The notes: a model not told the origin generated them from the letters alone. DNA of 64,000 bases from an uncultured bacterium (GCA_963704645.1 OY969926.1:640001-704000), one strand, 5' to 3'; shown: positions 1 through 64,000, counted from the stretch's first letter. Program-made: numbers and translations.

Positions 1-86
1 TATATACTTTTAGGGTAAAAAAGAAAAAAAGGGATAAGATAGACAATTAATATTCCCAATCTCACATAGCACTCGACCTAGCAAAA

Positions 87-1859
87 CTACCTATTAGATT
101 CTTGATACTTAATTATCAAAATAGAGTTCTTTCCAGATTGTTTCAAAGAGCTTGGATAGTCTAAATTTAAGCTTTCTATTTTGTTATTATTGCCCATTTC
201 AATATATCCAGAATTAACACTTACTTTGTTCATAACGTTTTGGCTGTCCATTTTTATAGTGCCAGAGCTAACCGAAGTTTCTCCATTAATTGTTACACTA
301 TTTCCAACTTTTAAACTTCCTCCATTAATTATAATATCGCCGGAAATTGTAGCTCCATCTTCTATAACAAGTTGGCTAGATTGAAGTTTCACGCTGCCTT
401 GAATTATTGCATTTTTCCCAATTGTGAAGCTGCCTACACTGTCTAAATCTATATTTCCTTTTACTATTAATCCGTCTGGAATTGTCCTAATGTTTTTGCC
501 AATGTTTGTACCCCCTTTATAAGTAATATTTCCAATATATTCAGTTTGGTTTGGTTCTAAATCTAAGCTTTTTAAATCTTGAATTTTATTGTAATCAGAT
601 CTTTTAATATCCATAATTTTAGACTGCTCAGAGTTTATGGCGTTTAAAGATTGGCTGCCATAATCTTCCCAACCAAGAGTTTTTAATTCTATTATGCTAT
701 CTGGGACAAGTAAGTTTGGTAAGTTTTCTTGAGTAGTTGCAAGCCAATCTCCATTGCTCTGTTTTTTGAACATTAGCATTTTATAACAAGAATTTTGAGT
801 AAGCCTTGAAATATAGCTGTCTTTACTTTGATCTGGCTTACACTGGCTAAGATCTCTAAAAAATAAATTTACTTCATCTCCAGTATCGCTCAAATTTATG
901 TCTGCTAAATATACATCAAAGTTTTTCCACAAATCCCATTGCCATTCTATTTTGTATAAAAATTGGCTGATGAAAGCTTCATAACTAGAGCTAGCAGTGT
1001 AGGTTGGCTTATAATTCTCTTCATATCGTGCTGTAGTTTCGGAAACAACATTTTCTACTACTTTAGGGTTTTTTATAGACTGTGTTTTAATTTTTTTGAA
1101 ATCTATTTTAACCCAATTTTGGTTGTTTTGTATTGCTAAAATGTCTTGATCTGGTTTTTTATTAATATTAATATCAGTTCTCTCAACGTAATTTTTGTCT
1201 GTTACACTACTCTTGTTTCCGCTAATTCTATTTTTAGCTATATTTATTTTGCTATTTGTGTAACGCAATGCAACTATGCCATCATTTTTAATGGCTACTA
1301 AAACTTTGGTTTCTAAAGATAAATCTGGATTGTATTTTTTACTAGAGCCATTCGGGTTATTTATCTTTTCTATTTCTATTTCATCAACTTGACTGCCGTT
1401 TACTTCAATTACGGTTTTTACAATTTGGTTTTGCCCCTTACAGAAATTATTACTACTCCAAGGTGTAAACGAGCTTTGGGAATTTGAACTATAATTATTT
1501 CTAATTACGTAATTTATAACTTTTGCTTTGCTGGTTGGGAATGTATATAAATCTGTAATTATTTCATAATTGTTATTATTAACTTGGCATAGGCCGGCAC
1601 TATATTCTTCATAAAAGTAACTTTGAGCAAATGCCGGACGGCCACTTACTTGAAATGCGTCAGCTTGATCTGTTCTGTAAGAATATTTATACTCAATTTC
1701 ATTTTCTTTTTTTTCGGCCTTGCTCCAATCTATATTTTCCATGGCTTCGCTTTCACCCTTTAACTTTGGATTGTTATTGTTCAGTAAGCTATAAGTAGTA
1801 AAGCCAGTTACAACAATAACAGTAATCACCCATAAATATATAAAATTGTTTTTTTGCAT
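87..1859 (-). CDS. Membrane-anchored/secreted hypothetical protein with C-terminal beta-helix-like repeats
   Basis: Long ORF; likely start MQKNN followed by hydrophobic segment FIYLWVITVIVVTGF; C-terminus has repeating IG.NA.I.G.V-type turns. Confidence 0.6.
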   Translation of the reverse strand: MQKNNFIYLWVITVIVVTGFTTYSLLNNNNPKLKGESEAMENIDWSKAEKKENEIEYKYSYRTDQADAFQVSGRPAFAQSYFYEEYSAGLCQVNNNNYEIITDLYTFPTSKAKVINYVIRNNYSSNSQSSFTPWSSNNFCKGQNQIVKTVIEVNGSQVDEIEIEKINNPNGSSKKYNPDLSLETKVLVAIKNDGIVALRYTNSKINIAKNRISGNKSSVTDKNYVERTDININKKPDQDILAIQNNQNWVKIDFKKIKTQSIKNPKVVENVVSETTARYEENYKPTYTASSSYEAFISQFLYKIEWQWDLWKNFDVYLADINLSDTGDEVNLFFRDLSQCKPDQSKDSYISRLTQNSCYKMLMFKKQSNGDWLATTQENLPNLLVPDSIIELKTLGWEDYGSQSLNAINSEQSKIMDIKRSDYNKIQDLKSLDLEPNQTEYIGNITYKGGTNIGKNIRTIPDGLIVKGNIDLDSVGSFTIGKNAIIQGSVKLQSSQLVIEDGATISGDIIINGGSLKVGNSVTINGETSVSSGTIKMDSQNVMNKVSVNSGYIEMGNNNKIESLNLDYPSSLKQSGKNSILIIKYQESNR

Positions 1860-2156
1860 AGCAAATTGTTTCCTAAAAGAATGTAATTTTAACATTTTCC
1901 ACTTCTTGGGTTTAGTCAATCTACTATCTGCGCACTTCATATTTTCGGTAATTATCCCATGACAACATGTGCCAGATTAGAAGTGTCTATTCAATAAAAT
2001 AATATAGCTCCCAACTTGCTAAGGAGGGATACTCACCATATTTTCAATAGTAGCTACACAAGTATATTTGTATATTAGTTCCGATACTTAATGATTCTGA
2101 GGTTTAGACTGAAGTTAAGCGTACCCCCCCCCTTTTTTTTGGAACTAGTTAATAGT

Positions 2157-2184
2157 TGTATATGCCAACTTATTCAGTGACAGA
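2157..2184. mobile_element. Solo terminal inverted repeat of the IS481-family element at 36197-37276
   Basis: tgtatatgccaacttattcagtgacaga matches 36197-36224 at 27/28 positions. Confidence 0.85.
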
Positions 2185-2197
2185 TTTAACTGTAGTT

Positions 2198-3598
2198 TTA
2201 TGCCATCTTCGATTCTTTAATACTAACTTCCTTATAATCTTTCCTAATAAACCATAGTTGAACTGCTGTTAAAACTATGAAGTTTATTACCAAACCTAAA
2301 GACACGGCCACCCCAGAATCTATTTTATTAAATATTAAACCGTAGGTTACTATAATTTGTATTAACAAAGCAGAAACAGCAAATAAAACTGGTTGCCAAG
2401 CTCTTTCTTTCACGTAAAAGTACTTTCCTAATATTTCTGATACGGCTTGAAAAACAAAACCTAATGTGCAAATTTGTGCTAGGTAAGCAATATAGTTTCC
2501 GTTATCTTGGCCTTTGCCGAATAAACTAAAAATTAGCACAAAAATTGGAGCTAAAATAAAGGTTGCTACACCCCCAACTAAAGCAATTATGGCAGTATTT
2601 TCTGTGTATTTTTGAAGCTTATTCCAGAAAATATTAGGATTTATTAATTTATCGTTAAAGACTTTGGCCAAGTCTGGGTAAAATACAGTAGAAATTGAGC
2701 TAATTATGGTGAAAAATGCTGCTTGAACAGAAAGTGAAATGTCGAAGGCTGTAATTTGTCCGTTTTCTGTGGCTACAAGTTTAATAATTCTGTTGGCGGC
2801 TACAGCACCGGAAATTAGAAATATTCTTGGTAGAAATAATACCCAAGTTTGAATCCAGAAAGTTTTTAACTCTAAAAAAATGTTCTTTGTGTTTGGAACA
2901 AATTTTCCAAAATTAGCTAGGCCAAATCTTCTACATTCAATAATGTATATTAAAACAGTCAGTAAACTTCCTAAAGTCATGCCAATTGCTGCAGAATAAT
3001 AATCGTTTTTACCTCCTAGAAGTAAACCTAAAATCATTCCTAAATTTGTAACTACTCCCGCCAAAGAGAAAACTAAGAAGCGCCTTTTTAAGTTTAAAAA
3101 CACTCCAAAAATACTTTGTAAGGAAAGTAGTAATGGGGTTACAGCTAAAATTCTGGTTATGTTAACGAAATCGTCTAGTAAGCCTTGATTAACAAAGTTG
3201 TTGAAAATCTCGCTACTAATTGTGAACTCTAAAATTGGCTTGGTAAAAATAATTACTAACAGGCAAATTGCAGCAATTAATCCTGAAATACTAATTAACA
3301 TCAAATACAAGTATTTATCCATTTTCTGTTTGGCCTCATTTTCTAATCTGCTGGCAATTGGTAAAACCGCATTAAATATTGTTGCCATTACTAACAAACT
3401 GGTAATATCGTCAGACAAACTAGACGCAGTTAGTAGCAAATCAGAACTAATTCTATCCATCTTCTGATAAATAATTATTTGCCTAAGCAAGCCTAAAACC
3501 TTTGAAAACAAAAGAAAAAATGTAATAATTGCTACAGAACGCAAGGCAGGCTTGCTCCACATATCTTTAATTTTGCTAATTAGGCTAGATAAATTCAT
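2198..3598 (-). CDS. murJ: Lipid II flippase MurJ/MviN family
   Basis: SKVLGLLRQ motif near N-terminus, many TM segments, STVFYPDLA and ILGKYFY motifs typical of MurJ; start set at MNLSSL. Confidence 0.8.
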   Translation of the reverse strand: MNLSSLISKIKDMWSKPALRSVAIITFFLLFSKVLGLLRQIIIYQKMDRISSDLLLTASSLSDDITSLLVMATIFNAVLPIASRLENEAKQKMDKYLYLMLISISGLIAAICLLVIIFTKPILEFTISSEIFNNFVNQGLLDDFVNITRILAVTPLLLSLQSIFGVFLNLKRRFLVFSLAGVVTNLGMILGLLLGGKNDYYSAAIGMTLGSLLTVLIYIIECRRFGLANFGKFVPNTKNIFLELKTFWIQTWVLFLPRIFLISGAVAANRIIKLVATENGQITAFDISLSVQAAFFTIISSISTVFYPDLAKVFNDKLINPNIFWNKLQKYTENTAIIALVGGVATFILAPIFVLIFSLFGKGQDNGNYIAYLAQICTLGFVFQAVSEILGKYFYVKERAWQPVLFAVSALLIQIIVTYGLIFNKIDSGVAVSLGLVINFIVLTAVQLWFIRKDYKEVSIKESKMA

Positions 3599-3830
3599 TG
3601 TATTCACTTCAATTATGTCTAAATGCAAAACTGTACTAGGTCAATGCCAATTCTTTGGCTTAATCTCAATATATATTTAAGCCAATCTATGGATTTAAAC
3701 TCTGGTCATGTTTTGTTATTGTAACTAAAGCGTATTATTAGCTCTACTTTCTCAGACTGATAAAAGCAAATCTGACCCTCTTATCACATCTAAAATTTGT
3801 GACTCAGTAAAATAATTGATATGTATTTTT

Positions 3831-5333
3831 CTACAAAGATGGCTTTTCCACAACTTCCTCTGCAAATTCTAAATCAGTTTGTTTATCTAGCTGCCAATAG
3901 ATAAAAATTAAAGTCCAGATAAAAGCAACTGTTTGGTTTTCTAGAATGTGTAAAAATAATGTTCCAACAAAAATACCAAAGAAGCTTAATGAAAACAATA
4001 CTTTCCTCCAGTTAACCTTGTTTAAAGAGAAAACTTTTCTTATTTCCCAAATTGGAATTAAAAATAAACACAAATATGCAATTAAATAAAAAATTCCGCC
4101 ATTTAACCAAACTTGTAAAAACCAGTTTTCGGGAACTACTAAATCGGCGTTAGTAATAAAATATTTTTGAGCTGAGGGGTAATAATATTTAACAATTGGG
4201 CTGTTGTTTAAATTACCATATTCTTCCTTTGCTCCCGGGCCAGAACTTCCCAATCCAAGACCTACTAAATAGTTGCTTGGTTTAGCTGTTAAAACATCAA
4301 CCGATGCTAAAAAGTGTCTACGGTGTAATTCTGTTGAATTAGGTTTGGCAATTGAGGTTGGAATAAAACTGTATTTATTTAGGTCTAAATTAATTACAAT
4401 AAGACCAACAAAAATTGGAAAAATTAGAATTAAACTAATTATTGCAAAGTTTATTGTACGAATTATATTTTGAGCAGCTTGGGAAATTCCTAATTTACTA
4501 ATCTCGTTTAGCTTTTTAAGACTGAAATCTCTAAACTTCAACCAAATAATTATAGCGAAAATACATACTGCAGCCAGTAAAGCAAAGCGTGAATAGGTGA
4601 GATAAATAAAAATTAAATTTAATATAGATAATAATGTGAAAACACTTTTAGTAACTTTGTTTTTAGATTGAAGAGTGAAGTTAATTAGAAATCCAAGAAT
4701 CAATAGTAAATATCCAGCATAATGGTTGGGTGTAGAGAACGGTCCAGACAAACGCAAGCTTTCGTTTCCAAAATCAAGAATGTGCCCAGCAGGGGAAGAA
4801 GAAACATAGCCGCTTGCTTCTTTCCCGTATCCTACAAAATTTAAGAACTCAGCTTGGCCAATAACTAAACTGGAAATGCTGAACAAAGAGCTTAAAACAA
4901 ACCCAGATATTATTCCCCATTTTAAAATGTTTTTCAGCCAATTTTTGTATTCTAAATTTTGTTTAGTTAAAATTGTGTTTGCCCAAACTGCAGAAAGTGC
5001 AAAAAAACCAAGCCAAAAAAGTTCGAATCTAAAACCAAGTAACCATAAGGGTAGGGGAATTCTAATTAAATCTGTTAAGGCTAAGATAATTAAGCCTGTG
5101 TAAACTAAAAGAGGCCACAGCTTCTTCAGTTCAAACTTAATTTCTTTTAAACGCAAAGCTTTACCTATTTGAAACAAAAATATGGCTGAAAGAATTACTA
5201 CTAAAATTTCCTTCCAAAAAGATAAGTTAGAGCTTAGACTTAATCTGTTAGTTGTAAATAAAATTAAGGCTCCTTGAATAGGCAAAAGTATATTTAAAAT
5301 AAAACAGATGTAACCAATAGTTTTTTTCATCAT
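3831..5333 (-). CDS. O-antigen ligase/Wzy-like polytopic membrane protein
   Basis: RLSGPFSTPNHYAGYL, LTYSRFA, GLGLGS and ENWFLQ motifs. Confidence 0.8.
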   Translation of the reverse strand: MMKKTIGYICFILNILLPIQGALILFTTNRLSLSSNLSFWKEILVVILSAIFLFQIGKALRLKEIKFELKKLWPLLVYTGLIILALTDLIRIPLPLWLLGFRFELFWLGFFALSAVWANTILTKQNLEYKNWLKNILKWGIISGFVLSSLFSISSLVIGQAEFLNFVGYGKEASGYVSSSPAGHILDFGNESLRLSGPFSTPNHYAGYLLLILGFLINFTLQSKNKVTKSVFTLLSILNLIFIYLTYSRFALLAAVCIFAIIIWLKFRDFSLKKLNEISKLGISQAAQNIIRTINFAIISLILIFPIFVGLIVINLDLNKYSFIPTSIAKPNSTELHRRHFLASVDVLTAKPSNYLVGLGLGSSGPGAKEEYGNLNNSPIVKYYYPSAQKYFITNADLVVPENWFLQVWLNGGIFYLIAYLCLFLIPIWEIRKVFSLNKVNWRKVLFSLSFFGIFVGTLFLHILENQTVAFIWTLIFIYWQLDKQTDLEFAEEVVEKPSL

Positions 5334-5414
5334 AGCAATGTTTTATGGTTAAAAAGTTGTTTCGTCAAGTTGCCTAACTATAAGCCAAATGCCTGTTGAC
5401 TGTTTAAAACTAAG

Positions 5415-5423
5415 TTATCCACA
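5415..5423 (+). promoter_or_regulatory. Consensus DnaA box TTATCCACA
   Basis: Exact 9-mer in a long divergent intergenic region; mismatched copies at 5581-5589 and 5910-5918. Confidence 0.4.
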
Positions 5424-5499
5424 AGTAAAAAGTGAATTATTAATTTAAGTTAAAAAAGCACGCTTTTATCAGGAAAAGTGGTTTGCCAGAAGACAGTTC

Positions 5500-5528
5500 T
5501 TGACGCAAGTTAATTTTTTCACTATAAT
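5500..5528 (+). promoter_or_regulatory. Sigma70-type promoter TTGACG-N17-TATAAT
   Basis: Near-consensus -35 (5500-5505) and perfect -10 (5523-5528). Confidence 0.8.
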
Positions 5529-5534
5529 TGTAAT

Positions 5535-5900
5535 ATCAGAAAAGAAAAACATCTCTTCTAAAAAATTTACAGCTTACGACATTTCCACATATAGAATAGT
5601 TTATAAATCTTCAACAATTTGTTAATTATTCTATTCACCTTTTTTCTCAATGCTAACGACACCGATTCTCTTAGCAAAAACAAAAATAAAAACTAAAGCA
5701 AAAATAAATAAAATAAAAATAACTTTAAAAAAAGGGTGAAGAATTTGGACGTGTCGGTTCCAGAACAGGTTAAAATTTACTAATACCCGTTGTCTATAAT
5801 CCTCTTAGAGCTTTATGAACAGCCAGTAAATCTACCTAACAAGAGGGCCATCAACCCAAGTTTTATCACTTTTAGGGGTATGATGCCCTCTTTTCTCTTT
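5535..5900 (+). ncRNA. Candidate structured ncRNA (may encode a 29-aa basic peptide at 5650-5739)
   Basis: Strong promoter, long-range complementary segments and a terminal hairpin with U-tract; no long ORF. Confidence 0.45.
5843..5900 (+). terminator. Long intrinsic terminator-like hairpin
   Basis: aagagggc...gccctctt followed by ttctcttt. Confidence 0.6.
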
Positions 5901-5958
5901 ACAGAATTTTTTTCCACAGCCTTTTGACATTGTATTAATAGGCTGTTTTTGTTTGGGT

Positions 5959-6765
5959 ATGAAGTTCTTTCTAACACATCTTTACCCTAAAGAAATGAAC
6001 ATTTACGGCGATATGGGGAACATTATTGCAATAACACACCGATTAAATAAAATGGGCTATGAAGTGGTTTACCAAAGTTTAAATCAAAATTCCGAATTAC
6101 CCAATCAAACCGACTTTTATTTTATAGGAGGTGGGCAAGATAAAGAACAGGAAGTTATTTACAAAGATCTTTTAAATCATAAGTTACAATTAGAAAGTGA
6201 TATTGTACGTGGGGTAGGGTTGCTGGCTATTTGCGGAGGCTATCAGCTTTTGGGGAAAAGCTTTATTACCGGAAACAATAAAGTTGTGGAAGGTTTGAAT
6301 ATTTTTCCTGTAGAAACAAAATCGCCAGATGCAAGTGTAAAATCTAGATGCATTGGCAATTTGATTGTAGAATGCAGTATTCCTGAAATTAAAAATACTA
6401 AAATTGTTGGTTTTGAAAACCACGGCGGACAAACTTATTTTATTCCTAAAAACTTGCAAACCGAATTTCAACAAACTGCTTACACTTTAGGAAAAGTATT
6501 GTTAGGTTTTGGTAATAATTCTGTAGAAAAATTGGAAGGTTGTGTTCTAAAAAATTCTATAGGAACCTATTTACATGGGTCTTGTCTTCCTAAAAATCCA
6601 CAGCTAGCTGGTTGGTTAATTTATAGTTCACTTTTAGCCAAAGCTAGGATGGAAAATTGGCCAGAGGAAAGCAAGTTGCAGATTATCAACACTTCTAAAA
6701 TAGATGACACAATTAGTTTGGCTGTTCAGAATACTTTGGTTGAAAGGTTTTTAAAGGGTAATTAA
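5959..6765 (+). CDS. gatD: GatD/CobQ-type glutamine amidotransferase (lipid II amidation subunit)
   Basis: HLYP..MNIYGD.GN, GGGQD, AICGGYQLLG, GFENHGG, GTYLHG..LPKNP. Confidence 0.85.
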   Translation: MKFFLTHLYPKEMNIYGDMGNIIAITHRLNKMGYEVVYQSLNQNSELPNQTDFYFIGGGQDKEQEVIYKDLLNHKLQLESDIVRGVGLLAICGGYQLLGKSFITGNNKVVEGLNIFPVETKSPDASVKSRCIGNLIVECSIPEIKNTKIVGFENHGGQTYFIPKNLQTEFQQTAYTLGKVLLGFGNNSVEKLEGCVLKNSIGTYLHGSCLPKNPQLAGWLIYSSLLAKARMENWPEESKLQIINTSKIDDTISLAVQNTLVERFLKGN

Positions 6766-6951
6766 TGAAAGACAGCCGGAGTGCAGAGCTGTGCTCGGAT
6801 TATTAAAATTTTTCAAGAATACTAATTCAAAGTTAGCACATCAAATTATATTGGGGCGTTTTTAAATAAAGCTTGTAAAAAAGTCATCGGTCCAACATTT
6901 GAACGTAGTTTTTTATTTACAGTGCTTTTTAAATAAACTCTAACTAAAAAT

Positions 6952-7320
6952 ATGCAAAATTATGTTTTAGGGCGAAGTGGGGAAAGTTTGGCTAAGGAAT
7001 ACCTTGAAAATAATGGTTTTAAAATTTTAGCTCAAAATTTTCAGTTTTACAGAATTGGCGTGCAGGGTAGGTTGGCAGAAATAGACATTATAGCTTTCAA
7101 AGAAAATATTATTCATTTGTGTGAAGTTAAAACCAGAAGTGGCAATAAATTTGGCTCTCCGTTTGAACAAATTACCAGAAAGCAAATTCAAAACATTCAG
7201 TACGCCTACCATTATTTTCTTTCGAAGAATCCTATTTATAGAAAGTGTAAAGCCCAGTTTAACGCCATTGCCGTGGTGAGGCAGAAAGTAGAAATTATTT
7301 GGAATGCTGTTAGTTTTTAG
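6952..7320 (+). CDS. yraN: YraN (UPF0102) family endonuclease-like protein
   Basis: LGRSGE.LA..YL...G..IL..N, EIDIIA, EVKTRS motifs. Confidence 0.9.
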   Translation: MQNYVLGRSGESLAKEYLENNGFKILAQNFQFYRIGVQGRLAEIDIIAFKENIIHLCEVKTRSGNKFGSPFEQITRKQIQNIQYAYHYFLSKNPIYRKCKAQFNAIAVVRQKVEIIWNAVSF

Positions 7321-7435
7321 GATTTCAGCTAAAATTATTGTTTTCTATTTACCAAGCTAAGGAATAATTTAATCTGTAAAATTAGATATTAATCTTTTTC
7401 ATGCAATTTTGATGTGTCTTAAGTATCTAATTTTG

Positions 7436-7470
7436 TTAATAAAAAGCACCCCCTTTCGGGGGAATACTCG
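7436..7470 (-). terminator. Intrinsic terminator of the same family as the cassette-array terminators
   Basis: Minus strand agtattcccccgaaagggggtgctttttatt. Confidence 0.7.
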
Positions 7471-7748
7471 GTACAGACTATTTTGCAAGCCAAAGATGTT
7501 ATCAACTGTGGTGAGAGCTATATATTTATGCCCCCTACTTGCAACACTTTTAAAATTTTATTAATACTATCACTCTTCTGATATTGAATACTAACTTCTA
7601 ACAACTACTTCATTCAATATTTTTTGCTTGATTTTACCAAGCCATCTTTCAAAACTTTTTTTTCGCATTTTGTCAAGGGTATACCTCATCTTAATATTTG
7701 GATTGTCTAAGAAAGCCAGTTGTAAAAGCTTATTTTGAAATACTGGCA

Positions 7749-7922
7749 GAACCTGTCGCCAATCTTTTTTATTACGCTAAAATTTAAAGAATTAATAGTT
7801 GAATGAGGAAAGTTAAATCTAAATAGACTTGAACTATCAGTCATAATTTTTAATAAAAAGTCATATTAAGGTTTACTTTCATAATGATGAAGAAAAGTGG
7901 CTTTGAGATTGGCGACAGATCC
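7749..7922. mobile_element. MITE-like internally deleted IS6-family derivative
   Basis: 17-bp inverted repeats gaacctgtcgccaatct / agattggcgacagatcc resembling IS6-family GG..CTGT.GC ends; no intact transposase. Confidence 0.55.
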
Positions 7923-8065
7923 AATAATTTTTTCATAAAAAACCACTCAGACACAATTTCCTAGGCTGAATATAAAACTCTTCAATATAAATTTGGTTGG
8001 GCTTAAAACGTATAGTTTAAAAAATATAACTTGACAATATTTACCTATAGTTACTTGAAGTATTT

Positions 8066-8872
8066 ATGGACGAAGATAATACAAAACCTGCTAAAAAGAT
8101 AATTAAAAATAAGATTATTTATTATATAGTATTCATGATATTTGTGGTGATTGGGGCTACTGCTTACGTTTATACAAGGTAATTCATTAGGAATATACCA
8201 AATACTATAGAAGAAGTTGCTATTGCCCAGTTAAAACCAATTAAATTATCTGAAGCTTTAAACAAGGCTCAAACAGTTGCTAAAGATAAAACAGCCAATT
8301 CTAGTTTAATTTTGGTTGCAGACGATGAAGGTGATAGTATTTTGTATTTTACAATTGGTTTAAGCAGCGAGAAAAAAATTACTACGGAAAATACAGATGG
8401 TGTTTCTAAACAGTGGCTTTTTGGATATTTAAAAGATAAAACCAAGGAATATAAACCTAAAGCTGGTAATAGTTATAATATACCAAAGGCAGATATATTT
8501 ATGGTTAAGGTAAATTCTAACGAATCGGTTGTTCATGCCGAGCAAGCTTATGGCGATATTCCACTTTCAACGCTTTCAGATTTAGCTCCTGTTTTGCAAG
8601 ATCAAAATTTAGATGAAGCAATTCTTAAAATTCAAGAGAATTTTGCTGCAGATATAAAGAAATATAATTACACTTCAACCGATTTTAAAGGTTTAGATTT
8701 TCTTATTTTTAATAAACAATACACCGTGTTTTTAGGTAAGTTTGTGCCAGAACCTGTTTATACAATTAAGCTAAGATATGAAAAAGACACCTTAAAAAGA
8801 GAATTTACAGCCGACTACATGTTTAATACTAAAGAAATTAACTCTAAGCGTATTTACCCAGAAGATAAGTAG
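8066..8872 (+). pseudogene. Membrane-anchored hypothetical protein interrupted by in-frame TAA at 8180-8182
   Basis: ATG 8066 (35 nt after TTGACA), TM segment, single stop, then the same frame continues into ORF 8312-8872. Confidence 0.7.
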
Positions 8873-8873
8873 C

Positions 8874-9392
8874 TTAAGCCAGATATTCTTTAATAATTTT
8901 AATTATCAGGCTGTTGGTTTCTCCCCATTTTAAATATTTATCTATTTCTTCAAGTTTAATCCATTTAACTTCGGTCATACTTCCACCTGGATCTGAAATG
9001 AATTTGTCTATTCTGCCTGCCCTAGCAATGTATCTTACTTGCAAAGCCTCAAATTTTTCCTCCAACACCTCATCTTTATTTTGAATTTCGTAAACATTCT
9101 GGTAAAAGGCTGGCTTAATTGTTTGTGAATCTACAACTACGGCAGATTCTTCGTAAACTTCTCTTATTAACGTATCAATTGTTGTTTCACCAGCTTCAAC
9201 AGTTCCGCCGGGTAAAATCCAAAAACCAGAATCTGAATTGTAGCACAGCAGCAACTCATTTTCCTTGTTTAAAATAATCCCGTAACTTTGTGTAGCCTGA
9301 TTTAAATTAACTTCATCAAAACTGCCTGTGTAAACATCAATTCTATAATGATGAGTGTTTTTATAGCTGTAATTAGTGGAAAACTGGAACAT
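8874..9392 (-). CDS. NUDIX hydrolase
   Basis: Nudix box LPGGTVEAGETTIDTLIREVYEESAV. Confidence 0.9.
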   Translation of the reverse strand: MFQFSTNYSYKNTHHYRIDVYTGSFDEVNLNQATQSYGIILNKENELLLCYNSDSGFWILPGGTVEAGETTIDTLIREVYEESAVVVDSQTIKPAFYQNVYEIQNKDEVLEEKFEALQVRYIARAGRIDKFISDPGGSMTEVKWIKLEEIDKYLKWGETNSLIIKIIKEYLA

Positions 9393-9465
9393 GCTTAAAT
9401 AGAATTCGTTTCAGTATTTTAAGTCAATTTTAGGCAGGATATAATGTAGTAAATAGTTTTAAGGC

Positions 9466-9515
9466 TGTTACTGAATAAGTTGACATATACAACCCTGAAC
9501 TTGTTTCAGGGTCTA
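9466..9515. mobile_element. Solo IS481 end fused to a REP-like repeat half
   Basis: 9466-9491 is the reverse complement of the IS end at 36197-36222 (1 mismatch), followed by accctgaacttgtttcagggtcta. Confidence 0.85.
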
Positions 9516-9650
9516 AGTGTGGAAAACAGATATTATAGTTTTCTGGAAAGAGTTTTCTCTAATCTGGCTATATTTGTTTAAAAATAGACTTTACTTTATC
9601 TAAGTTGAAATAAACTTGCTGAAAAATAAACTAAAACATTAACTACTTTC

Positions 9651-9998
9651 ATGACTAAAAACTTGAACATTTGCTTATATTCTTTCCTCTCTGTCTTAGG
9701 GTTTATTGTACCAAATTACATTGTTTTTCAAACTATTATAAAATATGGAACTTACGACTTTGCAAAATTATTTTCCGATATGAACTACAGTTTGTATACT
9801 CAATTTATTGGCGCAGATTTAGGTATAGCAGCCCTTGTTTTTATTGTCTTTTACATTTTAGAAACTAGAAAAAATAAAATTAAATACGCCTGGTTAAGTT
9901 TGCTAGGATGCTTTCTTGTAGGTTTTAGCTTTGGCTTTCCACTATTTTTGTTAATTAGGGAAGTTAGTTTGGGTAAGGGTAAGGGAGGAGCTTTATAG
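9651..9998 (+). CDS. DUF2834-like small membrane protein
   Basis: Three TM segments; DL.I and VG.S.G.PLFL..RE pattern. Confidence 0.7.
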   Translation: MTKNLNICLYSFLSVLGFIVPNYIVFQTIIKYGTYDFAKLFSDMNYSLYTQFIGADLGIAALVFIVFYILETRKNKIKYAWLSLLGCFLVGFSFGFPLFLLIREVSLGKGKGGAL

Positions 9999-10054
9999 TT
10001 TTTGGGCAATAAAAAAGCACCCAAACCGTAGAATTAGGTTGGGGCTTTAAGGTT

Positions 10055-10561
10055 TTATCCAAATTTGAGTCTAATTACGGGTGTAACCCATTTTTCGCTC
10101 CAGTACCAACCAGATTGCGATCGGCACAAAATATTATTGTAACGATTCCTGAAGAAGATTCCATTTGCAGGTTCGTCTTCATGTATGGTTGTTTTTGGAA
10201 ACGAAACAGCCCTTCGTAATTTACACTCAGGCTCAACTTCAATAAATTCAAGTTCTTCACCTTGATTTAACAACCAATTTGTGAAAGGCCCTATTCCATT
10301 GTTTTCAAGTCCGAGAAGCTCCAAAATCTTGTTTTGATCAGAGCTGTTTAAGTCTTCAAAACGCACTTCGCCATTAGAATCTTCTGACCACACAACTTGA
10401 ATTTCTTCAGCATTTGGGTCAAGGCAAAGTTGATGCTCATTATACTGCTCGCCTGGAACATTCGGCTTCCAGTATGGTATAGCACCGCACTGAAAATAAA
10501 TTTGTTTTAAGCAAGTCACTTTATTTTTCGCGACAGGCTGACCTTCGATTGGTTTAATCAA
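10055..10561 (-). CDS. Cassette protein 1, unrecognised paralogous family
   Basis: AGGAG upstream of TTG start (MIKPIEGQPV); shares motifs with ORFs at 10705, 13300 and 14002. Confidence 0.8.
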   Translation of the reverse strand: MIKPIEGQPVAKNKVTCLKQIYFQCGAIPYWKPNVPGEQYNEHQLCLDPNAEEIQVVWSEDSNGEVRFEDLNSSDQNKILELLGLENNGIGPFTNWLLNQGEELEFIEVEPECKLRRAVSFPKTTIHEDEPANGIFFRNRYNNILCRSQSGWYWSEKWVTPVIRLKFG

Positions 10562-10704
10562 AATCTTTTCTCCTTCCAAAAATATAAATGTTGTTTTGAT
10601 TAAGCTAGTCTAATCTTCAAAAGCAAAGCATAAAAATTGGGGTTGGGCAAGGGTTTTGGGCAGTAAAAAAGCACCACATCATAGAATAGATGGGTACTTT
10701 TGAT

Positions 10705-11253
10705 TTAAACACAATTTATATCTTTTACTTCAATAATACTAGGACTTTTTTTAGACATGAAAACAAAATTTTGAATAGTTGGAGTTATCAACAGATCTGT
10801 CTTCCAAGATAAAAAGTAGTCCGTCCAGCCTGTAAACCCTATATACTGTCTACGGTCTGGTTTAGAAATTATTCTCTCAACCCTGGTTTCAGACATTAGA
10901 GTTGGAAACTCATTTACAACTTCTCTTACGACTGCTTCTCCAGTGAGAATTTTCACAAATAGTGAATGGACAGGAATATCAAGAAGATTTAAAACCTTAT
11001 TTTTTCCATCATCCGAAAGGTTGTTGAAATGTGTCGAATTTTGTTCGGTATTAACACAATCTAATTTAGACCATGCAATTTCGCCTGACTCAGCTTCAAT
11101 ACACAAGGAGTATTTAACTTGGGTAGAAACATTGTACTCTGGGTGAATTGAACTTTCTTCACTGCCAAAACAAATAAACAACAAAGAATTTTGTTTATCA
11201 TCATTTTCAATAAAAACAGGTAAACCGTTTTGATAATTAACTTCATACCCCAT
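10705..11253 (-). CDS. Cassette protein 2, same family in N-terminal half
   Basis: AGGAG SD before MGYEV; ICFG, SLC, W, F..L.....KVL.LL motifs. Confidence 0.8.
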   Translation of the reverse strand: MGYEVNYQNGLPVFIENDDKQNSLLFICFGSEESSIHPEYNVSTQVKYSLCIEAESGEIAWSKLDCVNTEQNSTHFNNLSDDGKNKVLNLLDIPVHSLFVKILTGEAVVREVVNEFPTLMSETRVERIISKPDRRQYIGFTGWTDYFLSWKTDLLITPTIQNFVFMSKKSPSIIEVKDINCV

Positions 11254-11396
11254 TATCGATCTCCTAATTAATTTTGCAAGCCGTATATACATTACATAAA
11301 AATTGGGTTTTGGCAAGGGGCTTTGGGCAATAAAAAAGCACCTCACCATTAAAATTGGATTGGTGCTTAAACTTTTTGCCTAAAAAGCGTGCTTGC

Positions 11397-11987
11397 TTAT
11401 TTCCTTAAAACCAATCCCAGATCTGTGATATCTGCTCTTTGGTTAAAAGCAAAAGCTAAAGCTGGTTCGGCTTTTATTTCTGCAAATGCCACACTTTTTT
11501 GTCCTTTTTGTATAAAGTCACTTGTTCCCAATCCTCTGCCCTTGCTATCTACAAGTAGCAATACAGTTGAGGGAATTGGTTCAGCTGTTTCTTCAGGAAT
11601 TTCCAGCCAGTAAATGTTAGCTTTTCTGGTGCGTGGAATGCTGAGTACATCTTTAGTATCTAAGGTAAAACCGCCGATATACTTGTGTTCACCAGTACTT
11701 TCAAAGTATAAAACCTTGAAGTTGTTTTCCGTTAAGGTGGATGCAATTACTACAGAACCAAACTTTCTTTTGTGTAGTGAAAAATATTCTACACCTTTGT
11801 ATTCTTCCGCAATAAGAAAAGTATCCTGATTGTTTTCTGACTTGATACTCAATGTGTTTTGAATATGCTGAATCTGTGCATTGAGTGATGTGGCTTTAAA
11901 ACCAAAAAACTCTTGAACGGGGTGCAAGCTTAGAGTAATTGCTAAAATTACTGCTACAAAAAATAACTTCCAAAAATTCTTCGGCAT
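11397..11987 (-). CDS. Cassette protein 3, signal-peptide/TM hypothetical protein
   Basis: GGAGG SD before MPKNFWKLFFVAVILAITLSL. Confidence 0.75.
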   Translation of the reverse strand: MPKNFWKLFFVAVILAITLSLHPVQEFFGFKATSLNAQIQHIQNTLSIKSENNQDTFLIAEEYKGVEYFSLHKRKFGSVVIASTLTENNFKVLYFESTGEHKYIGGFTLDTKDVLSIPRTRKANIYWLEIPEETAEPIPSTVLLLVDSKGRGLGTSDFIQKGQKSVAFAEIKAEPALAFAFNQRADITDLGLVLRK

Positions 11988-12068
11988 GCTAGAAACCTCC
12001 AATAGTAAATTTTTTCAAAAAAACTAGCTTTTTGTTTATTACACAAAATTGTTTGTAAGGCAAGTGGT

Positions 12069-13207
12069 TGTACCCGTTCACTACATATGATACTTAGGAT
12101 GGTATTGTTGTAGGTATTTCATTGGTGGTATAAATTGTCCAATATCTCTTTTTAAACCCAGATGTGGTCTTTGGTTATTGTAGAAGTCTAGGTACATGAT
12201 TAATTTTAGATTAAAAGCTTGTATATCATCTCTTAGTATCCATAGATTATAATTAGCAAACTCTTCTTCCACACTTCTATTGAATCTTTCTATGTAAGCA
12301 TTCATTTTAGGAGATTTAGGATAGTTCCAGAAATGAGTAATATCTTTAAATTTTAACAGTTCATCAAAGTTCTTATGATTTTCTTGTCCATTGTCTGTCT
12401 GAACTCTTTTAATCTGGTAAGGGAATACATCTTGCATTCTTAAGAAGAAGTCTTTTGTACTATTACTACTTAATGTTTTGTAAGCATATACGAAAGAATA
12501 TCTACTAACTAGATCTACAGCACAGATTAAATATCTTTTTACTCCATTAAGATAAAAGGTTATTGCGTCTAATTGAATTAGATCTCCTGGGCTATTAGGC
12601 TGGTATTCTTTTCTTCTGGTTTTAACTTGCTTCCTAGGTTTTAGTAGTCTTTGTTTAATACTTCCTGTTCTACCGTCTAAATAGACTTGCTTTGAGTATT
12701 TGTAGACTGGTATTATTCTTTGATCTTTAAAAGTAGATATTATTCTGCCGATAGTTGAAATTGAAATAGTTTTTAGTGTTTTACTTGTTTCTTTTAGATT
12801 TTGTTCTGCACAGTAATCATCTAACAATACTTTAAGTTTGTCTTTACCTAGATTAGGATATTGCAATCTAGTTTGTTGAATAAACTCAAGTATTCTCCCT
12901 TGTACATTTGACTGTCTAAATTTATTAGGTCTTTTGCTTTTATCCTTTAAATCGTATTTGTTACCAGCTCCATAATTAAGTTCACAACTTTTTCTCCATT
13001 TCTTCCTCCACCTAATTAAAGTTATTCTGGAAAGTTTACGATTTGAATCTAGAGATAATGCTTCTAATGTAGAATTAATACCATGCTTAAATGAGTATTC
13101 AATTATTTTAAATTTATCTTCCAAAGTGTAAGACATGATCATATGATAGTAGATTTAGGATTATTAATCTACCACCCTTTGGTATCATATGTGTTTGGAC
13201 TTGTTCA
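12069..13207 (-). mobile_element. IS481-like insertion sequence with 5-bp target duplication GTGGT
   Basis: Imperfect TIRs tgtacccgttcactacatatgata / tatcatatgtgtttggacttgttca; gtggt at 12064-12068 and 13208-13212. Confidence 0.85.
12081..13142 (-). CDS. DDE (rve integrase core) transposase, IS481-like
   Basis: PGDLIQLD, VQTDNGQE, SPKMNAYIERFNRS, YNNQRPH. Confidence 0.9.
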   Translation of the reverse strand: MIMSYTLEDKFKIIEYSFKHGINSTLEALSLDSNRKLSRITLIRWRKKWRKSCELNYGAGNKYDLKDKSKRPNKFRQSNVQGRILEFIQQTRLQYPNLGKDKLKVLLDDYCAEQNLKETSKTLKTISISTIGRIISTFKDQRIIPVYKYSKQVYLDGRTGSIKQRLLKPRKQVKTRRKEYQPNSPGDLIQLDAITFYLNGVKRYLICAVDLVSRYSFVYAYKTLSSNSTKDFFLRMQDVFPYQIKRVQTDNGQENHKNFDELLKFKDITHFWNYPKSPKMNAYIERFNRSVEEEFANYNLWILRDDIQAFNLKLIMYLDFYNNQRPHLGLKRDIGQFIPPMKYLQQYHPKYHM

Positions 13208-13299
13208 GTGGTATTGTTTTAGGGCAATAAAAAAGCACCGCTCCTTAAGTTAGGTTTACGGTGCATTACTATGTGTTGAATTAAATTGAGGAAAAAGAT

Positions 13300-13809
13300 C
13301 TACCCCATATTCTCAACACGACTAATGGTATAATCTTTAGCAATATGGTAAGGCAAAAACTCCCATACATCTGTGGCTTTATACCGGCAGAGAAGTTTGT
13401 CTGGTTTTCCTTTTTTAATCGATCGGATTTGAATTGGGTTGTTCATTTCGTTACTTACAAAACTGCCAACACGCGTTGGTTCATTGCAATGCATCGAAAG
13501 TTCTAAACCTTTTCCTGTTTTAAGGAATTCAACAATTGGTTGGTATTGCCACATTCCAACAGAATCTAAAACATTTTCTTGAGTGCTGCAATCTAAAGTC
13601 CGAAATATTAGTTGCGTTTGAGGTACGTGGTGTTTGTTAATCCAAACTAACTCTCTGTTAGTTCTGCACAAAACCATTGTTTCGCCAACCTCAAGCGGTA
13701 TCCAGGTGAGTAAAAATTGCATATTTGAATTTCCACCAAACACCAAAACCTCGTCAGCAGTGTTCTGCTCGTCAACAGGTTGACCTTCAATAGTTTTTCG
13801 TATAGGCAT
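13300..13809 (-). CDS. Cassette protein 4, unrecognised paralogous family
   Basis: GGAG SD before MPIRKTIEGQPV; LCR..W, FL.TG.GLE, LLCR....W. Confidence 0.8.
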   Translation of the reverse strand: MPIRKTIEGQPVDEQNTADEVLVFGGNSNMQFLLTWIPLEVGETMVLCRTNRELVWINKHHVPQTQLIFRTLDCSTQENVLDSVGMWQYQPIVEFLKTGKGLELSMHCNEPTRVGSFVSNEMNNPIQIRSIKKGKPDKLLCRYKATDVWEFLPYHIAKDYTISRVENMG

Positions 13810-14001
13810 AGCCGTCTCCACTGTTCCAAAATAAAAAATTACAATTAAGTTTCCCTAATCTTTCAAAGAAAAGCATAGAAATTGGCTTTAGGCAAGAAAG
13901 TGTTGCAATAAAAAAGCACCGTTCCTGAAAGGCAGGTTTACGGCGCTGAATTTGATTTTAAATTTGATGAAAATGAAGAAATTAGTTTTGAAAGCTAATT
14001 G

Positions 14002-14526
14002 TTAATTGTCACTAACATTCCAAATTTGTCCTGGGTCGTGGGCATAAAATTGCCATTTGTTAGTTTTATAGAGTCGACAAAGCCATTCTGGTCCAAGATT
14101 TGTGGTTCTATACACAATTGGGTAAGTTACTGCCTCATGGTCATTTTTTGGTCTGGTCCCTGCTTTGTGCAAATCATTACCTTGCAATGCTTCATCTGAA
14201 AATTCCAAACCATTTCCATTCACTAAATAGTGAAAAAATAATTCGCTTCCTCCAAGTTTGGACACAATTTCATCTTGCGATTGTTTTCCAAGCTCAGATA
14301 TGTGCAAACAGCTGTTTTCGGTTTCTCGTGAAAGTTCGTCTACACTTACCCAGCCAAAGTTGACCAGGTTTCCATCCAAAACCCTACACAGAAACATAGG
14401 TGTATCTTGTAGTGGAATCTTCCACATTGCAATAATCGGTTTAGTTGCATCTCCAAAACAAATTAGAGTAGCATTTTCACCAGCACCAGAAATTACTAGC
14501 TGTTCTTCCACTAGTTTTGTTTTCAT
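14002..14526 (-). CDS. Cassette protein 5, unrecognised paralogous family
   Basis: AAGGGG SD; ICFG, FLCR, YL.NG.GLEF, WLCR....W. Confidence 0.8.
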   Translation of the reverse strand: MKTKLVEEQLVISGAGENATLICFGDATKPIIAMWKIPLQDTPMFLCRVLDGNLVNFGWVSVDELSRETENSCLHISELGKQSQDEIVSKLGGSELFFHYLVNGNGLEFSDEALQGNDLHKAGTRPKNDHEAVTYPIVYRTTNLGPEWLCRLYKTNKWQFYAHDPGQIWNVSDN

Positions 14527-14692
14527 CTTCTTTTTCCCCTTTTTAAATTGTAAATTGATTTGCGGTTAAGTTTTCCTCAATCTTTTAAATTAGAGCATAG
14601 AAATTAAGGTTGTGCAAGGGTTATAGTCCAATAAAAAACCCTCTGTGTTGCAGAAGGTAGTGATTTATTTTAACCTATAATTTCTTTAAATA

Positions 14693-15208
14693 TTACATTA
14701 TAGTTGGTTCTACTTTTTTATTGTAGAATATATAAAATAATCCTAAATAAATTAGAGATGTAGCTATGCAAATCTCATTGGCATAAACAGTGGCGTAATT
14801 AAAACCTCCTGGCCACAATCCAAAGAAGTTAAAATTAGAAAGTCCAGCAAATATTAATATTAAAAGACTTGCACCGCTCTGTAAATAGGCATACCCCGTC
14901 TTTAAGTCTGTTAAATAAATTAGCAACTCTGCTAAGCTAACTGCTGACGAAATTGTCATTGATAGTGCCATGAAATAAAATAAACCTTGTGGGCTTAATA
15001 AATTGTAAGCACAGGTAGCGAAAATACCTAAGAAAAACAAGCTTACACTTTTCATGCCATTGTACTTTCCGCTGACGAAAAAATGATGAGTACAATATAT
15101 GTTTACTAATATGAAGGAAGCTACGCAGAACCATGAAATTGGCGATGTGCTTAGTACTATTAGCCAAAGATTATTTAGTTGTGCTGAATAGTTTAAACCA
15201 ACTGTCAT
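14693..15208 (-). CDS. Cassette protein 6, polytopic membrane protein
   Basis: About five hydrophobic segments; AGGA upstream of MTVGL. Confidence 0.7.
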   Translation of the reverse strand: MTVGLNYSAQLNNLWLIVLSTSPISWFCVASFILVNIYCTHHFFVSGKYNGMKSVSLFFLGIFATCAYNLLSPQGLFYFMALSMTISSAVSLAELLIYLTDLKTGYAYLQSGASLLILIFAGLSNFNFFGLWPGGFNYATVYANEICIATSLIYLGLFYIFYNKKVEPTIM

Positions 15209-15452
15209 TTGTTTTGTCCTAAAATAGGTTAACTTCCTTTTTAAATCATAGAAAAGGGCTAATGTCAAAAATCTATTTCGTTTAATTAAATAACTAAAAA
15301 CAGCTTTATGAAACTTTGTTAGTTAATTAGAATTATCTTAATTATTTGCACAAGATTCTAGTAATAATATTAAAAATTATACATGTGCAAGGGTTTTTGG
15401 ACAATAAAAAAAGCACCCTAACCATCGAACTAGGTTGGGTGTTTTCTGGAGC

Positions 15453-15677
15453 TTAGTCCATTCCAATGAAATCTTTAACTCTCTGTGTCATTGCGTGATC
15501 AAGACTGGTTAGTTCGATTTCACCATCAACCTTTGCTGCTTCGCAATGAAACACAAGTTGACTTTCAGAACTGACTGATACTACAGTTCCAGCAGTAAGT
15601 GAAACACGTTCTCCACCTACTAGAACTGCATTTACAGTTTCTGTCATTCCAATATTTACTGCTTCTATAACTTGCAT
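15453..15677 (-). CDS. Cassette protein 7, 74-aa protein, possibly a single-domain family member
   Basis: GGAG SD, own promoter and terminator; C-terminal LTSLDHAMTQRVKDFIG resembles FEDLNSSDQNKILELLG. Confidence 0.75.
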   Translation of the reverse strand: MQVIEAVNIGMTETVNAVLVGGERVSLTAGTVVSVSSESQLVFHCEAAKVDGEIELTSLDHAMTQRVKDFIGMD

Positions 15678-15838
15678 AATAAACTTCTCTCCAACGTAAA
15701 TGTGTATGATGGTATTATACCGATCCTTGTAAGATAAACAGAAAAGTTTAAACTAGGCAAGTAACTGAATAAACAAAGGTAATAAAAACCCTTTAATACT
15801 TGACTAAACTTACCACTAAAATCACTTTTAGGTTAATT

Positions 15839-18328
15839 ATGCCTTTGCCTTCTGCGTACAATCCTAAGGAATATGAATACCAAATTTACCAGGAATGGTT
15901 GAAGTTAAAGCTTGGATCTCCAGAGGTGCAGGAGGAAATTCAGGCTACCCCGAAACCTTTGGTTTCACCCCTTACCAGGGGTACTGGTGAGCTGGATTAT
16001 AACGATGTTGGTAATGCCAACAATGGCGGTGTGGTCGCCTCATCTACGGATACATACTCTGTTGTGGTGCCTCCGCCAAATCTGACTGGGGATTTGCATA
16101 TGGGACATGCTTTTGAGCATTATTTAATGGATACTTTGGTTCGAATTGCCCGTCAGGAAGGTAAAACAACTTTATATTACCCAGGGGTTGATCACGCTGG
16201 AATTCAGCTGGAAGGTGTTATAAATAAGTTGATAAATAAAGGTGAGTTTGATGAGCAAATTAAACAATTAGATAATCTTACTAGTAACCAAACCAATGCT
16301 AAAGTTTCTGACTTTTTTAATTTTGATACTGCAGATAGAGCTAACTTTTTAAAACAAAATTTTCCTGAAACTTGGCTACAATTTGCTTGGTCAAAAGTGC
16401 GTGTTTGGCGTGGTAACCAACTAAAACAAGCTGAAAAACTTGGCGATTCACCCGATTTTGACCGTTTACTTTTCACCCTAGATCCAAGAGCTGTGGATAT
16501 GGTAAACTATGCTTTTATTAAGTACTGGCAAGACGGTTTAATTCACAAAGGTTCCTATTTAATTAACTGGTCGGTAGCTTTGCAAACTGCTTTGTCTGAC
16601 GTTCCCGAAGATATTTCCCACGAAGAAAGGAAGGATCCGTTTGTTACTTTTGAGTATGTTAATCAAGGGTCTGTTGTTACATGGGTAGAAAACTCATCAA
16701 AGTTTAATGATGACAATAAAATTCGCATAATGAACAATGCAATAATGAGAATTAAGGTGGCAACAGTTAGGCCTGAAACTGTATTTGGGGATGTTGCTTT
16801 GGCTGTAAACAAGAATATCTTTAGAAATAAATTGCTAAGTTATGAAGACTCATCTTTTGGCAGATTAACTTCTCAAGATGTTGAAAATATTATCTATGAT
16901 ATTGAAAATGGTTATATAAAAATTAAATACATGATCAAAGGCTTGATCTCTAATATTAAATTAATTTTAGGAGAAGACGACGAAGTTGATCCAAACTTTG
17001 GAACGGGGGCTTTAAAAATTACGCCTGCTTCAGATATTGTAGATTATAATATTGCTGTTAAACATGGAATTTCCCATTTACCTCAGTCTGTTGGTAGAGA
17101 TGGAAAACTTACAGAAATCTGCGGCGAGTTTGCAGGTTTAACTGTAGAGCATGGTAGAATGGCAGTTATTAAAAGGTTAATTGAAGATGGTCATGTACCA
17201 ACAGTTGAAGGTTTTGAAGAAAACAGGGAAAGTGTGCAGAATAAACCTTCCGTAGAAAAATTATCTGACCCTGAATTTAGAAGTTTAAGCCTTGAAAAAC
17301 AGAAAGAATATTTGCAGAAAAACTATCCTCAATATCAAGTTGATTGGAATTATGTTCACAATGTTACAATTTGCGAACGCAGCAAGACAGTTGTAGAACC
17401 ATTAATTAGTGAAGAGTTTTTTGTAGATTATTACGCCAAGTTTAAATTTAACCCAAAGATTAATTCAAAAAATCAAAACACCAAAGTACCCCTGGTAAGG
17501 GGTGAAACCGTAGGTTTCGGGGTAGCAATTGGCCAGGAAACAAGCCTACAACAATTGGCTATTGCTGGAATTCATAAGACAAATTTCTTTCCTGAAGATT
17601 ATAAGGAAAGGGCTTTGAATTATTTTGAGACTATTAAAAATTGGTGTATTTCCCGTGATTTAATTTGGGGACATAATATGCCGGTTTGGTATAATTTAGA
17701 TGTGAATCCAGAGCGCAGGTTTTATTCGTTTAAGGAAATACAAACTCAAAATGGAAATGGAGACCAGGAGGTCTCCGCTACGGATCGATTCAAAATTCAG
17801 GTTGAAAAACCTGCTGAGCCTGGAAATTGGGTTCAAGAAACTAAAATTTTAGACACTTGGTTTAGTTCAACACTGTGGCCGCTTACAACGCTTAACTTTT
17901 TAGATTTTGCCAATGGTAAACAAGGAACTGATTTTGAAAAGTTTTACCCAACCCAAACTATGACTACTGCTAAGGAAATTTTCTATGCCTGGATTGTACG
18001 TATGATTATGACTGGAATGTACTTTGCTGGACAAACTCCGTTTGAAAATTATTTGGCTCACGCTTGGGTGTTAGACGATAAAGGTAAAAAAATGAGTAAA
18101 AGTTTAGGAAATGTAATTGATGTTGCCGATCAAATTGAAAAATATTCATCCGATGCTGTTCGTTTGGGTATGTTAGAAAAAAGTATTCCTGGAAGAAATA
18201 TTAGATTCGGTGGAAAATTAGGTGATGCAGCCAGCGAAAAATATCGTAATTTTGGGAATAAATTATGGAACGTAGCTAGGTTTTTGGAAGGGAAGGAAGG
18301 GGATATTGTAGGCAATACTATTATCTAG
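15839..18328 (+). CDS. valS: Valyl-tRNA synthetase, N-terminal (catalytic + editing) part
   Basis: PPPNLTGDLHMGHA, PGVDHAGI, ATVRPET, GTGALKITPASD, WCISR..WGH, DTWFSS, KMSKSLGN; ends just after NKLWNVARFL. Confidence 0.95.
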   Translation: MPLPSAYNPKEYEYQIYQEWLKLKLGSPEVQEEIQATPKPLVSPLTRGTGELDYNDVGNANNGGVVASSTDTYSVVVPPPNLTGDLHMGHAFEHYLMDTLVRIARQEGKTTLYYPGVDHAGIQLEGVINKLINKGEFDEQIKQLDNLTSNQTNAKVSDFFNFDTADRANFLKQNFPETWLQFAWSKVRVWRGNQLKQAEKLGDSPDFDRLLFTLDPRAVDMVNYAFIKYWQDGLIHKGSYLINWSVALQTALSDVPEDISHEERKDPFVTFEYVNQGSVVTWVENSSKFNDDNKIRIMNNAIMRIKVATVRPETVFGDVALAVNKNIFRNKLLSYEDSSFGRLTSQDVENIIYDIENGYIKIKYMIKGLISNIKLILGEDDEVDPNFGTGALKITPASDIVDYNIAVKHGISHLPQSVGRDGKLTEICGEFAGLTVEHGRMAVIKRLIEDGHVPTVEGFEENRESVQNKPSVEKLSDPEFRSLSLEKQKEYLQKNYPQYQVDWNYVHNVTICERSKTVVEPLISEEFFVDYYAKFKFNPKINSKNQNTKVPLVRGETVGFGVAIGQETSLQQLAIAGIHKTNFFPEDYKERALNYFETIKNWCISRDLIWGHNMPVWYNLDVNPERRFYSFKEIQTQNGNGDQEVSATDRFKIQVEKPAEPGNWVQETKILDTWFSSTLWPLTTLNFLDFANGKQGTDFEKFYPTQTMTTAKEIFYAWIVRMIMTGMYFAGQTPFENYLAHAWVLDDKGKKMSKSLGNVIDVADQIEKYSSDAVRLGMLEKSIPGRNIRFGGKLGDAASEKYRNFGNKLWNVARFLEGKEGDIVGNTII
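15944..15985 (+). repeat. 42-bp double-hairpin palindromic repeat, copy A, in-frame in valS
   Basis: gctaccccgaaacctttggtttcaccccttaccaggggtact; 40/42 identical to reverse complement of 17485-17526. Confidence 0.9.
17485..17526 (-). repeat. 42-bp palindromic repeat, copy B, in-frame in valS
   Basis: Inverted copy of 15944-15985. Confidence 0.9.
17759..17781 (-). repeat. GTAG-type REP-like palindrome in-frame in valS
   Basis: Minus strand gtagcGGAGACCtcctGGTCTCC; a related degenerate element lies at 16025-16047. Confidence 0.65.
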
Positions 18329-18370
18329 ACTACCCCCAAGCCTTTGGTTTGAGCCCTAAATAGGGGTGCT
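18329..18370 (+). repeat. 42-bp palindromic repeat, degenerate copy C, directly after the valS-N stop codon
   Basis: 33/42 identical to copy A without gaps. Confidence 0.75.
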
Positions 18371-18513
18371 GTTAAAATAAATCTATTATCTCTGCTTACA
18401 AAACCACATCACAATGCTGCAAGATGTTCAGCCCTCTTTAGAGGGTAACTCTCTGGAGAAATTATGCCTAAAGTAATTTTAAGATAAAACAAAAACTTCA
18501 ATTCATTTCTAGT

Positions 18514-19059
18514 ATGATTCAACCTCACAAAATAATTTATTCTTCCAGAAGAACTTTGGCCTTAGAAGTAAAATCTACAGGACAGGTTATTGTGCGCTCT
18601 CCAAAACGAGTAGGGCTAGATTATATTCAAAAATTTGTAGCTGGTAGGCAAGATTGGCTTTCAAAAGTAATAGAAAAAATGTCTGCAAGAAAAGTTGTGT
18701 TAAAACCTTGGTCTAATTTTTCTGGGGCAGAATTACAACAAGCTAAGAAACAAGCAAAAGCTTTATTTGAAGAGGAGTTAAGGCAATATTCAAACCAAAT
18801 GGGTTGTGCTTATACGAAGTTAAGATTGTCTTCTGCTAAAACCAGATGGGGTTCTTGTTCTTCCAATGGAACAATTTCTATTAATTTTGCATTGTATTTT
18901 GCCCCAGTAGAGATTAGACATTATGTAATTATTCACGAACTGGCTCATGTGAAACACCCAAACCACAGTAGTAGGTTTTGGAATTTTGTGTATCAATTCG
19001 ACCCAATTTGGAAGACACATCGAGGTTGGTTGAAACAGCATGGCAGTTGGTTGGGGTAG
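18514..19059 (+). CDS. YgjP-like/DUF45 (M48-related) metal-dependent hydrolase
   Basis: KTRWGSCSS, YVIIHELAH..HPNHS..FW. Confidence 0.9.
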   Translation: MIQPHKIIYSSRRTLALEVKSTGQVIVRSPKRVGLDYIQKFVAGRQDWLSKVIEKMSARKVVLKPWSNFSGAELQQAKKQAKALFEEELRQYSNQMGCAYTKLRLSSAKTRWGSCSSNGTISINFALYFAPVEIRHYVIIHELAHVKHPNHSSRFWNFVYQFDPIWKTHRGWLKQHGSWLG

Positions 19060-28769: not shown

Positions 28770-29693
28770 ATGGTGAATCAAGATAATTTTCTAACTCATC
28801 AGGACGAGCTTAATTTTTTACAGGCTCAGGGTTTTCCAATAAACCCCTATAACAGTGTTCAAAATAGTTTAGAAAATATTTGGGAAATTGCAACCAAACT
28901 GCAGCAAGATAGAAATTCATTGCCTTATCCTATAGACGGACTGGTGGTGAAGCTGGATGATAATAAAATTGTAGAACAAGTTGGCGTTGTTGGTAAAACA
29001 CCCAGGGCTTGGTGTGCTATTAAATTCCCCCCAGAGGAAATTGCAACCAAACTAGAAGACGTTATTTGGCAGGTTGGTAGAACAGGTAAAGTTACTCCTG
29101 TGGCTAGTTTGCAACCAATAAATTTAATGGGAACGGTGGTAAAAAAAGCCAGTTTGCACAATTTTAAAGAAGTTAACGAATTACAATTACATTATCATGA
29201 CACAGTGGTTGTAAGAAAAGCTGGTGATATTATTCCTGAGGTGGTTGATATTCTAGTTAATTTAAGGCTGCCTGAATCCAAGTTAATTTCCATCCCACAA
29301 TTTTGCCCGTCTTGTAATTCCCAATTAAGTAAAACCGCTACAGAGGTAGATTTAATTTGTTTAAATTCGGTTAATTGTAAAGATCAAATAGTTGGCAGAC
29401 TTAGTTATTATTGCCAGCGTAATTTAGGTAATATTACTGGTTTGTCTGAAAAACAAATTGAAAAGTTTATGAATGAATTTGGGGTTAAAGATATTCCCGA
29501 TTTATATAATTTACCATGGGAAAAAATAGAAGTTTTAGAAGGTTTTGGAAAAAAATCTGTAGAAAATTTACAAAAATCTGTAGAAAACAGCCGAAGCATT
29601 GCAGACTATAAGTTTTTAGCTGGTCTGGGAATTGAAGGTGTGGGTGTGGAAATTGCTAAATTAATAGCAGAACAAATAAACAATTATGACTAA
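28770..29693 (+). CDS. ligA: NAD-dependent DNA ligase, C-terminal fragment only
   Basis: IDGLVVK, PRAWCAIKF, QVGRTG, ASLHN, RKAGDIIPEV, C4 zinc finger and HhH motifs; no KxDG motif I and no BRCT. Confidence 0.9.
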   Translation: MVNQDNFLTHQDELNFLQAQGFPINPYNSVQNSLENIWEIATKLQQDRNSLPYPIDGLVVKLDDNKIVEQVGVVGKTPRAWCAIKFPPEEIATKLEDVIWQVGRTGKVTPVASLQPINLMGTVVKKASLHNFKEVNELQLHYHDTVVVRKAGDIIPEVVDILVNLRLPESKLISIPQFCPSCNSQLSKTATEVDLICLNSVNCKDQIVGRLSYYCQRNLGNITGLSEKQIEKFMNEFGVKDIPDLYNLPWEKIEVLEGFGKKSVENLQKSVENSRSIADYKFLAGLGIEGVGVEIAKLIAEQINNYD

Positions 29694-30687
29694 CAAAATT
29701 AGACTACACAAATACGTAAACGAATATTTACACAAAAATAACCTAGATTATACAAACGGAGATGTTCAAAAAAACATTCAAAAACACGGTGTTTTAATTA
29801 ATCAGGAATTAATGTACAACAGGCTAGAATGGATTTTTACAGGAGAAAAAATTGATATTTCGCATTGGCCACAAAGAGATCACGGTTCTTTTGATAAAAT
29901 TAAAGTGCTACTCTATAACAGTAATTTTTTGCTGGTTTATAAGCCAGCTGGAGTAGTTACCGAAGCAGGGGCAGGGCATAAAGAGCAAAATTTAATTAAC
30001 TTCCTGCAGCTAACCTATGGCAAGAAACAAGAAACATTTTTGCCAGTTCACAGGTTAGACAAAGATACTCAAGGGATAATTATTGTAGCTAAAAATGAAG
30101 AATCTCATACTTTTTTGCAAGATCAATTTAGGAATAGAACTGTATCTAAAAAATACTTAACTGTTTTAGATGGAGTGCTAGACAAAGCTGTTCAAGTAAA
30201 AGCTTGGCAGAGCAGAAATTTACACAACCCATTGAAGCAAATTATGTTTTGGGATGAATCATCAGCTAAGGAATATTCTGAATTATCTAGAAACACTGAA
30301 TCGGTATTTACACCTTTGGTAATTTGCCAAGAAACCAATCAAACCTTGGTAGAAGTAGAAATCAGAACTGGCAGAATGCACCAAATTAGATTGCAGGCGG
30401 AGGCTATTGGTTTGCCCGTAAAAAATGATAAAGTATATAACAACAAACACGGACAAGATAAAACCGATAAAGTAACTTTAGTGGAATATTTAAAACCTAA
30501 ATTAGTTTCTGCTAGTCAAATGGAAGAGTTGGAAAAACATATTTTTGAAGAATCTGGTAGCTTTTTGGCTTGTAACTATCTTCAATTTACAGACACAAAT
30601 TTAGGTCGAATTACTTATGAAGTTAAGAATGTTTTTATGGAAAATAAAGGTGAGCAGGTTTTAACATCAGAGTTAGAATCAAATTAA
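29686..30687 (+). CDS. RluA/RluD family pseudouridine synthase
   Basis: KPAG, VHRLDKDTQG, TGRMHQIR. Confidence 0.9.
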   Translation: MTNKIRLHKYVNEYLHKNNLDYTNGDVQKNIQKHGVLINQELMYNRLEWIFTGEKIDISHWPQRDHGSFDKIKVLLYNSNFLLVYKPAGVVTEAGAGHKEQNLINFLQLTYGKKQETFLPVHRLDKDTQGIIIVAKNEESHTFLQDQFRNRTVSKKYLTVLDGVLDKAVQVKAWQSRNLHNPLKQIMFWDESSAKEYSELSRNTESVFTPLVICQETNQTLVEVEIRTGRMHQIRLQAEAIGLPVKNDKVYNNKHGQDKTDKVTLVEYLKPKLVSASQMEELEKHIFEESGSFLACNYLQFTDTNLGRITYEVKNVFMENKGEQVLTSELESN

Positions 30688-30769
30688 GGACTCGCCCTAA
30701 ACAGCTCAAAATAGTTTTTGTTACAAGGGCTTTGACCAAATTTACTATAAAAGGTACTCTGTGTACATC

Positions 30770-32482
30770 ATGACAGTTGTATTAAATAGCAATGCAAACA
30801 AAAAAATTGGTGGCAATTTATCTAGTAATTTATCCACCTTACCATCCACCAGGATGAGAAGAAGTTTACGTGTGAAGGAAGATTTAGATAAGTATTTTTT
30901 TGAAGAACAAGCCAAACTAAAAGCAGAGTCTTTAGGGCTTGGTTTTATAGATTTATACGGTTTCCCTATTGAATATACTGTTTTAACCCAAATTCCTTTA
31001 GAGTTGGTTATTAAATATAAATTAGGAATTTTTTCCTTTAACAATCAGGCTTTATATATTGCAACCCCAGATCCTTACACACCAGGTCAAAGAGAGTTCT
31101 TAGAAGAATTTGGTAGGTCTAAAAAATATAAATTATTTATTTGTTCGGAAATGAGTTATAAAAAACTTATTAACAGCTTCTCTTCCATTATAAAAAATAA
31201 AGAAACAGACGATAATATTAGTATTAGTCAAGACAAAATGGCTGATGAAGCTAATTTAAAACTTACCTTAACTCAACTAAATGAAGTTCTGTCTCACACT
31301 TCTACTTCAGACACAATAGAAACTGTTTTAATTGCAGCTTTGCAGAACGGGGCAAGCGACATTCACTTTGAGCCAGAGAAAGAAGTATACAATTTAAGGC
31401 TGCGTTTAGATGGAGTTTTGCATACTTTTGCCGAGCTACCCAAACTAAATCAAAAATCTATAGAAAGTAGAATTAAAGTTATCTCTGGTTTAAAAATTAA
31501 TGTTGATAATATTCCTCAAGATGGACGTTTTACTTTCAAAGCATCTGAAAAAGATGTAGATGTTCGTGTTTCAATGCTTCCTTCTAGTTATGGCTATTCA
31601 ATAGTAATGAGATTGTTAGGAACTGGTAGTTTAGGCCTAGATTTAGATCTTTTGGGTTTTACTGGGTCAGCAAGAGAAAGAGTGGAAGCAGCAATTCAAA
31701 AGCCTCAGGGTTTAATTTTAACTACTGGTCCAACCGGTTCTGGAAAAACAACAACGTTGTACTCTTTCTTAAAAACTTTGAACGATGGAGAAAGTAAAAT
31801 TATTACTTTAGAAGATCCTGTTGAATACAAATTAGAGGGAATTTCCCAAACCCAAATTGATGCAGCGGCTGGCTACACTTTTTCAGCTGGTTTAAGATCT
31901 ATTTTAAGACAAGATCCTGACGTAGTTCTAGTAGGAGAAATTAGAGATAAAGAAACTGCAGAAATTGCTGTACAAGCGTCTTTAACAGGACATCAAGTTT
32001 TGTCTACAATACACACTAACGATGCAGCAGGAGCTATTCCTAGGCTTATGGAAATGGGTGTTAGAGGTTTCTTACTAGCCGACTCTTTAGCAATAGTTAT
32101 TGGGCAACGTTTAGTTAGGCGTCTGTGTGAAAACTGCAAGCATGAACACCCATTAACCTCTGAAGAAAGAACTTTGGTTATAGACCAATTAGCCAAAATG
32201 CCAGCAGGCCACCTTTCTATTCCCCTTCAAATGAAATTCTATACTTCAGATGGTTGTGTAGAATGCAACGGACTTGGCTATAAAGGTAGAATTGGTGCCT
32301 ACGAAGTTATGGTAGTTGGCGAGAAACTTAGAGAGCTGCTCTCGAACCAATTTCCTTCTATTAACCAAGTTAGACAAGTTGCTGCTCAAGAAGGAATGTT
32401 AACCATGATGCAAGATGGAATTTTAAAAGCCATGCAGGGCTTCACAGATTTAAAGGAATTGGTAAGAAATATTTCTAGCTAA
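30770..32482 (+). CDS. pilB: Type IV pilus/type II secretion assembly ATPase (PilB/GspE)
   Basis: ASDIHFEP, PQDGR, GPTGSGKTTTLY, EDPVEY, LRQDPD, GEIRD, STIHTND, tetracysteine motif. Confidence 0.9.
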   Translation: MTVVLNSNANKKIGGNLSSNLSTLPSTRMRRSLRVKEDLDKYFFEEQAKLKAESLGLGFIDLYGFPIEYTVLTQIPLELVIKYKLGIFSFNNQALYIATPDPYTPGQREFLEEFGRSKKYKLFICSEMSYKKLINSFSSIIKNKETDDNISISQDKMADEANLKLTLTQLNEVLSHTSTSDTIETVLIAALQNGASDIHFEPEKEVYNLRLRLDGVLHTFAELPKLNQKSIESRIKVISGLKINVDNIPQDGRFTFKASEKDVDVRVSMLPSSYGYSIVMRLLGTGSLGLDLDLLGFTGSARERVEAAIQKPQGLILTTGPTGSGKTTTLYSFLKTLNDGESKIITLEDPVEYKLEGISQTQIDAAAGYTFSAGLRSILRQDPDVVLVGEIRDKETAEIAVQASLTGHQVLSTIHTNDAAGAIPRLMEMGVRGFLLADSLAIVIGQRLVRRLCENCKHEHPLTSEERTLVIDQLAKMPAGHLSIPLQMKFYTSDGCVECNGLGYKGRIGAYEVMVVGEKLRELLSNQFPSINQVRQVAAQEGMLTMMQDGILKAMQGFTDLKELVRNISS

Positions 32483-32538
32483 CAGCTTGACAAACTTTCA
32501 TTGAAAAGGCCATATTTAGTTATTATATTTATATTATT

Positions 32539-33105
32539 ATGGATAACTCAATAATTCTTATTTTCCTTGTGGTAATTGTTATAGTAGCAATTTACGCAGT
32601 ATTGGTTTACAACAATTTAATTACTTTAAAAATTAAAGTTAAAGAAGCTTCATCAGATATTGATGTTCAATTAAAAAGAAGATACGATTTAATTCCTAAC
32701 TTGGTTGAAACTGTTAAAGGTTCTAAAAACTTTGAAGCCGAGACCTTAGAAAGAGTCGTAAAGGCAAGACAACAAGCTATAGATATTTCTGGTTTAGGAA
32801 AAGATAAAGTTGCCGCTGAAAATATGCTTTCTGGTGCTTTAAGGCAGTTATTTGCATTATCAGAAAGTTATCCAGATTTAAAATCTAATCAAAACTTTTT
32901 AGCTTTACAAGAAGAGTTAACCAACACTGAAGACAGAATATTGGCTTCTAGAAGATTCTACAACCAAGTTGTTACAGATTACAACTCTAGCCAAGATCAA
33001 TTCCCAGCAATTTTGTTTAAGTCTATAGCCAAGGCTTCTCCAGCAGATTTCTTTGAATTGGAGAACCCTACAGAAGAAAGAAAAAATGTTGCAGTTAAAT
33101 TTTAA
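32539..33105 (+). CDS. lemA: LemA family protein
   Basis: YNNL, IDVQLKRRYDLIPNLV, ESYPDLKSN, RRFYN. Confidence 0.95.
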   Translation: MDNSIILIFLVVIVIVAIYAVLVYNNLITLKIKVKEASSDIDVQLKRRYDLIPNLVETVKGSKNFEAETLERVVKARQQAIDISGLGKDKVAAENMLSGALRQLFALSESYPDLKSNQNFLALQEELTNTEDRILASRRFYNQVVTDYNSSQDQFPAILFKSIAKASPADFFELENPTEERKNVAVKF

Positions 33106-33147
33106 TTTGCCAAAAATAAAGAAAATTATTTAAATTAGTTCATAGAT

Positions 33148-33429
33148 ATGTCGTCCACCGTTAAAACTGCTGTAAAACCAGATAAAAGCAAGATTATTCA
33201 AAAGCATCAAATTCATAAAACAGATACAAGTTCACCTGAAGTAACAATTGCTTTACTTTCTGAAGAAATTTTGAAACTTACTGATCACTTGAAAATTAAC
33301 CCAAAAGATTTTTCATCCAGAAGAGGTTTATTAAGAAAAGTTGGAAAAAGAAGAGATGTTTTGAGATACCTTTCTACTGTAAGCCAAGCTAGATATAAGA
33401 AGACTTTAGCTGTAAATAATTTAAAGTAA
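33148..33429 (+). CDS. rpsO: 30S ribosomal protein S15
   Basis: DTSSPEV, LTDHLK.NPKDFSSRRGL..KVGKRR. Confidence 0.95.
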   Translation: MSSTVKTAVKPDKSKIIQKHQIHKTDTSSPEVTIALLSEEILKLTDHLKINPKDFSSRRGLLRKVGKRRDVLRYLSTVSQARYKKTLAVNNLK

Positions 33430-33451
33430 TTTAATATAGTTGTATTTTATT

Positions 33452-33477
33452 AGCTCCTAATAAGGAGCTTTTATTTT
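33452..33477 (+). terminator. Intrinsic terminator after rpsO
   Basis: agctcc-taataa-ggagct followed by tttatttt. Confidence 0.75.
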
Positions 33478-33567
33478 ATTTAACAATTCTATAATACTAC
33501 TAACATATAATTTAGCAGCTTATATTATGTGGACAGTTACTAGCTAGCCATTAACAGTTATTTTATT

Positions 33568-33804
33568 ATGAAACAAAAAAATCAACATCTAGTAAATTTA
33601 GGTACTGCCCTAAGAGCATACAGAGAGTCGAAAAAAATTTCTCAAGAAAAACTCGCTGCCATTGTTAAATTACACCGTAATTATGTTGGTCAGTTAGAAC
33701 GTGGAGAAGTTAATATTAGTTATTTAAACATAATTAAACTTATTGAAGCCTTAGAAATTAAAGTTGAAGATTTAATTACAGAATTAAGCAAAGCCAAAAA
33801 GTAA
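33568..33804 (+). CDS. XRE-family HTH regulator
   Basis: LR..R....SQE.LA....LHRNYVGQLERGE.N. Confidence 0.9.
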   Translation: MKQKNQHLVNLGTALRAYRESKKISQEKLAAIVKLHRNYVGQLERGEVNISYLNIIKLIEALEIKVEDLITELSKAKK

Positions 33805-33912
33805 ATTAATAGATAGTTTACTTAATCCAGCCTATAAATACTCAAATCTAAATTCATTGTAAGTTTGTATTATTTGTTTGTCATTTTCTCGTTTCAAAGG
33901 TACAATGTTAAA

Positions 33913-34275
33913 ATGAAGATAGATACGATGCAAATTTCCACGTTTATATCAATGGTGGTTATTATAACTGCTGGAGCTATTCTGTTATCTACACAATTTG
34001 CACTTTACACTGCAGATGATTCAAAATATTTAGAAAATGCCTTAATTTCCAATAGAAGAAAGCAAGTTTTGGGTGCTTCAACAAACAATGTTGAAAATAA
34101 CCAATTAAATTCTACACTTTGTCCTGAACAAAGTCAGGTTCTGGGATATATAAATTACAGAGGTGAAAAATTAATTTTAGACAATAAAAATTTAGATCAA
34201 AAACCAACAGCTTGTTTTAAAACTGTAGAGGAAGCTAACTCTGATGGTTATTATTATGTAACGGAAAGTAAGTAG
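33913..34275 (+). CDS. Membrane-anchored hypothetical protein
   Basis: TTGTCA-N17-TACAAT directly before ATG 33913; TM, VLGAST linker, C-terminal CF.T.EEA...GY. Confidence 0.7.
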   Translation: MKIDTMQISTFISMVVIITAGAILLSTQFALYTADDSKYLENALISNRRKQVLGASTNNVENNQLNSTLCPEQSQVLGYINYRGEKLILDNKNLDQKPTACFKTVEEANSDGYYYVTESK

Positions 34276-34485
34276 TTCATTTAAGAATATAATCTACTCG
34301 AAATAATTTAAAAAAATATTTGATATGGCCACATGTCCTGTCCTATTTTTAAAATATTGAAAATAAAGAATTAGCACTCCGAAAAAGTATTCCAATGAAA
34401 AAATCCTGTTTACCTACATTTGCCCCCCCACAGTGGCGAATTGTTATACACAATAATGTTTTCTTAATGATATTAGTATAGAAGA

Positions 34486-35456
34486 TTAAGCAGCGTCGGC
34501 TAGCCACTTTTCTATATCCATAGCTGCTTTGCATCCATCACCTGCCGCTGTTATGGCTTGTCTATATTTTGTATCTTCAATGTCTCCGGCTACAAAAATT
34601 CCCTCTACTTTAGTGCTTGTGTCGTATTTACTAGTTCTACTTTCCTGAGGTAGGTGGGTTTGATTCAACAAATAGCCTGCTTCGTTCATATCCAGTAAGC
34701 CGTTTACAAAACTAGAGTTTGGTATATGGCCAATTCCCATAAATACTCCATCTAGTTTCATTATTTTAATTTCTCCACTGGTGGTATCGGTTAATTCTAC
34801 TGAGTTAATTAAGTCATCTCCAATAAGTTTTGTTACTATTTTGTTTTCTATAAAACTAATTTTAGAATTATTTTTTGCCCTGTCTAACATTATTTTACTG
34901 GCTCTGAAGTTGGAACTTCTGTGAATTATATAAACTTTTTCAGCAAACTTAGTTAAAAAATCTGCTTCTTCCATAGCTGAATCGCCTCCACCAATTACTG
35001 CAATCACTTTGTTTTTATAAAAGAAACCGTCGCATGTTGCGCAGCTATGATAACCTTTTCCTACCCATTTCTCTTCTCCTTCCAGGCCTAAATACCTAGC
35101 TTTAGCCCCAGTTGCAATAATTACTCCGTCAAATTCTTCCATTTTACCTTCAACATTTAAGCTGAATTTGTGTTCTGCAGCTTCATTAATTTGAATTGAT
35201 GTTACTTCGGCGTAATTTACCTTGGCTCCAAACCTTTCTGCTTGTTGTTGCATATTTCCCATAAGTTCCGGCCCATAATTCCGTTTACAAAACCAGGAAA
35301 GTTTTCAATTTCAGTTGTGGTTGTTAGTTGTCCACCCGGTTGTATTCCAGCAAAAATTGTAGTGTCTAGACCACCTCTGGCTGTGTATATTGCGGCAGTT
35401 AAACCAGCAGGGCCAGATCCGATAATTGCAACTTTTGGGATTTTTGGGGAATTCAT
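34486..35456 (-). pseudogene. trxB: Thioredoxin reductase with a 1-bp frameshift near 35270
   Basis: IIGSGPAG...IENFPGF in one frame; CATCDG, GGGDSA, RQAITAAG in another; adding one base restores GIMGPELM. Confidence 0.9.
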
Positions 35457-35637
35457 AGAATGTTTTTTAGTTCTAAAATATCCTATAATTTATTTACTAA
35501 TTAGACAAGCGGGTTAAATTTCAACAATAAAATTTGAACGTCCTAATATATTTTAGAAAAGAGAGTATTTATAAGAGATTATTTTTTTAGAAATGACAAA
35601 AAATAATAATTCACACACATTAAATTAAAAGCCAATT

Positions 35638-35985
35638 ATGACTAAAATTACTATTACCAACAATGAAAACAATCAGAAAATTGCAGAGGGTATTTTGGGG
35701 CAGAATGTGGTGAAAGTAGAAGGAAACTATTATTTTCAACCAGATTTAGTAGATTTTTCTAACACGGTTATGGAAGAAGATGCCTATTATTGCCCAATTA
35801 AGCATAGCAAATGTGACTACTATTTTTTAGTAGATTCAAAAGGTGTAAAACAAGATAGAGAAATGTGCTGGATTTACAATGAAGTTAGCAACCCACTGTT
35901 TAAAAATATTGCTGAAATGGTAGGAATGTATAGCCAAAATGTTGAAGGAAACGGTGTTTCTATTGTTGAAGAAGAAGCTGTCTAG
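35638..35985 (+). CDS. DUF427-like protein
   Basis: VEGNYYF, CP.K..C.YY, W.Y motifs. Confidence 0.65.
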   Translation: MTKITITNNENNQKIAEGILGQNVVKVEGNYYFQPDLVDFSNTVMEEDAYYCPIKHSKCDYYFLVDSKGVKQDREMCWIYNEVSNPLFKNIAEMVGMYSQNVEGNGVSIVEEEAV

Positions 35986-36136
35986 GAATTTATCGAGAGA
36001 TCAAACGGCTCAAATATCGTTTGAAGTTAAAGTAATTGCTTCAGCTTTGTGAAAGTAACTACTTGAGCTAAAATATTATTAACTTGAAAGTATGGAGTAC
36101 TTTTGAGATTATTTGTTTAACCGCTTAGACACATTA

Positions 36137-36196
36137 GGCCGAAACTGACGCTGAACCAAGCTCAGCTCGCACCAGCAAGTGAAACAAGTTCAGGGT
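36137..36196 (+). repeat. 40-nt hairpin element plus REP-like repeat (IS481 target)
   Basis: Second copy of the 27757 element followed by gaaacaagttcagggt. Confidence 0.85.
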
Positions 36197-37276
36197 TGTA
36201 TATGTCAACTTATTCAGTGACAGAATTAAGTTTCTCATAGGGAGTAATATTACCAATACCTTGATGTCTTCTAATATGGTTGAAGTAGCAACAATATTCA
36301 AATAATTCTTCTTCTAAACTTTCTTTATCTGGGTATACTTGCTCTCTAAGTAATTCTTCCTCTAAACTTCTCCAGAATCTTTCTACTTTACCATTGGTTT
36401 GTGGCCTGTAGGCTCTAGTGTACTTATGCTTAATGTTGTATTCTAACAGTAATCTTTCAAATGGATGGTTTTGTTTGTTTTCTTCTTTTGTTTCTTTCCT
36501 TCCAAATTCGGGTCCATTGTCTGTTAATATACTTTGAAAATCTATGTTGTAACATCTATTGAATACTGCTAATAATCTTTGAGTATAAAGCATAACTGTT
36601 AGAGCTTGCAGATTAGGTATTAGTATGGTCATAACTATTCTAGTAAAGTCATCTGTTAAGCTTAGTAGAAAGTATTCATTCTTTTCACCCTCCAGTATTC
36701 CTTTAGCTAGTCTGTGGCAATCCATATGGCCTAATTCTCCTGCTTTATCTTTAATGATTCTTCTTTTGTTAGTTTGAATTACTCTTGGATCTAATCTATT
36801 CAATCCTTTCTTTAATAGTATATTGTAAATAGTCGTAGGTGAAGGAGTATATTTACCATACTTAGGTAAAAGGAAATCGTGTATCTCATATCTACCAAAT
36901 CCTTGGTTTCTAAGTTCAATAATCTTATTCTGTATGAAAGGAATACTTTTTAAACTACCAAACTTTCTCCCTCTTTTCTTTGGAATTAAACTACTATCCA
37001 TAGAAACTAATTTATACCTATTGTAATATTTGATGAAGTTTTGTCTAGTTATATTATTTGCTTTGTAGAATTCATTTACAAATACATATCTAGGATGTTT
37101 CCTTGTTTTAATTAATTCATATTCTTGAACTAATTGTTTCATATGTCTAAGGTAATTCTTGGTTAAAGTATTATCATTTAAACGCATATTATGTTAGAAT
37201 ATATGTTGTTAAAAATTTAACAGAAATAATCTAAAAGAAGATTTAAATTCTGTCACTGAAATTTATGACATATACA
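36197..37276 (-). mobile_element. IS481-family insertion sequence with 5-bp target duplication AGGGT
   Basis: TGT...ACA ends, about 31-bp imperfect TIRs, agggt at 36192-36196 and 37277-37281. Confidence 0.95.
36210..37187 (-). CDS. IS481-family DDE transposase
   Basis: GELGHMD, DDFTR, LTDNGPEF, YRPQTNGKVERFWR, FNH.R.H.G. Confidence 0.95.
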   Translation of the reverse strand: MRLNDNTLTKNYLRHMKQLVQEYELIKTRKHPRYVFVNEFYKANNITRQNFIKYYNRYKLVSMDSSLIPKKRGRKFGSLKSIPFIQNKIIELRNQGFGRYEIHDFLLPKYGKYTPSPTTIYNILLKKGLNRLDPRVIQTNKRRIIKDKAGELGHMDCHRLAKGILEGEKNEYFLLSLTDDFTRIVMTILIPNLQALTVMLYTQRLLAVFNRCYNIDFQSILTDNGPEFGRKETKEENKQNHPFERLLLEYNIKHKYTRAYRPQTNGKVERFWRSLEEELLREQVYPDKESLEEELFEYCCYFNHIRRHQGIGNITPYEKLNSVTE

Positions 37277-37411
37277 AGGGTGACAGTGTACTATAGCATC
37301 GGTAAATACTTATCTTCTATTTTAATTCCAAGATAGATTTCTTTGACAAAAGGTTGTTAAGGAAGTACTTTACAAGTAATATTAAACAAAATAATAAACA
37401 ATATATATCTT

Positions 37412-39976
37412 ATGTTTTCAGCTGTTCCTGTGCAAGTAACCACCAATTGGCAAAATCAAACTTTAACTTTAGAAACCGGTTTGCTGGCCAGACAAGCAAG
37501 CGCATCGGTTTTAGCCACAATTGGTGAAACAAGTGTACTTGCCGCAGTGGTTATAGGTAAAGAAACCAACCAAGACTGGCTACCTTTGCAGGTTATTTAT
37601 GAAGAAAGGCTTTACGCCAGCGGTAAAATTAAGGGTTCTAGATTTGTTAAAAGAGAAGGCAGACCTACAGAAAACGCTGTGTTAATTGGCAGAATGGTAG
37701 ACAGGTCGGTTCGTTCTTTGTTCAATCAAAATATTAGACAAGAAATTCAGATTGTCATTACAGTTTTAAGTTTAGATGAAATTAATTCGCCAGATACACT
37801 TGCAGTTTTAGCAGCTTCAGCAGCTTTAAGTTTATGTAATTTAGTAGATGTTGCAAATTTAGAAAACTCCGTTTTTGCTGGCCCTGTTAGTGCGGTTAGA
37901 GTAGGGATGATGCAAGCCAATGTTGGCAGTGTTTGGGTAGAAAAAGTTGCTAATTTACTTCCTTCCGCTGAAAGTTTAAACGATTTACGACCAGTTTTAA
38001 CAGAAGTGGCAAGAAATGTAGACGACAGTATTGCACAAGAAAAAGCTAGCTTGGAAGAAATTTTTAGTATGCTTGGAAGGAAAAACCCAGAATGGGCGGC
38101 CAAGTTTAGGCTAATGTACAAAACTGTAGAAAAGCTTCCAAGACAGCTTGTTTTAGAAGAAAATAATGTTCAGCCTAAAATTGTAATTAATCCAAGCGCT
38201 GCTTTAGTTAGTTTGTCAGAACTAGATTTAGTTGTATCTGGAGATGGAAAAAACATTGTTATGGTAGAAGCTGGAGCAAATATTTTAAGTGAAAATAATA
38301 TGATGCTGGCTATGGAAACAGCGGTTGAAGAATTGGCACTTTTAAATAATTTCCAAAAAGAATTTATTACTAAAGCAGGTGTTAAAACTAATAAAATTGT
38401 TGTTAGTACTTCTAACACCGAAGCTTTGAATTACTGGAGAGAAAGAAAGCAATTATTAGAGTCTGTTTTATATTCTACAACTAAAAAAGAAATTAGAACT
38501 GTTGCAGTTAAAGAGGTTGTTTTAGTAGCTAGAAGCGTTGTTGAACAACAAAAAATGTTGTTAAATGCAGAAGCTCCAGGGTTATTACCTACCTATGAAC
38601 TTCCAAAGGTTGTATCTGACTTTTGGTCAGTTTATACTGATAAGGAATGGTTTGAGTATTTCTCAATTGAAAAAGAAATTTTAGATGGTAATCAAGATTG
38701 GCTGAAAAGCTTTGAACAGGCAGTTGAGATATTAACTTGTGAAATTGTAAAAGAAGCAATTTTGAATCTAGACAAGCGTTTAGATGGTAGGGCAATAGAC
38801 GAAATTAGGCCAATTTCTTGCCAAATAGATGTGCTTCCAAGAACACATGGCTCTAGTTTGTTCCAGCGTGGAGAAACTCAAGTATTGAATATTTTAACCT
38901 TGGGTACAACTGAAGATGCACAAATTTTAGATGATATGGAAGATTTTGAAGAAACAACAAAGCGTTATATTCATCACTATAATTTTCCACCATATTCTGT
39001 TGGTGAAACTGGAAGATACAGTGGTCCTGGCAGAAGAGAAATTGGGCATGGAGCATTGGCTGAAAAGGCTTTGTTACCTGTGTTGCCAGATGAACAAGAT
39101 TTCCCTTACACATTAAGGTTGGTTAGCGAATGTTTAGGTTCTAACGGTTCAACTTCAATGGCTTCTACTTGTGCTTCCAGCTTAAGTTTATTAACAGGAG
39201 GTGTTCCAATTAAAGCATCTGTGGCTGGTATTGCTATGGGGTTGGTAATTGATCAAAATACTAAAAACTTTAAAACTCTAACAGATATTCAAGGAGCAGA
39301 AGACCATTATGGTGATATGGATTTTAAAGTAACAGGAACTAAAGACGGAATTACAGCTTTGCAGTTAGACAATAAAGTTGCAGGTTTAAACATTGAAGTT
39401 TTAAAAGAAGCTTTGGAAAAAGCTAGAATTGGCCGTATGTTTATTTTAGGCGAAATGGAGAAAGCAATTGCTTCACCTAAAAAAGAAGTTTCTAAATATG
39501 CTCCTAAAGTTTTAACAGTGCAAGTTCCAATTGAAAAGATTGGTGAAGTTATTGGTCCAAGTGGTAAAATAATTAAATCCATTATTGCTGAAACTGGAAC
39601 AACTATAGATATTGATGATAAAACAGGTTTGGTTTACATTTACGGAAAAGACATGGAAAAAGTTGCTTTAGCTGGCAAAATAATCACAGCTATAGTTAAA
39701 GACTATGTTGTAGGGAATGTTGTTAGCGGAGAAGTTTTCAGAATTGAGGCTTACGGCGCTTTTGTAAAAATTGATGGTTCAGATAGAGAAGGATTAATTC
39801 ATATTTCCCAAATTAGCAAAGAAAGAATAGGTAAGGTGCAGGACGTTTTAAAAATGGGGCAAATAGTACAGGCCAAAGTGATTGAAGTTAATGATCGTGG
39901 ACAAGTTAGCTTAAGTATGAAAGAAATGGAGCTAAGCCCTTCAAATAATGATGAGTCAATCAAAATCATTGTCTAA
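37412..39976 (+). CDS. pnp: Polyribonucleotide nucleotidyltransferase with large insertions
   Basis: ARQASA, KREGRP, HGSSLFQRGETQ, HHYNFPPYSVGE, RREIGHG, SNGSTSMAS, GDMDFKV, KH and S1 domains. Confidence 0.97.
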   Translation: MFSAVPVQVTTNWQNQTLTLETGLLARQASASVLATIGETSVLAAVVIGKETNQDWLPLQVIYEERLYASGKIKGSRFVKREGRPTENAVLIGRMVDRSVRSLFNQNIRQEIQIVITVLSLDEINSPDTLAVLAASAALSLCNLVDVANLENSVFAGPVSAVRVGMMQANVGSVWVEKVANLLPSAESLNDLRPVLTEVARNVDDSIAQEKASLEEIFSMLGRKNPEWAAKFRLMYKTVEKLPRQLVLEENNVQPKIVINPSAALVSLSELDLVVSGDGKNIVMVEAGANILSENNMMLAMETAVEELALLNNFQKEFITKAGVKTNKIVVSTSNTEALNYWRERKQLLESVLYSTTKKEIRTVAVKEVVLVARSVVEQQKMLLNAEAPGLLPTYELPKVVSDFWSVYTDKEWFEYFSIEKEILDGNQDWLKSFEQAVEILTCEIVKEAILNLDKRLDGRAIDEIRPISCQIDVLPRTHGSSLFQRGETQVLNILTLGTTEDAQILDDMEDFEETTKRYIHHYNFPPYSVGETGRYSGPGRREIGHGALAEKALLPVLPDEQDFPYTLRLVSECLGSNGSTSMASTCASSLSLLTGGVPIKASVAGIAMGLVIDQNTKNFKTLTDIQGAEDHYGDMDFKVTGTKDGITALQLDNKVAGLNIEVLKEALEKARIGRMFILGEMEKAIASPKKEVSKYAPKVLTVQVPIEKIGEVIGPSGKIIKSIIAETGTTIDIDDKTGLVYIYGKDMEKVALAGKIITAIVKDYVVGNVVSGEVFRIEAYGAFVKIDGSDREGLIHISQISKERIGKVQDVLKMGQIVQAKVIEVNDRGQVSLSMKEMELSPSNNDESIKIIV

Positions 39977-40011
39977 TTGACAAAACATGTTTATTGGCAA
40001 AATAAATGCAT

Positions 40012-41376
40012 ATGATATCATTTCTTTATTTCTTGGCAACTTTAATAGTTATTGTTTTTGTAATAACTAGGCTTGTTTTTCCTCAGCTGGATTCATCTTT
40101 TAAAACTGAAAAAAATAGTAAGCTAGATAAAAAACCTTTTAATATTGGAGTTTTACTTTTGGGTGCAGGGCCAATCTTGGCTGGTATTGGTATGTTTGGT
40201 CTGATGATACGCTATTGGACAGATATTTCTAATGTTGGACGCTTGGGCATTGTGTTAATTTTGTTGGTTGTGTTTTTTACTTCAGGAATATACCTTAATT
40301 TTTATAAAAAGAACCTTGTAAACGAAACTCTATCTGAAGCTTTGTTAATTTTAACCAGTTTTAGTTGGGGTACTGTGGTGTTTTTATTTGCCACTGTTTT
40401 GTCTGATAATTTAGGTTATCCGGCATTGGGTTTAAGTGAAATTTTGGGTATTTGGGCTTTGGGAATAATCCCTTTGGTTTATATTACAAGAAGTATTTGG
40501 ATAATTGCCATTCAAACTTTAATACATTTATTGTGGCTTTTTACCTATCTAGGTGAAAATGTTAACGCCTCTCATTTAATAACTTTAAGTCAAAATGCAG
40601 ACACATTTTTAATTCAAAATAGATTAGTTTACTTTATATTATTGTTGGTTCAAAGCGCAATGTTTGTGTGTTTTTACAGATGGCATGAAATAGAAGATAA
40701 AACTTTAAAAAACAATAGAATTTTAAAGTATTCAACTGGAATGTTGGCTTTTCTTTCTGTCGGTGTAAGTATTTGGAGAGGGGTTGTTGAAAACTGGGCA
40801 GTTTTTTCTAACCAAGACAATGCTTGGATAATTGCAATTATAACAGCAGCTGTAACACTAATTATTTTTGGTATAGACCAAATTGGTAAACATTACCCAA
40901 CAAAATATAATTTACACTGGCTTGTTGCAATTGTGTATATAATTGCTGGAATAGTAGGTCTTTTCCCTTTTTCGCTAAGTTATTTTACAGGAATGTATTT
41001 CTTGCAAACAGCATTTTCATTATGGCTTTTAGTAGACTTTATTAGAGAAAGAAGTAAGGTCGCTGAAACTATGTTTTATGTATTCAATGCTGCTCAAATT
41101 ATTGCTTTAACAATTTCAAGAGATAATTTTAGTTTGTTCCAACTAATTGTTCTATTGGCAATTTTAATTTACGCTATGTTAATTCATCAGAACATGAAGG
41201 CTTTTGTGTACTATGTTTGGGTTTGTGTAATTTTATCTTTCCTTGTAAAAATTCTTATTTTACAATTAGACTTCTTCTGGATTTCGCTTATTATCGGGTT
41301 GTTCAGTATTGTTTTAGGCTGGTTATACACTACAGGAAAAATTAAGATTGGCTCAGGAAATACACTAAATAAATAA
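40012..41376 (+). CDS. DUF2157-like polytopic membrane protein
   Basis: Many TM segments; G..L.GIG......YW..I pattern; start set 35 nt after TTGACA. Confidence 0.55.
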   Translation: MISFLYFLATLIVIVFVITRLVFPQLDSSFKTEKNSKLDKKPFNIGVLLLGAGPILAGIGMFGLMIRYWTDISNVGRLGIVLILLVVFFTSGIYLNFYKKNLVNETLSEALLILTSFSWGTVVFLFATVLSDNLGYPALGLSEILGIWALGIIPLVYITRSIWIIAIQTLIHLLWLFTYLGENVNASHLITLSQNADTFLIQNRLVYFILLLVQSAMFVCFYRWHEIEDKTLKNNRILKYSTGMLAFLSVGVSIWRGVVENWAVFSNQDNAWIIAIITAAVTLIIFGIDQIGKHYPTKYNLHWLVAIVYIIAGIVGLFPFSLSYFTGMYFLQTAFSLWLLVDFIRERSKVAETMFYVFNAAQIIALTISRDNFSLFQLIVLLAILIYAMLIHQNMKAFVYYVWVCVILSFLVKILILQLDFFWISLIIGLFSIVLGWLYTTGKIKIGSGNTLNK

Positions 41377-41693
41377 TGTCAGTTAACCAAGTTTATTACG
41401 CTTTTGCTTTATTTGGATTTATTTTAAGTAATACACTTTTCCTAATTCTGGGCGGGGGATATGAAGGAGATAAGGGTGATAAATCGATTATTTTAGATTT
41501 ACTTGGTTTGAAAATACATTTTCACCATTGGATGTTGGGCTTCGTTCTTTTGGTTATAACTTTATTCATTGAAACTATTTTTAGTTCTGATAACAAAAAC
41601 CTATTTGTATCTTTTTTAAAAGGGACATTTTTCGGAATGATGTTCCACGGAATTGCTTTTTACACAGATTATTTCCAGATATTTAAAAAATAA
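41376..41693 (+). CDS. Small membrane protein
   Basis: Overlapping stop/start with upstream gene; HFHHW motif, three TM segments. Confidence 0.7.
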   Translation: MSVNQVYYAFALFGFILSNTLFLILGGGYEGDKGDKSIILDLLGLKIHFHHWMLGFVLLVITLFIETIFSSDNKNLFVSFLKGTFFGMMFHGIAFYTDYFQIFKK

Positions 41694-41781
41694 ATTTATT
41701 TTACGAACGGGATATTTTCTAAACGATAAACAAGCTGCTTCATCTTTAAAGTGCTCCTCATGTGTGGTGCAGATTGCCGTT

Positions 41782-42249
41782 TTACCTAAGACCTAACATG
41801 CACAAAATATTGTGAACAAGGTTTTTCTTGGCAGATTCCTCAGAGTAAGGTAGATAGTTAGATATTGCATCAATAAATTCTGCTACACCCGGTTGGCTTG
41901 TTTCTAAATAAAAATAATAAAATTGCTGGCTAAATTGAGTAGTTTGAATTGTAAATTCTAAGTTTTCATCTAAATCAGTTAAAGCCCAAGAAAGACAGTT
42001 GCTCCATTTTAATATCTCTTCACCAATGTGAATTCCTTCTGGTTCAATTTCAATAACCATTTTTATAGGAGGTCTTCCCAATATAATAAAGCCTGCTATT
42101 GTACTAACTAACATTGTAGATGAAACAAAAATGTCTCTGTAAAGAAGAAAAGTAAGCACTGTTATAAACGCCCCAATAGCTAGGATATAGTACAATTTAA
42201 CGCTGTGTTGCAGGTTTAGTAATTTAGATCGGGCGGAGATCTTTAACAT
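41782..42249 (-). CDS. Two-TM protein with PH-like C-terminal domain
   Basis: Two TMs then I...GI.I......W pattern. Confidence 0.6.
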   Translation of the reverse strand: MLKISARSKLLNLQHSVKLYYILAIGAFITVLTFLLYRDIFVSSTMLVSTIAGFIILGRPPIKMVIEIEPEGIHIGEEILKWSNCLSWALTDLDENLEFTIQTTQFSQQFYYFYLETSQPGVAEFIDAISNYLPYSEESAKKNLVHNILCMLGLR

Positions 42250-42353
42250 AAAAATATTCTACTACTTTTAAAGTTTTTTGGCAAAGTTAGTACTCTGGGT
42301 GGTTGTTTTTGACTATGCTTATATTCTAAAGTAGAATTAGAAAAATATAAAAA

Positions 42354-43268
42354 ATGATTTCCGTTAATACTTCCTCCGGTTTAAATGTGAAGGCTCCTGC
42401 AAAGTGGGGTTCTAACCTTAGTTTAGGCTTGGAAATATGGCAAATTCTTATTGTTCTAACAATAATTTTAACCTCGGCCAGTGGTTTAATGTGGTTTACT
42501 AATTTGCAACCAGAAAACTTAAAGCAAGAGTATCTTTTAATTGATAAAACAAAAAGTGAAATATTTAATAAGGCTGAAAAAATAAAGTTTGAAATTGCTG
42601 AAGTTGTTTTTCCTGAAAGTGCCAAAGTTTCAACTAAAATTTGTTATGAAGATGTTAATACTAACAATTTTAATAGCAAGAGTTACGTAGATAAAGTTTT
42701 TGCTGATGAGCAAGATTTAAATGAAATAAATAATAATTTACTAGGGAGAATTAATATTTTATCTAATTCTGGTGTGAATGATGTTATAAAGCAAAGCTTA
42801 GATTATTCTGTTGAAAGCAAATTAAACTTACAAAATGCCGACATCTATTTTCAACAAGTGCAAAAAATTAACAAGGAAAGCATAGAATTGTGCAAATCTA
42901 CTTTAGATAAACTTCCCCAATTAGTTTCTAGCTTGGAGATGAATGCTAAAAATACTGCAGTATTGGATATCAATTCTAATTTAAACACTAGCATTTTAAA
43001 TATGTTGCAAAAATCTGATATTATTGCAGATTCTGTAGCGAAAACAGGGGATGTTAAACCAGAAGATAAAATGGCATTCTTGAAAGATTTTACTGAAGTA
43101 ATAACCAGTAAAGTTACTAAAGACAGATTGCTTGCTTCTTCCAGTAAAAAATATGAAGATTTAATATTAAAAATTGATGCTTTGGAAAAATGGCAGAAAA
43201 GCTTTTTAGTCGATAAAAACACCAATATATACAAAACAGTTTGGGTTTTAAGCAAGAATAAGATTTAA
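42354..43268 (+). CDS. Single-TM helical hypothetical protein
   Basis: Promoter TTGACT-N17-TAGAAT (42309-42337); TM then helical domain. Confidence 0.7.
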   Translation: MISVNTSSGLNVKAPAKWGSNLSLGLEIWQILIVLTIILTSASGLMWFTNLQPENLKQEYLLIDKTKSEIFNKAEKIKFEIAEVVFPESAKVSTKICYEDVNTNNFNSKSYVDKVFADEQDLNEINNNLLGRINILSNSGVNDVIKQSLDYSVESKLNLQNADIYFQQVQKINKESIELCKSTLDKLPQLVSSLEMNAKNTAVLDINSNLNTSILNMLQKSDIIADSVAKTGDVKPEDKMAFLKDFTEVITSKVTKDRLLASSSKKYEDLILKIDALEKWQKSFLVDKNTNIYKTVWVLSKNKI

Positions 43269-43418
43269 GAAACTAACTCTTTAGGGAAATTATTGATTCA
43301 GCTTTAAAATTGAATAATAAAAAATTAAGGACTTGTTGTTGTAAAAATCTTCGAACCAGTTTGAATTATGAATTAAAGTTAGCTTGACCTATGGCTAGCA
43401 ATATTTCATGCTAAGACT

Positions 43419-44024
43419 ATGAATTCAGAACCTTTTAAAATAACAATTATTAGCGTTATTATAACAGTTTTTATTATTGTAATTGGCAGCATGCCCGAAG
43501 TTCAGCGTAGTATAGCTGTTTTTACAGATCAGATTAGCAGTTTAGAAGATGCTGCAGAATTGAAGCCTGTAGAAAAAAATAACAAAGTTGCTGGAGTAGA
43601 AGAAGTTAAAGTGAACAGGGTAGTTGATGGTGATACTGTTGTTTTGGAAGATGGCAGAACAATTAGACTTTTGAACGTTGACACACCTGAAACTAAAAAG
43701 CCTGGTGTTGCAGTTATGTGTTACGGCCCAGAAGCCAGTAGCTATACAACTAAAATGCTAGAAAATAGAATTATTTTAATTAAACCAGATAAGGAAGACA
43801 AAGATAGATATGGTAGATCTTTAAGATTTATATTTTTTGTTGGGGAAGATACTTCAGCTATAGCTAATAGTTTTAATGCCAAGCTAATAAAAGAAGGGTA
43901 CGCCAAAAGTTCAACTGTTAAACCCAATAATACATATCAAAATTACTTTGAAACTTTAGAAAGACAAACTAAACAGTTAAAAGTAGGTGCATGGGGTGAA
44001 TGTCCAGATCCATTTAATGTGTAG
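43419..44024 (+). CDS. Thermonuclease (SNase) family protein
   Basis: VVDGDT, IRLLNVDTPE, DRYGRSL, N..L..EGYA, GAW. Confidence 0.95.
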   Translation: MNSEPFKITIISVIITVFIIVIGSMPEVQRSIAVFTDQISSLEDAAELKPVEKNNKVAGVEEVKVNRVVDGDTVVLEDGRTIRLLNVDTPETKKPGVAVMCYGPEASSYTTKMLENRIILIKPDKEDKDRYGRSLRFIFFVGEDTSAIANSFNAKLIKEGYAKSSTVKPNNTYQNYFETLERQTKQLKVGAWGECPDPFNV

Positions 44025-44246
44025 GGCATTAGTAGGATATACAGGGTAAAAATACTCAATGAGAAATTAATTGGTAGTGTTTAAGTTTACCTTAAAGAGT
44101 CTGCGATAGTATGAAAATGTTTCGTAAAAAAGCGAAAAAGATTTAAAAAATTTCTAAAATTATAATGTGACAAAACTGTTTTTGTGAATTAGACTATATA
44201 AAGTAACAAAAGTGTGTTGGGGAAATATAAAACAAAAATAAAATTT

Positions 44247-47200
44247 ATGCTTTCTTTGAATAAGAAACTACACGAAACAAAAAATAAAAATCACTGGTTT
44301 AATAATTTAAATAAATATAACAAAATATTTACCCTATTCCTTTTGAGCTTAATTATTTTATGTGGTTTAGTTTATTTTGGAATAAAATTTGAAGAATCCA
44401 GACAATTAGCTAAAGCTGAAGATATTTCAGCCACTACTCCTGTTGTAGGAAACTTTATTGGAAAATTGGTTCTTTCACCCGACAATCTAACTACTTATGT
44501 GAGTACTTCTGCTAATAGTGGGGGTGGAATTGCAAAATATGATACAACCACAAACACCTTACTAGGTTCTATATCATTTACAAACAATGGAATTCAACTA
44601 AACTCTACTGGTACAAGACTTTACACCTACAATGCCAGTGAGGTTAAAGTAATTGATACAGCTAGCTTTACGGTTATTTCTACAATTCCTGTTACAAATA
44701 ATATAATCAATGGATTTTTAAACGCTGATGGTAGTAAGTTTTATGCTGCCTCTTTCTTTTCCGGGGCTACAACTACAAACACTTTAACAGTAATTGATAC
44801 TTCTAATAATACTATTTTAACTTCTCTTGTTACGCCACAAACTGTAAAAGGTTTTTATCATCATTTTTCTTTAGATGGTAGCAAATTATATCTTTCTGAC
44901 GAATATAATGGGATAGTAATTGACACAGCTACTACCAGTTTTGAAGATTTCATTCCTATTACTAAGGATATGGTTTTATCGGAGGATGGTAAAAAAATGT
45001 ATTCTTTTGATACAGCCAATTTTGACTCAATTGGTATGAGAGTGATTGATCTGGCTACTAAAAAGCTTGATCGTGTTATTTTCATTAGTAGATTTGTAAA
45101 AGCAATTCCAAGAGATGGCAAAATTTTTGTAATTGCCGATAATGCTTTAAAAATATATGACGCTCAAACCTATAATTTGCTTTCCACTACTCAAATTATC
45201 AACAGTACATCTAGCATATGCTCATCGGGATGTGGTATTAAAATTACACCCGATGGCTCAAAGCTTTATATAACCGCTCAGGTTGGAGGTTCATTCACCT
45301 ATATTGGAAATCCAGCAAATAACAATGCAATTATTGTTCCGCCAGATAATATTTTACTTGTAATGGATTTGAACAGTTTTGAAATAAACATTAATCAAAA
45401 TTTCTCTCCATCGCCAAGAATTGAAGCTTTTTCAAATGACGGAAAAAAGGCCTATGTTAGAGATGTAGGAAGCTACAAAGTTGTGGATACTACGTTGGTA
45501 AATACTTCTGATATTTCAGGTTTTTCCTGTACTTCGCCTACAAACAACCTTGGCTCGGTAGTTACCTGTAACGTCACTAGTTCAACTCCGGTTCGTGGTT
45601 TAGTTAAATTTACGGTTGGTTTAGAAGAATGCACTGCCTATTTTGCTGCAGCTGGTGATACAACTGCCAACTGTACATATATTGCTAATAATGTTCAAAA
45701 TTCACCTATAACCATTCAGCCATCTTTTGGAACTTCTTTAAGTAGTGGAAGCTTAATTATAAATGGAGAGGCTGGCGATGTTGTAATTAGCTCAGGTAAT
45801 ATTGTTACAAATAACAATTGTGTACCAAGTGGAAATGTAAGAATTGGGGTATTTTTTGATTGTAGTTTTAGTCTTACAGGAAGTTCTTCTAACAGTTATA
45901 TTTTACCTTCACAAGGAATAAAAATTGGAGTAGGTACTGTTCCAAATATTTCTGATTTTTGTACTCTTTCTGGAAATGGAACTGCAAATGTAAAGTTGGA
46001 TTGTAAAGATATCCCAACTACATCTGGTGTAGGAGGCAACCCAGATGTACTAGCTTTTATAAACGGTTCTTCAACAGGAAGTAGTGTTGGAAGTATAAAT
46101 TTAACAGATGGGTACTTAGTTAACTCAACTTCAGATGATATAGATTCTGCTCCGGGTGATGGGTATTGTGGAAATAGTCTAGGTGAATGTACTTTAAGAG
46201 CAGCAGTTATGGAGGCCAACACTGATTACATTAAAGACAAAATAAATATTCCAGCTGGAGTTTACCAATTAACTATAGCTCCAACTGTTGGTGTAAACAA
46301 AGGCGCCATTGATGGTGATTTAGATATAACAACTGATATGGATTTTGTTGGAGCTGGAAAAGACACCACCTTTATTCAGGCTGGGTCTGATGACACAAAT
46401 GGAATAGATAGGGTTTTCCATATTTTTAATACTAACGTTGATTTTAATAATCTAACCATAAGGTATGGACGTGTAAACAATTTACCTGTGGGAACATACT
46501 ATAATGGTCAAAACAATACAACTGAACTACCACAAAATGGAGGGGGAATTTATTATCAGAAATACCTAGATTTTAATGCTCAAGCTGAAAATTCAATTGC
46601 AGTTTTAGGCTTCAATGATGATAGTAACTTACCTGTAAATGCCGATGAAAGTTTAAAATTTCCAGCAACTTTGAATTTAAACAATGTTGTGGTTTCTAAT
46701 AATTATGCTCAAAATAGTGGAGGTGGAATTTATGACTCTTCAAGAACTAGTATTTACACAAATTCAGAAATTAATAATAATTCTTCTGGTAAATATGGTG
46801 GAGGTGTAAGTAGATCAACTATAAATGATCGTGTAACTAAATTGTTAACTGAACAGGCTTTTGCATCATCTTCTGCTACTTTAAATTTTGTAAACTCAAT
46901 TGTTTCGGGCAATCAATCTGTAGATGGGGCTGGAATATATCACGACAGAGGTAACAAAGTTATTTTAGATGAAAACACTAGGTTGCTGGGCAATATTGCC
47001 AGTGGTAACGGAGGTGGAATTTTTAATACTGAGTGTAGTTTTTTTGGTGGTGTTTCAACCATAACAATTAATGGATCAACTATTAATTCGAATAGTGCAG
47101 TAAATGGAGGAGGGGTATATAATGAGTGTGGACACGTAGAAACTTTGCCAGGAAATTTAACTACTAAAAACTCTACAATTCAATATAATTCAGCTTCGGA

Positions 47201-50200
47201 AAAGGGTGCTGCTTGGTTTGGTGCAAATAGCAGTTTAAACGAGCTTACAAAATCATCTATATATGAAAACAATACTCAAAATCCTGCTTTAACATATGCT
47301 ACAGGGCAGGTAACCAGTGTAATGTGGTTTGAAGGTAGTTCAAACAATTTTATTTCTCAATCAATGTTTTTGGGGAACTGGGGTAGGTCTGTTGAGTTTA
47401 ACAATGGTGCAAGAGTAGATATCAAAGAAACTACCATAAGTAATAATAGCGGAAGAGGGGTTAGCTATACTAATGGCAGTACAACAGGTAACACGACTCT
47501 TAAAATAGTTAATTCTACAATATCTTCCAACAATTCTTCGGGTATAAGTTTTAGATCCAGCGCTATAGATTTTCAAGGTTCTCATTTAACTATCGCTAAC
47601 AACGCATTTGGATTTATTATTGATCCTGCTGCCAATGTTAGATTGGATAACACAATTATAACTGGTAGCTTTTTTGTAAACTGTGGAGACTTAACAGGCG
47701 CTCTTCTTACGAATACTGTTCCAGGTGGTAGTGGTAGAGGCAAAAACCTTTCAAATAACTCAGATTGTGATAACATTTTTGGCTTTACAGCAAACCCTGA
47801 TGTACAGACATTTCTGGGCCCTTTGCAATTTAATGGCGGTCCAACTGTAACCATTGCACTTTTAGCTGGAAGTCCTGCTATTGATGAAGGTGCAGGTAGT
47901 GCCAACTATGATGGCTATCCAGAATCGCCAAACATTGATCAACGAGGATTTACAAGACCTTCAGGCTTAAATTATGACATTGGTGCTTATGAAGAAGGTG
48001 GTGTTTTATTTATTAATCCTCAAGCCAATGATGACAATGCTTCAACAGATAGTAACACCTCAGTAAGTATAAATCTTTTAGCTAATGATGATGGAGGTAC
48101 AAATGGAATTGATACCAACTCTGTAAATATTTCTAGCTCTCCAAACAAAGGAAGTTTAAATGACTATGGAAATGGTGAATTTGAATATGTTCCAGATTCT
48201 AGTCAATTTACAAGCTCAGATACAGATACTTTTACTTATTATTTCTTAGATCAAAATGGAATACAATCTAACACTGCCACTGTTACCATTAATGTCGGAT
48301 ATATTACTGTAAATATAGCACCTGTAGCTGCACCAGATGTAACTACAACTTTACTTACTTCTTCAATTCTGATTGATGTGGCCAGTAACGATACAGATAG
48401 CGACGGCACATTAGATTTAGGTAGCGTAACTATAGTAACTTCTCCAGCTAAAGGAAGTGCAAATATTAACAGTAATCCAAGCAGTCCAGATTTTGGTAAA
48501 ATTACTTATACTCCAAATCCAGCTTTCTTCGCTAGTGCTTCTTCAGATACTTTTGAATATGTTATTTCAGATAATAATGGAAGTGTTTCCAACGTTGCTA
48601 TTGTGACAATAGATGTTACTTTACCTCCTCAGCCAATTGCCAACCCTGACAATGCCTCCACTTTAGAATCTACACCCGTTACTGTTGATGTTCTTGCTAA
48701 CGATGTTAATTCTACAAACATATGTGCTAACTCTGTATCTACTTCTGCTAATGGAACTGCTACAATACTTCCTGCCAATGGCACTACTAACTTAGTGGAT
48801 AAAATACTATTTACTCCAAATATAGGCTTCAATGGAAATGCTACTTTCACGTATACAGCATGCAGTACTGTTGTTGGAACCTCGCCTTCTTCCCCCGCAA
48901 GCGTTACCGTTGCTGTAAACGCAGTAAATCCTGTTGCGGTTAATGATACAGCAACTGCCGATCAAAACAATGCTGTCACCATTAACGTTTTAGCTAATGA
49001 CACAGACCCTTCTGGGCAAACTATTACTATTTGTTCACCCCTATCTTCACCAAGTAATGGAACAATATCTAAAACAATTATTGGTTCAGTAGAGCAAATT
49101 ATATTTACACCAACGGCTGGCTATAACGGACAGACTAGCTTTACTTACACTGCCTGTGACCCAGCTGGCAATGCAAGTAATATTGCCACTGTAACTGTGA
49201 ATGTAATACCAAATATTCTTCCTGTAGCTAATCCAGATTCTGGTTCTACCGTTTCCAGTTCACCTGTAACAATTAACCCCACTTCCAATGACACAGATTC
49301 AGATGGATTCTTAGACTTAACCTCTGTAACTATAGTAGCTAATCCGACGAAGGGAAGTGTAAGTGTAAACGCTACCACAGGAATAATTATTTATACAGCC
49401 ACAACTTCACTATTTACTAGCAATGGAACTGACAGTTTCACCTATAAAATTAAAGATGACGACAACGAATTTTCTAATGAAGCAACAATAAGCATTTCAG
49501 TGTTAGTAGACCCTACAGCCAACAACGATACAGCTTCTGGTTTAGTTTCATCGGCTTTTGTATTGGATGTTGCAGCTAATGATCAAGCTACATCAGCTCC
49601 TTTAGATCTTTCCTCAATAAATATTATTACACAGCCAACTAAAGGCACAGTAAGTGTTAACACAACAGCCAATAGTCCAGACTTTGGTAAAGTTATATAC
49701 ACTCCAACCGCTTCTGCTTATTCAGTAAGTGGCTCTGACAGTTTCTCTTATACAATTGAAGATACTGAAGGTCATGTTTCAAACCCTGCCACTGCCACTG
49801 TTAATGTTACAGTTCCACCTGCTAACCAAATACCAGTTGCTAACAATGACACAACCACAGGAGGTAAATTTTCTGTACTAACTATTGATGTTGCAGCTAA
49901 TGATACAGACAACGATGGAACCTTAGATTTAAGCAGCGTGGCAATTGTTACCCAGCCAACTAAAGGTACAGTAAGTGTTAACACAACAGCCAATAGTCCA
50001 GACTTTGGTAAAGTTATATACACTCCAACCGCTTCTTCCTATACATCAAGCAGCACTGATAGTTTCACATATAGAATTAGAGATAATGATGGAGATTTTT
50101 CAAGTCCAGCCACTGTAACTGTGAATATAATTTTGCTATTACCAACAGCAGTGAATGATACAGTAACTTTGGATATTAATACACCAACAACAGTAGATGT

Positions 50201-51173
50201 TCTAGCTAATGATATTTTAGCCACAAGTATATGTGCCAGCTCTGTTTTCAGCAGTTCCACTAATGGATCTACAGCTTTGCAAACATCCTCAGGCGGAAGT
50301 GTAGCTATTACCGCTGACAACAAAATTATCTACACTCCTGCAAATAATTTCACGGGTACAGACTCGTTTGTATACAAAGCTTGCAACAATGACGGCGAAA
50401 GCAATGTGTCTACTGTTAACTTAACTGTTAATGCTTTGCCTATTGAAGCAATAGTTCCTCCAACAGATTCAACTATTACAACAACAAATCCAACTGCTCC
50501 TGTGGTAAATCCAAGTTCTACTCCTGTTGCAGCACAAAGTGTGGAAATAACTTTGTACAAAGAAAAACAAGACGCGGACATACTGCTTAATCAGCCTCTT
50601 AAAATTCAGGCAGATATTAAAAACCCAAATAACTTTATAGTAGCAAAAATTGAAACAATAATTAATATAGACACAACTAAATTAAACTTTGTGGCCAATT
50701 CAGCCAAAGAAGGAAGTATAGTTGGTAACAAATATTTAGGTTTCTTAGAATTATACGGTGAAAGACAGGGTATATATAATTTAGCATCACTTCTGTCTAT
50801 TCCAACTAAAGCACAAGCTAGTACAACCCCAACTGTTAGTTTTGAAGTTATATCAAGTTCTCAATTAAAAGTTACAATTCTTAATGCCCAACCTAACCAA
50901 ACTTTGCCTATTGTATTTGATGTACTTCCTAAAGCCAATTTGCAAAATAGTATTCAAGCAAAGGCAGATATTATTGACCCTGTAACTAATTTATCTATTG
51001 CAACAGCTTCTTCAGCCGTTAATATTGCTCCAACTGAACCTATACTAAATGTTCTTGTAAGAACAGGAGGTCAGACAATTGTACAACTTAGTTTGGGCGT
51101 TTTGGTTGCCTTAATGGTGTTTGTGTATATGCAAACTAAGAGAGAAAAAATAAAGATAAACCTTGAAAAATAA
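44247..51173 (+). CDS. Giant surface protein: YVTN-like propeller, CSLREA-like motif, beta-helix, tandem Ig-like (Big_9-type) repeats, C-terminal LVRTGG+TM+basic tail
   Basis: PDGSKLY repeats, ECTLRAAVMEAN, GGGIY repeats, DIGAYE, P.A..D...T / DV.AND.D / DSFTY repeats. Confidence 0.85.
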   Translation: MLSLNKKLHETKNKNHWFNNLNKYNKIFTLFLLSLIILCGLVYFGIKFEESRQLAKAEDISATTPVVGNFIGKLVLSPDNLTTYVSTSANSGGGIAKYDTTTNTLLGSISFTNNGIQLNSTGTRLYTYNASEVKVIDTASFTVISTIPVTNNIINGFLNADGSKFYAASFFSGATTTNTLTVIDTSNNTILTSLVTPQTVKGFYHHFSLDGSKLYLSDEYNGIVIDTATTSFEDFIPITKDMVLSEDGKKMYSFDTANFDSIGMRVIDLATKKLDRVIFISRFVKAIPRDGKIFVIADNALKIYDAQTYNLLSTTQIINSTSSICSSGCGIKITPDGSKLYITAQVGGSFTYIGNPANNNAIIVPPDNILLVMDLNSFEININQNFSPSPRIEAFSNDGKKAYVRDVGSYKVVDTTLVNTSDISGFSCTSPTNNLGSVVTCNVTSSTPVRGLVKFTVGLEECTAYFAAAGDTTANCTYIANNVQNSPITIQPSFGTSLSSGSLIINGEAGDVVISSGNIVTNNNCVPSGNVRIGVFFDCSFSLTGSSSNSYILPSQGIKIGVGTVPNISDFCTLSGNGTANVKLDCKDIPTTSGVGGNPDVLAFINGSSTGSSVGSINLTDGYLVNSTSDDIDSAPGDGYCGNSLGECTLRAAVMEANTDYIKDKINIPAGVYQLTIAPTVGVNKGAIDGDLDITTDMDFVGAGKDTTFIQAGSDDTNGIDRVFHIFNTNVDFNNLTIRYGRVNNLPVGTYYNGQNNTTELPQNGGGIYYQKYLDFNAQAENSIAVLGFNDDSNLPVNADESLKFPATLNLNNVVVSNNYAQNSGGGIYDSSRTSIYTNSEINNNSSGKYGGGVSRSTINDRVTKLLTEQAFASSSATLNFVNSIVSGNQSVDGAGIYHDRGNKVILDENTRLLGNIASGNGGGIFNTECSFFGGVSTITINGSTINSNSAVNGGGVYNECGHVETLPGNLTTKNSTIQYNSASEKGAAWFGANSSLNELTKSSIYENNTQNPALTYATGQVTSVMWFEGSSNNFISQSMFLGNWGRSVEFNNGARVDIKETTISNNSGRGVSYTNGSTTGNTTLKIVNSTISSNNSSGISFRSSAIDFQGSHLTIANNAFGFIIDPAANVRLDNTIITGSFFVNCGDLTGALLTNTVPGGSGRGKNLSNNSDCDNIFGFTANPDVQTFLGPLQFNGGPTVTIALLAGSPAIDEGAGSANYDGYPESPNIDQRGFTRPSGLNYDIGAYEEGGVLFINPQANDDNASTDSNTSVSINLLANDDGGTNGIDTNSVNISSSPNKGSLNDYGNGEFEYVPDSSQFTSSDTDTFTYYFLDQNGIQSNTATVTINVGYITVNIAPVAAPDVTTTLLTSSILIDVASNDTDSDGTLDLGSVTIVTSPAKGSANINSNPSSPDFGKITYTPNPAFFASASSDTFEYVISDNNGSVSNVAIVTIDVTLPPQPIANPDNASTLESTPVTVDVLANDVNSTNICANSVSTSANGTATILPANGTTNLVDKILFTPNIGFNGNATFTYTACSTVVGTSPSSPASVTVAVNAVNPVAVNDTATADQNNAVTINVLANDTDPSGQTITICSPLSSPSNGTISKTIIGSVEQIIFTPTAGYNGQTSFTYTACDPAGNASNIATVTVNVIPNILPVANPDSGSTVSSSPVTINPTSNDTDSDGFLDLTSVTIVANPTKGSVSVNATTGIIIYTATTSLFTSNGTDSFTYKIKDDDNEFSNEATISISVLVDPTANNDTASGLVSSAFVLDVAANDQATSAPLDLSSINIITQPTKGTVSVNTTANSPDFGKVIYTPTASAYSVSGSDSFSYTIEDTEGHVSNPATATVNVTVPPANQIPVANNDTTTGGKFSVLTIDVAANDTDNDGTLDLSSVAIVTQPTKGTVSVNTTANSPDFGKVIYTPTASSYTSSSTDSFTYRIRDNDGDFSSPATVTVNIILLLPTAVNDTVTLDINTPTTVDVLANDILATSICASSVFSSSTNGSTALQTSSGGSVAITADNKIIYTPANNFTGTDSFVYKACNNDGESNVSTVNLTVNALPIEAIVPPTDSTITTTNPTAPVVNPSSTPVAAQSVEITLYKEKQDADILLNQPLKIQADIKNPNNFIVAKIETIINIDTTKLNFVANSAKEGSIVGNKYLGFLELYGERQGIYNLASLLSIPTKAQASTTPTVSFEVISSSQLKVTILNAQPNQTLPIVFDVLPKANLQNSIQAKADIIDPVTNLSIATASSAVNIAPTEPILNVLVRTGGQTIVQLSLGVLVALMVFVYMQTKREKIKINLEK

Positions 51174-51357
51174 ATCTTTATAAGATGCGTTAGGCGGCTC
51201 AACTTTGGACGATGAACATGGAAATACTTTACAAGTTAAAGAATATTTGAAAATCTTAAGTATTCGGTATTTTTAATGCCAAATACAAAAATTAAATGTA
51301 AAAAGCTGAGGTAAATATAGTGTTTGCACCTATCATATTTTGGAGGTTGTGTCTATT

Positions 51358-51609
51358 ATGAGTTATCATATAGCTTGCTGCCCCGACCTAACTACACTAC
51401 ATTTAAGTGGTGTTAATAAGGAAACCATGAAGGAAATTTCAGACAGAATTCACCAAGTTATTGAAACTAAAGCAACTAATTTAGATGGTAATACTGGTGT
51501 TATTTCTTTCGATCCTATTGAAGATGATAATACCAAAGAAAAATTACGTCTTATTCTTGAGCTGGAGTTTAGAATAGGACAAACTACTTTAATTCAACAT
51601 TTCAACTAA
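51358..51609 (+). CDS. Small hypothetical protein
   Basis: GGAGG SD; terminator hairpin with U-tract at about 51617-51671. Confidence 0.65.
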   Translation: MSYHIACCPDLTTLHLSGVNKETMKEISDRIHQVIETKATNLDGNTGVISFDPIEDDNTKEKLRLILELEFRIGQTTLIQHFN

Positions 51610-51769
51610 AATCCAAACCCAGCCCATTCTGTAATTATAAATATAATATAATGCAGATGGGTTGTTTTTTTACGGGAAAATTTTTAGTTTAGTAATTTTG
51701 ACTTTGTAAAAAAAATATGCTTGGAAATAAGAGTGTATTTAAAAACACTACAATAATAGGAGAATTTTT

Positions 51770-52081
51770 ATGCAAGATGGCTATGCATGTGTTACAGGTT
51801 GGGAATTTTTCCTCTCTGAAGAAGGCAATGAAATGAATTTTGAATGGAATCCCGATTATATAAAAAAAGAGCTACAAGTAATTTGGAACAACAAAGATCT
51901 GTATTTCAACGAGACTGTGGCTTTTGTAAAATCGTTGTCTCGCCGAGGAATTGAAAAGCTTCGTGAAAACTTTGGCGATCAATTTCCTGATTTGTTTGAG
52001 TGGATAGACTCTGTTTTCCCTCCAGATGATGAAAATATGAATGATAGAGGGCCCTATTTATTAGCAGCTGGGATTAATTAA
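51770..52081 (+). CDS. Small acidic hypothetical protein
   Basis: TTGACT-N12-TATGC promoter (51698-51720), AGGAG SD, terminator at 52122-52151. Confidence 0.7.
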   Translation: MQDGYACVTGWEFFLSEEGNEMNFEWNPDYIKKELQVIWNNKDLYFNETVAFVKSLSRRGIEKLRENFGDQFPDLFEWIDSVFPPDDENMNDRGPYLLAAGIN

Positions 52082-52198
52082 GTTTAAAAATTTAGAAAAA
52101 TTTCTTTTTAAACAAAATGTAAGCACTCTGGAAACGGAGGGCTTTTTTATTTCTGTTGTTTTAGAGTTTTAAAGAGAGCAAAGTTTGTCTCTCTAGTT

Positions 52199-52225
52199 TA
52201 GACCCTGAAACAAGTTAAGGGTGAC
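52199..52225 (-). repeat. Uninterrupted REP-like repeat gtcacccttaacttgtttcagggtcta
   Basis: Matches the reconstructed IS481 target at 36181-36196/37277-37284 and 9492-9515. Confidence 0.8.
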
Positions 52226-52369
52226 TTGGTTCGAAAGTGGCCGCTAAGAGTAGACAGGAAACTTGTGATTAAGATGAGAGTAATATTGTTCGATAATATC
52301 TTTAATTATTAACCTGAGTAAATTCATTGATTGACAAAAGTTGGGTTTTTGGGGTCTTAATTATAAATT

Positions 52370-54661
52370 ATGCCGAACCAGAAATTTAGTTCCACGCAGA
52401 ATTCTAAAAGTTTTGAATTGGTAGCTCCGTATCCGCCAGCAGGTGATCAGCCTAAAGTAATTTCTGAGATGGTTGAAAGTTTAAATAAAGGCAATTTTGA
52501 ACAAACAATTTTGGGTGTAACTGGTTCTGGTAAAACCTACATGATGGCTTCAATTGTAAATGAACTGCAACGTCCAACTTTGGTTTTAGCTCATAATAAA
52601 ACTTTGGCAGCCCAGTTAGCAGAAGAATTTAAAAGGTTTTTTCCTAACAATGCTGTTCACTATTTTGTTAGTTACTACGATTACTACCAGCCAGAAAGCT
52701 ATATTCCACGTTCAGACACTTTTATTGAAAAGCAAACACAAATTAATGCAGAAATTGAACGCCTTAGAAATGCCACAACCCAGGCTTTGTTAACCAGAAG
52801 AGATGTTTTAATTGTAGCTTCAGTTAGTTGTATTTACGGTCTTGGTGACCCCGAAGATTACAGAGCTTTGAAAATTGAATTGGAAGTTGGGCAGAAATAT
52901 AAGCTAGATAAACTAACCAGAAAGTTAATAGATTTGCAGTTTATACGAACCAGTTTAGACTTACAGCGAGGTGCTTTTAGGTTGCGTGGCGACAACTTAG
53001 AAATTGCTCCTGCAGGGGAAGAATTGGGTTACAGATTTGGTTTTTATGGTGACGAACTAGAAAAAATAGAAAGCTTCGAAATAGTTAGCGGTCATACCAT
53101 TGAAGTAATAGATAATTATACAATTTTTCCAGCCAAGCAATATGTTACAACGCAGGAAAAAGTTCAGGCAGCTATTCCAAAAATAGAGCAAGATTTAATT
53201 AACCGTGTAGATTATTTTAACAGACAAGCCATGCTTTTGCCGGCGGAAAGGTTGAAACAAAGAACGCTGAACGACATAGAAATGCTTCGCACACTTGGTT
53301 TCGTTTCGGGCATTGAAAACTATTCCATATATTTTGACGGTAGGGAAGACGGCCAAGCACCAGGAACATTGCTAGATTATTTCCCCGATGATGCCATAAC
53401 TTTTATAGACGAAAGCCATATAACCTTGCCCCAAATTGCTGGTATGTATAGCGGTGATAAAAGCCGAAAAGACACCCTTGTAGAATATGGGTTCAGGCTT
53501 CCAAGCGCTTTAAACAATAGGCCACTTAGAATTAAAGAATTTTTTGAAAGACAAAGCCAAATAATTTACGTTTCAGCTACACCTTCCGCATTTGAATTTG
53601 GAGAGAAAAACAGCATTGGTAACGGCGCAGTTGGGGCTGATATTCCCAGAAAAAATGAACCTGTAATTTCTAAGGCAATAATTAGGCCTACTGGTTTAAT
53701 TGACCCGGAAATTATTTTAAAACCTGTGGCTAACCAGGTTGATGATGTTTTGGAAGAAGTTAGGCAGCGCGTATTAAAGGGGCAGCGTGTTTTAATTACA
53801 ACGTTAACTAAAAAGTTTTCAGAGGAATTGGACATATATTTCAAGCAAATTAATATAAAATCGGCTTACATCCATAGTGATGTAGAAACTTTGGATAGGC
53901 TAGATATTTTAAGCGATTTGCGTAGGGGAAGGTATGATGTGCTTATTGGAATTAACCTTTTAAGAGAAGGGCTAGATTTACCAGAGGTTTCTTTAGTAGC
54001 AATTTTTGACGCAGACAAAGAAGGTTTTTTGCGTTCTAAAACCAGTTTAATTCAAATTATTGGAAGGGCAGCTAGGCACAGTGAAGGCAAAGTTATAATG
54101 TACGCCGATTCAGTTACCAAGTCTATGAGGCTGGCTATAGACGAAACTGAGAACCGTAGGCAATTGCAAATTGAATATAATTTAAAGAACGGCATTATTC
54201 CAAAATCTACTTCCAGAGAACTAAAAACCATTTCCGATGAAGTAAAAGAAAATACCGAAAAAAATGAAAATTGGGGAAAGGCTGGTGCAAAATATTCACC
54301 AACAGGTTGGAGTGAAGTTGAAAATGATGAAAGTTTTTCTGGTAAAAGTAAGTTGCTAGCCAGCAATAAAATTAGCTTAGACGGAAATGTTTTAGAAGGT
54401 GAAATGGAAATTGAAAGTAGATTTACCAGGAAAATTAAACCGGCAAAATCTGCTTATACAGCAACTCGTCAGGCAATGTCTAACCCAAACGGTAAACAAG
54501 TCTACGATGCATTTGAACAACAAAAAGAAATTTATTTAGGCGAACTAAGAAGTTTGAAACTATCTAACAACGAGCTAAAAGAAAGACTGCAAATTGCCAT
54601 AGACGCCATGGACTTTGAAATGGCCGCCGCACTGCGTGACTTTATGCAAGGGGAAGGGTAG
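52370..54661 (+). CDS. uvrB: Excinuclease ABC subunit B
   Basis: GDQP, GVTGSGKT, HNKTLAAQL, YYDYYQPE, DESH, GINLLREGLDLPEV, IGRAAR, C-terminal UVR motif. Confidence 0.98.
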   Translation: MPNQKFSSTQNSKSFELVAPYPPAGDQPKVISEMVESLNKGNFEQTILGVTGSGKTYMMASIVNELQRPTLVLAHNKTLAAQLAEEFKRFFPNNAVHYFVSYYDYYQPESYIPRSDTFIEKQTQINAEIERLRNATTQALLTRRDVLIVASVSCIYGLGDPEDYRALKIELEVGQKYKLDKLTRKLIDLQFIRTSLDLQRGAFRLRGDNLEIAPAGEELGYRFGFYGDELEKIESFEIVSGHTIEVIDNYTIFPAKQYVTTQEKVQAAIPKIEQDLINRVDYFNRQAMLLPAERLKQRTLNDIEMLRTLGFVSGIENYSIYFDGREDGQAPGTLLDYFPDDAITFIDESHITLPQIAGMYSGDKSRKDTLVEYGFRLPSALNNRPLRIKEFFERQSQIIYVSATPSAFEFGEKNSIGNGAVGADIPRKNEPVISKAIIRPTGLIDPEIILKPVANQVDDVLEEVRQRVLKGQRVLITTLTKKFSEELDIYFKQINIKSAYIHSDVETLDRLDILSDLRRGRYDVLIGINLLREGLDLPEVSLVAIFDADKEGFLRSKTSLIQIIGRAARHSEGKVIMYADSVTKSMRLAIDETENRRQLQIEYNLKNGIIPKSTSRELKTISDEVKENTEKNENWGKAGAKYSPTGWSEVENDESFSGKSKLLASNKISLDGNVLEGEMEIESRFTRKIKPAKSAYTATRQAMSNPNGKQVYDAFEQQKEIYLGELRSLKLSNNELKERLQIAIDAMDFEMAAALRDFMQGEG

Positions 54662-54724
54662 TGAGTTTGATTAGTTTGTTTTTTTGTGCTTAGCTCTAAA
54701 AGTAAGAATAGATAAATAGATTTT

Positions 54725-54952
54725 ATGGATGTAGTTTTCTTGGTGGTAGTACTTTTTATATCTACAATGTTTGGTGCGGCTTTATTCTACGTTTATAGTA
54801 TTCCATTGTTTTTCTCAATGTTTGGTTCTGTTTCTGAGAATCCAAAAGTATTGCTAGCTCAGGAAAATCCACGATGTTTTTGGATAGGAATTATTTTTCC
54901 GACATGCCTTATACTGTGCTGTATTTATTTTTGGATTAAAATTTTTGTTTAA
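54725..54952 (+). CDS. Small two-TM hypothetical protein
   Basis: 75-aa hydrophobic ORF filling the gap. Confidence 0.5.
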   Translation: MDVVFLVVVLFISTMFGAALFYVYSIPLFFSMFGSVSENPKVLLAQENPRCFWIGIIFPTCLILCCIYFWIKIFV

Positions 54953-55006
54953 TTTATAAAATTTTTATATTCAAATTTAGGCTTCTGTGTTTTTCAGAGG
55001 TCTAAT

Positions 55007-55549
55007 TTATTCGGAAATAAACCGTAGAACTTCCTCAATTCTTTCATCGTGATGTAAACTTTTTATGGTTAATAGTTTATCTTTTGGAACAAACTGTTCA
55101 ATGTTTTTTCTGGCTAATTCGTCAAACTTTTCTCTTGTGTCTAAGTTGGCTCTTAATACTTCATGTGTTCCTTCAAACATAATTGGGAAATAAACAAAAT
55201 GGGTGTATTGTTTTGTACGTTCTGCTACTAAATTGGTGTATAAATCTAAATCTGCACCAGACATATTGCTGCTAAGCTGGGCGTAACATAAATAATCTAT
55301 AACTGAACGGTCCGTTATAAAACCATTGGTTTCATTAAAATTTTCTAACTCAACCTGTTTATTTAAAGCGTATTTCTGAAAAGTACCACGAACATCGGCG
55401 GGTAGTTTTTCAAACTCTGCAATACCAAATTCCTGCCATATATTCCTCATAGTATTGGTCATAAAATGCAAATTAAGTTGTTCAAACAAAGCTTTTCCTA
55501 AGGTAGTTTTTCCTGTAGAATGAGCTCCACAAAGTGCTATTTTGTTCAT
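55007..55549 (-). CDS. AAA_28/NadR-like P-loop kinase
   Basis: IALCGAHSTGKTTL, ITDRSVIDYLCY. Confidence 0.8.
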   Translation of the reverse strand: MNKIALCGAHSTGKTTLGKALFEQLNLHFMTNTMRNIWQEFGIAEFEKLPADVRGTFQKYALNKQVELENFNETNGFITDRSVIDYLCYAQLSSNMSGADLDLYTNLVAERTKQYTHFVYFPIMFEGTHEVLRANLDTREKFDELARKNIEQFVPKDKLLTIKSLHHDERIEEVLRFISE

Positions 55550-55609
55550 AATAAAATGGAAGGTGGATGTTTAGGTTTTGGTTGTCAACTACATATAAAA
55601 GTAAAGTTT

Positions 55610-55924
55610 TTAGCTACTTTTTTTATAAACTTTCTTACTGCCCGAGTGAGTCCCAGCCTCTAGCAATACAATTATTAATTGTTGATTCTTGTGGTACAGC
55701 CAAATCACTCTAATATCACCAGTTATCCAGCTGCTCCAAACATCTTCATTGTTTATAGTGTCAACTTTATGAGATTTGAGAGAATTGTGCTGAGGGTTAT
55801 CTGCTAATAGTTTTAGAGACTTACTAAACTTTTTTGCTATAAGTGTATTTTTCTTGATTAACTTTCTATAGTCATCCAAAAACTCTGGAGTAAATTCTAA
55901 GTCATATTTTTCTTTGTCTAACAT
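55610..55924 (-). CDS. RelE/YafQ-like type II toxin
   Basis: FTPEF..DYRKL, P.H.SLKSHK, WS..ITGD.R, GTH. Confidence 0.8.
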   Translation of the reverse strand: MLDKEKYDLEFTPEFLDDYRKLIKKNTLIAKKFSKSLKLLADNPQHNSLKSHKVDTINNEDVWSSWITGDIRVIWLYHKNQQLIIVLLEAGTHSGSKKVYKKSS

Positions 55925-55981
55925 ATAAATTCAATATTATCATTATTCAATTCTACCCATCGCCAAAAGTAGTCTTAAAAA

Positions 55982-56266
55982 CTAGGCTAGGCCCTTTAAA
56001 AAGTTTTCAATATCAGAATTTTTAACAGTTGTAGTTTTACCATTTTTGTAGCTTTCGTAAGCTTCCATCAATTTTGATTTAGTATCAAAACTTAATTTTA
56101 AAGCTGGATTATTGTCTTTCATTTGAGTTTTAATTAACCAGGTCTTTTCGGCTAAAATTGCTCTAATTATTTCAGTTTTATCTAAGCCTTTGTACAAGGT
56201 ATTTTGTAAAATTTCGAACATTTCAGCAGTGTTTTCGTTTTCTTTAAGGCGAATAATTGTGGACAT
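55982..56266 (-). CDS. Putative cognate antitoxin
   Basis: Directly upstream of the toxin; RHH-like N-terminus and C-terminal EAYESYKNGK. Confidence 0.65.
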   Translation of the reverse strand: MSTIIRLKENENTAEMFEILQNTLYKGLDKTEIIRAILAEKTWLIKTQMKDNNPALKLSFDTKSKLMEAYESYKNGKTTTVKNSDIENFLKGLA

Positions 56267-56514
56267 ATAGGTATAATAAAGTACTACTATAAGACTACTT
56301 TGTGCTTCATATATTGTCAAACATTTAAGGAGTTTCAAGTTTTTTAATAATCGCTGTCATTAATTATCCAATCTTGATTAATTATTTCAGACGAAAAACA
56401 ATTAGTAACCTTATTATACTTTGAGCCGTTAAGGTAAAATATAAATTTACTTATTTTAGTTTAATGCTATAAAGTAAATTATAAATATTATTATTTTAGA
56501 CTGGTGCTATGGAT

Positions 56515-57249
56515 TTACCCCTCCAAAACCCCAAGTGCAAATCGTTTTTGTAGATTCTGTGAGTTTAACTTCATAGACTTTAAAACTAATTGTATTTTGC
56601 TGGCTACGTTTTTAGAAGGTTGTTGTTTGTAAAAAGCTTCCAAATTTTGTAGTACTTGCCATAAGAAAAACTGAACTTCTTCTCGGTTTTTGTCTGTTTT
56701 TATTAAACTGGTTAAATCTGTGCTTTTTCCGCTTAAAAAGTTCTTGGTAAATTGTCCTACGTCTGGGTATTTTTCTTTGTATTTATCTATCAAATCTGTA
56801 TCTAAAAACTTCATGCAAGTTTCTACGTTTAGGTTAAATATTTGGCATCTAGATTTAATAGTTGGAAGAATACTAAAAACGTCGTGGCTGAATAAAATTG
56901 GGTGCAAATTAGGTGGAGTTTCCTCAATAAATTTTAACAAACCTTCTTGTGCTGGTAGGGAAATGTCTGATAAACTTCCTAAAAATAGAAGGGTTGGTTT
57001 ATTGTAATGCTTATAAAGTTCGGCCAGTTCTTCTTTAAAATCTTCTTTGGCTGTCCATTTAGGTAAAATTACTTGGCCAGAGTTTAAATATTCATCCCAT
57101 GTTTTGTTTGTTAACTCATTTGCAGACAAATTTTTCAAAATAAAAGGCTTATTTTCTTCGTATTGTTTTAAAATTTCGTAAGAAAGAACGGGTATTAACT
57201 TGTTTAAATTTAGTTGAATATGTGTAAGAAAAATTTTACTTTGAGACAT
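56515..57249 (-). CDS. holB: DNA polymerase III delta-prime-like subunit
   Basis: AQEGLLKFIEETP, ILPTIKSRC. Confidence 0.8.
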   Translation of the reverse strand: MSQSKIFLTHIQLNLNKLIPVLSYEILKQYEENKPFILKNLSANELTNKTWDEYLNSGQVILPKWTAKEDFKEELAELYKHYNKPTLLFLGSLSDISLPAQEGLLKFIEETPPNLHPILFSHDVFSILPTIKSRCQIFNLNVETCMKFLDTDLIDKYKEKYPDVGQFTKNFLSGKSTDLTSLIKTDKNREEVQFFLWQVLQNLEAFYKQQPSKNVASKIQLVLKSMKLNSQNLQKRFALGVLEG

Positions 57250-57345
57250 GTACTTGTTCAGGCTAGATTAATTTAAGCATGAAAGCTAGAAAATATCTTG
57301 GCAAGAGGTTGACAAAGATGCCGAATAAATTAAAAAATTAGTTGT

Positions 57346-57431
57346 GCCGTTGTGGTGGAATGGTAGACACGGGAGACTTAAAATCTCCTATCCGTAAGGG
57401 TGTGAGGGTTCGAGTCCCTCCGTCGGCACCA
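57346..57431 (+). tRNA. tRNA-Leu(TAA) with encoded CCA
   Basis: Cloverleaf: anticodon arm ggaga-ctTAAaa-tctcc, long variable arm, T-loop ggttcgagtcc, 3' ACCA; upstream TTGACA at 57309. Confidence 0.95.
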
Positions 57432-57768
57432 TTTAAATATTTTCCCCGTAAGGGGTATTTTTTATTGGGGGATAATTGCGTAAAATAAACTTCATCTATT
57501 TTGAACAATAAAAATTATATTGCAAATTGGCATACAACCCCTTTTAAATTATTATTTGGCTCCTAGTCGTTTGCTTGAAGCAGGCTGATTTCTCTTAAAA
57601 ATCTTTGTCAATCCTACACTTTTATAAACTTTAAAAAATACTTTGCAACTTAAAATTCAACAAATCATTTGTTTTATTTAGTTAAAAAATGCACATTTTA
57701 ATGTTGACCAAACAAGTTTTGTGTGCGTTTATATGATAGTCAAACTAAAATTTACTAAGAGTAAAATA

Positions 57769-58197
57769 ATGGCAATCCAAGATCGTATTTGTTTCTCAGA
57801 TATTCAAGACAAAGCAGTTGAGGTTGAAATAGACATTACAAATCAACAGGTTATTTCTAATAACGAAGACCTGCGCTCTGTATCCATTAACCGTGAAAAA
57901 AAGACTATAATGCTTGAAGTAAATGACGGATACCCAAGAGGGAAGAACTGGGCAGAATGGCTAGCAAAACATGGAGAAGCTTCTTTAATACAAAGTAGCG
58001 ACACTTGGGAATTCAGTCTAAATAATGACGTTAACATTGCAACCAACCAACACCATCTGATTTTCTGGACAATAAGCTTTGGGAATCAACTTCGAGTTGA
58101 TCAAAATGTTGTAGTCGTTGGAAGACTAACAATGAACAGTGGTGACTTTGAGGAGGTTAGTTTTAATGCTAAAGTTCTGACTATTAATTTAATATAG
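57769..58197 (+). CDS. Hypothetical protein
   Basis: TTGACC-N12-TGTGC promoter at 57704; hairpin at about 58214-58234. Confidence 0.65.
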   Translation: MAIQDRICFSDIQDKAVEVEIDITNQQVISNNEDLRSVSINREKKTIMLEVNDGYPRGKNWAEWLAKHGEASLIQSSDTWEFSLNNDVNIATNQHHLIFWTISFGNQLRVDQNVVVVGRLTMNSGDFEEVSFNAKVLTINLI

Positions 58198-58306
58198 ATT
58201 TATTGGTTTTTTTACCCTCTATTGTTGGAGGGTGAATTTATTTGCAAAAAAGTGCAGCTATAACAAATACTTGACAAGATAACTATTATCTTTCTAAGAG
58301 TTAGTT

Positions 58307-58765
58307 GTGCTAGAAAAAGATGTATCAAAATTTTCAAAAGCTGTTTTTTCACAAGAATCAGCCGAGTCTTTGTTGCACAAATTAGTTTATTTAATGGGTC
58401 AATCGGCTAACAAAAAGTTAATAGAAACTTTTAACTTAAATTTTACCCAATTCAGAATATTAATGCAGCTTAATTACGATCCAAATTCTAATCAGAAAAA
58501 CTTGGCTTTGTGTGTAGGAATGACTGAAGGTGGTTTAAGTAAAGCAATATTAGATTTAGAAGAAAAAGGAGTTATAATTTCTACTATTAACCGAAAAAAT
58601 AGAAGAGAAAGACATTTAAATTTAACCGAAACAGGAAAAGTTTTATTTGCAGAAGTAGCTGCCGAGTTAAGCCAAATGTCGCAAGAGCTATTTTCAGCTT
58701 TAAGCCCAGATGAAGTAACTAATTTCACAACAAACTTACAAAAATTGATACAGCAATTCAACTAA
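58307..58765 (+). CDS. MarR family regulator
   Basis: LNFTQFRIL, NQKNLA, LEEKG.I, NRRE..L.LT..G. Confidence 0.9.
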   Translation: MLEKDVSKFSKAVFSQESAESLLHKLVYLMGQSANKKLIETFNLNFTQFRILMQLNYDPNSNQKNLALCVGMTEGGLSKAILDLEEKGVIISTINRKNRRERHLNLTETGKVLFAEVAAELSQMSQELFSALSPDEVTNFTTNLQKLIQQFN

Positions 58766-58773
58766 TCAACACT

Positions 58774-61700
58774 ATGTCATCTCACAAAAAAGAAGTACAT
58801 TCTCAAAACAATACTCAAACCGAGTTAAAGAATACTTCGCAAGCCACAATTCAAAATACTTCTAACCCTGAATTGGGTCGAAAAGATTTTAACTACTATA
58901 TTGCCAAATTCTTTTTGAATAATAATAGGCTAACAATTTTAACTCTTTTTCTTTTAATAACTGTAGGAATTGGTAGTTTGCTTTTGCTTAAAACTACAGG
59001 TTTCCCTAATCCTGAAATTAAAATTGCCATTGTAAATACAATATACCCAGGAGCCAGTTCCGAGACAATTGTTAAAGATGTAACTCAACCTTTGGAAGCT
59101 GCAATTAAAGATGTAAGTGGAGTTGTTAGATATTCGTCTAATTCGTCTAATTCAGTATCTACAATTTCAGTATCTATAGATCAAAAGGCAGACAGTTCAA
59201 GCGTTAAAAATCAAATTGAATCGGCTGTAAAATCGGTAAAATTACCAGAAAACGCTGAAACTCCAATTTTAATTTCCCCAGATATTGGCGGTCCAGATTA
59301 TATTTTTTCAGTGGCTGGAGACGACAAAGCCAAAATGTATAATGTTTTTGAAAGTTTGAAACAAGAAATTACAGCTTTGCCAGAAACCGCTGAAGTAGAA
59401 GCTGCAGTTAATTTAGAAAAGAAAATTGTTGTAAGTTTAGACCAGCAAAAGTTAACAGCTGCTGGAATTCAAGCCTCCGATATTCAACAAAAACTAAGAA
59501 CTTTGGGTGAAAGTTTACCTGTAATTTCTGGAGTAGATTTAAACTCTCAAAGCACTTCAATTTCTACTTCTATTAAAGGTCAGGACTTGGAAACAATTCA
59601 AAATATACAGTTTACACCGTCACCTTCAGCGCTTCAGTTTGCAGCTCAGGCTGGAATTACAGTTACTTCAGTTTCGCTTAAAGATATTAGTACAATTGAA
59701 ACAAAATACGAGTTCGCAAATAAAAATGAAACAGTTTACGCCTTTAATTATGAAGGCAAAAGTACGGTTAAACCTGCCATAATTTTCACAGTAAAATCTA
59801 CTAAAGATATTGATCAGGCCAAATACAGTAACGCATTAGAGGAAATTATTAAGAAGAAAAGCGATATTGTTTTTGCCAAATCAGATGATGTTTCTAGTAA
59901 ATACGATGCTAATAAAGTATTAGTAGTAGAAAATTTGTCTATTAGTGAAGACAATAAAGAACAGGTTGACGAAGTAATAGGTGGTTTAATTGGAGGGCCT
60001 TTAAAAGTTGATGGATTTGCTGCAAATTTGGGTTGGCTTTTAGGCGGTATTCAGTTGGTTATGTTGGTAATGATTGCGTTCGTTTCTTGGAGGGCGGCAC
60101 TTATTGCAGGTATTTCCATTCCTCTAAGTTTAGCCTTTTCAACAATATATTTGTACTTAATTGGTGAAAATTTAAATACTTTAGTTTTGTTCTCTTTGGT
60201 TTTGGTTATTGGTTTAGTAGTTGACCCTGCTTTAGTTATGATGGAAGCTATTCAAAGAAAAATTGACGGAGGTTTAGTAGGCAAAGAAGCAGTTTTGGAA
60301 GCTGTTCGAGATGTAGGTCCAGGTGTGTTCATGGCTTGCTTAACTAACATTATTGTATTCGTACCTTTTGGGGTTATGTCTGGAATTTTAGGAGCAATTT
60401 TTGCTTATATTCCGCTAACAATTATACCAGCAACAATTGGTTCTTATGTTGTTCCTTTAATATTCCTAGCTTGGATGGGAGGTTTAATTTTAAAGCCTGC
60501 CAAAAATTCTAAGGGTAGCGAAGAAGAAAACCTTTGGCCAATAGCCCGCTGGTTGGAGCGTGTAAACTATAGAATTTTAACAGGTTCTAGGTGGGTTAGA
60601 CTAATTATTATTGTAGCTGGATTAATTGTGCCAATTCTGGTTTCTTATGCTTTAGTTTCAAGTGAACAAATTAAAGTGGTTCAATTTGCTAGTAACGATA
60701 ATGGTGAACAATTACAGGTTTCTGGAGTGTTCTTACCATCTTCAACAGTTGAAGAAAGATCTAAAATTACAGCTGAAATATTAAAAATTGCTACAGAAAA
60801 CCAAGACGTTATAGATTCTGCTCCTTTTGGAAATGGGTTTAGCTATATTTTAAATTTAAAATCAGTTAGCCAAAGAAGCCAAAAAGCCTCGGAGATAGCT
60901 GCTAATATTGATCAAAAATTCAAGGAAAAAATTGGAAATAAAATGTTTGATTTAAGAACTGGTGTAATTCAAAATGGACCTGCTGGTGCTGGTTATCAAG
61001 TGTCTGTAGCGGTTAAAACTGAAGACTTGGATAAGCTAAAAGTGTCCTCAGCGGAAGTAGCTAGAGTTATAAATTTGGTTTGTAAAAAGTCTGATAATTC
61101 TATAACCATTGAAGAAAACTGTAGTGATGGAAGCAGAATAATTACTAAAATTGATGACGGATATACTAACAAAAATAACCGTGTAATTGATATTGTTTTA
61201 AACCAAAAAGCATTGTCAGACAATCAGCTAATTATACCAAATGCTCCAGCTACTTTGTTTGTTAATTCTGCTGTGAAAAGTCAGTTCCAAATTGGAGATG
61301 GCAAAGAAGTTACTAAAATTAAAGTTGATGGAAAAGACTTGGGTGTTTATTTAGACAAAATTCAAGCCGACCCTGTTAGTGTTGAAAAATTGCAGGAAAT
61401 CAATGTAACTGGTTTAACTGGAAAAACTAATAAATTATCTGATATTGCTACTATCCAAGAAAGCTTCCCTAAAACTTCCATTGCTAGATCTAGAGGCCAA
61501 ACTTTAAACATTGTTCAAGCCAGACTGAACACAGAAAATGCTGAAAATCAAGCCGTTGCTGCTAGAATTGTAACTTCAGTAAAAGAATACTTTAGCAAAG
61601 ATAATTTTGCCGAAACCACCAAACTAGGACTTGAAGAAAATTCAATCTCAGAATTTAGTGATGGAAGTACTGCCGAATTTGCTAAGTCATTCCAAGAATT

Positions 61701-62301
61701 GTTAATTGCTTTAGTATTAGCTATTTTCATTAGCTACTTGGTACTAGCTTTGTTCTTCAATTCGCTATCACAACCATTAGCTATTATCTATACAATTCCA
61801 TTAACTTTGTTAGGTGTATTTCCTGCTTTGGCTTATTTTGGCGGAGGACAAATTGGCTTCTTAGAAATTATTGGTATTATTATTCTTGTTGGAATTGTAG
61901 AAAATGTTGCTATATTCTTAATTGACGCAGCTAATCAAAAAATTAACGAAGAAGGTCTTGATGAAAAAACTGCCATTGCTTTTGCTTCAGGTTTAAGGTT
62001 CAGGCCAGTTATTTTAACTAAGTTAACTGCACTTGCTTCACTTGCTCCGCTAGCTGTATTTTCAGTTTTCTACCGTTCAATTGCTGTTACAATTATATTC
62101 GGAATTATAGCCTCAGGTTTTATATCTTTGGTAACAACTCCAATTTTGTATATTTTCTGCAGATGGATGAGTAGACAGTTCGCGCAAGCTGCATGGTACA
62201 ACAAAATATTATTCTTAACTGTGGTTCTTGCTCCAATTTACTTAATTGTATGGGGAATTAAAGACAAACCAAGTAAGAAGGTGGAAGTTGTGAAAGCTTA
62301 A
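58774..62301 (+). CDS. AcrB/AcrD/AcrF-family RND transporter
   Basis: YPGAS.E.....VT.PLE, ISIPLSL, LNTL.LF.LVLVIGLVVD, RFRPVILT; two large external domains. Confidence 0.92.
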   Translation: MSSHKKEVHSQNNTQTELKNTSQATIQNTSNPELGRKDFNYYIAKFFLNNNRLTILTLFLLITVGIGSLLLLKTTGFPNPEIKIAIVNTIYPGASSETIVKDVTQPLEAAIKDVSGVVRYSSNSSNSVSTISVSIDQKADSSSVKNQIESAVKSVKLPENAETPILISPDIGGPDYIFSVAGDDKAKMYNVFESLKQEITALPETAEVEAAVNLEKKIVVSLDQQKLTAAGIQASDIQQKLRTLGESLPVISGVDLNSQSTSISTSIKGQDLETIQNIQFTPSPSALQFAAQAGITVTSVSLKDISTIETKYEFANKNETVYAFNYEGKSTVKPAIIFTVKSTKDIDQAKYSNALEEIIKKKSDIVFAKSDDVSSKYDANKVLVVENLSISEDNKEQVDEVIGGLIGGPLKVDGFAANLGWLLGGIQLVMLVMIAFVSWRAALIAGISIPLSLAFSTIYLYLIGENLNTLVLFSLVLVIGLVVDPALVMMEAIQRKIDGGLVGKEAVLEAVRDVGPGVFMACLTNIIVFVPFGVMSGILGAIFAYIPLTIIPATIGSYVVPLIFLAWMGGLILKPAKNSKGSEEENLWPIARWLERVNYRILTGSRWVRLIIIVAGLIVPILVSYALVSSEQIKVVQFASNDNGEQLQVSGVFLPSSTVEERSKITAEILKIATENQDVIDSAPFGNGFSYILNLKSVSQRSQKASEIAANIDQKFKEKIGNKMFDLRTGVIQNGPAGAGYQVSVAVKTEDLDKLKVSSAEVARVINLVCKKSDNSITIEENCSDGSRIITKIDDGYTNKNNRVIDIVLNQKALSDNQLIIPNAPATLFVNSAVKSQFQIGDGKEVTKIKVDGKDLGVYLDKIQADPVSVEKLQEINVTGLTGKTNKLSDIATIQESFPKTSIARSRGQTLNIVQARLNTENAENQAVAARIVTSVKEYFSKDNFAETTKLGLEENSISEFSDGSTAEFAKSFQELLIALVLAIFISYLVLALFFNSLSQPLAIIYTIPLTLLGVFPALAYFGGGQIGFLEIIGIIILVGIVENVAIFLIDAANQKINEEGLDEKTAIAFASGLRFRPVILTKLTALASLAPLAVFSVFYRSIAVTIIFGIIASGFISLVTTPILYIFCRWMSRQFAQAAWYNKILFLTVVLAPIYLIVWGIKDKPSKKVEVVKA

Positions 62302-62327
62302 ATCTCGATAACTAAAATTGTGCTATT

Positions 62328-62357
62328 GTAGGGGGCGATGTTTATCATCGCCTTTTT
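62328..62357 (+). terminator. Terminator/GTAG-type REP-like hairpin after the RND gene
   Basis: gtag-ggggcgatg-tttat-catcgcc-ttttt. Confidence 0.6.
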
Positions 62358-62438
62358 GGTTTTACTTAAATCTAAAACCCCGAACGGGCAAGAACGGGGT
62401 TAAAGTAAGAATACCTTATGAAGGTAGGTGATATTATT

Positions 62439-62987
62439 CTACAATGTAACTAAATTATTTGGGTCGGTAGAGTCTAGAATGTCTTCGGCCATGTCAGTGT
62501 CATCTTCAACGGCTAACATGACACCACCAGATTGAACAGTAGATTGAATTCTATCTGCCTCTGCGGCGTCCATCCCAGCTTTAGTTAAACCTGAAGCTAG
62601 TCCTGCTACTCCGGCAGCAGTTCCTCCAATTGCAGCTCCAGCAACTGTATTGGCAGCCAAGCTGCTAAAGCCTAAAGCTGCAGCCAAAGGCCCGGTAATT
62701 AGAAGGGCTCCGAAGCCAGGAATTGTTAAAGCTGCAACACCTGTTAAAAGCCCTATAATGCCGCCTAAACTAGCTCCGCTTAAGATTCCGCCTGTGGTTC
62801 CGGCTACTGTATCACCAATTGGATTATTATGATGATCACCAACATTCATTCCTTCTGTATGCATTTTTTTAGATGTTTCCTCAAGTGCAGCTACACTGAT
62901 ATGATCTCTAGAGACCCCTGCTTCAGTCAATTTGTGCAAAGCTTCATTTGCAGATTGAAAGTTGTCGTAAGTGGCGATGATTGTCAT
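62439..62987 (-). CDS. General stress protein (YflT-like N-terminus, glycine-zipper region)
   Basis: IIATYD...A..A...L...G.....ISV; G/A-rich IPGFG....GPLAAAL. Confidence 0.75.
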   Translation of the reverse strand: MTIIATYDNFQSANEALHKLTEAGVSRDHISVAALEETSKKMHTEGMNVGDHHNNPIGDTVAGTTGGILSGASLGGIIGLLTGVAALTIPGFGALLITGPLAAALGFSSLAANTVAGAAIGGTAAGVAGLASGLTKAGMDAAEADRIQSTVQSGGVMLAVEDDTDMAEDILDSTDPNNLVTL

Positions 62988-63312
62988 ATGAAGAATAGTT
63001 AACTTTTATAAAAAATGCTTGAGAATTGAAAATTACCCAGAGCAGTGTTTTTCTAGCTATATACTTTTTCGGGAATTGTCAAGTAGTTAAACGTCTACAA
63101 ATACCTTTTTTTATGCCTCTAATTGGCTGCCTCATGGTTTATTATAGGTTTATCTTGGCTGTTAATTTTAATCAACAACTTTTAAATTTCTTACTATTAG
63201 TTTGCAAATTGAGATCATAAATTTACTGTTTATGCCCGTAAAAATTAAAGTCACAAACAAAAATCCCCAGTGTATTTCTGGGGAAATTCTTATGGCAAAA
63301 TTAAACTCATTT

Positions 63313-64000
63313 CTATTTAAATGTACTCTGTGAAATTATTTGATCTATTTCAGAAAGATAGTTTTTATTATTAGTTTCAATTGTAGTTGCAAACTCAACC
63401 ACCTTTGCATTTTTGTATGGTTCCAGACCATCATTAGTTTTGAAAGATTTAAATTGTGGGTAATTGTTTGCGTCTATGTTTGATTCCATCAAAAAGCAAT
63501 CGCTACTTTGATTTCTAGGAGAGTAGCTAACTGAGTCTCTGTAATTGTACCTTACTATATTTTCGTTTATATTCGTTTGATTATCTGATGCGGTGCATGC
63601 CGTACTGCCATCTCCTAAAATGCCCAATTTGATAAAAACTGTGGTTTCGCCTTTACTTAAGGTAATAGTTCTTTTTAATAATCCCTCTATATAAATTTCA
63701 CTTGTACTAGTCTCAAATTTCCAATCTTCTGGATAAACTAGTTTAAAATCTGGGAAGTATTGATTGGTGTAAGTTTTTGTTGAAGTATTGTTTCCCTTAA
63801 AGGACTCCAATTTAATAGGGCTTTCTGTTAAAGTTATCCCAACGTAACTAATAATGTATGATTTGTTTTCGGTGCTGAAGTAATATGCAGTAACACCTCC
63901 CTCAGCTAAAGGCACTAATACTTTAACTTGATTTTTCACTTGATTACATAAAAATTCCGACAAGCCTATTTCTTTGCAGATAGTATCTTTAGATATATTT
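63313..64000 (-). CDS. Extracellular hypothetical protein with PsbP-like C-terminal domain (5' end outside window)
   Basis: Frame open to the window edge; YTN...F.L.YP.DW and DQIISQSTF. Confidence 0.6.
   Translation of the reverse strand, partial: NISKDTICKEIGLSEFLCNQVKNQVKVLVPLAEGGVTAYYFSTENKSYIISYVGITLTESPIKLESFKGNNTSTKTYTNQYFPDFKLVYPEDWKFETSTSEIYIEGLLKRTITLSKGETTVFIKLGILGDGSTACTASDNQTNINENIVRYNYRDSVSYSPRNQSSDCFLMESNIDANNYPQFKSFKTNDGLEPYKNAKVVEFATTIETNNKNYLSEIDQIISQSTFK

Follow-up and report, generated by a model that had tools for sequence, protein, structure and literature searches.

A putative promoter/stem-loop-type cassette island between a DUF2834 gene and valS on a small-genome bacterial chromosome

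The vsp, vlp and vpma loci of mycoplasmas hold tandem paralogous lipoprotein genes behind a highly conserved upstream cassette; their coding sequences turn over fast, and the genes are switched either by a site-specific recombinase linked to them or by a homopolymer tract. In T4-type phages, recombination takes place between composite promoter/stem-loop (PeSL) motifs of ~100 bp that flank ORFans, with ~50 copies spread over several genome regions, and for these motifs mini-circles as well as promoter or terminator activity have been demonstrated (PMC2839356; PMC4122927). The rAID-1 arrays of Bacteroidales are defined by a 5' XerD-like recombinase and carry genes homologous to known immunity genes (10.1101/471110). 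Here we describe a locus in which an arrangement hitherto described mainly in T4-type phages may be present on a small-genome bacterial chromosome. On balance, we lean towards reading it as a PeSL-like, lineage-specific hypervariable cassette island shaped by tandem duplication and by homologous recombination at its junctions.

The locus lies in a stretch of 64,000 nt (the window; GCA_963704645.1 OY969926.1:640001-704000) from the 1.27-Mb genome of an uncultured bacterium (G000). Seven co-oriented small genes occupy 10055-15677 on the minus strand, between a DUF2834 gene and valS (Table 1), and a Shine-Dalgarno sequence lies upstream of every gene start. Between the genes lies a composite junction, in which the hairpin of an intrinsic terminator and its T-run are followed by ATTGCCCAAAACCCTTGCC and a -10-like region. 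A sequence-only reading had reported seven genes joined by the same 70-80-bp module, with a terminator-only end and a promoter-only end to the array. The genes, the junctions and both ends were recovered where it had placed them, whilst the uniformity of the module stood only in part: the junctions share a core of ~50 nt, the ~100-nt extent is seen only before A-family genes, and the terminator of J5 and a long leader (~135 nt) between the J6 module and C depart from the pattern. The promoter-only end (J7) aligns weakly with the module and gave no nhmmer match. A solo IS-end fragment is found near the array, at 9457-9523.

Table 1. Features of the array and its flanks, in window positions.
Feature	Position	Strand	Remarks
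DUF2834 membrane protein gene, conserved flank	9651..9998	+	Pfam PF11196, E 7e-25; convergent with array
J0, terminator-only array end	9998..10054 (array end about 9998-10046)	-	hairpin, T-run and first half of module, without the -35/-10 half
A1, A family	10055..10579	-	likely start TTG at 10561, 168 aa
J1, full module with conserved leader	10600..10697	-	nhmmer 77.2 bits; leave-one-out 50.9 bits
A2, A family, most divergent member	10705..11253	-	family comparison
J2, full module without A-type leader	11272..11367	-	nhmmer 72.2 bits; leave-one-out 31.3 bits
B, orphan, hydrophobic N-terminus	11397..11987	-	probably secreted or anchored
J3 promoter half (CTTGCC... to -10-like region)	12035..12068	-	sequence and alignment
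IS481-like insertion sequence in J3	12069..13207	-	transposase 12081-13142; 5-nt target duplication ACCAC
J3 terminator half	13208..13264	-	untrained nhmmer 27.9 bits, E 1.4e-6
A3, A family	13300..13809	-	blastp vs A4, E 6e-6
J4, full module with conserved leader	13845..13945	-	nhmmer 72.2 bits; leave-one-out 36.4 bits
A4, A family	14002..14526	-	paralog comparison
J5 (A4/C junction), divergent terminator arm	14572..14662	-	nhmmer 62.0 bits; leave-one-out 30.5 bits
C, multi-pass membrane protein	14693..15208	-	
J6 (C/D junction)	15345..15440	-	nhmmer 60.3 bits; leave-one-out 26.6 bits
D, 74 aa orphan	15453..15677	-	
J7, promoter-only array end	about 15714..15760	-	TTGCCT and downstream TATAAT, from sequence
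valS, conserved flank	15800..18328	+	divergent from array

With up to three mismatches allowed, the 18-mer GGTGCTTTTTTATTGCCC matches the window five times where 0.17 matches would be expected, and all five of its matches at <=2 mismatches in the whole 1.27-Mb genome fall inside the array. An nhmmer profile trained on five junctions (J1, J2, J4, J5 and J6) scored these at 60-77 bits and also matched two untrained half-modules, J0 (31.0 bits, E 1.6e-7) and the terminator half of J3 (27.9 bits). All seven significant matches in the genome lay inside the array; the best match elsewhere reached 13.2 bits (E 0.053). With a leave-one-out profile each junction was recovered at 26.6-50.9 bits, and nothing outside the array exceeded 16.3 bits. 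The repeat is thus beyond chance, and within this genome it is confined to the array locus. Its distribution is limited to a single genus: among 26 genomes of the family only two, G000 and G001, show the module pattern, and the full module is present in one of 59 loci from a scan of species genomes (L065) and in none of 24 viral loci.

This distribution bears on the idea that the modules are copies of a small, mobile MITE- or Correia-like element, equipped with a terminator and a promoter, that repeatedly inserted between genes. Composite regulatory repeats of such size are known as mobile elements in other bacteria, and the locus tolerates insertions (the IS in J3, another IS at the valS edge of the G001 locus, and the IS-end fragment). 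However, instead of being dispersed, all seven copies sit in one array with none elsewhere in the 1.27 Mb, so that the genome-wide scan comes close to a refutation. By eye, the module also lacks terminal inverted repeats and is not itself flanked by target duplications, and its limitation to one genus is a further point against mobility. We regard this explanation as barely credible. The 1139-nt element that splits J3 (the B/A3 junction) and severs its promoter half from its terminator half is an ordinary multi-copy IS, with four 100% identical copies in the genome; its transposase is of the DDE type with rve and rve_3 domains, and its best NCBIfam family is IS481, at 129.9 bits under a cut-off of 224.

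The junctions carry plausible expression signals. All 11 hairpins that were folded, with every junction represented, are followed by a T-run and have energies of -9.4 to -16.7 kcal/mol, with z <= -2.85 in ten of them; those of J0 (-13.1 kcal/mol, z -3.25), J1 (-15.6 kcal/mol, z -7.06), the J3 terminator half (-14.6 kcal/mol) and J4 (-16.7 kcal/mol) are examples. Two hairpin pairs noticed previously (10017 with 15411, and 13234 with 13915) do look similar by eye. Generic scans found no excess over shuffled sequence, either of promoter-like sites (21 vs 22.6) or of terminator-like sites (4 vs 3.9), and picked up only one junction terminator (J5) and one junction promoter (J6, TTGTCC-17-TATAAT). 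The -10 element is ambiguous: TATGCT lies merely 12 nt past TTGCCC, and the alternative, read by eye from the alignment rows, is a weaker hexamer 17 nt past TTGCCC with a conserved TG, a possible extended -10. A direct repeat, TTGCCC-N7-TTGCCC, is also present in the junction. We infer from these features that the junctions have promoter and terminator activity, and the proposal that each single-gene unit carries its own terminator and promoter-like signals is supported at the level of sequence.

The genes between the junctions are far less conserved than the junctions themselves, in agreement with the earlier claim. Within the genome, junction cores (52 columns) are 60-84% identical, whereas the coding DNA of A1-A4 is 36-44% identical in a protein-guided alignment and their amino acids 16-31%. 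Such comparisons place A1-A4, as highly divergent paralogs, in a single orphan family confined to the genus; it has 11 real matches among 1.84 billion protein representatives and, by eye, no signal sequence. An AF2 model of A3 is confident (pLDDT 86.8, pTM 0.84), yet no known fold was matched. None of the seven cassette genes has a family in Pfam, PADLOC, PHROGs or NCBIfam, nor a meaningful PHROG match. The description of the array as seven orphan genes therefore holds as regards curated families but not as regards relatedness, given the four paralogs. B and C are lineage-restricted orphans. B has a single homolog among 5.8 billion proteins (66% identical), and a C homolog in G001 (31% identical) sits elsewhere in that genome and has no module beside it; nothing else hints at relocation. 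Membership of D in the A family is unsupported (hhalign probability 0.3%, hmmsearch -0.6 bits). The cassette genes may serve dispensable, fast-turnover accessory functions, for example as immunity or interaction proteins.

Paralogy of four of the seven genes points to tandem duplication and gives capture of foreign genes no support. The array could then be a plain tandem paralog cluster, in which a promoter-gene-terminator unit was duplicated, the proteins diverged fast and the regulatory DNA was held under purifying selection. A single regulator would control all copies, termination would have to be tight, recombination at junctions would be incidental, and B, C and D would either be long-standing residents or have diverged too far to be recognised as members. 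If a regulatory site is shared, strong purifying selection on it could be enough to keep the junctions alike. Besides the four paralogs themselves, several observations fit such a cluster: a conserved leader is found solely before A-family genes (J1, J4, J5 and the G001 and L013 junctions); junction identity is graded, at 60-92%, rather than near-identical, which speaks against strong homogenisation; exact runs shared between junctions within the genome are just 9-21 nt; and three short ORFs (D, the short ORF of G001 and the 86-aa ORF of L013) align weakly, none significantly, to the same stretch of the A profile. We nevertheless hold a plain cluster to be a rather doubtful account of the locus, for reasons that emerge from the comparison with relatives.

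The locus was compared among three genomes (G000, G001 and L013); in G001 it is cut by the end of a contig that falls in a multi-copy IS. The DUF2834 flank is syntenic in both relatives, and valS is 76-91% identical to its G001 counterpart (protein) and 78% to that of L013 (DNA). Order and content between the DUF2834 gene and valS, a comparison that the sequence-only reading had suggested, proved not to be fixed: there are seven cassettes in G000 and two each, of differing content, in G001 and L013, and G000 has only one ortholog pair in common with the relatives. L013 reads valS, promoter, 86-aa orphan, junction, A1 ortholog (58% identical), terminator, DUF2834 gene; G001 reads IS end, short ORF, junction, A3-like gene, terminator, DUF2834 gene. 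The A-family gene of G001 is 32% identical to A3 (blastp E 1e-19) and 23% to A1. Between L013 and G001, identity is 95.6% over 5.7 kb that begin precisely at the terminal hairpin, and 88% on the valS side; of the DNA between the flanks, only a junction of 107 nt can be aligned, with 86% identity. Both in this comparison and in that of L013 with the window, homology breaks off at the terminal hairpin or GGTGC core and at the junction, and at J0 homology with L013 begins exactly at GGTGC. Hairpin type is uncoupled from gene type: of the two types, A1 is followed by one and its L013 ortholog by the other. A plain paralog cluster does not explain why flanks that are 95.6% identical enclose different paralog subfamilies in one slot with clean module-bounded ends, why hairpin and gene types are reassorted, or why the promoter-less terminal junction retains the first half of the module. 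The differing content as such could stem from differential loss by any deletion mechanism.

A1 provides a further discrepancy. Between G000 and L013, the junction and the first ~205 nt of A1 are ~85% identical, the remainder of A1 ~50% and the flanks ~77%. Divergence at synonymous sites (pS) is 0.29 in the first 67 codons and 0.82 in the last 94, against 0.52-0.68 in three flanking genes, a discordance that rests on 54 and 39 codons. A third-position test against the pooled flanks gave p = 0.035 (5' part) and p = 0.022 (3' part); against valS alone, p was 0.064. On this alignment evidence A1 is a mosaic, with a locus genealogy at odds with that of the genome. A plain cluster leaves unexplained that the junction and the 5' part of A1 are closer than the housekeeping flanks whilst the 3' part is far more distant. 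Recombination would account for the changed content. RecA is encoded in the genome, and identity over 9-21 nt is at or below the usual requirement of RecA-dependent exchange, so exchange events between junctions would be rare. One read run yielded seven short, low-depth, identical contig fragments with no joints among them.

The PeSL-like reading would combine these observations as follows. The island would occupy a fixed site on the chromosome, between the DUF2834 gene and valS, and be made up of single-gene cassettes, each comprising a promoter, often a conserved leader, a small ORF and an intrinsic terminator. One composite junction, with a core of ~50 nt and a length of up to ~100 nt, would terminate one cassette and supply the promoter for the one after it. 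Growth would have come mainly from tandem duplication of the fast-evolving orphan A family, and homologous recombination, acting on junction copies and on conserved 5' parts of genes, would reshape the content; within a genome this would lead to loss and duplication, and between related lineages to replacement. The junctions would be alike because they serve both to terminate and to initiate transcription, possibly with a regulator site in common (TTGCCC-N7-TTGCCC), and because they also serve as tracts of exchange. A local recombinase would be unnecessary.

A recombinase would be needed if the hairpin junctions were instead the sites of an integron-like or dif-like system, at which a distant enzyme captures and excises circles. 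Formally the junctions do resemble folded sites, being imperfectly palindromic, with loops that vary and a 3' arm (GGTGC) that is conserved; content varies between relatives; and the rAID-1 arrays are a precedent for repetitive intergenic sequences combined with a recombinase (10.1101/471110). Yet no tyrosine recombinase is linked to the array, the sole PF00589 match in the genome lying at 883678-884421, ~230 kb away. The attC core pair, searched as the pattern RYYYAAC...GTTRRRY, is absent from all nine junction segments, as the sequence-only reading had noted. Its description of the array as integrase-free was right with respect to tyrosine recombinases, but an IS481-like DDE transposase with rve domains does lie inside the array. 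Moreover, every cassette has a promoter-like element, unlike the promoterless cassettes of integrons, and an A-run, stem and T-run are the normal appearance of an intrinsic terminator. We consider a site-specific system very improbable. The only attC-like core pair of the region lies within the IS transposase gene.

Among known systems, the mycoplasma lipoprotein loci have tandem paralogs, a conserved upstream cassette and rapid coding turnover in common with this array, but the A family, by eye, lacks a signal sequence and the array has neither a linked recombinase nor a homopolymer switch. Integrons likewise consist of co-oriented single-gene units with hairpin-forming repeats between them and a content that varies among relatives. 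They were named as an analogue together with PeSL modules, a parallel that fails at the point of intI and attC core sites, both absent here; in addition, the cassettes of this array would come with their own promoters and terminators, whereas an integron relies on one Pc promoter. The rAID-1 arrays (10.1101/471110) also form long rows on a bacterial chromosome, with small, rapidly evolving genes in one orientation, repetitive sequence between them and signs of gene turnover, but the XerD-like recombinase at their 5' end has no counterpart here; as to immunity homology, the cassette genes gave no match in Pfam, PADLOC or NCBIfam and no fold match.

The PeSL analogy fared better, and three of its features (motif, ORFan setting and motif-bounded indels) recur at this locus. 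Searches gave no DNA or protein similarity to phage, and no viral contig carries the module or the A family. Relative to the PeSL modules (PMC2839356; PMC4122927), the locus differs in being on a bacterial chromosome, with seven copies at one place; most of its cassettes are paralogs of one family; the stem-loop is always upstream of the -35 element; and the mini-circles and the promoter or terminator activity shown for the phage modules are at most putative here. In both, a composite intergenic motif of ~100 bp, made of a stem-loop terminator and a sigma-70-like promoter (the latter at consensus level here), recurs between individual ORFan genes, in a variable region with conserved genes on both sides. 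In both, insertions, deletions and replacements between close relatives (here, three genomes) stop at the motif, and a swapped gene carries its own expression signals (predicted ones here) with no dedicated recombinase (PMC2839356; PMC4122927). By analogy, we judge it somewhat probable that the island works in the manner of PeSL cassettes and not in that of an integron.

The window genome is a single contig of 1,272,640 bases with 33% G+C (the genomes of its relatives are 0.7–1.6 Mb). The coordinates of the array genes, their flanks and associated features are collected below.

Features of the cassette array, its flanks and the corresponding stretches of relatives (window positions unless a contig is named; L006 and L007, contigs of the same-genus relative G001; L013, metagenome contig from a relative)
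Feature	Position	Strand	Remark
DUF2834 membrane-protein gene	9651-9998	+	array flank, Pfam E 7e-25
A1	10055-10579	-	likely start TTG at 10561, matching a 168 aa database entry
A2	10705-11253	-	small cassette gene, A family
B	11397-11987	-	small cassette gene
A3	13300-13809	-	small cassette gene, A family
A4	14002-14526	-	small cassette gene, A family
C	14693-15208	-	small cassette gene
D	15453-15677	-	small cassette gene
valS	15800-18328	+	other array flank
Conserved leader	10600-10640, 13845-13885, 14572-14612; L006 470-500; L013 9940-9975		after the -10-like region of A-family cassettes
Contig-end breaks of G001 between valS and array	L007 3470-3592, L006 1-116		inside a multi-copy IS
RAGATH-23 weak Rfam match	15757-15844	+	over the valS start

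The junctions between the cassettes align as one module. It runs from a variable 5' hairpin arm and loop through a conserved 3' arm (GGTGC), a T-run, ATTGCCCAAAACCCTTGCC and a short spacer to a -10-like TATGCT region; ahead of A-family genes a conserved leader is added. The 18-mer GGTGCTTTTTTATTGCCC has five matches in the window at ≤3 mismatches, against 0.17 expected, and in the whole genome at ≤2 mismatches all five matches fall within the array. A junction profile run with nhmmer over the 1.27 Mb genome returned seven significant matches, all in the array, including two untrained half-modules (E 1.6e-7 and 1.4e-6); the best match elsewhere had E 0.053. In leave-one-out runs every junction was found again at 26.6–50.9 bits, with nothing above 16.3 bits outside the array. 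Alignment, profile and leave-one-out runs agree with the sequence-only reading that a shared module recurs between the co-oriented genes: the junction module is real and locus-specific. That it is a MITE-like mobile element we consider extremely improbable.

All 11 folded hairpins are followed by a T-run (-9.4 to -16.7 kcal/mol; z ≤ -2.85 in 10 of the 11), but a generic consensus scan found no excess of either promoter-like sites (21 versus 22.6 in shuffles) or terminator-like sites (4 versus 3.9), and picked up one junction terminator and one junction promoter and no others. Which hexamer is the -10 element is ambiguous: by eye, TATGCT stands just 12 nt from TTGCCC, and a second, weaker hexamer stands at 17 nt, where the conserved TG may serve as an extended -10. 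The leader contains an imperfect inverted repeat (GATTAG, 5–6 nt, CTTAATC) and a second block, AATTTACATTTT, ahead of the ribosome-binding site; the leader may act as an operator or form a hairpin in the RNA. The N-terminal extension of a database protein (P0005) resembles a translated leader by eye.

Within the window genome the junction cores are 60–84% identical; the four paralogous genes are 36–44% identical in a protein-guided DNA alignment and 16–31% identical in protein. Much of this junction conservation could be explained by purifying selection on a shared regulatory site, as expected under the main rival explanation, that the array is a plain co-regulated tandem paralog cluster.

The cassettes had been taken for seven unrelated orphans; however, A1–A4 are paralogs of one family (blastp of A3 versus A4, E 6e-6; other pairs weaker). 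The four-gene profile matches exactly these four in the window genome and one gene in G001. No stretch of the A-family alignment is conserved. Searching 1.84 billion representative proteins with a family profile returned 12 matches: six are query rows, and one, P0010 (1228 aa), is a spurious low-complexity repeat protein and was dropped. The family is present in 2 of 41 relatives and 2 of 27 genomes of the order, and a search of viral contigs found none. The AlphaFold2 model of A3, from a 7-row alignment, has high confidence (pLDDT 86.8, pTM 0.84); it predicts beta domains at the N- and C-terminus with two helices between them. The model had no match in the PDB with Foldseek (best E 0.11), in a wide VIA-align search (best Z 2.6) or in BFVD (best E 0.12); its weak top structural rows (SAWADEE, FMRP tandem Tudor, SH3) would suggest small beta-barrels at most. 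For the family as a whole, Pfam gave sub-threshold noise only, PHROGs, PADLOC and NCBIfam no usable match, and the ESM Atlas only unnamed clusters, at 0.91 or below.

Among the other cassettes, B has a hydrophobic N-terminus and one homolog among 5.8 billion proteins. C is a multi-pass membrane protein, whose sole relative in G001 (31% identical; contig L078 (G001:C34), 1414–1998) lies at a different locus without the module, flanked by a gene for a secreted protein and by a GNAT gene adjacent to leuS; the corresponding place in the window genome (genome positions 998900–999109) is an empty 209-nt spacer, and the only C copy is in the array. D and two ORFs of the relatives, a short ORF in G001 and an 86-aa ORF in L013, align weakly and not significantly to one stretch of the A-family profile. 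Whole-sequence hmmsearch scores of -0.6, 10.8 and 2.6 bits and hhalign probabilities of 0.3%, 3.3% and 0.6%, respectively, do not support their membership in the family.

The locus was compared in three genomes: the window genome, G001 and L013. L013 covers the entire syntenic interval, in the order valS, promoter, 86-aa orphan, full junction, A1 ortholog (58%), terminal terminator, DUF2834 gene, NUDIX gene. The G001 assembly breaks off within the interval, in a multi-copy IS; the 23-nt end of this IS recurs at 10 positions of the G001 genome, mostly ~100 nt from contig ends. Beyond the break, G001 carries the short ORF, then a full junction and an A-family gene that resembles A3 most (32%, E 1e-19; 23% to A1); the terminal terminator comes next, ahead of the DUF2834 gene. 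L013 and G001 share 95.6% identity over 5.7 kb, a stretch that starts precisely with the terminal hairpin; on the valS side their identity is 88%. Of the DNA in between, a 107-nt junction (86%) is the sole part that aligns. With flanks near-identical and an interior aligning only at the junction, different paralog subfamilies occupy the same slot with module-clean ends. A1 is the one cassette of the seven in the window genome with an L013 ortholog, and G001 has no close counterpart to any of them; cassette content is thus not fixed across these relatives. Among 26 genomes of the family, 8 carry a homolog of the DUF2834 gene, but in four stretches from other genera valS, the NUDIX gene and three other flank genes are all absent nearby, so that the hotspot is not traceable beyond the genus. 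A DNA-pattern scan of species genomes gave 59 loci, 58 of which were chance matches to the terminator tail; the remaining one carries the full module. One DNA run, containing 19% of sampled words, yielded seven fragments of 151–374 nt at a depth of ~3, all but one identical to the window; they contained no joints and are uninformative either way.

The genealogy of A1 is discordant with that of its surroundings. Between the window genome and L013, DNA identity is ~77% in the flank genes and ~85% in the junction and first ~205 nt of A1, then drops sharply to ~50% in the rest of the gene. A1 is thus a mosaic relative to its ortholog (L013:10007–10513), with a sharp break near codon 68, which coincides with the predicted domain boundary. 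Measured as the proportion of synonymous differences, divergence is 0.29 over codons 1–67 of A1 and 0.82 over the last 94; valS stands at 0.52, the NUDIX gene at 0.674 and the DUF2834 gene at 0.675. The 5' part has diverged less than the housekeeping genes on the flanks, and the 3' part is saturated at synonymous sites. Where both genomes encode the same residue, third-position differences number 10 in 54 codons of the 5' part, 20 in 39 of the 3' part and 272 in 846 of the flanks; the statistics, from one gene pair, are modest (Fisher versus pooled flanks, p 0.035 for the 5' part and 0.022 for the 3' part; 5' part versus valS alone, p 0.064). At the far end, homology resumes exactly at the GGTGC of the terminal module, and the hairpin after A1 is of one of the two types in the window genome and of the other in L013. 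These patterns point to an exchange of segments whose limits would be the junction or conserved 5' gene part at one end and the module core at the other.

Insertion sequences recur around the array. The B/A3 junction contains a 1139-nt IS (12069–13207) with four 100% identical copies in the genome, a 5-nt target duplication and a transposase with rve domains (best named family IS481, below the IS481 cut-off). This ordinary IS is inserted between T-run and -35-like element; by eye, the junction halves rejoin without it into a full module whose spacer is a few bases longer. Adjoining the array, in the spacer between the NUDIX and DUF2834 genes, lies a solo fragment of ~60 nt (9457–9523) that matches, at 85–94% identity, the ends of an IS with eight copies in the window genome. 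Together with the IS at the valS edge in G001, these suggest a neighbourhood tolerant of insertions. The window genome has one element related to that G001 IS (~920 nt, genome positions 460086–461027). Outside the window, genome positions 1,265,000–1,272,640 show periodic self-matches each 600–800 nt, with six partners each: a further region of tandem repeats, which may be one giant repetitive gene or an additional array. The only Rfam match at E up to 1, RAGATH-23, is probably chance (25 bits versus a gathering score of 92.6; E 0.15).

We read the locus, from its sequence and those of its relatives, as a putative hypervariable island of monocistronic cassettes. Tandem duplication of an A-family unit would have produced most of it, and homologous recombination, between junction copies and between conserved 5' gene parts, would have remodelled it, with junction likeness maintained by function as well as by exchange. 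RecA is encoded in the window genome; exact identity between junctions within this genome is just 9–21 nt, so that recombination events would be rare. The shuffling proposed by the sequence-only reading has partial support from comparative evidence, in the differing content of relatives and the breaks at the module; gene capture and the transcriptional autonomy of the cassettes are inferences beyond this. Tentatively, and with doubts that outweigh our confidence, we propose that the locus is a chromosomal counterpart of the promoter-early stem-loop (PeSL) regions of T4-type phages: the junctions of this ultra-small bacterium would be the recombination substrate of cassette shuffling, with cassettes or half-genes (cut at the domain boundary) excised as circles and swapped between lineages at one site, diversifying an orphan family of new fold for interactions with hosts, competitors or phages. 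Given three genomes, short identity and possible purifying selection, the tandem paralog cluster keeps a substantial claim, although we think it somewhat unlikely.

If the proposal is true, the same low-cost route of gene turnover operates in cells, and does so in a reduced genome where accessory DNA is scarce, with the cassette genes as the organism's fast-changing interface. The locus is a compact testable case, with junctions short enough for termination, promoter and recombination assays, and it yields an orphan family with a confidently predicted structure that has no match among solved or viral predicted structures.

Recombinase-free shuffling of single genes via shared regulatory repeats has so far been worked out for T4-type phages. 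As described in two papers (PMC2839356, PMC4122927), PeSLs are composite motifs of ~100 bp, promoter plus stem-loop, beside ORFans in hyperplastic regions; indels and replacements between close relatives end at the motif, and mini-circles are intermediates. In a literature search with most subscription journals outside its scope, the listed papers mentioning PeSLs were almost all on viruses, with one lipopolysaccharide review besides, and none described a bacterial chromosomal array. Integron features are absent. An attC-like core pair was present in none of nine junction segments and the only tyrosine recombinase gene of the genome lies ~230 kb from the array, bearing out the sequence-only reading that attC cores and a linked integrase are lacking. 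The array therefore fails both defining features of an integron (adjacent recombinase, attC sites), and an integron-like system with a recombinase acting in trans is very improbable. It also lacks the recombinase that defines rAID-1 arrays (10.1101/471110). The array appears to follow the PeSL logic of recombination at composite terminator/promoter repeats, but sits at one locus in a bacterial chromosome, and comparison with phage DNA and proteins found no similarity. By analogy, the locus would work like a PeSL region, yet it is not a PeSL region by membership.
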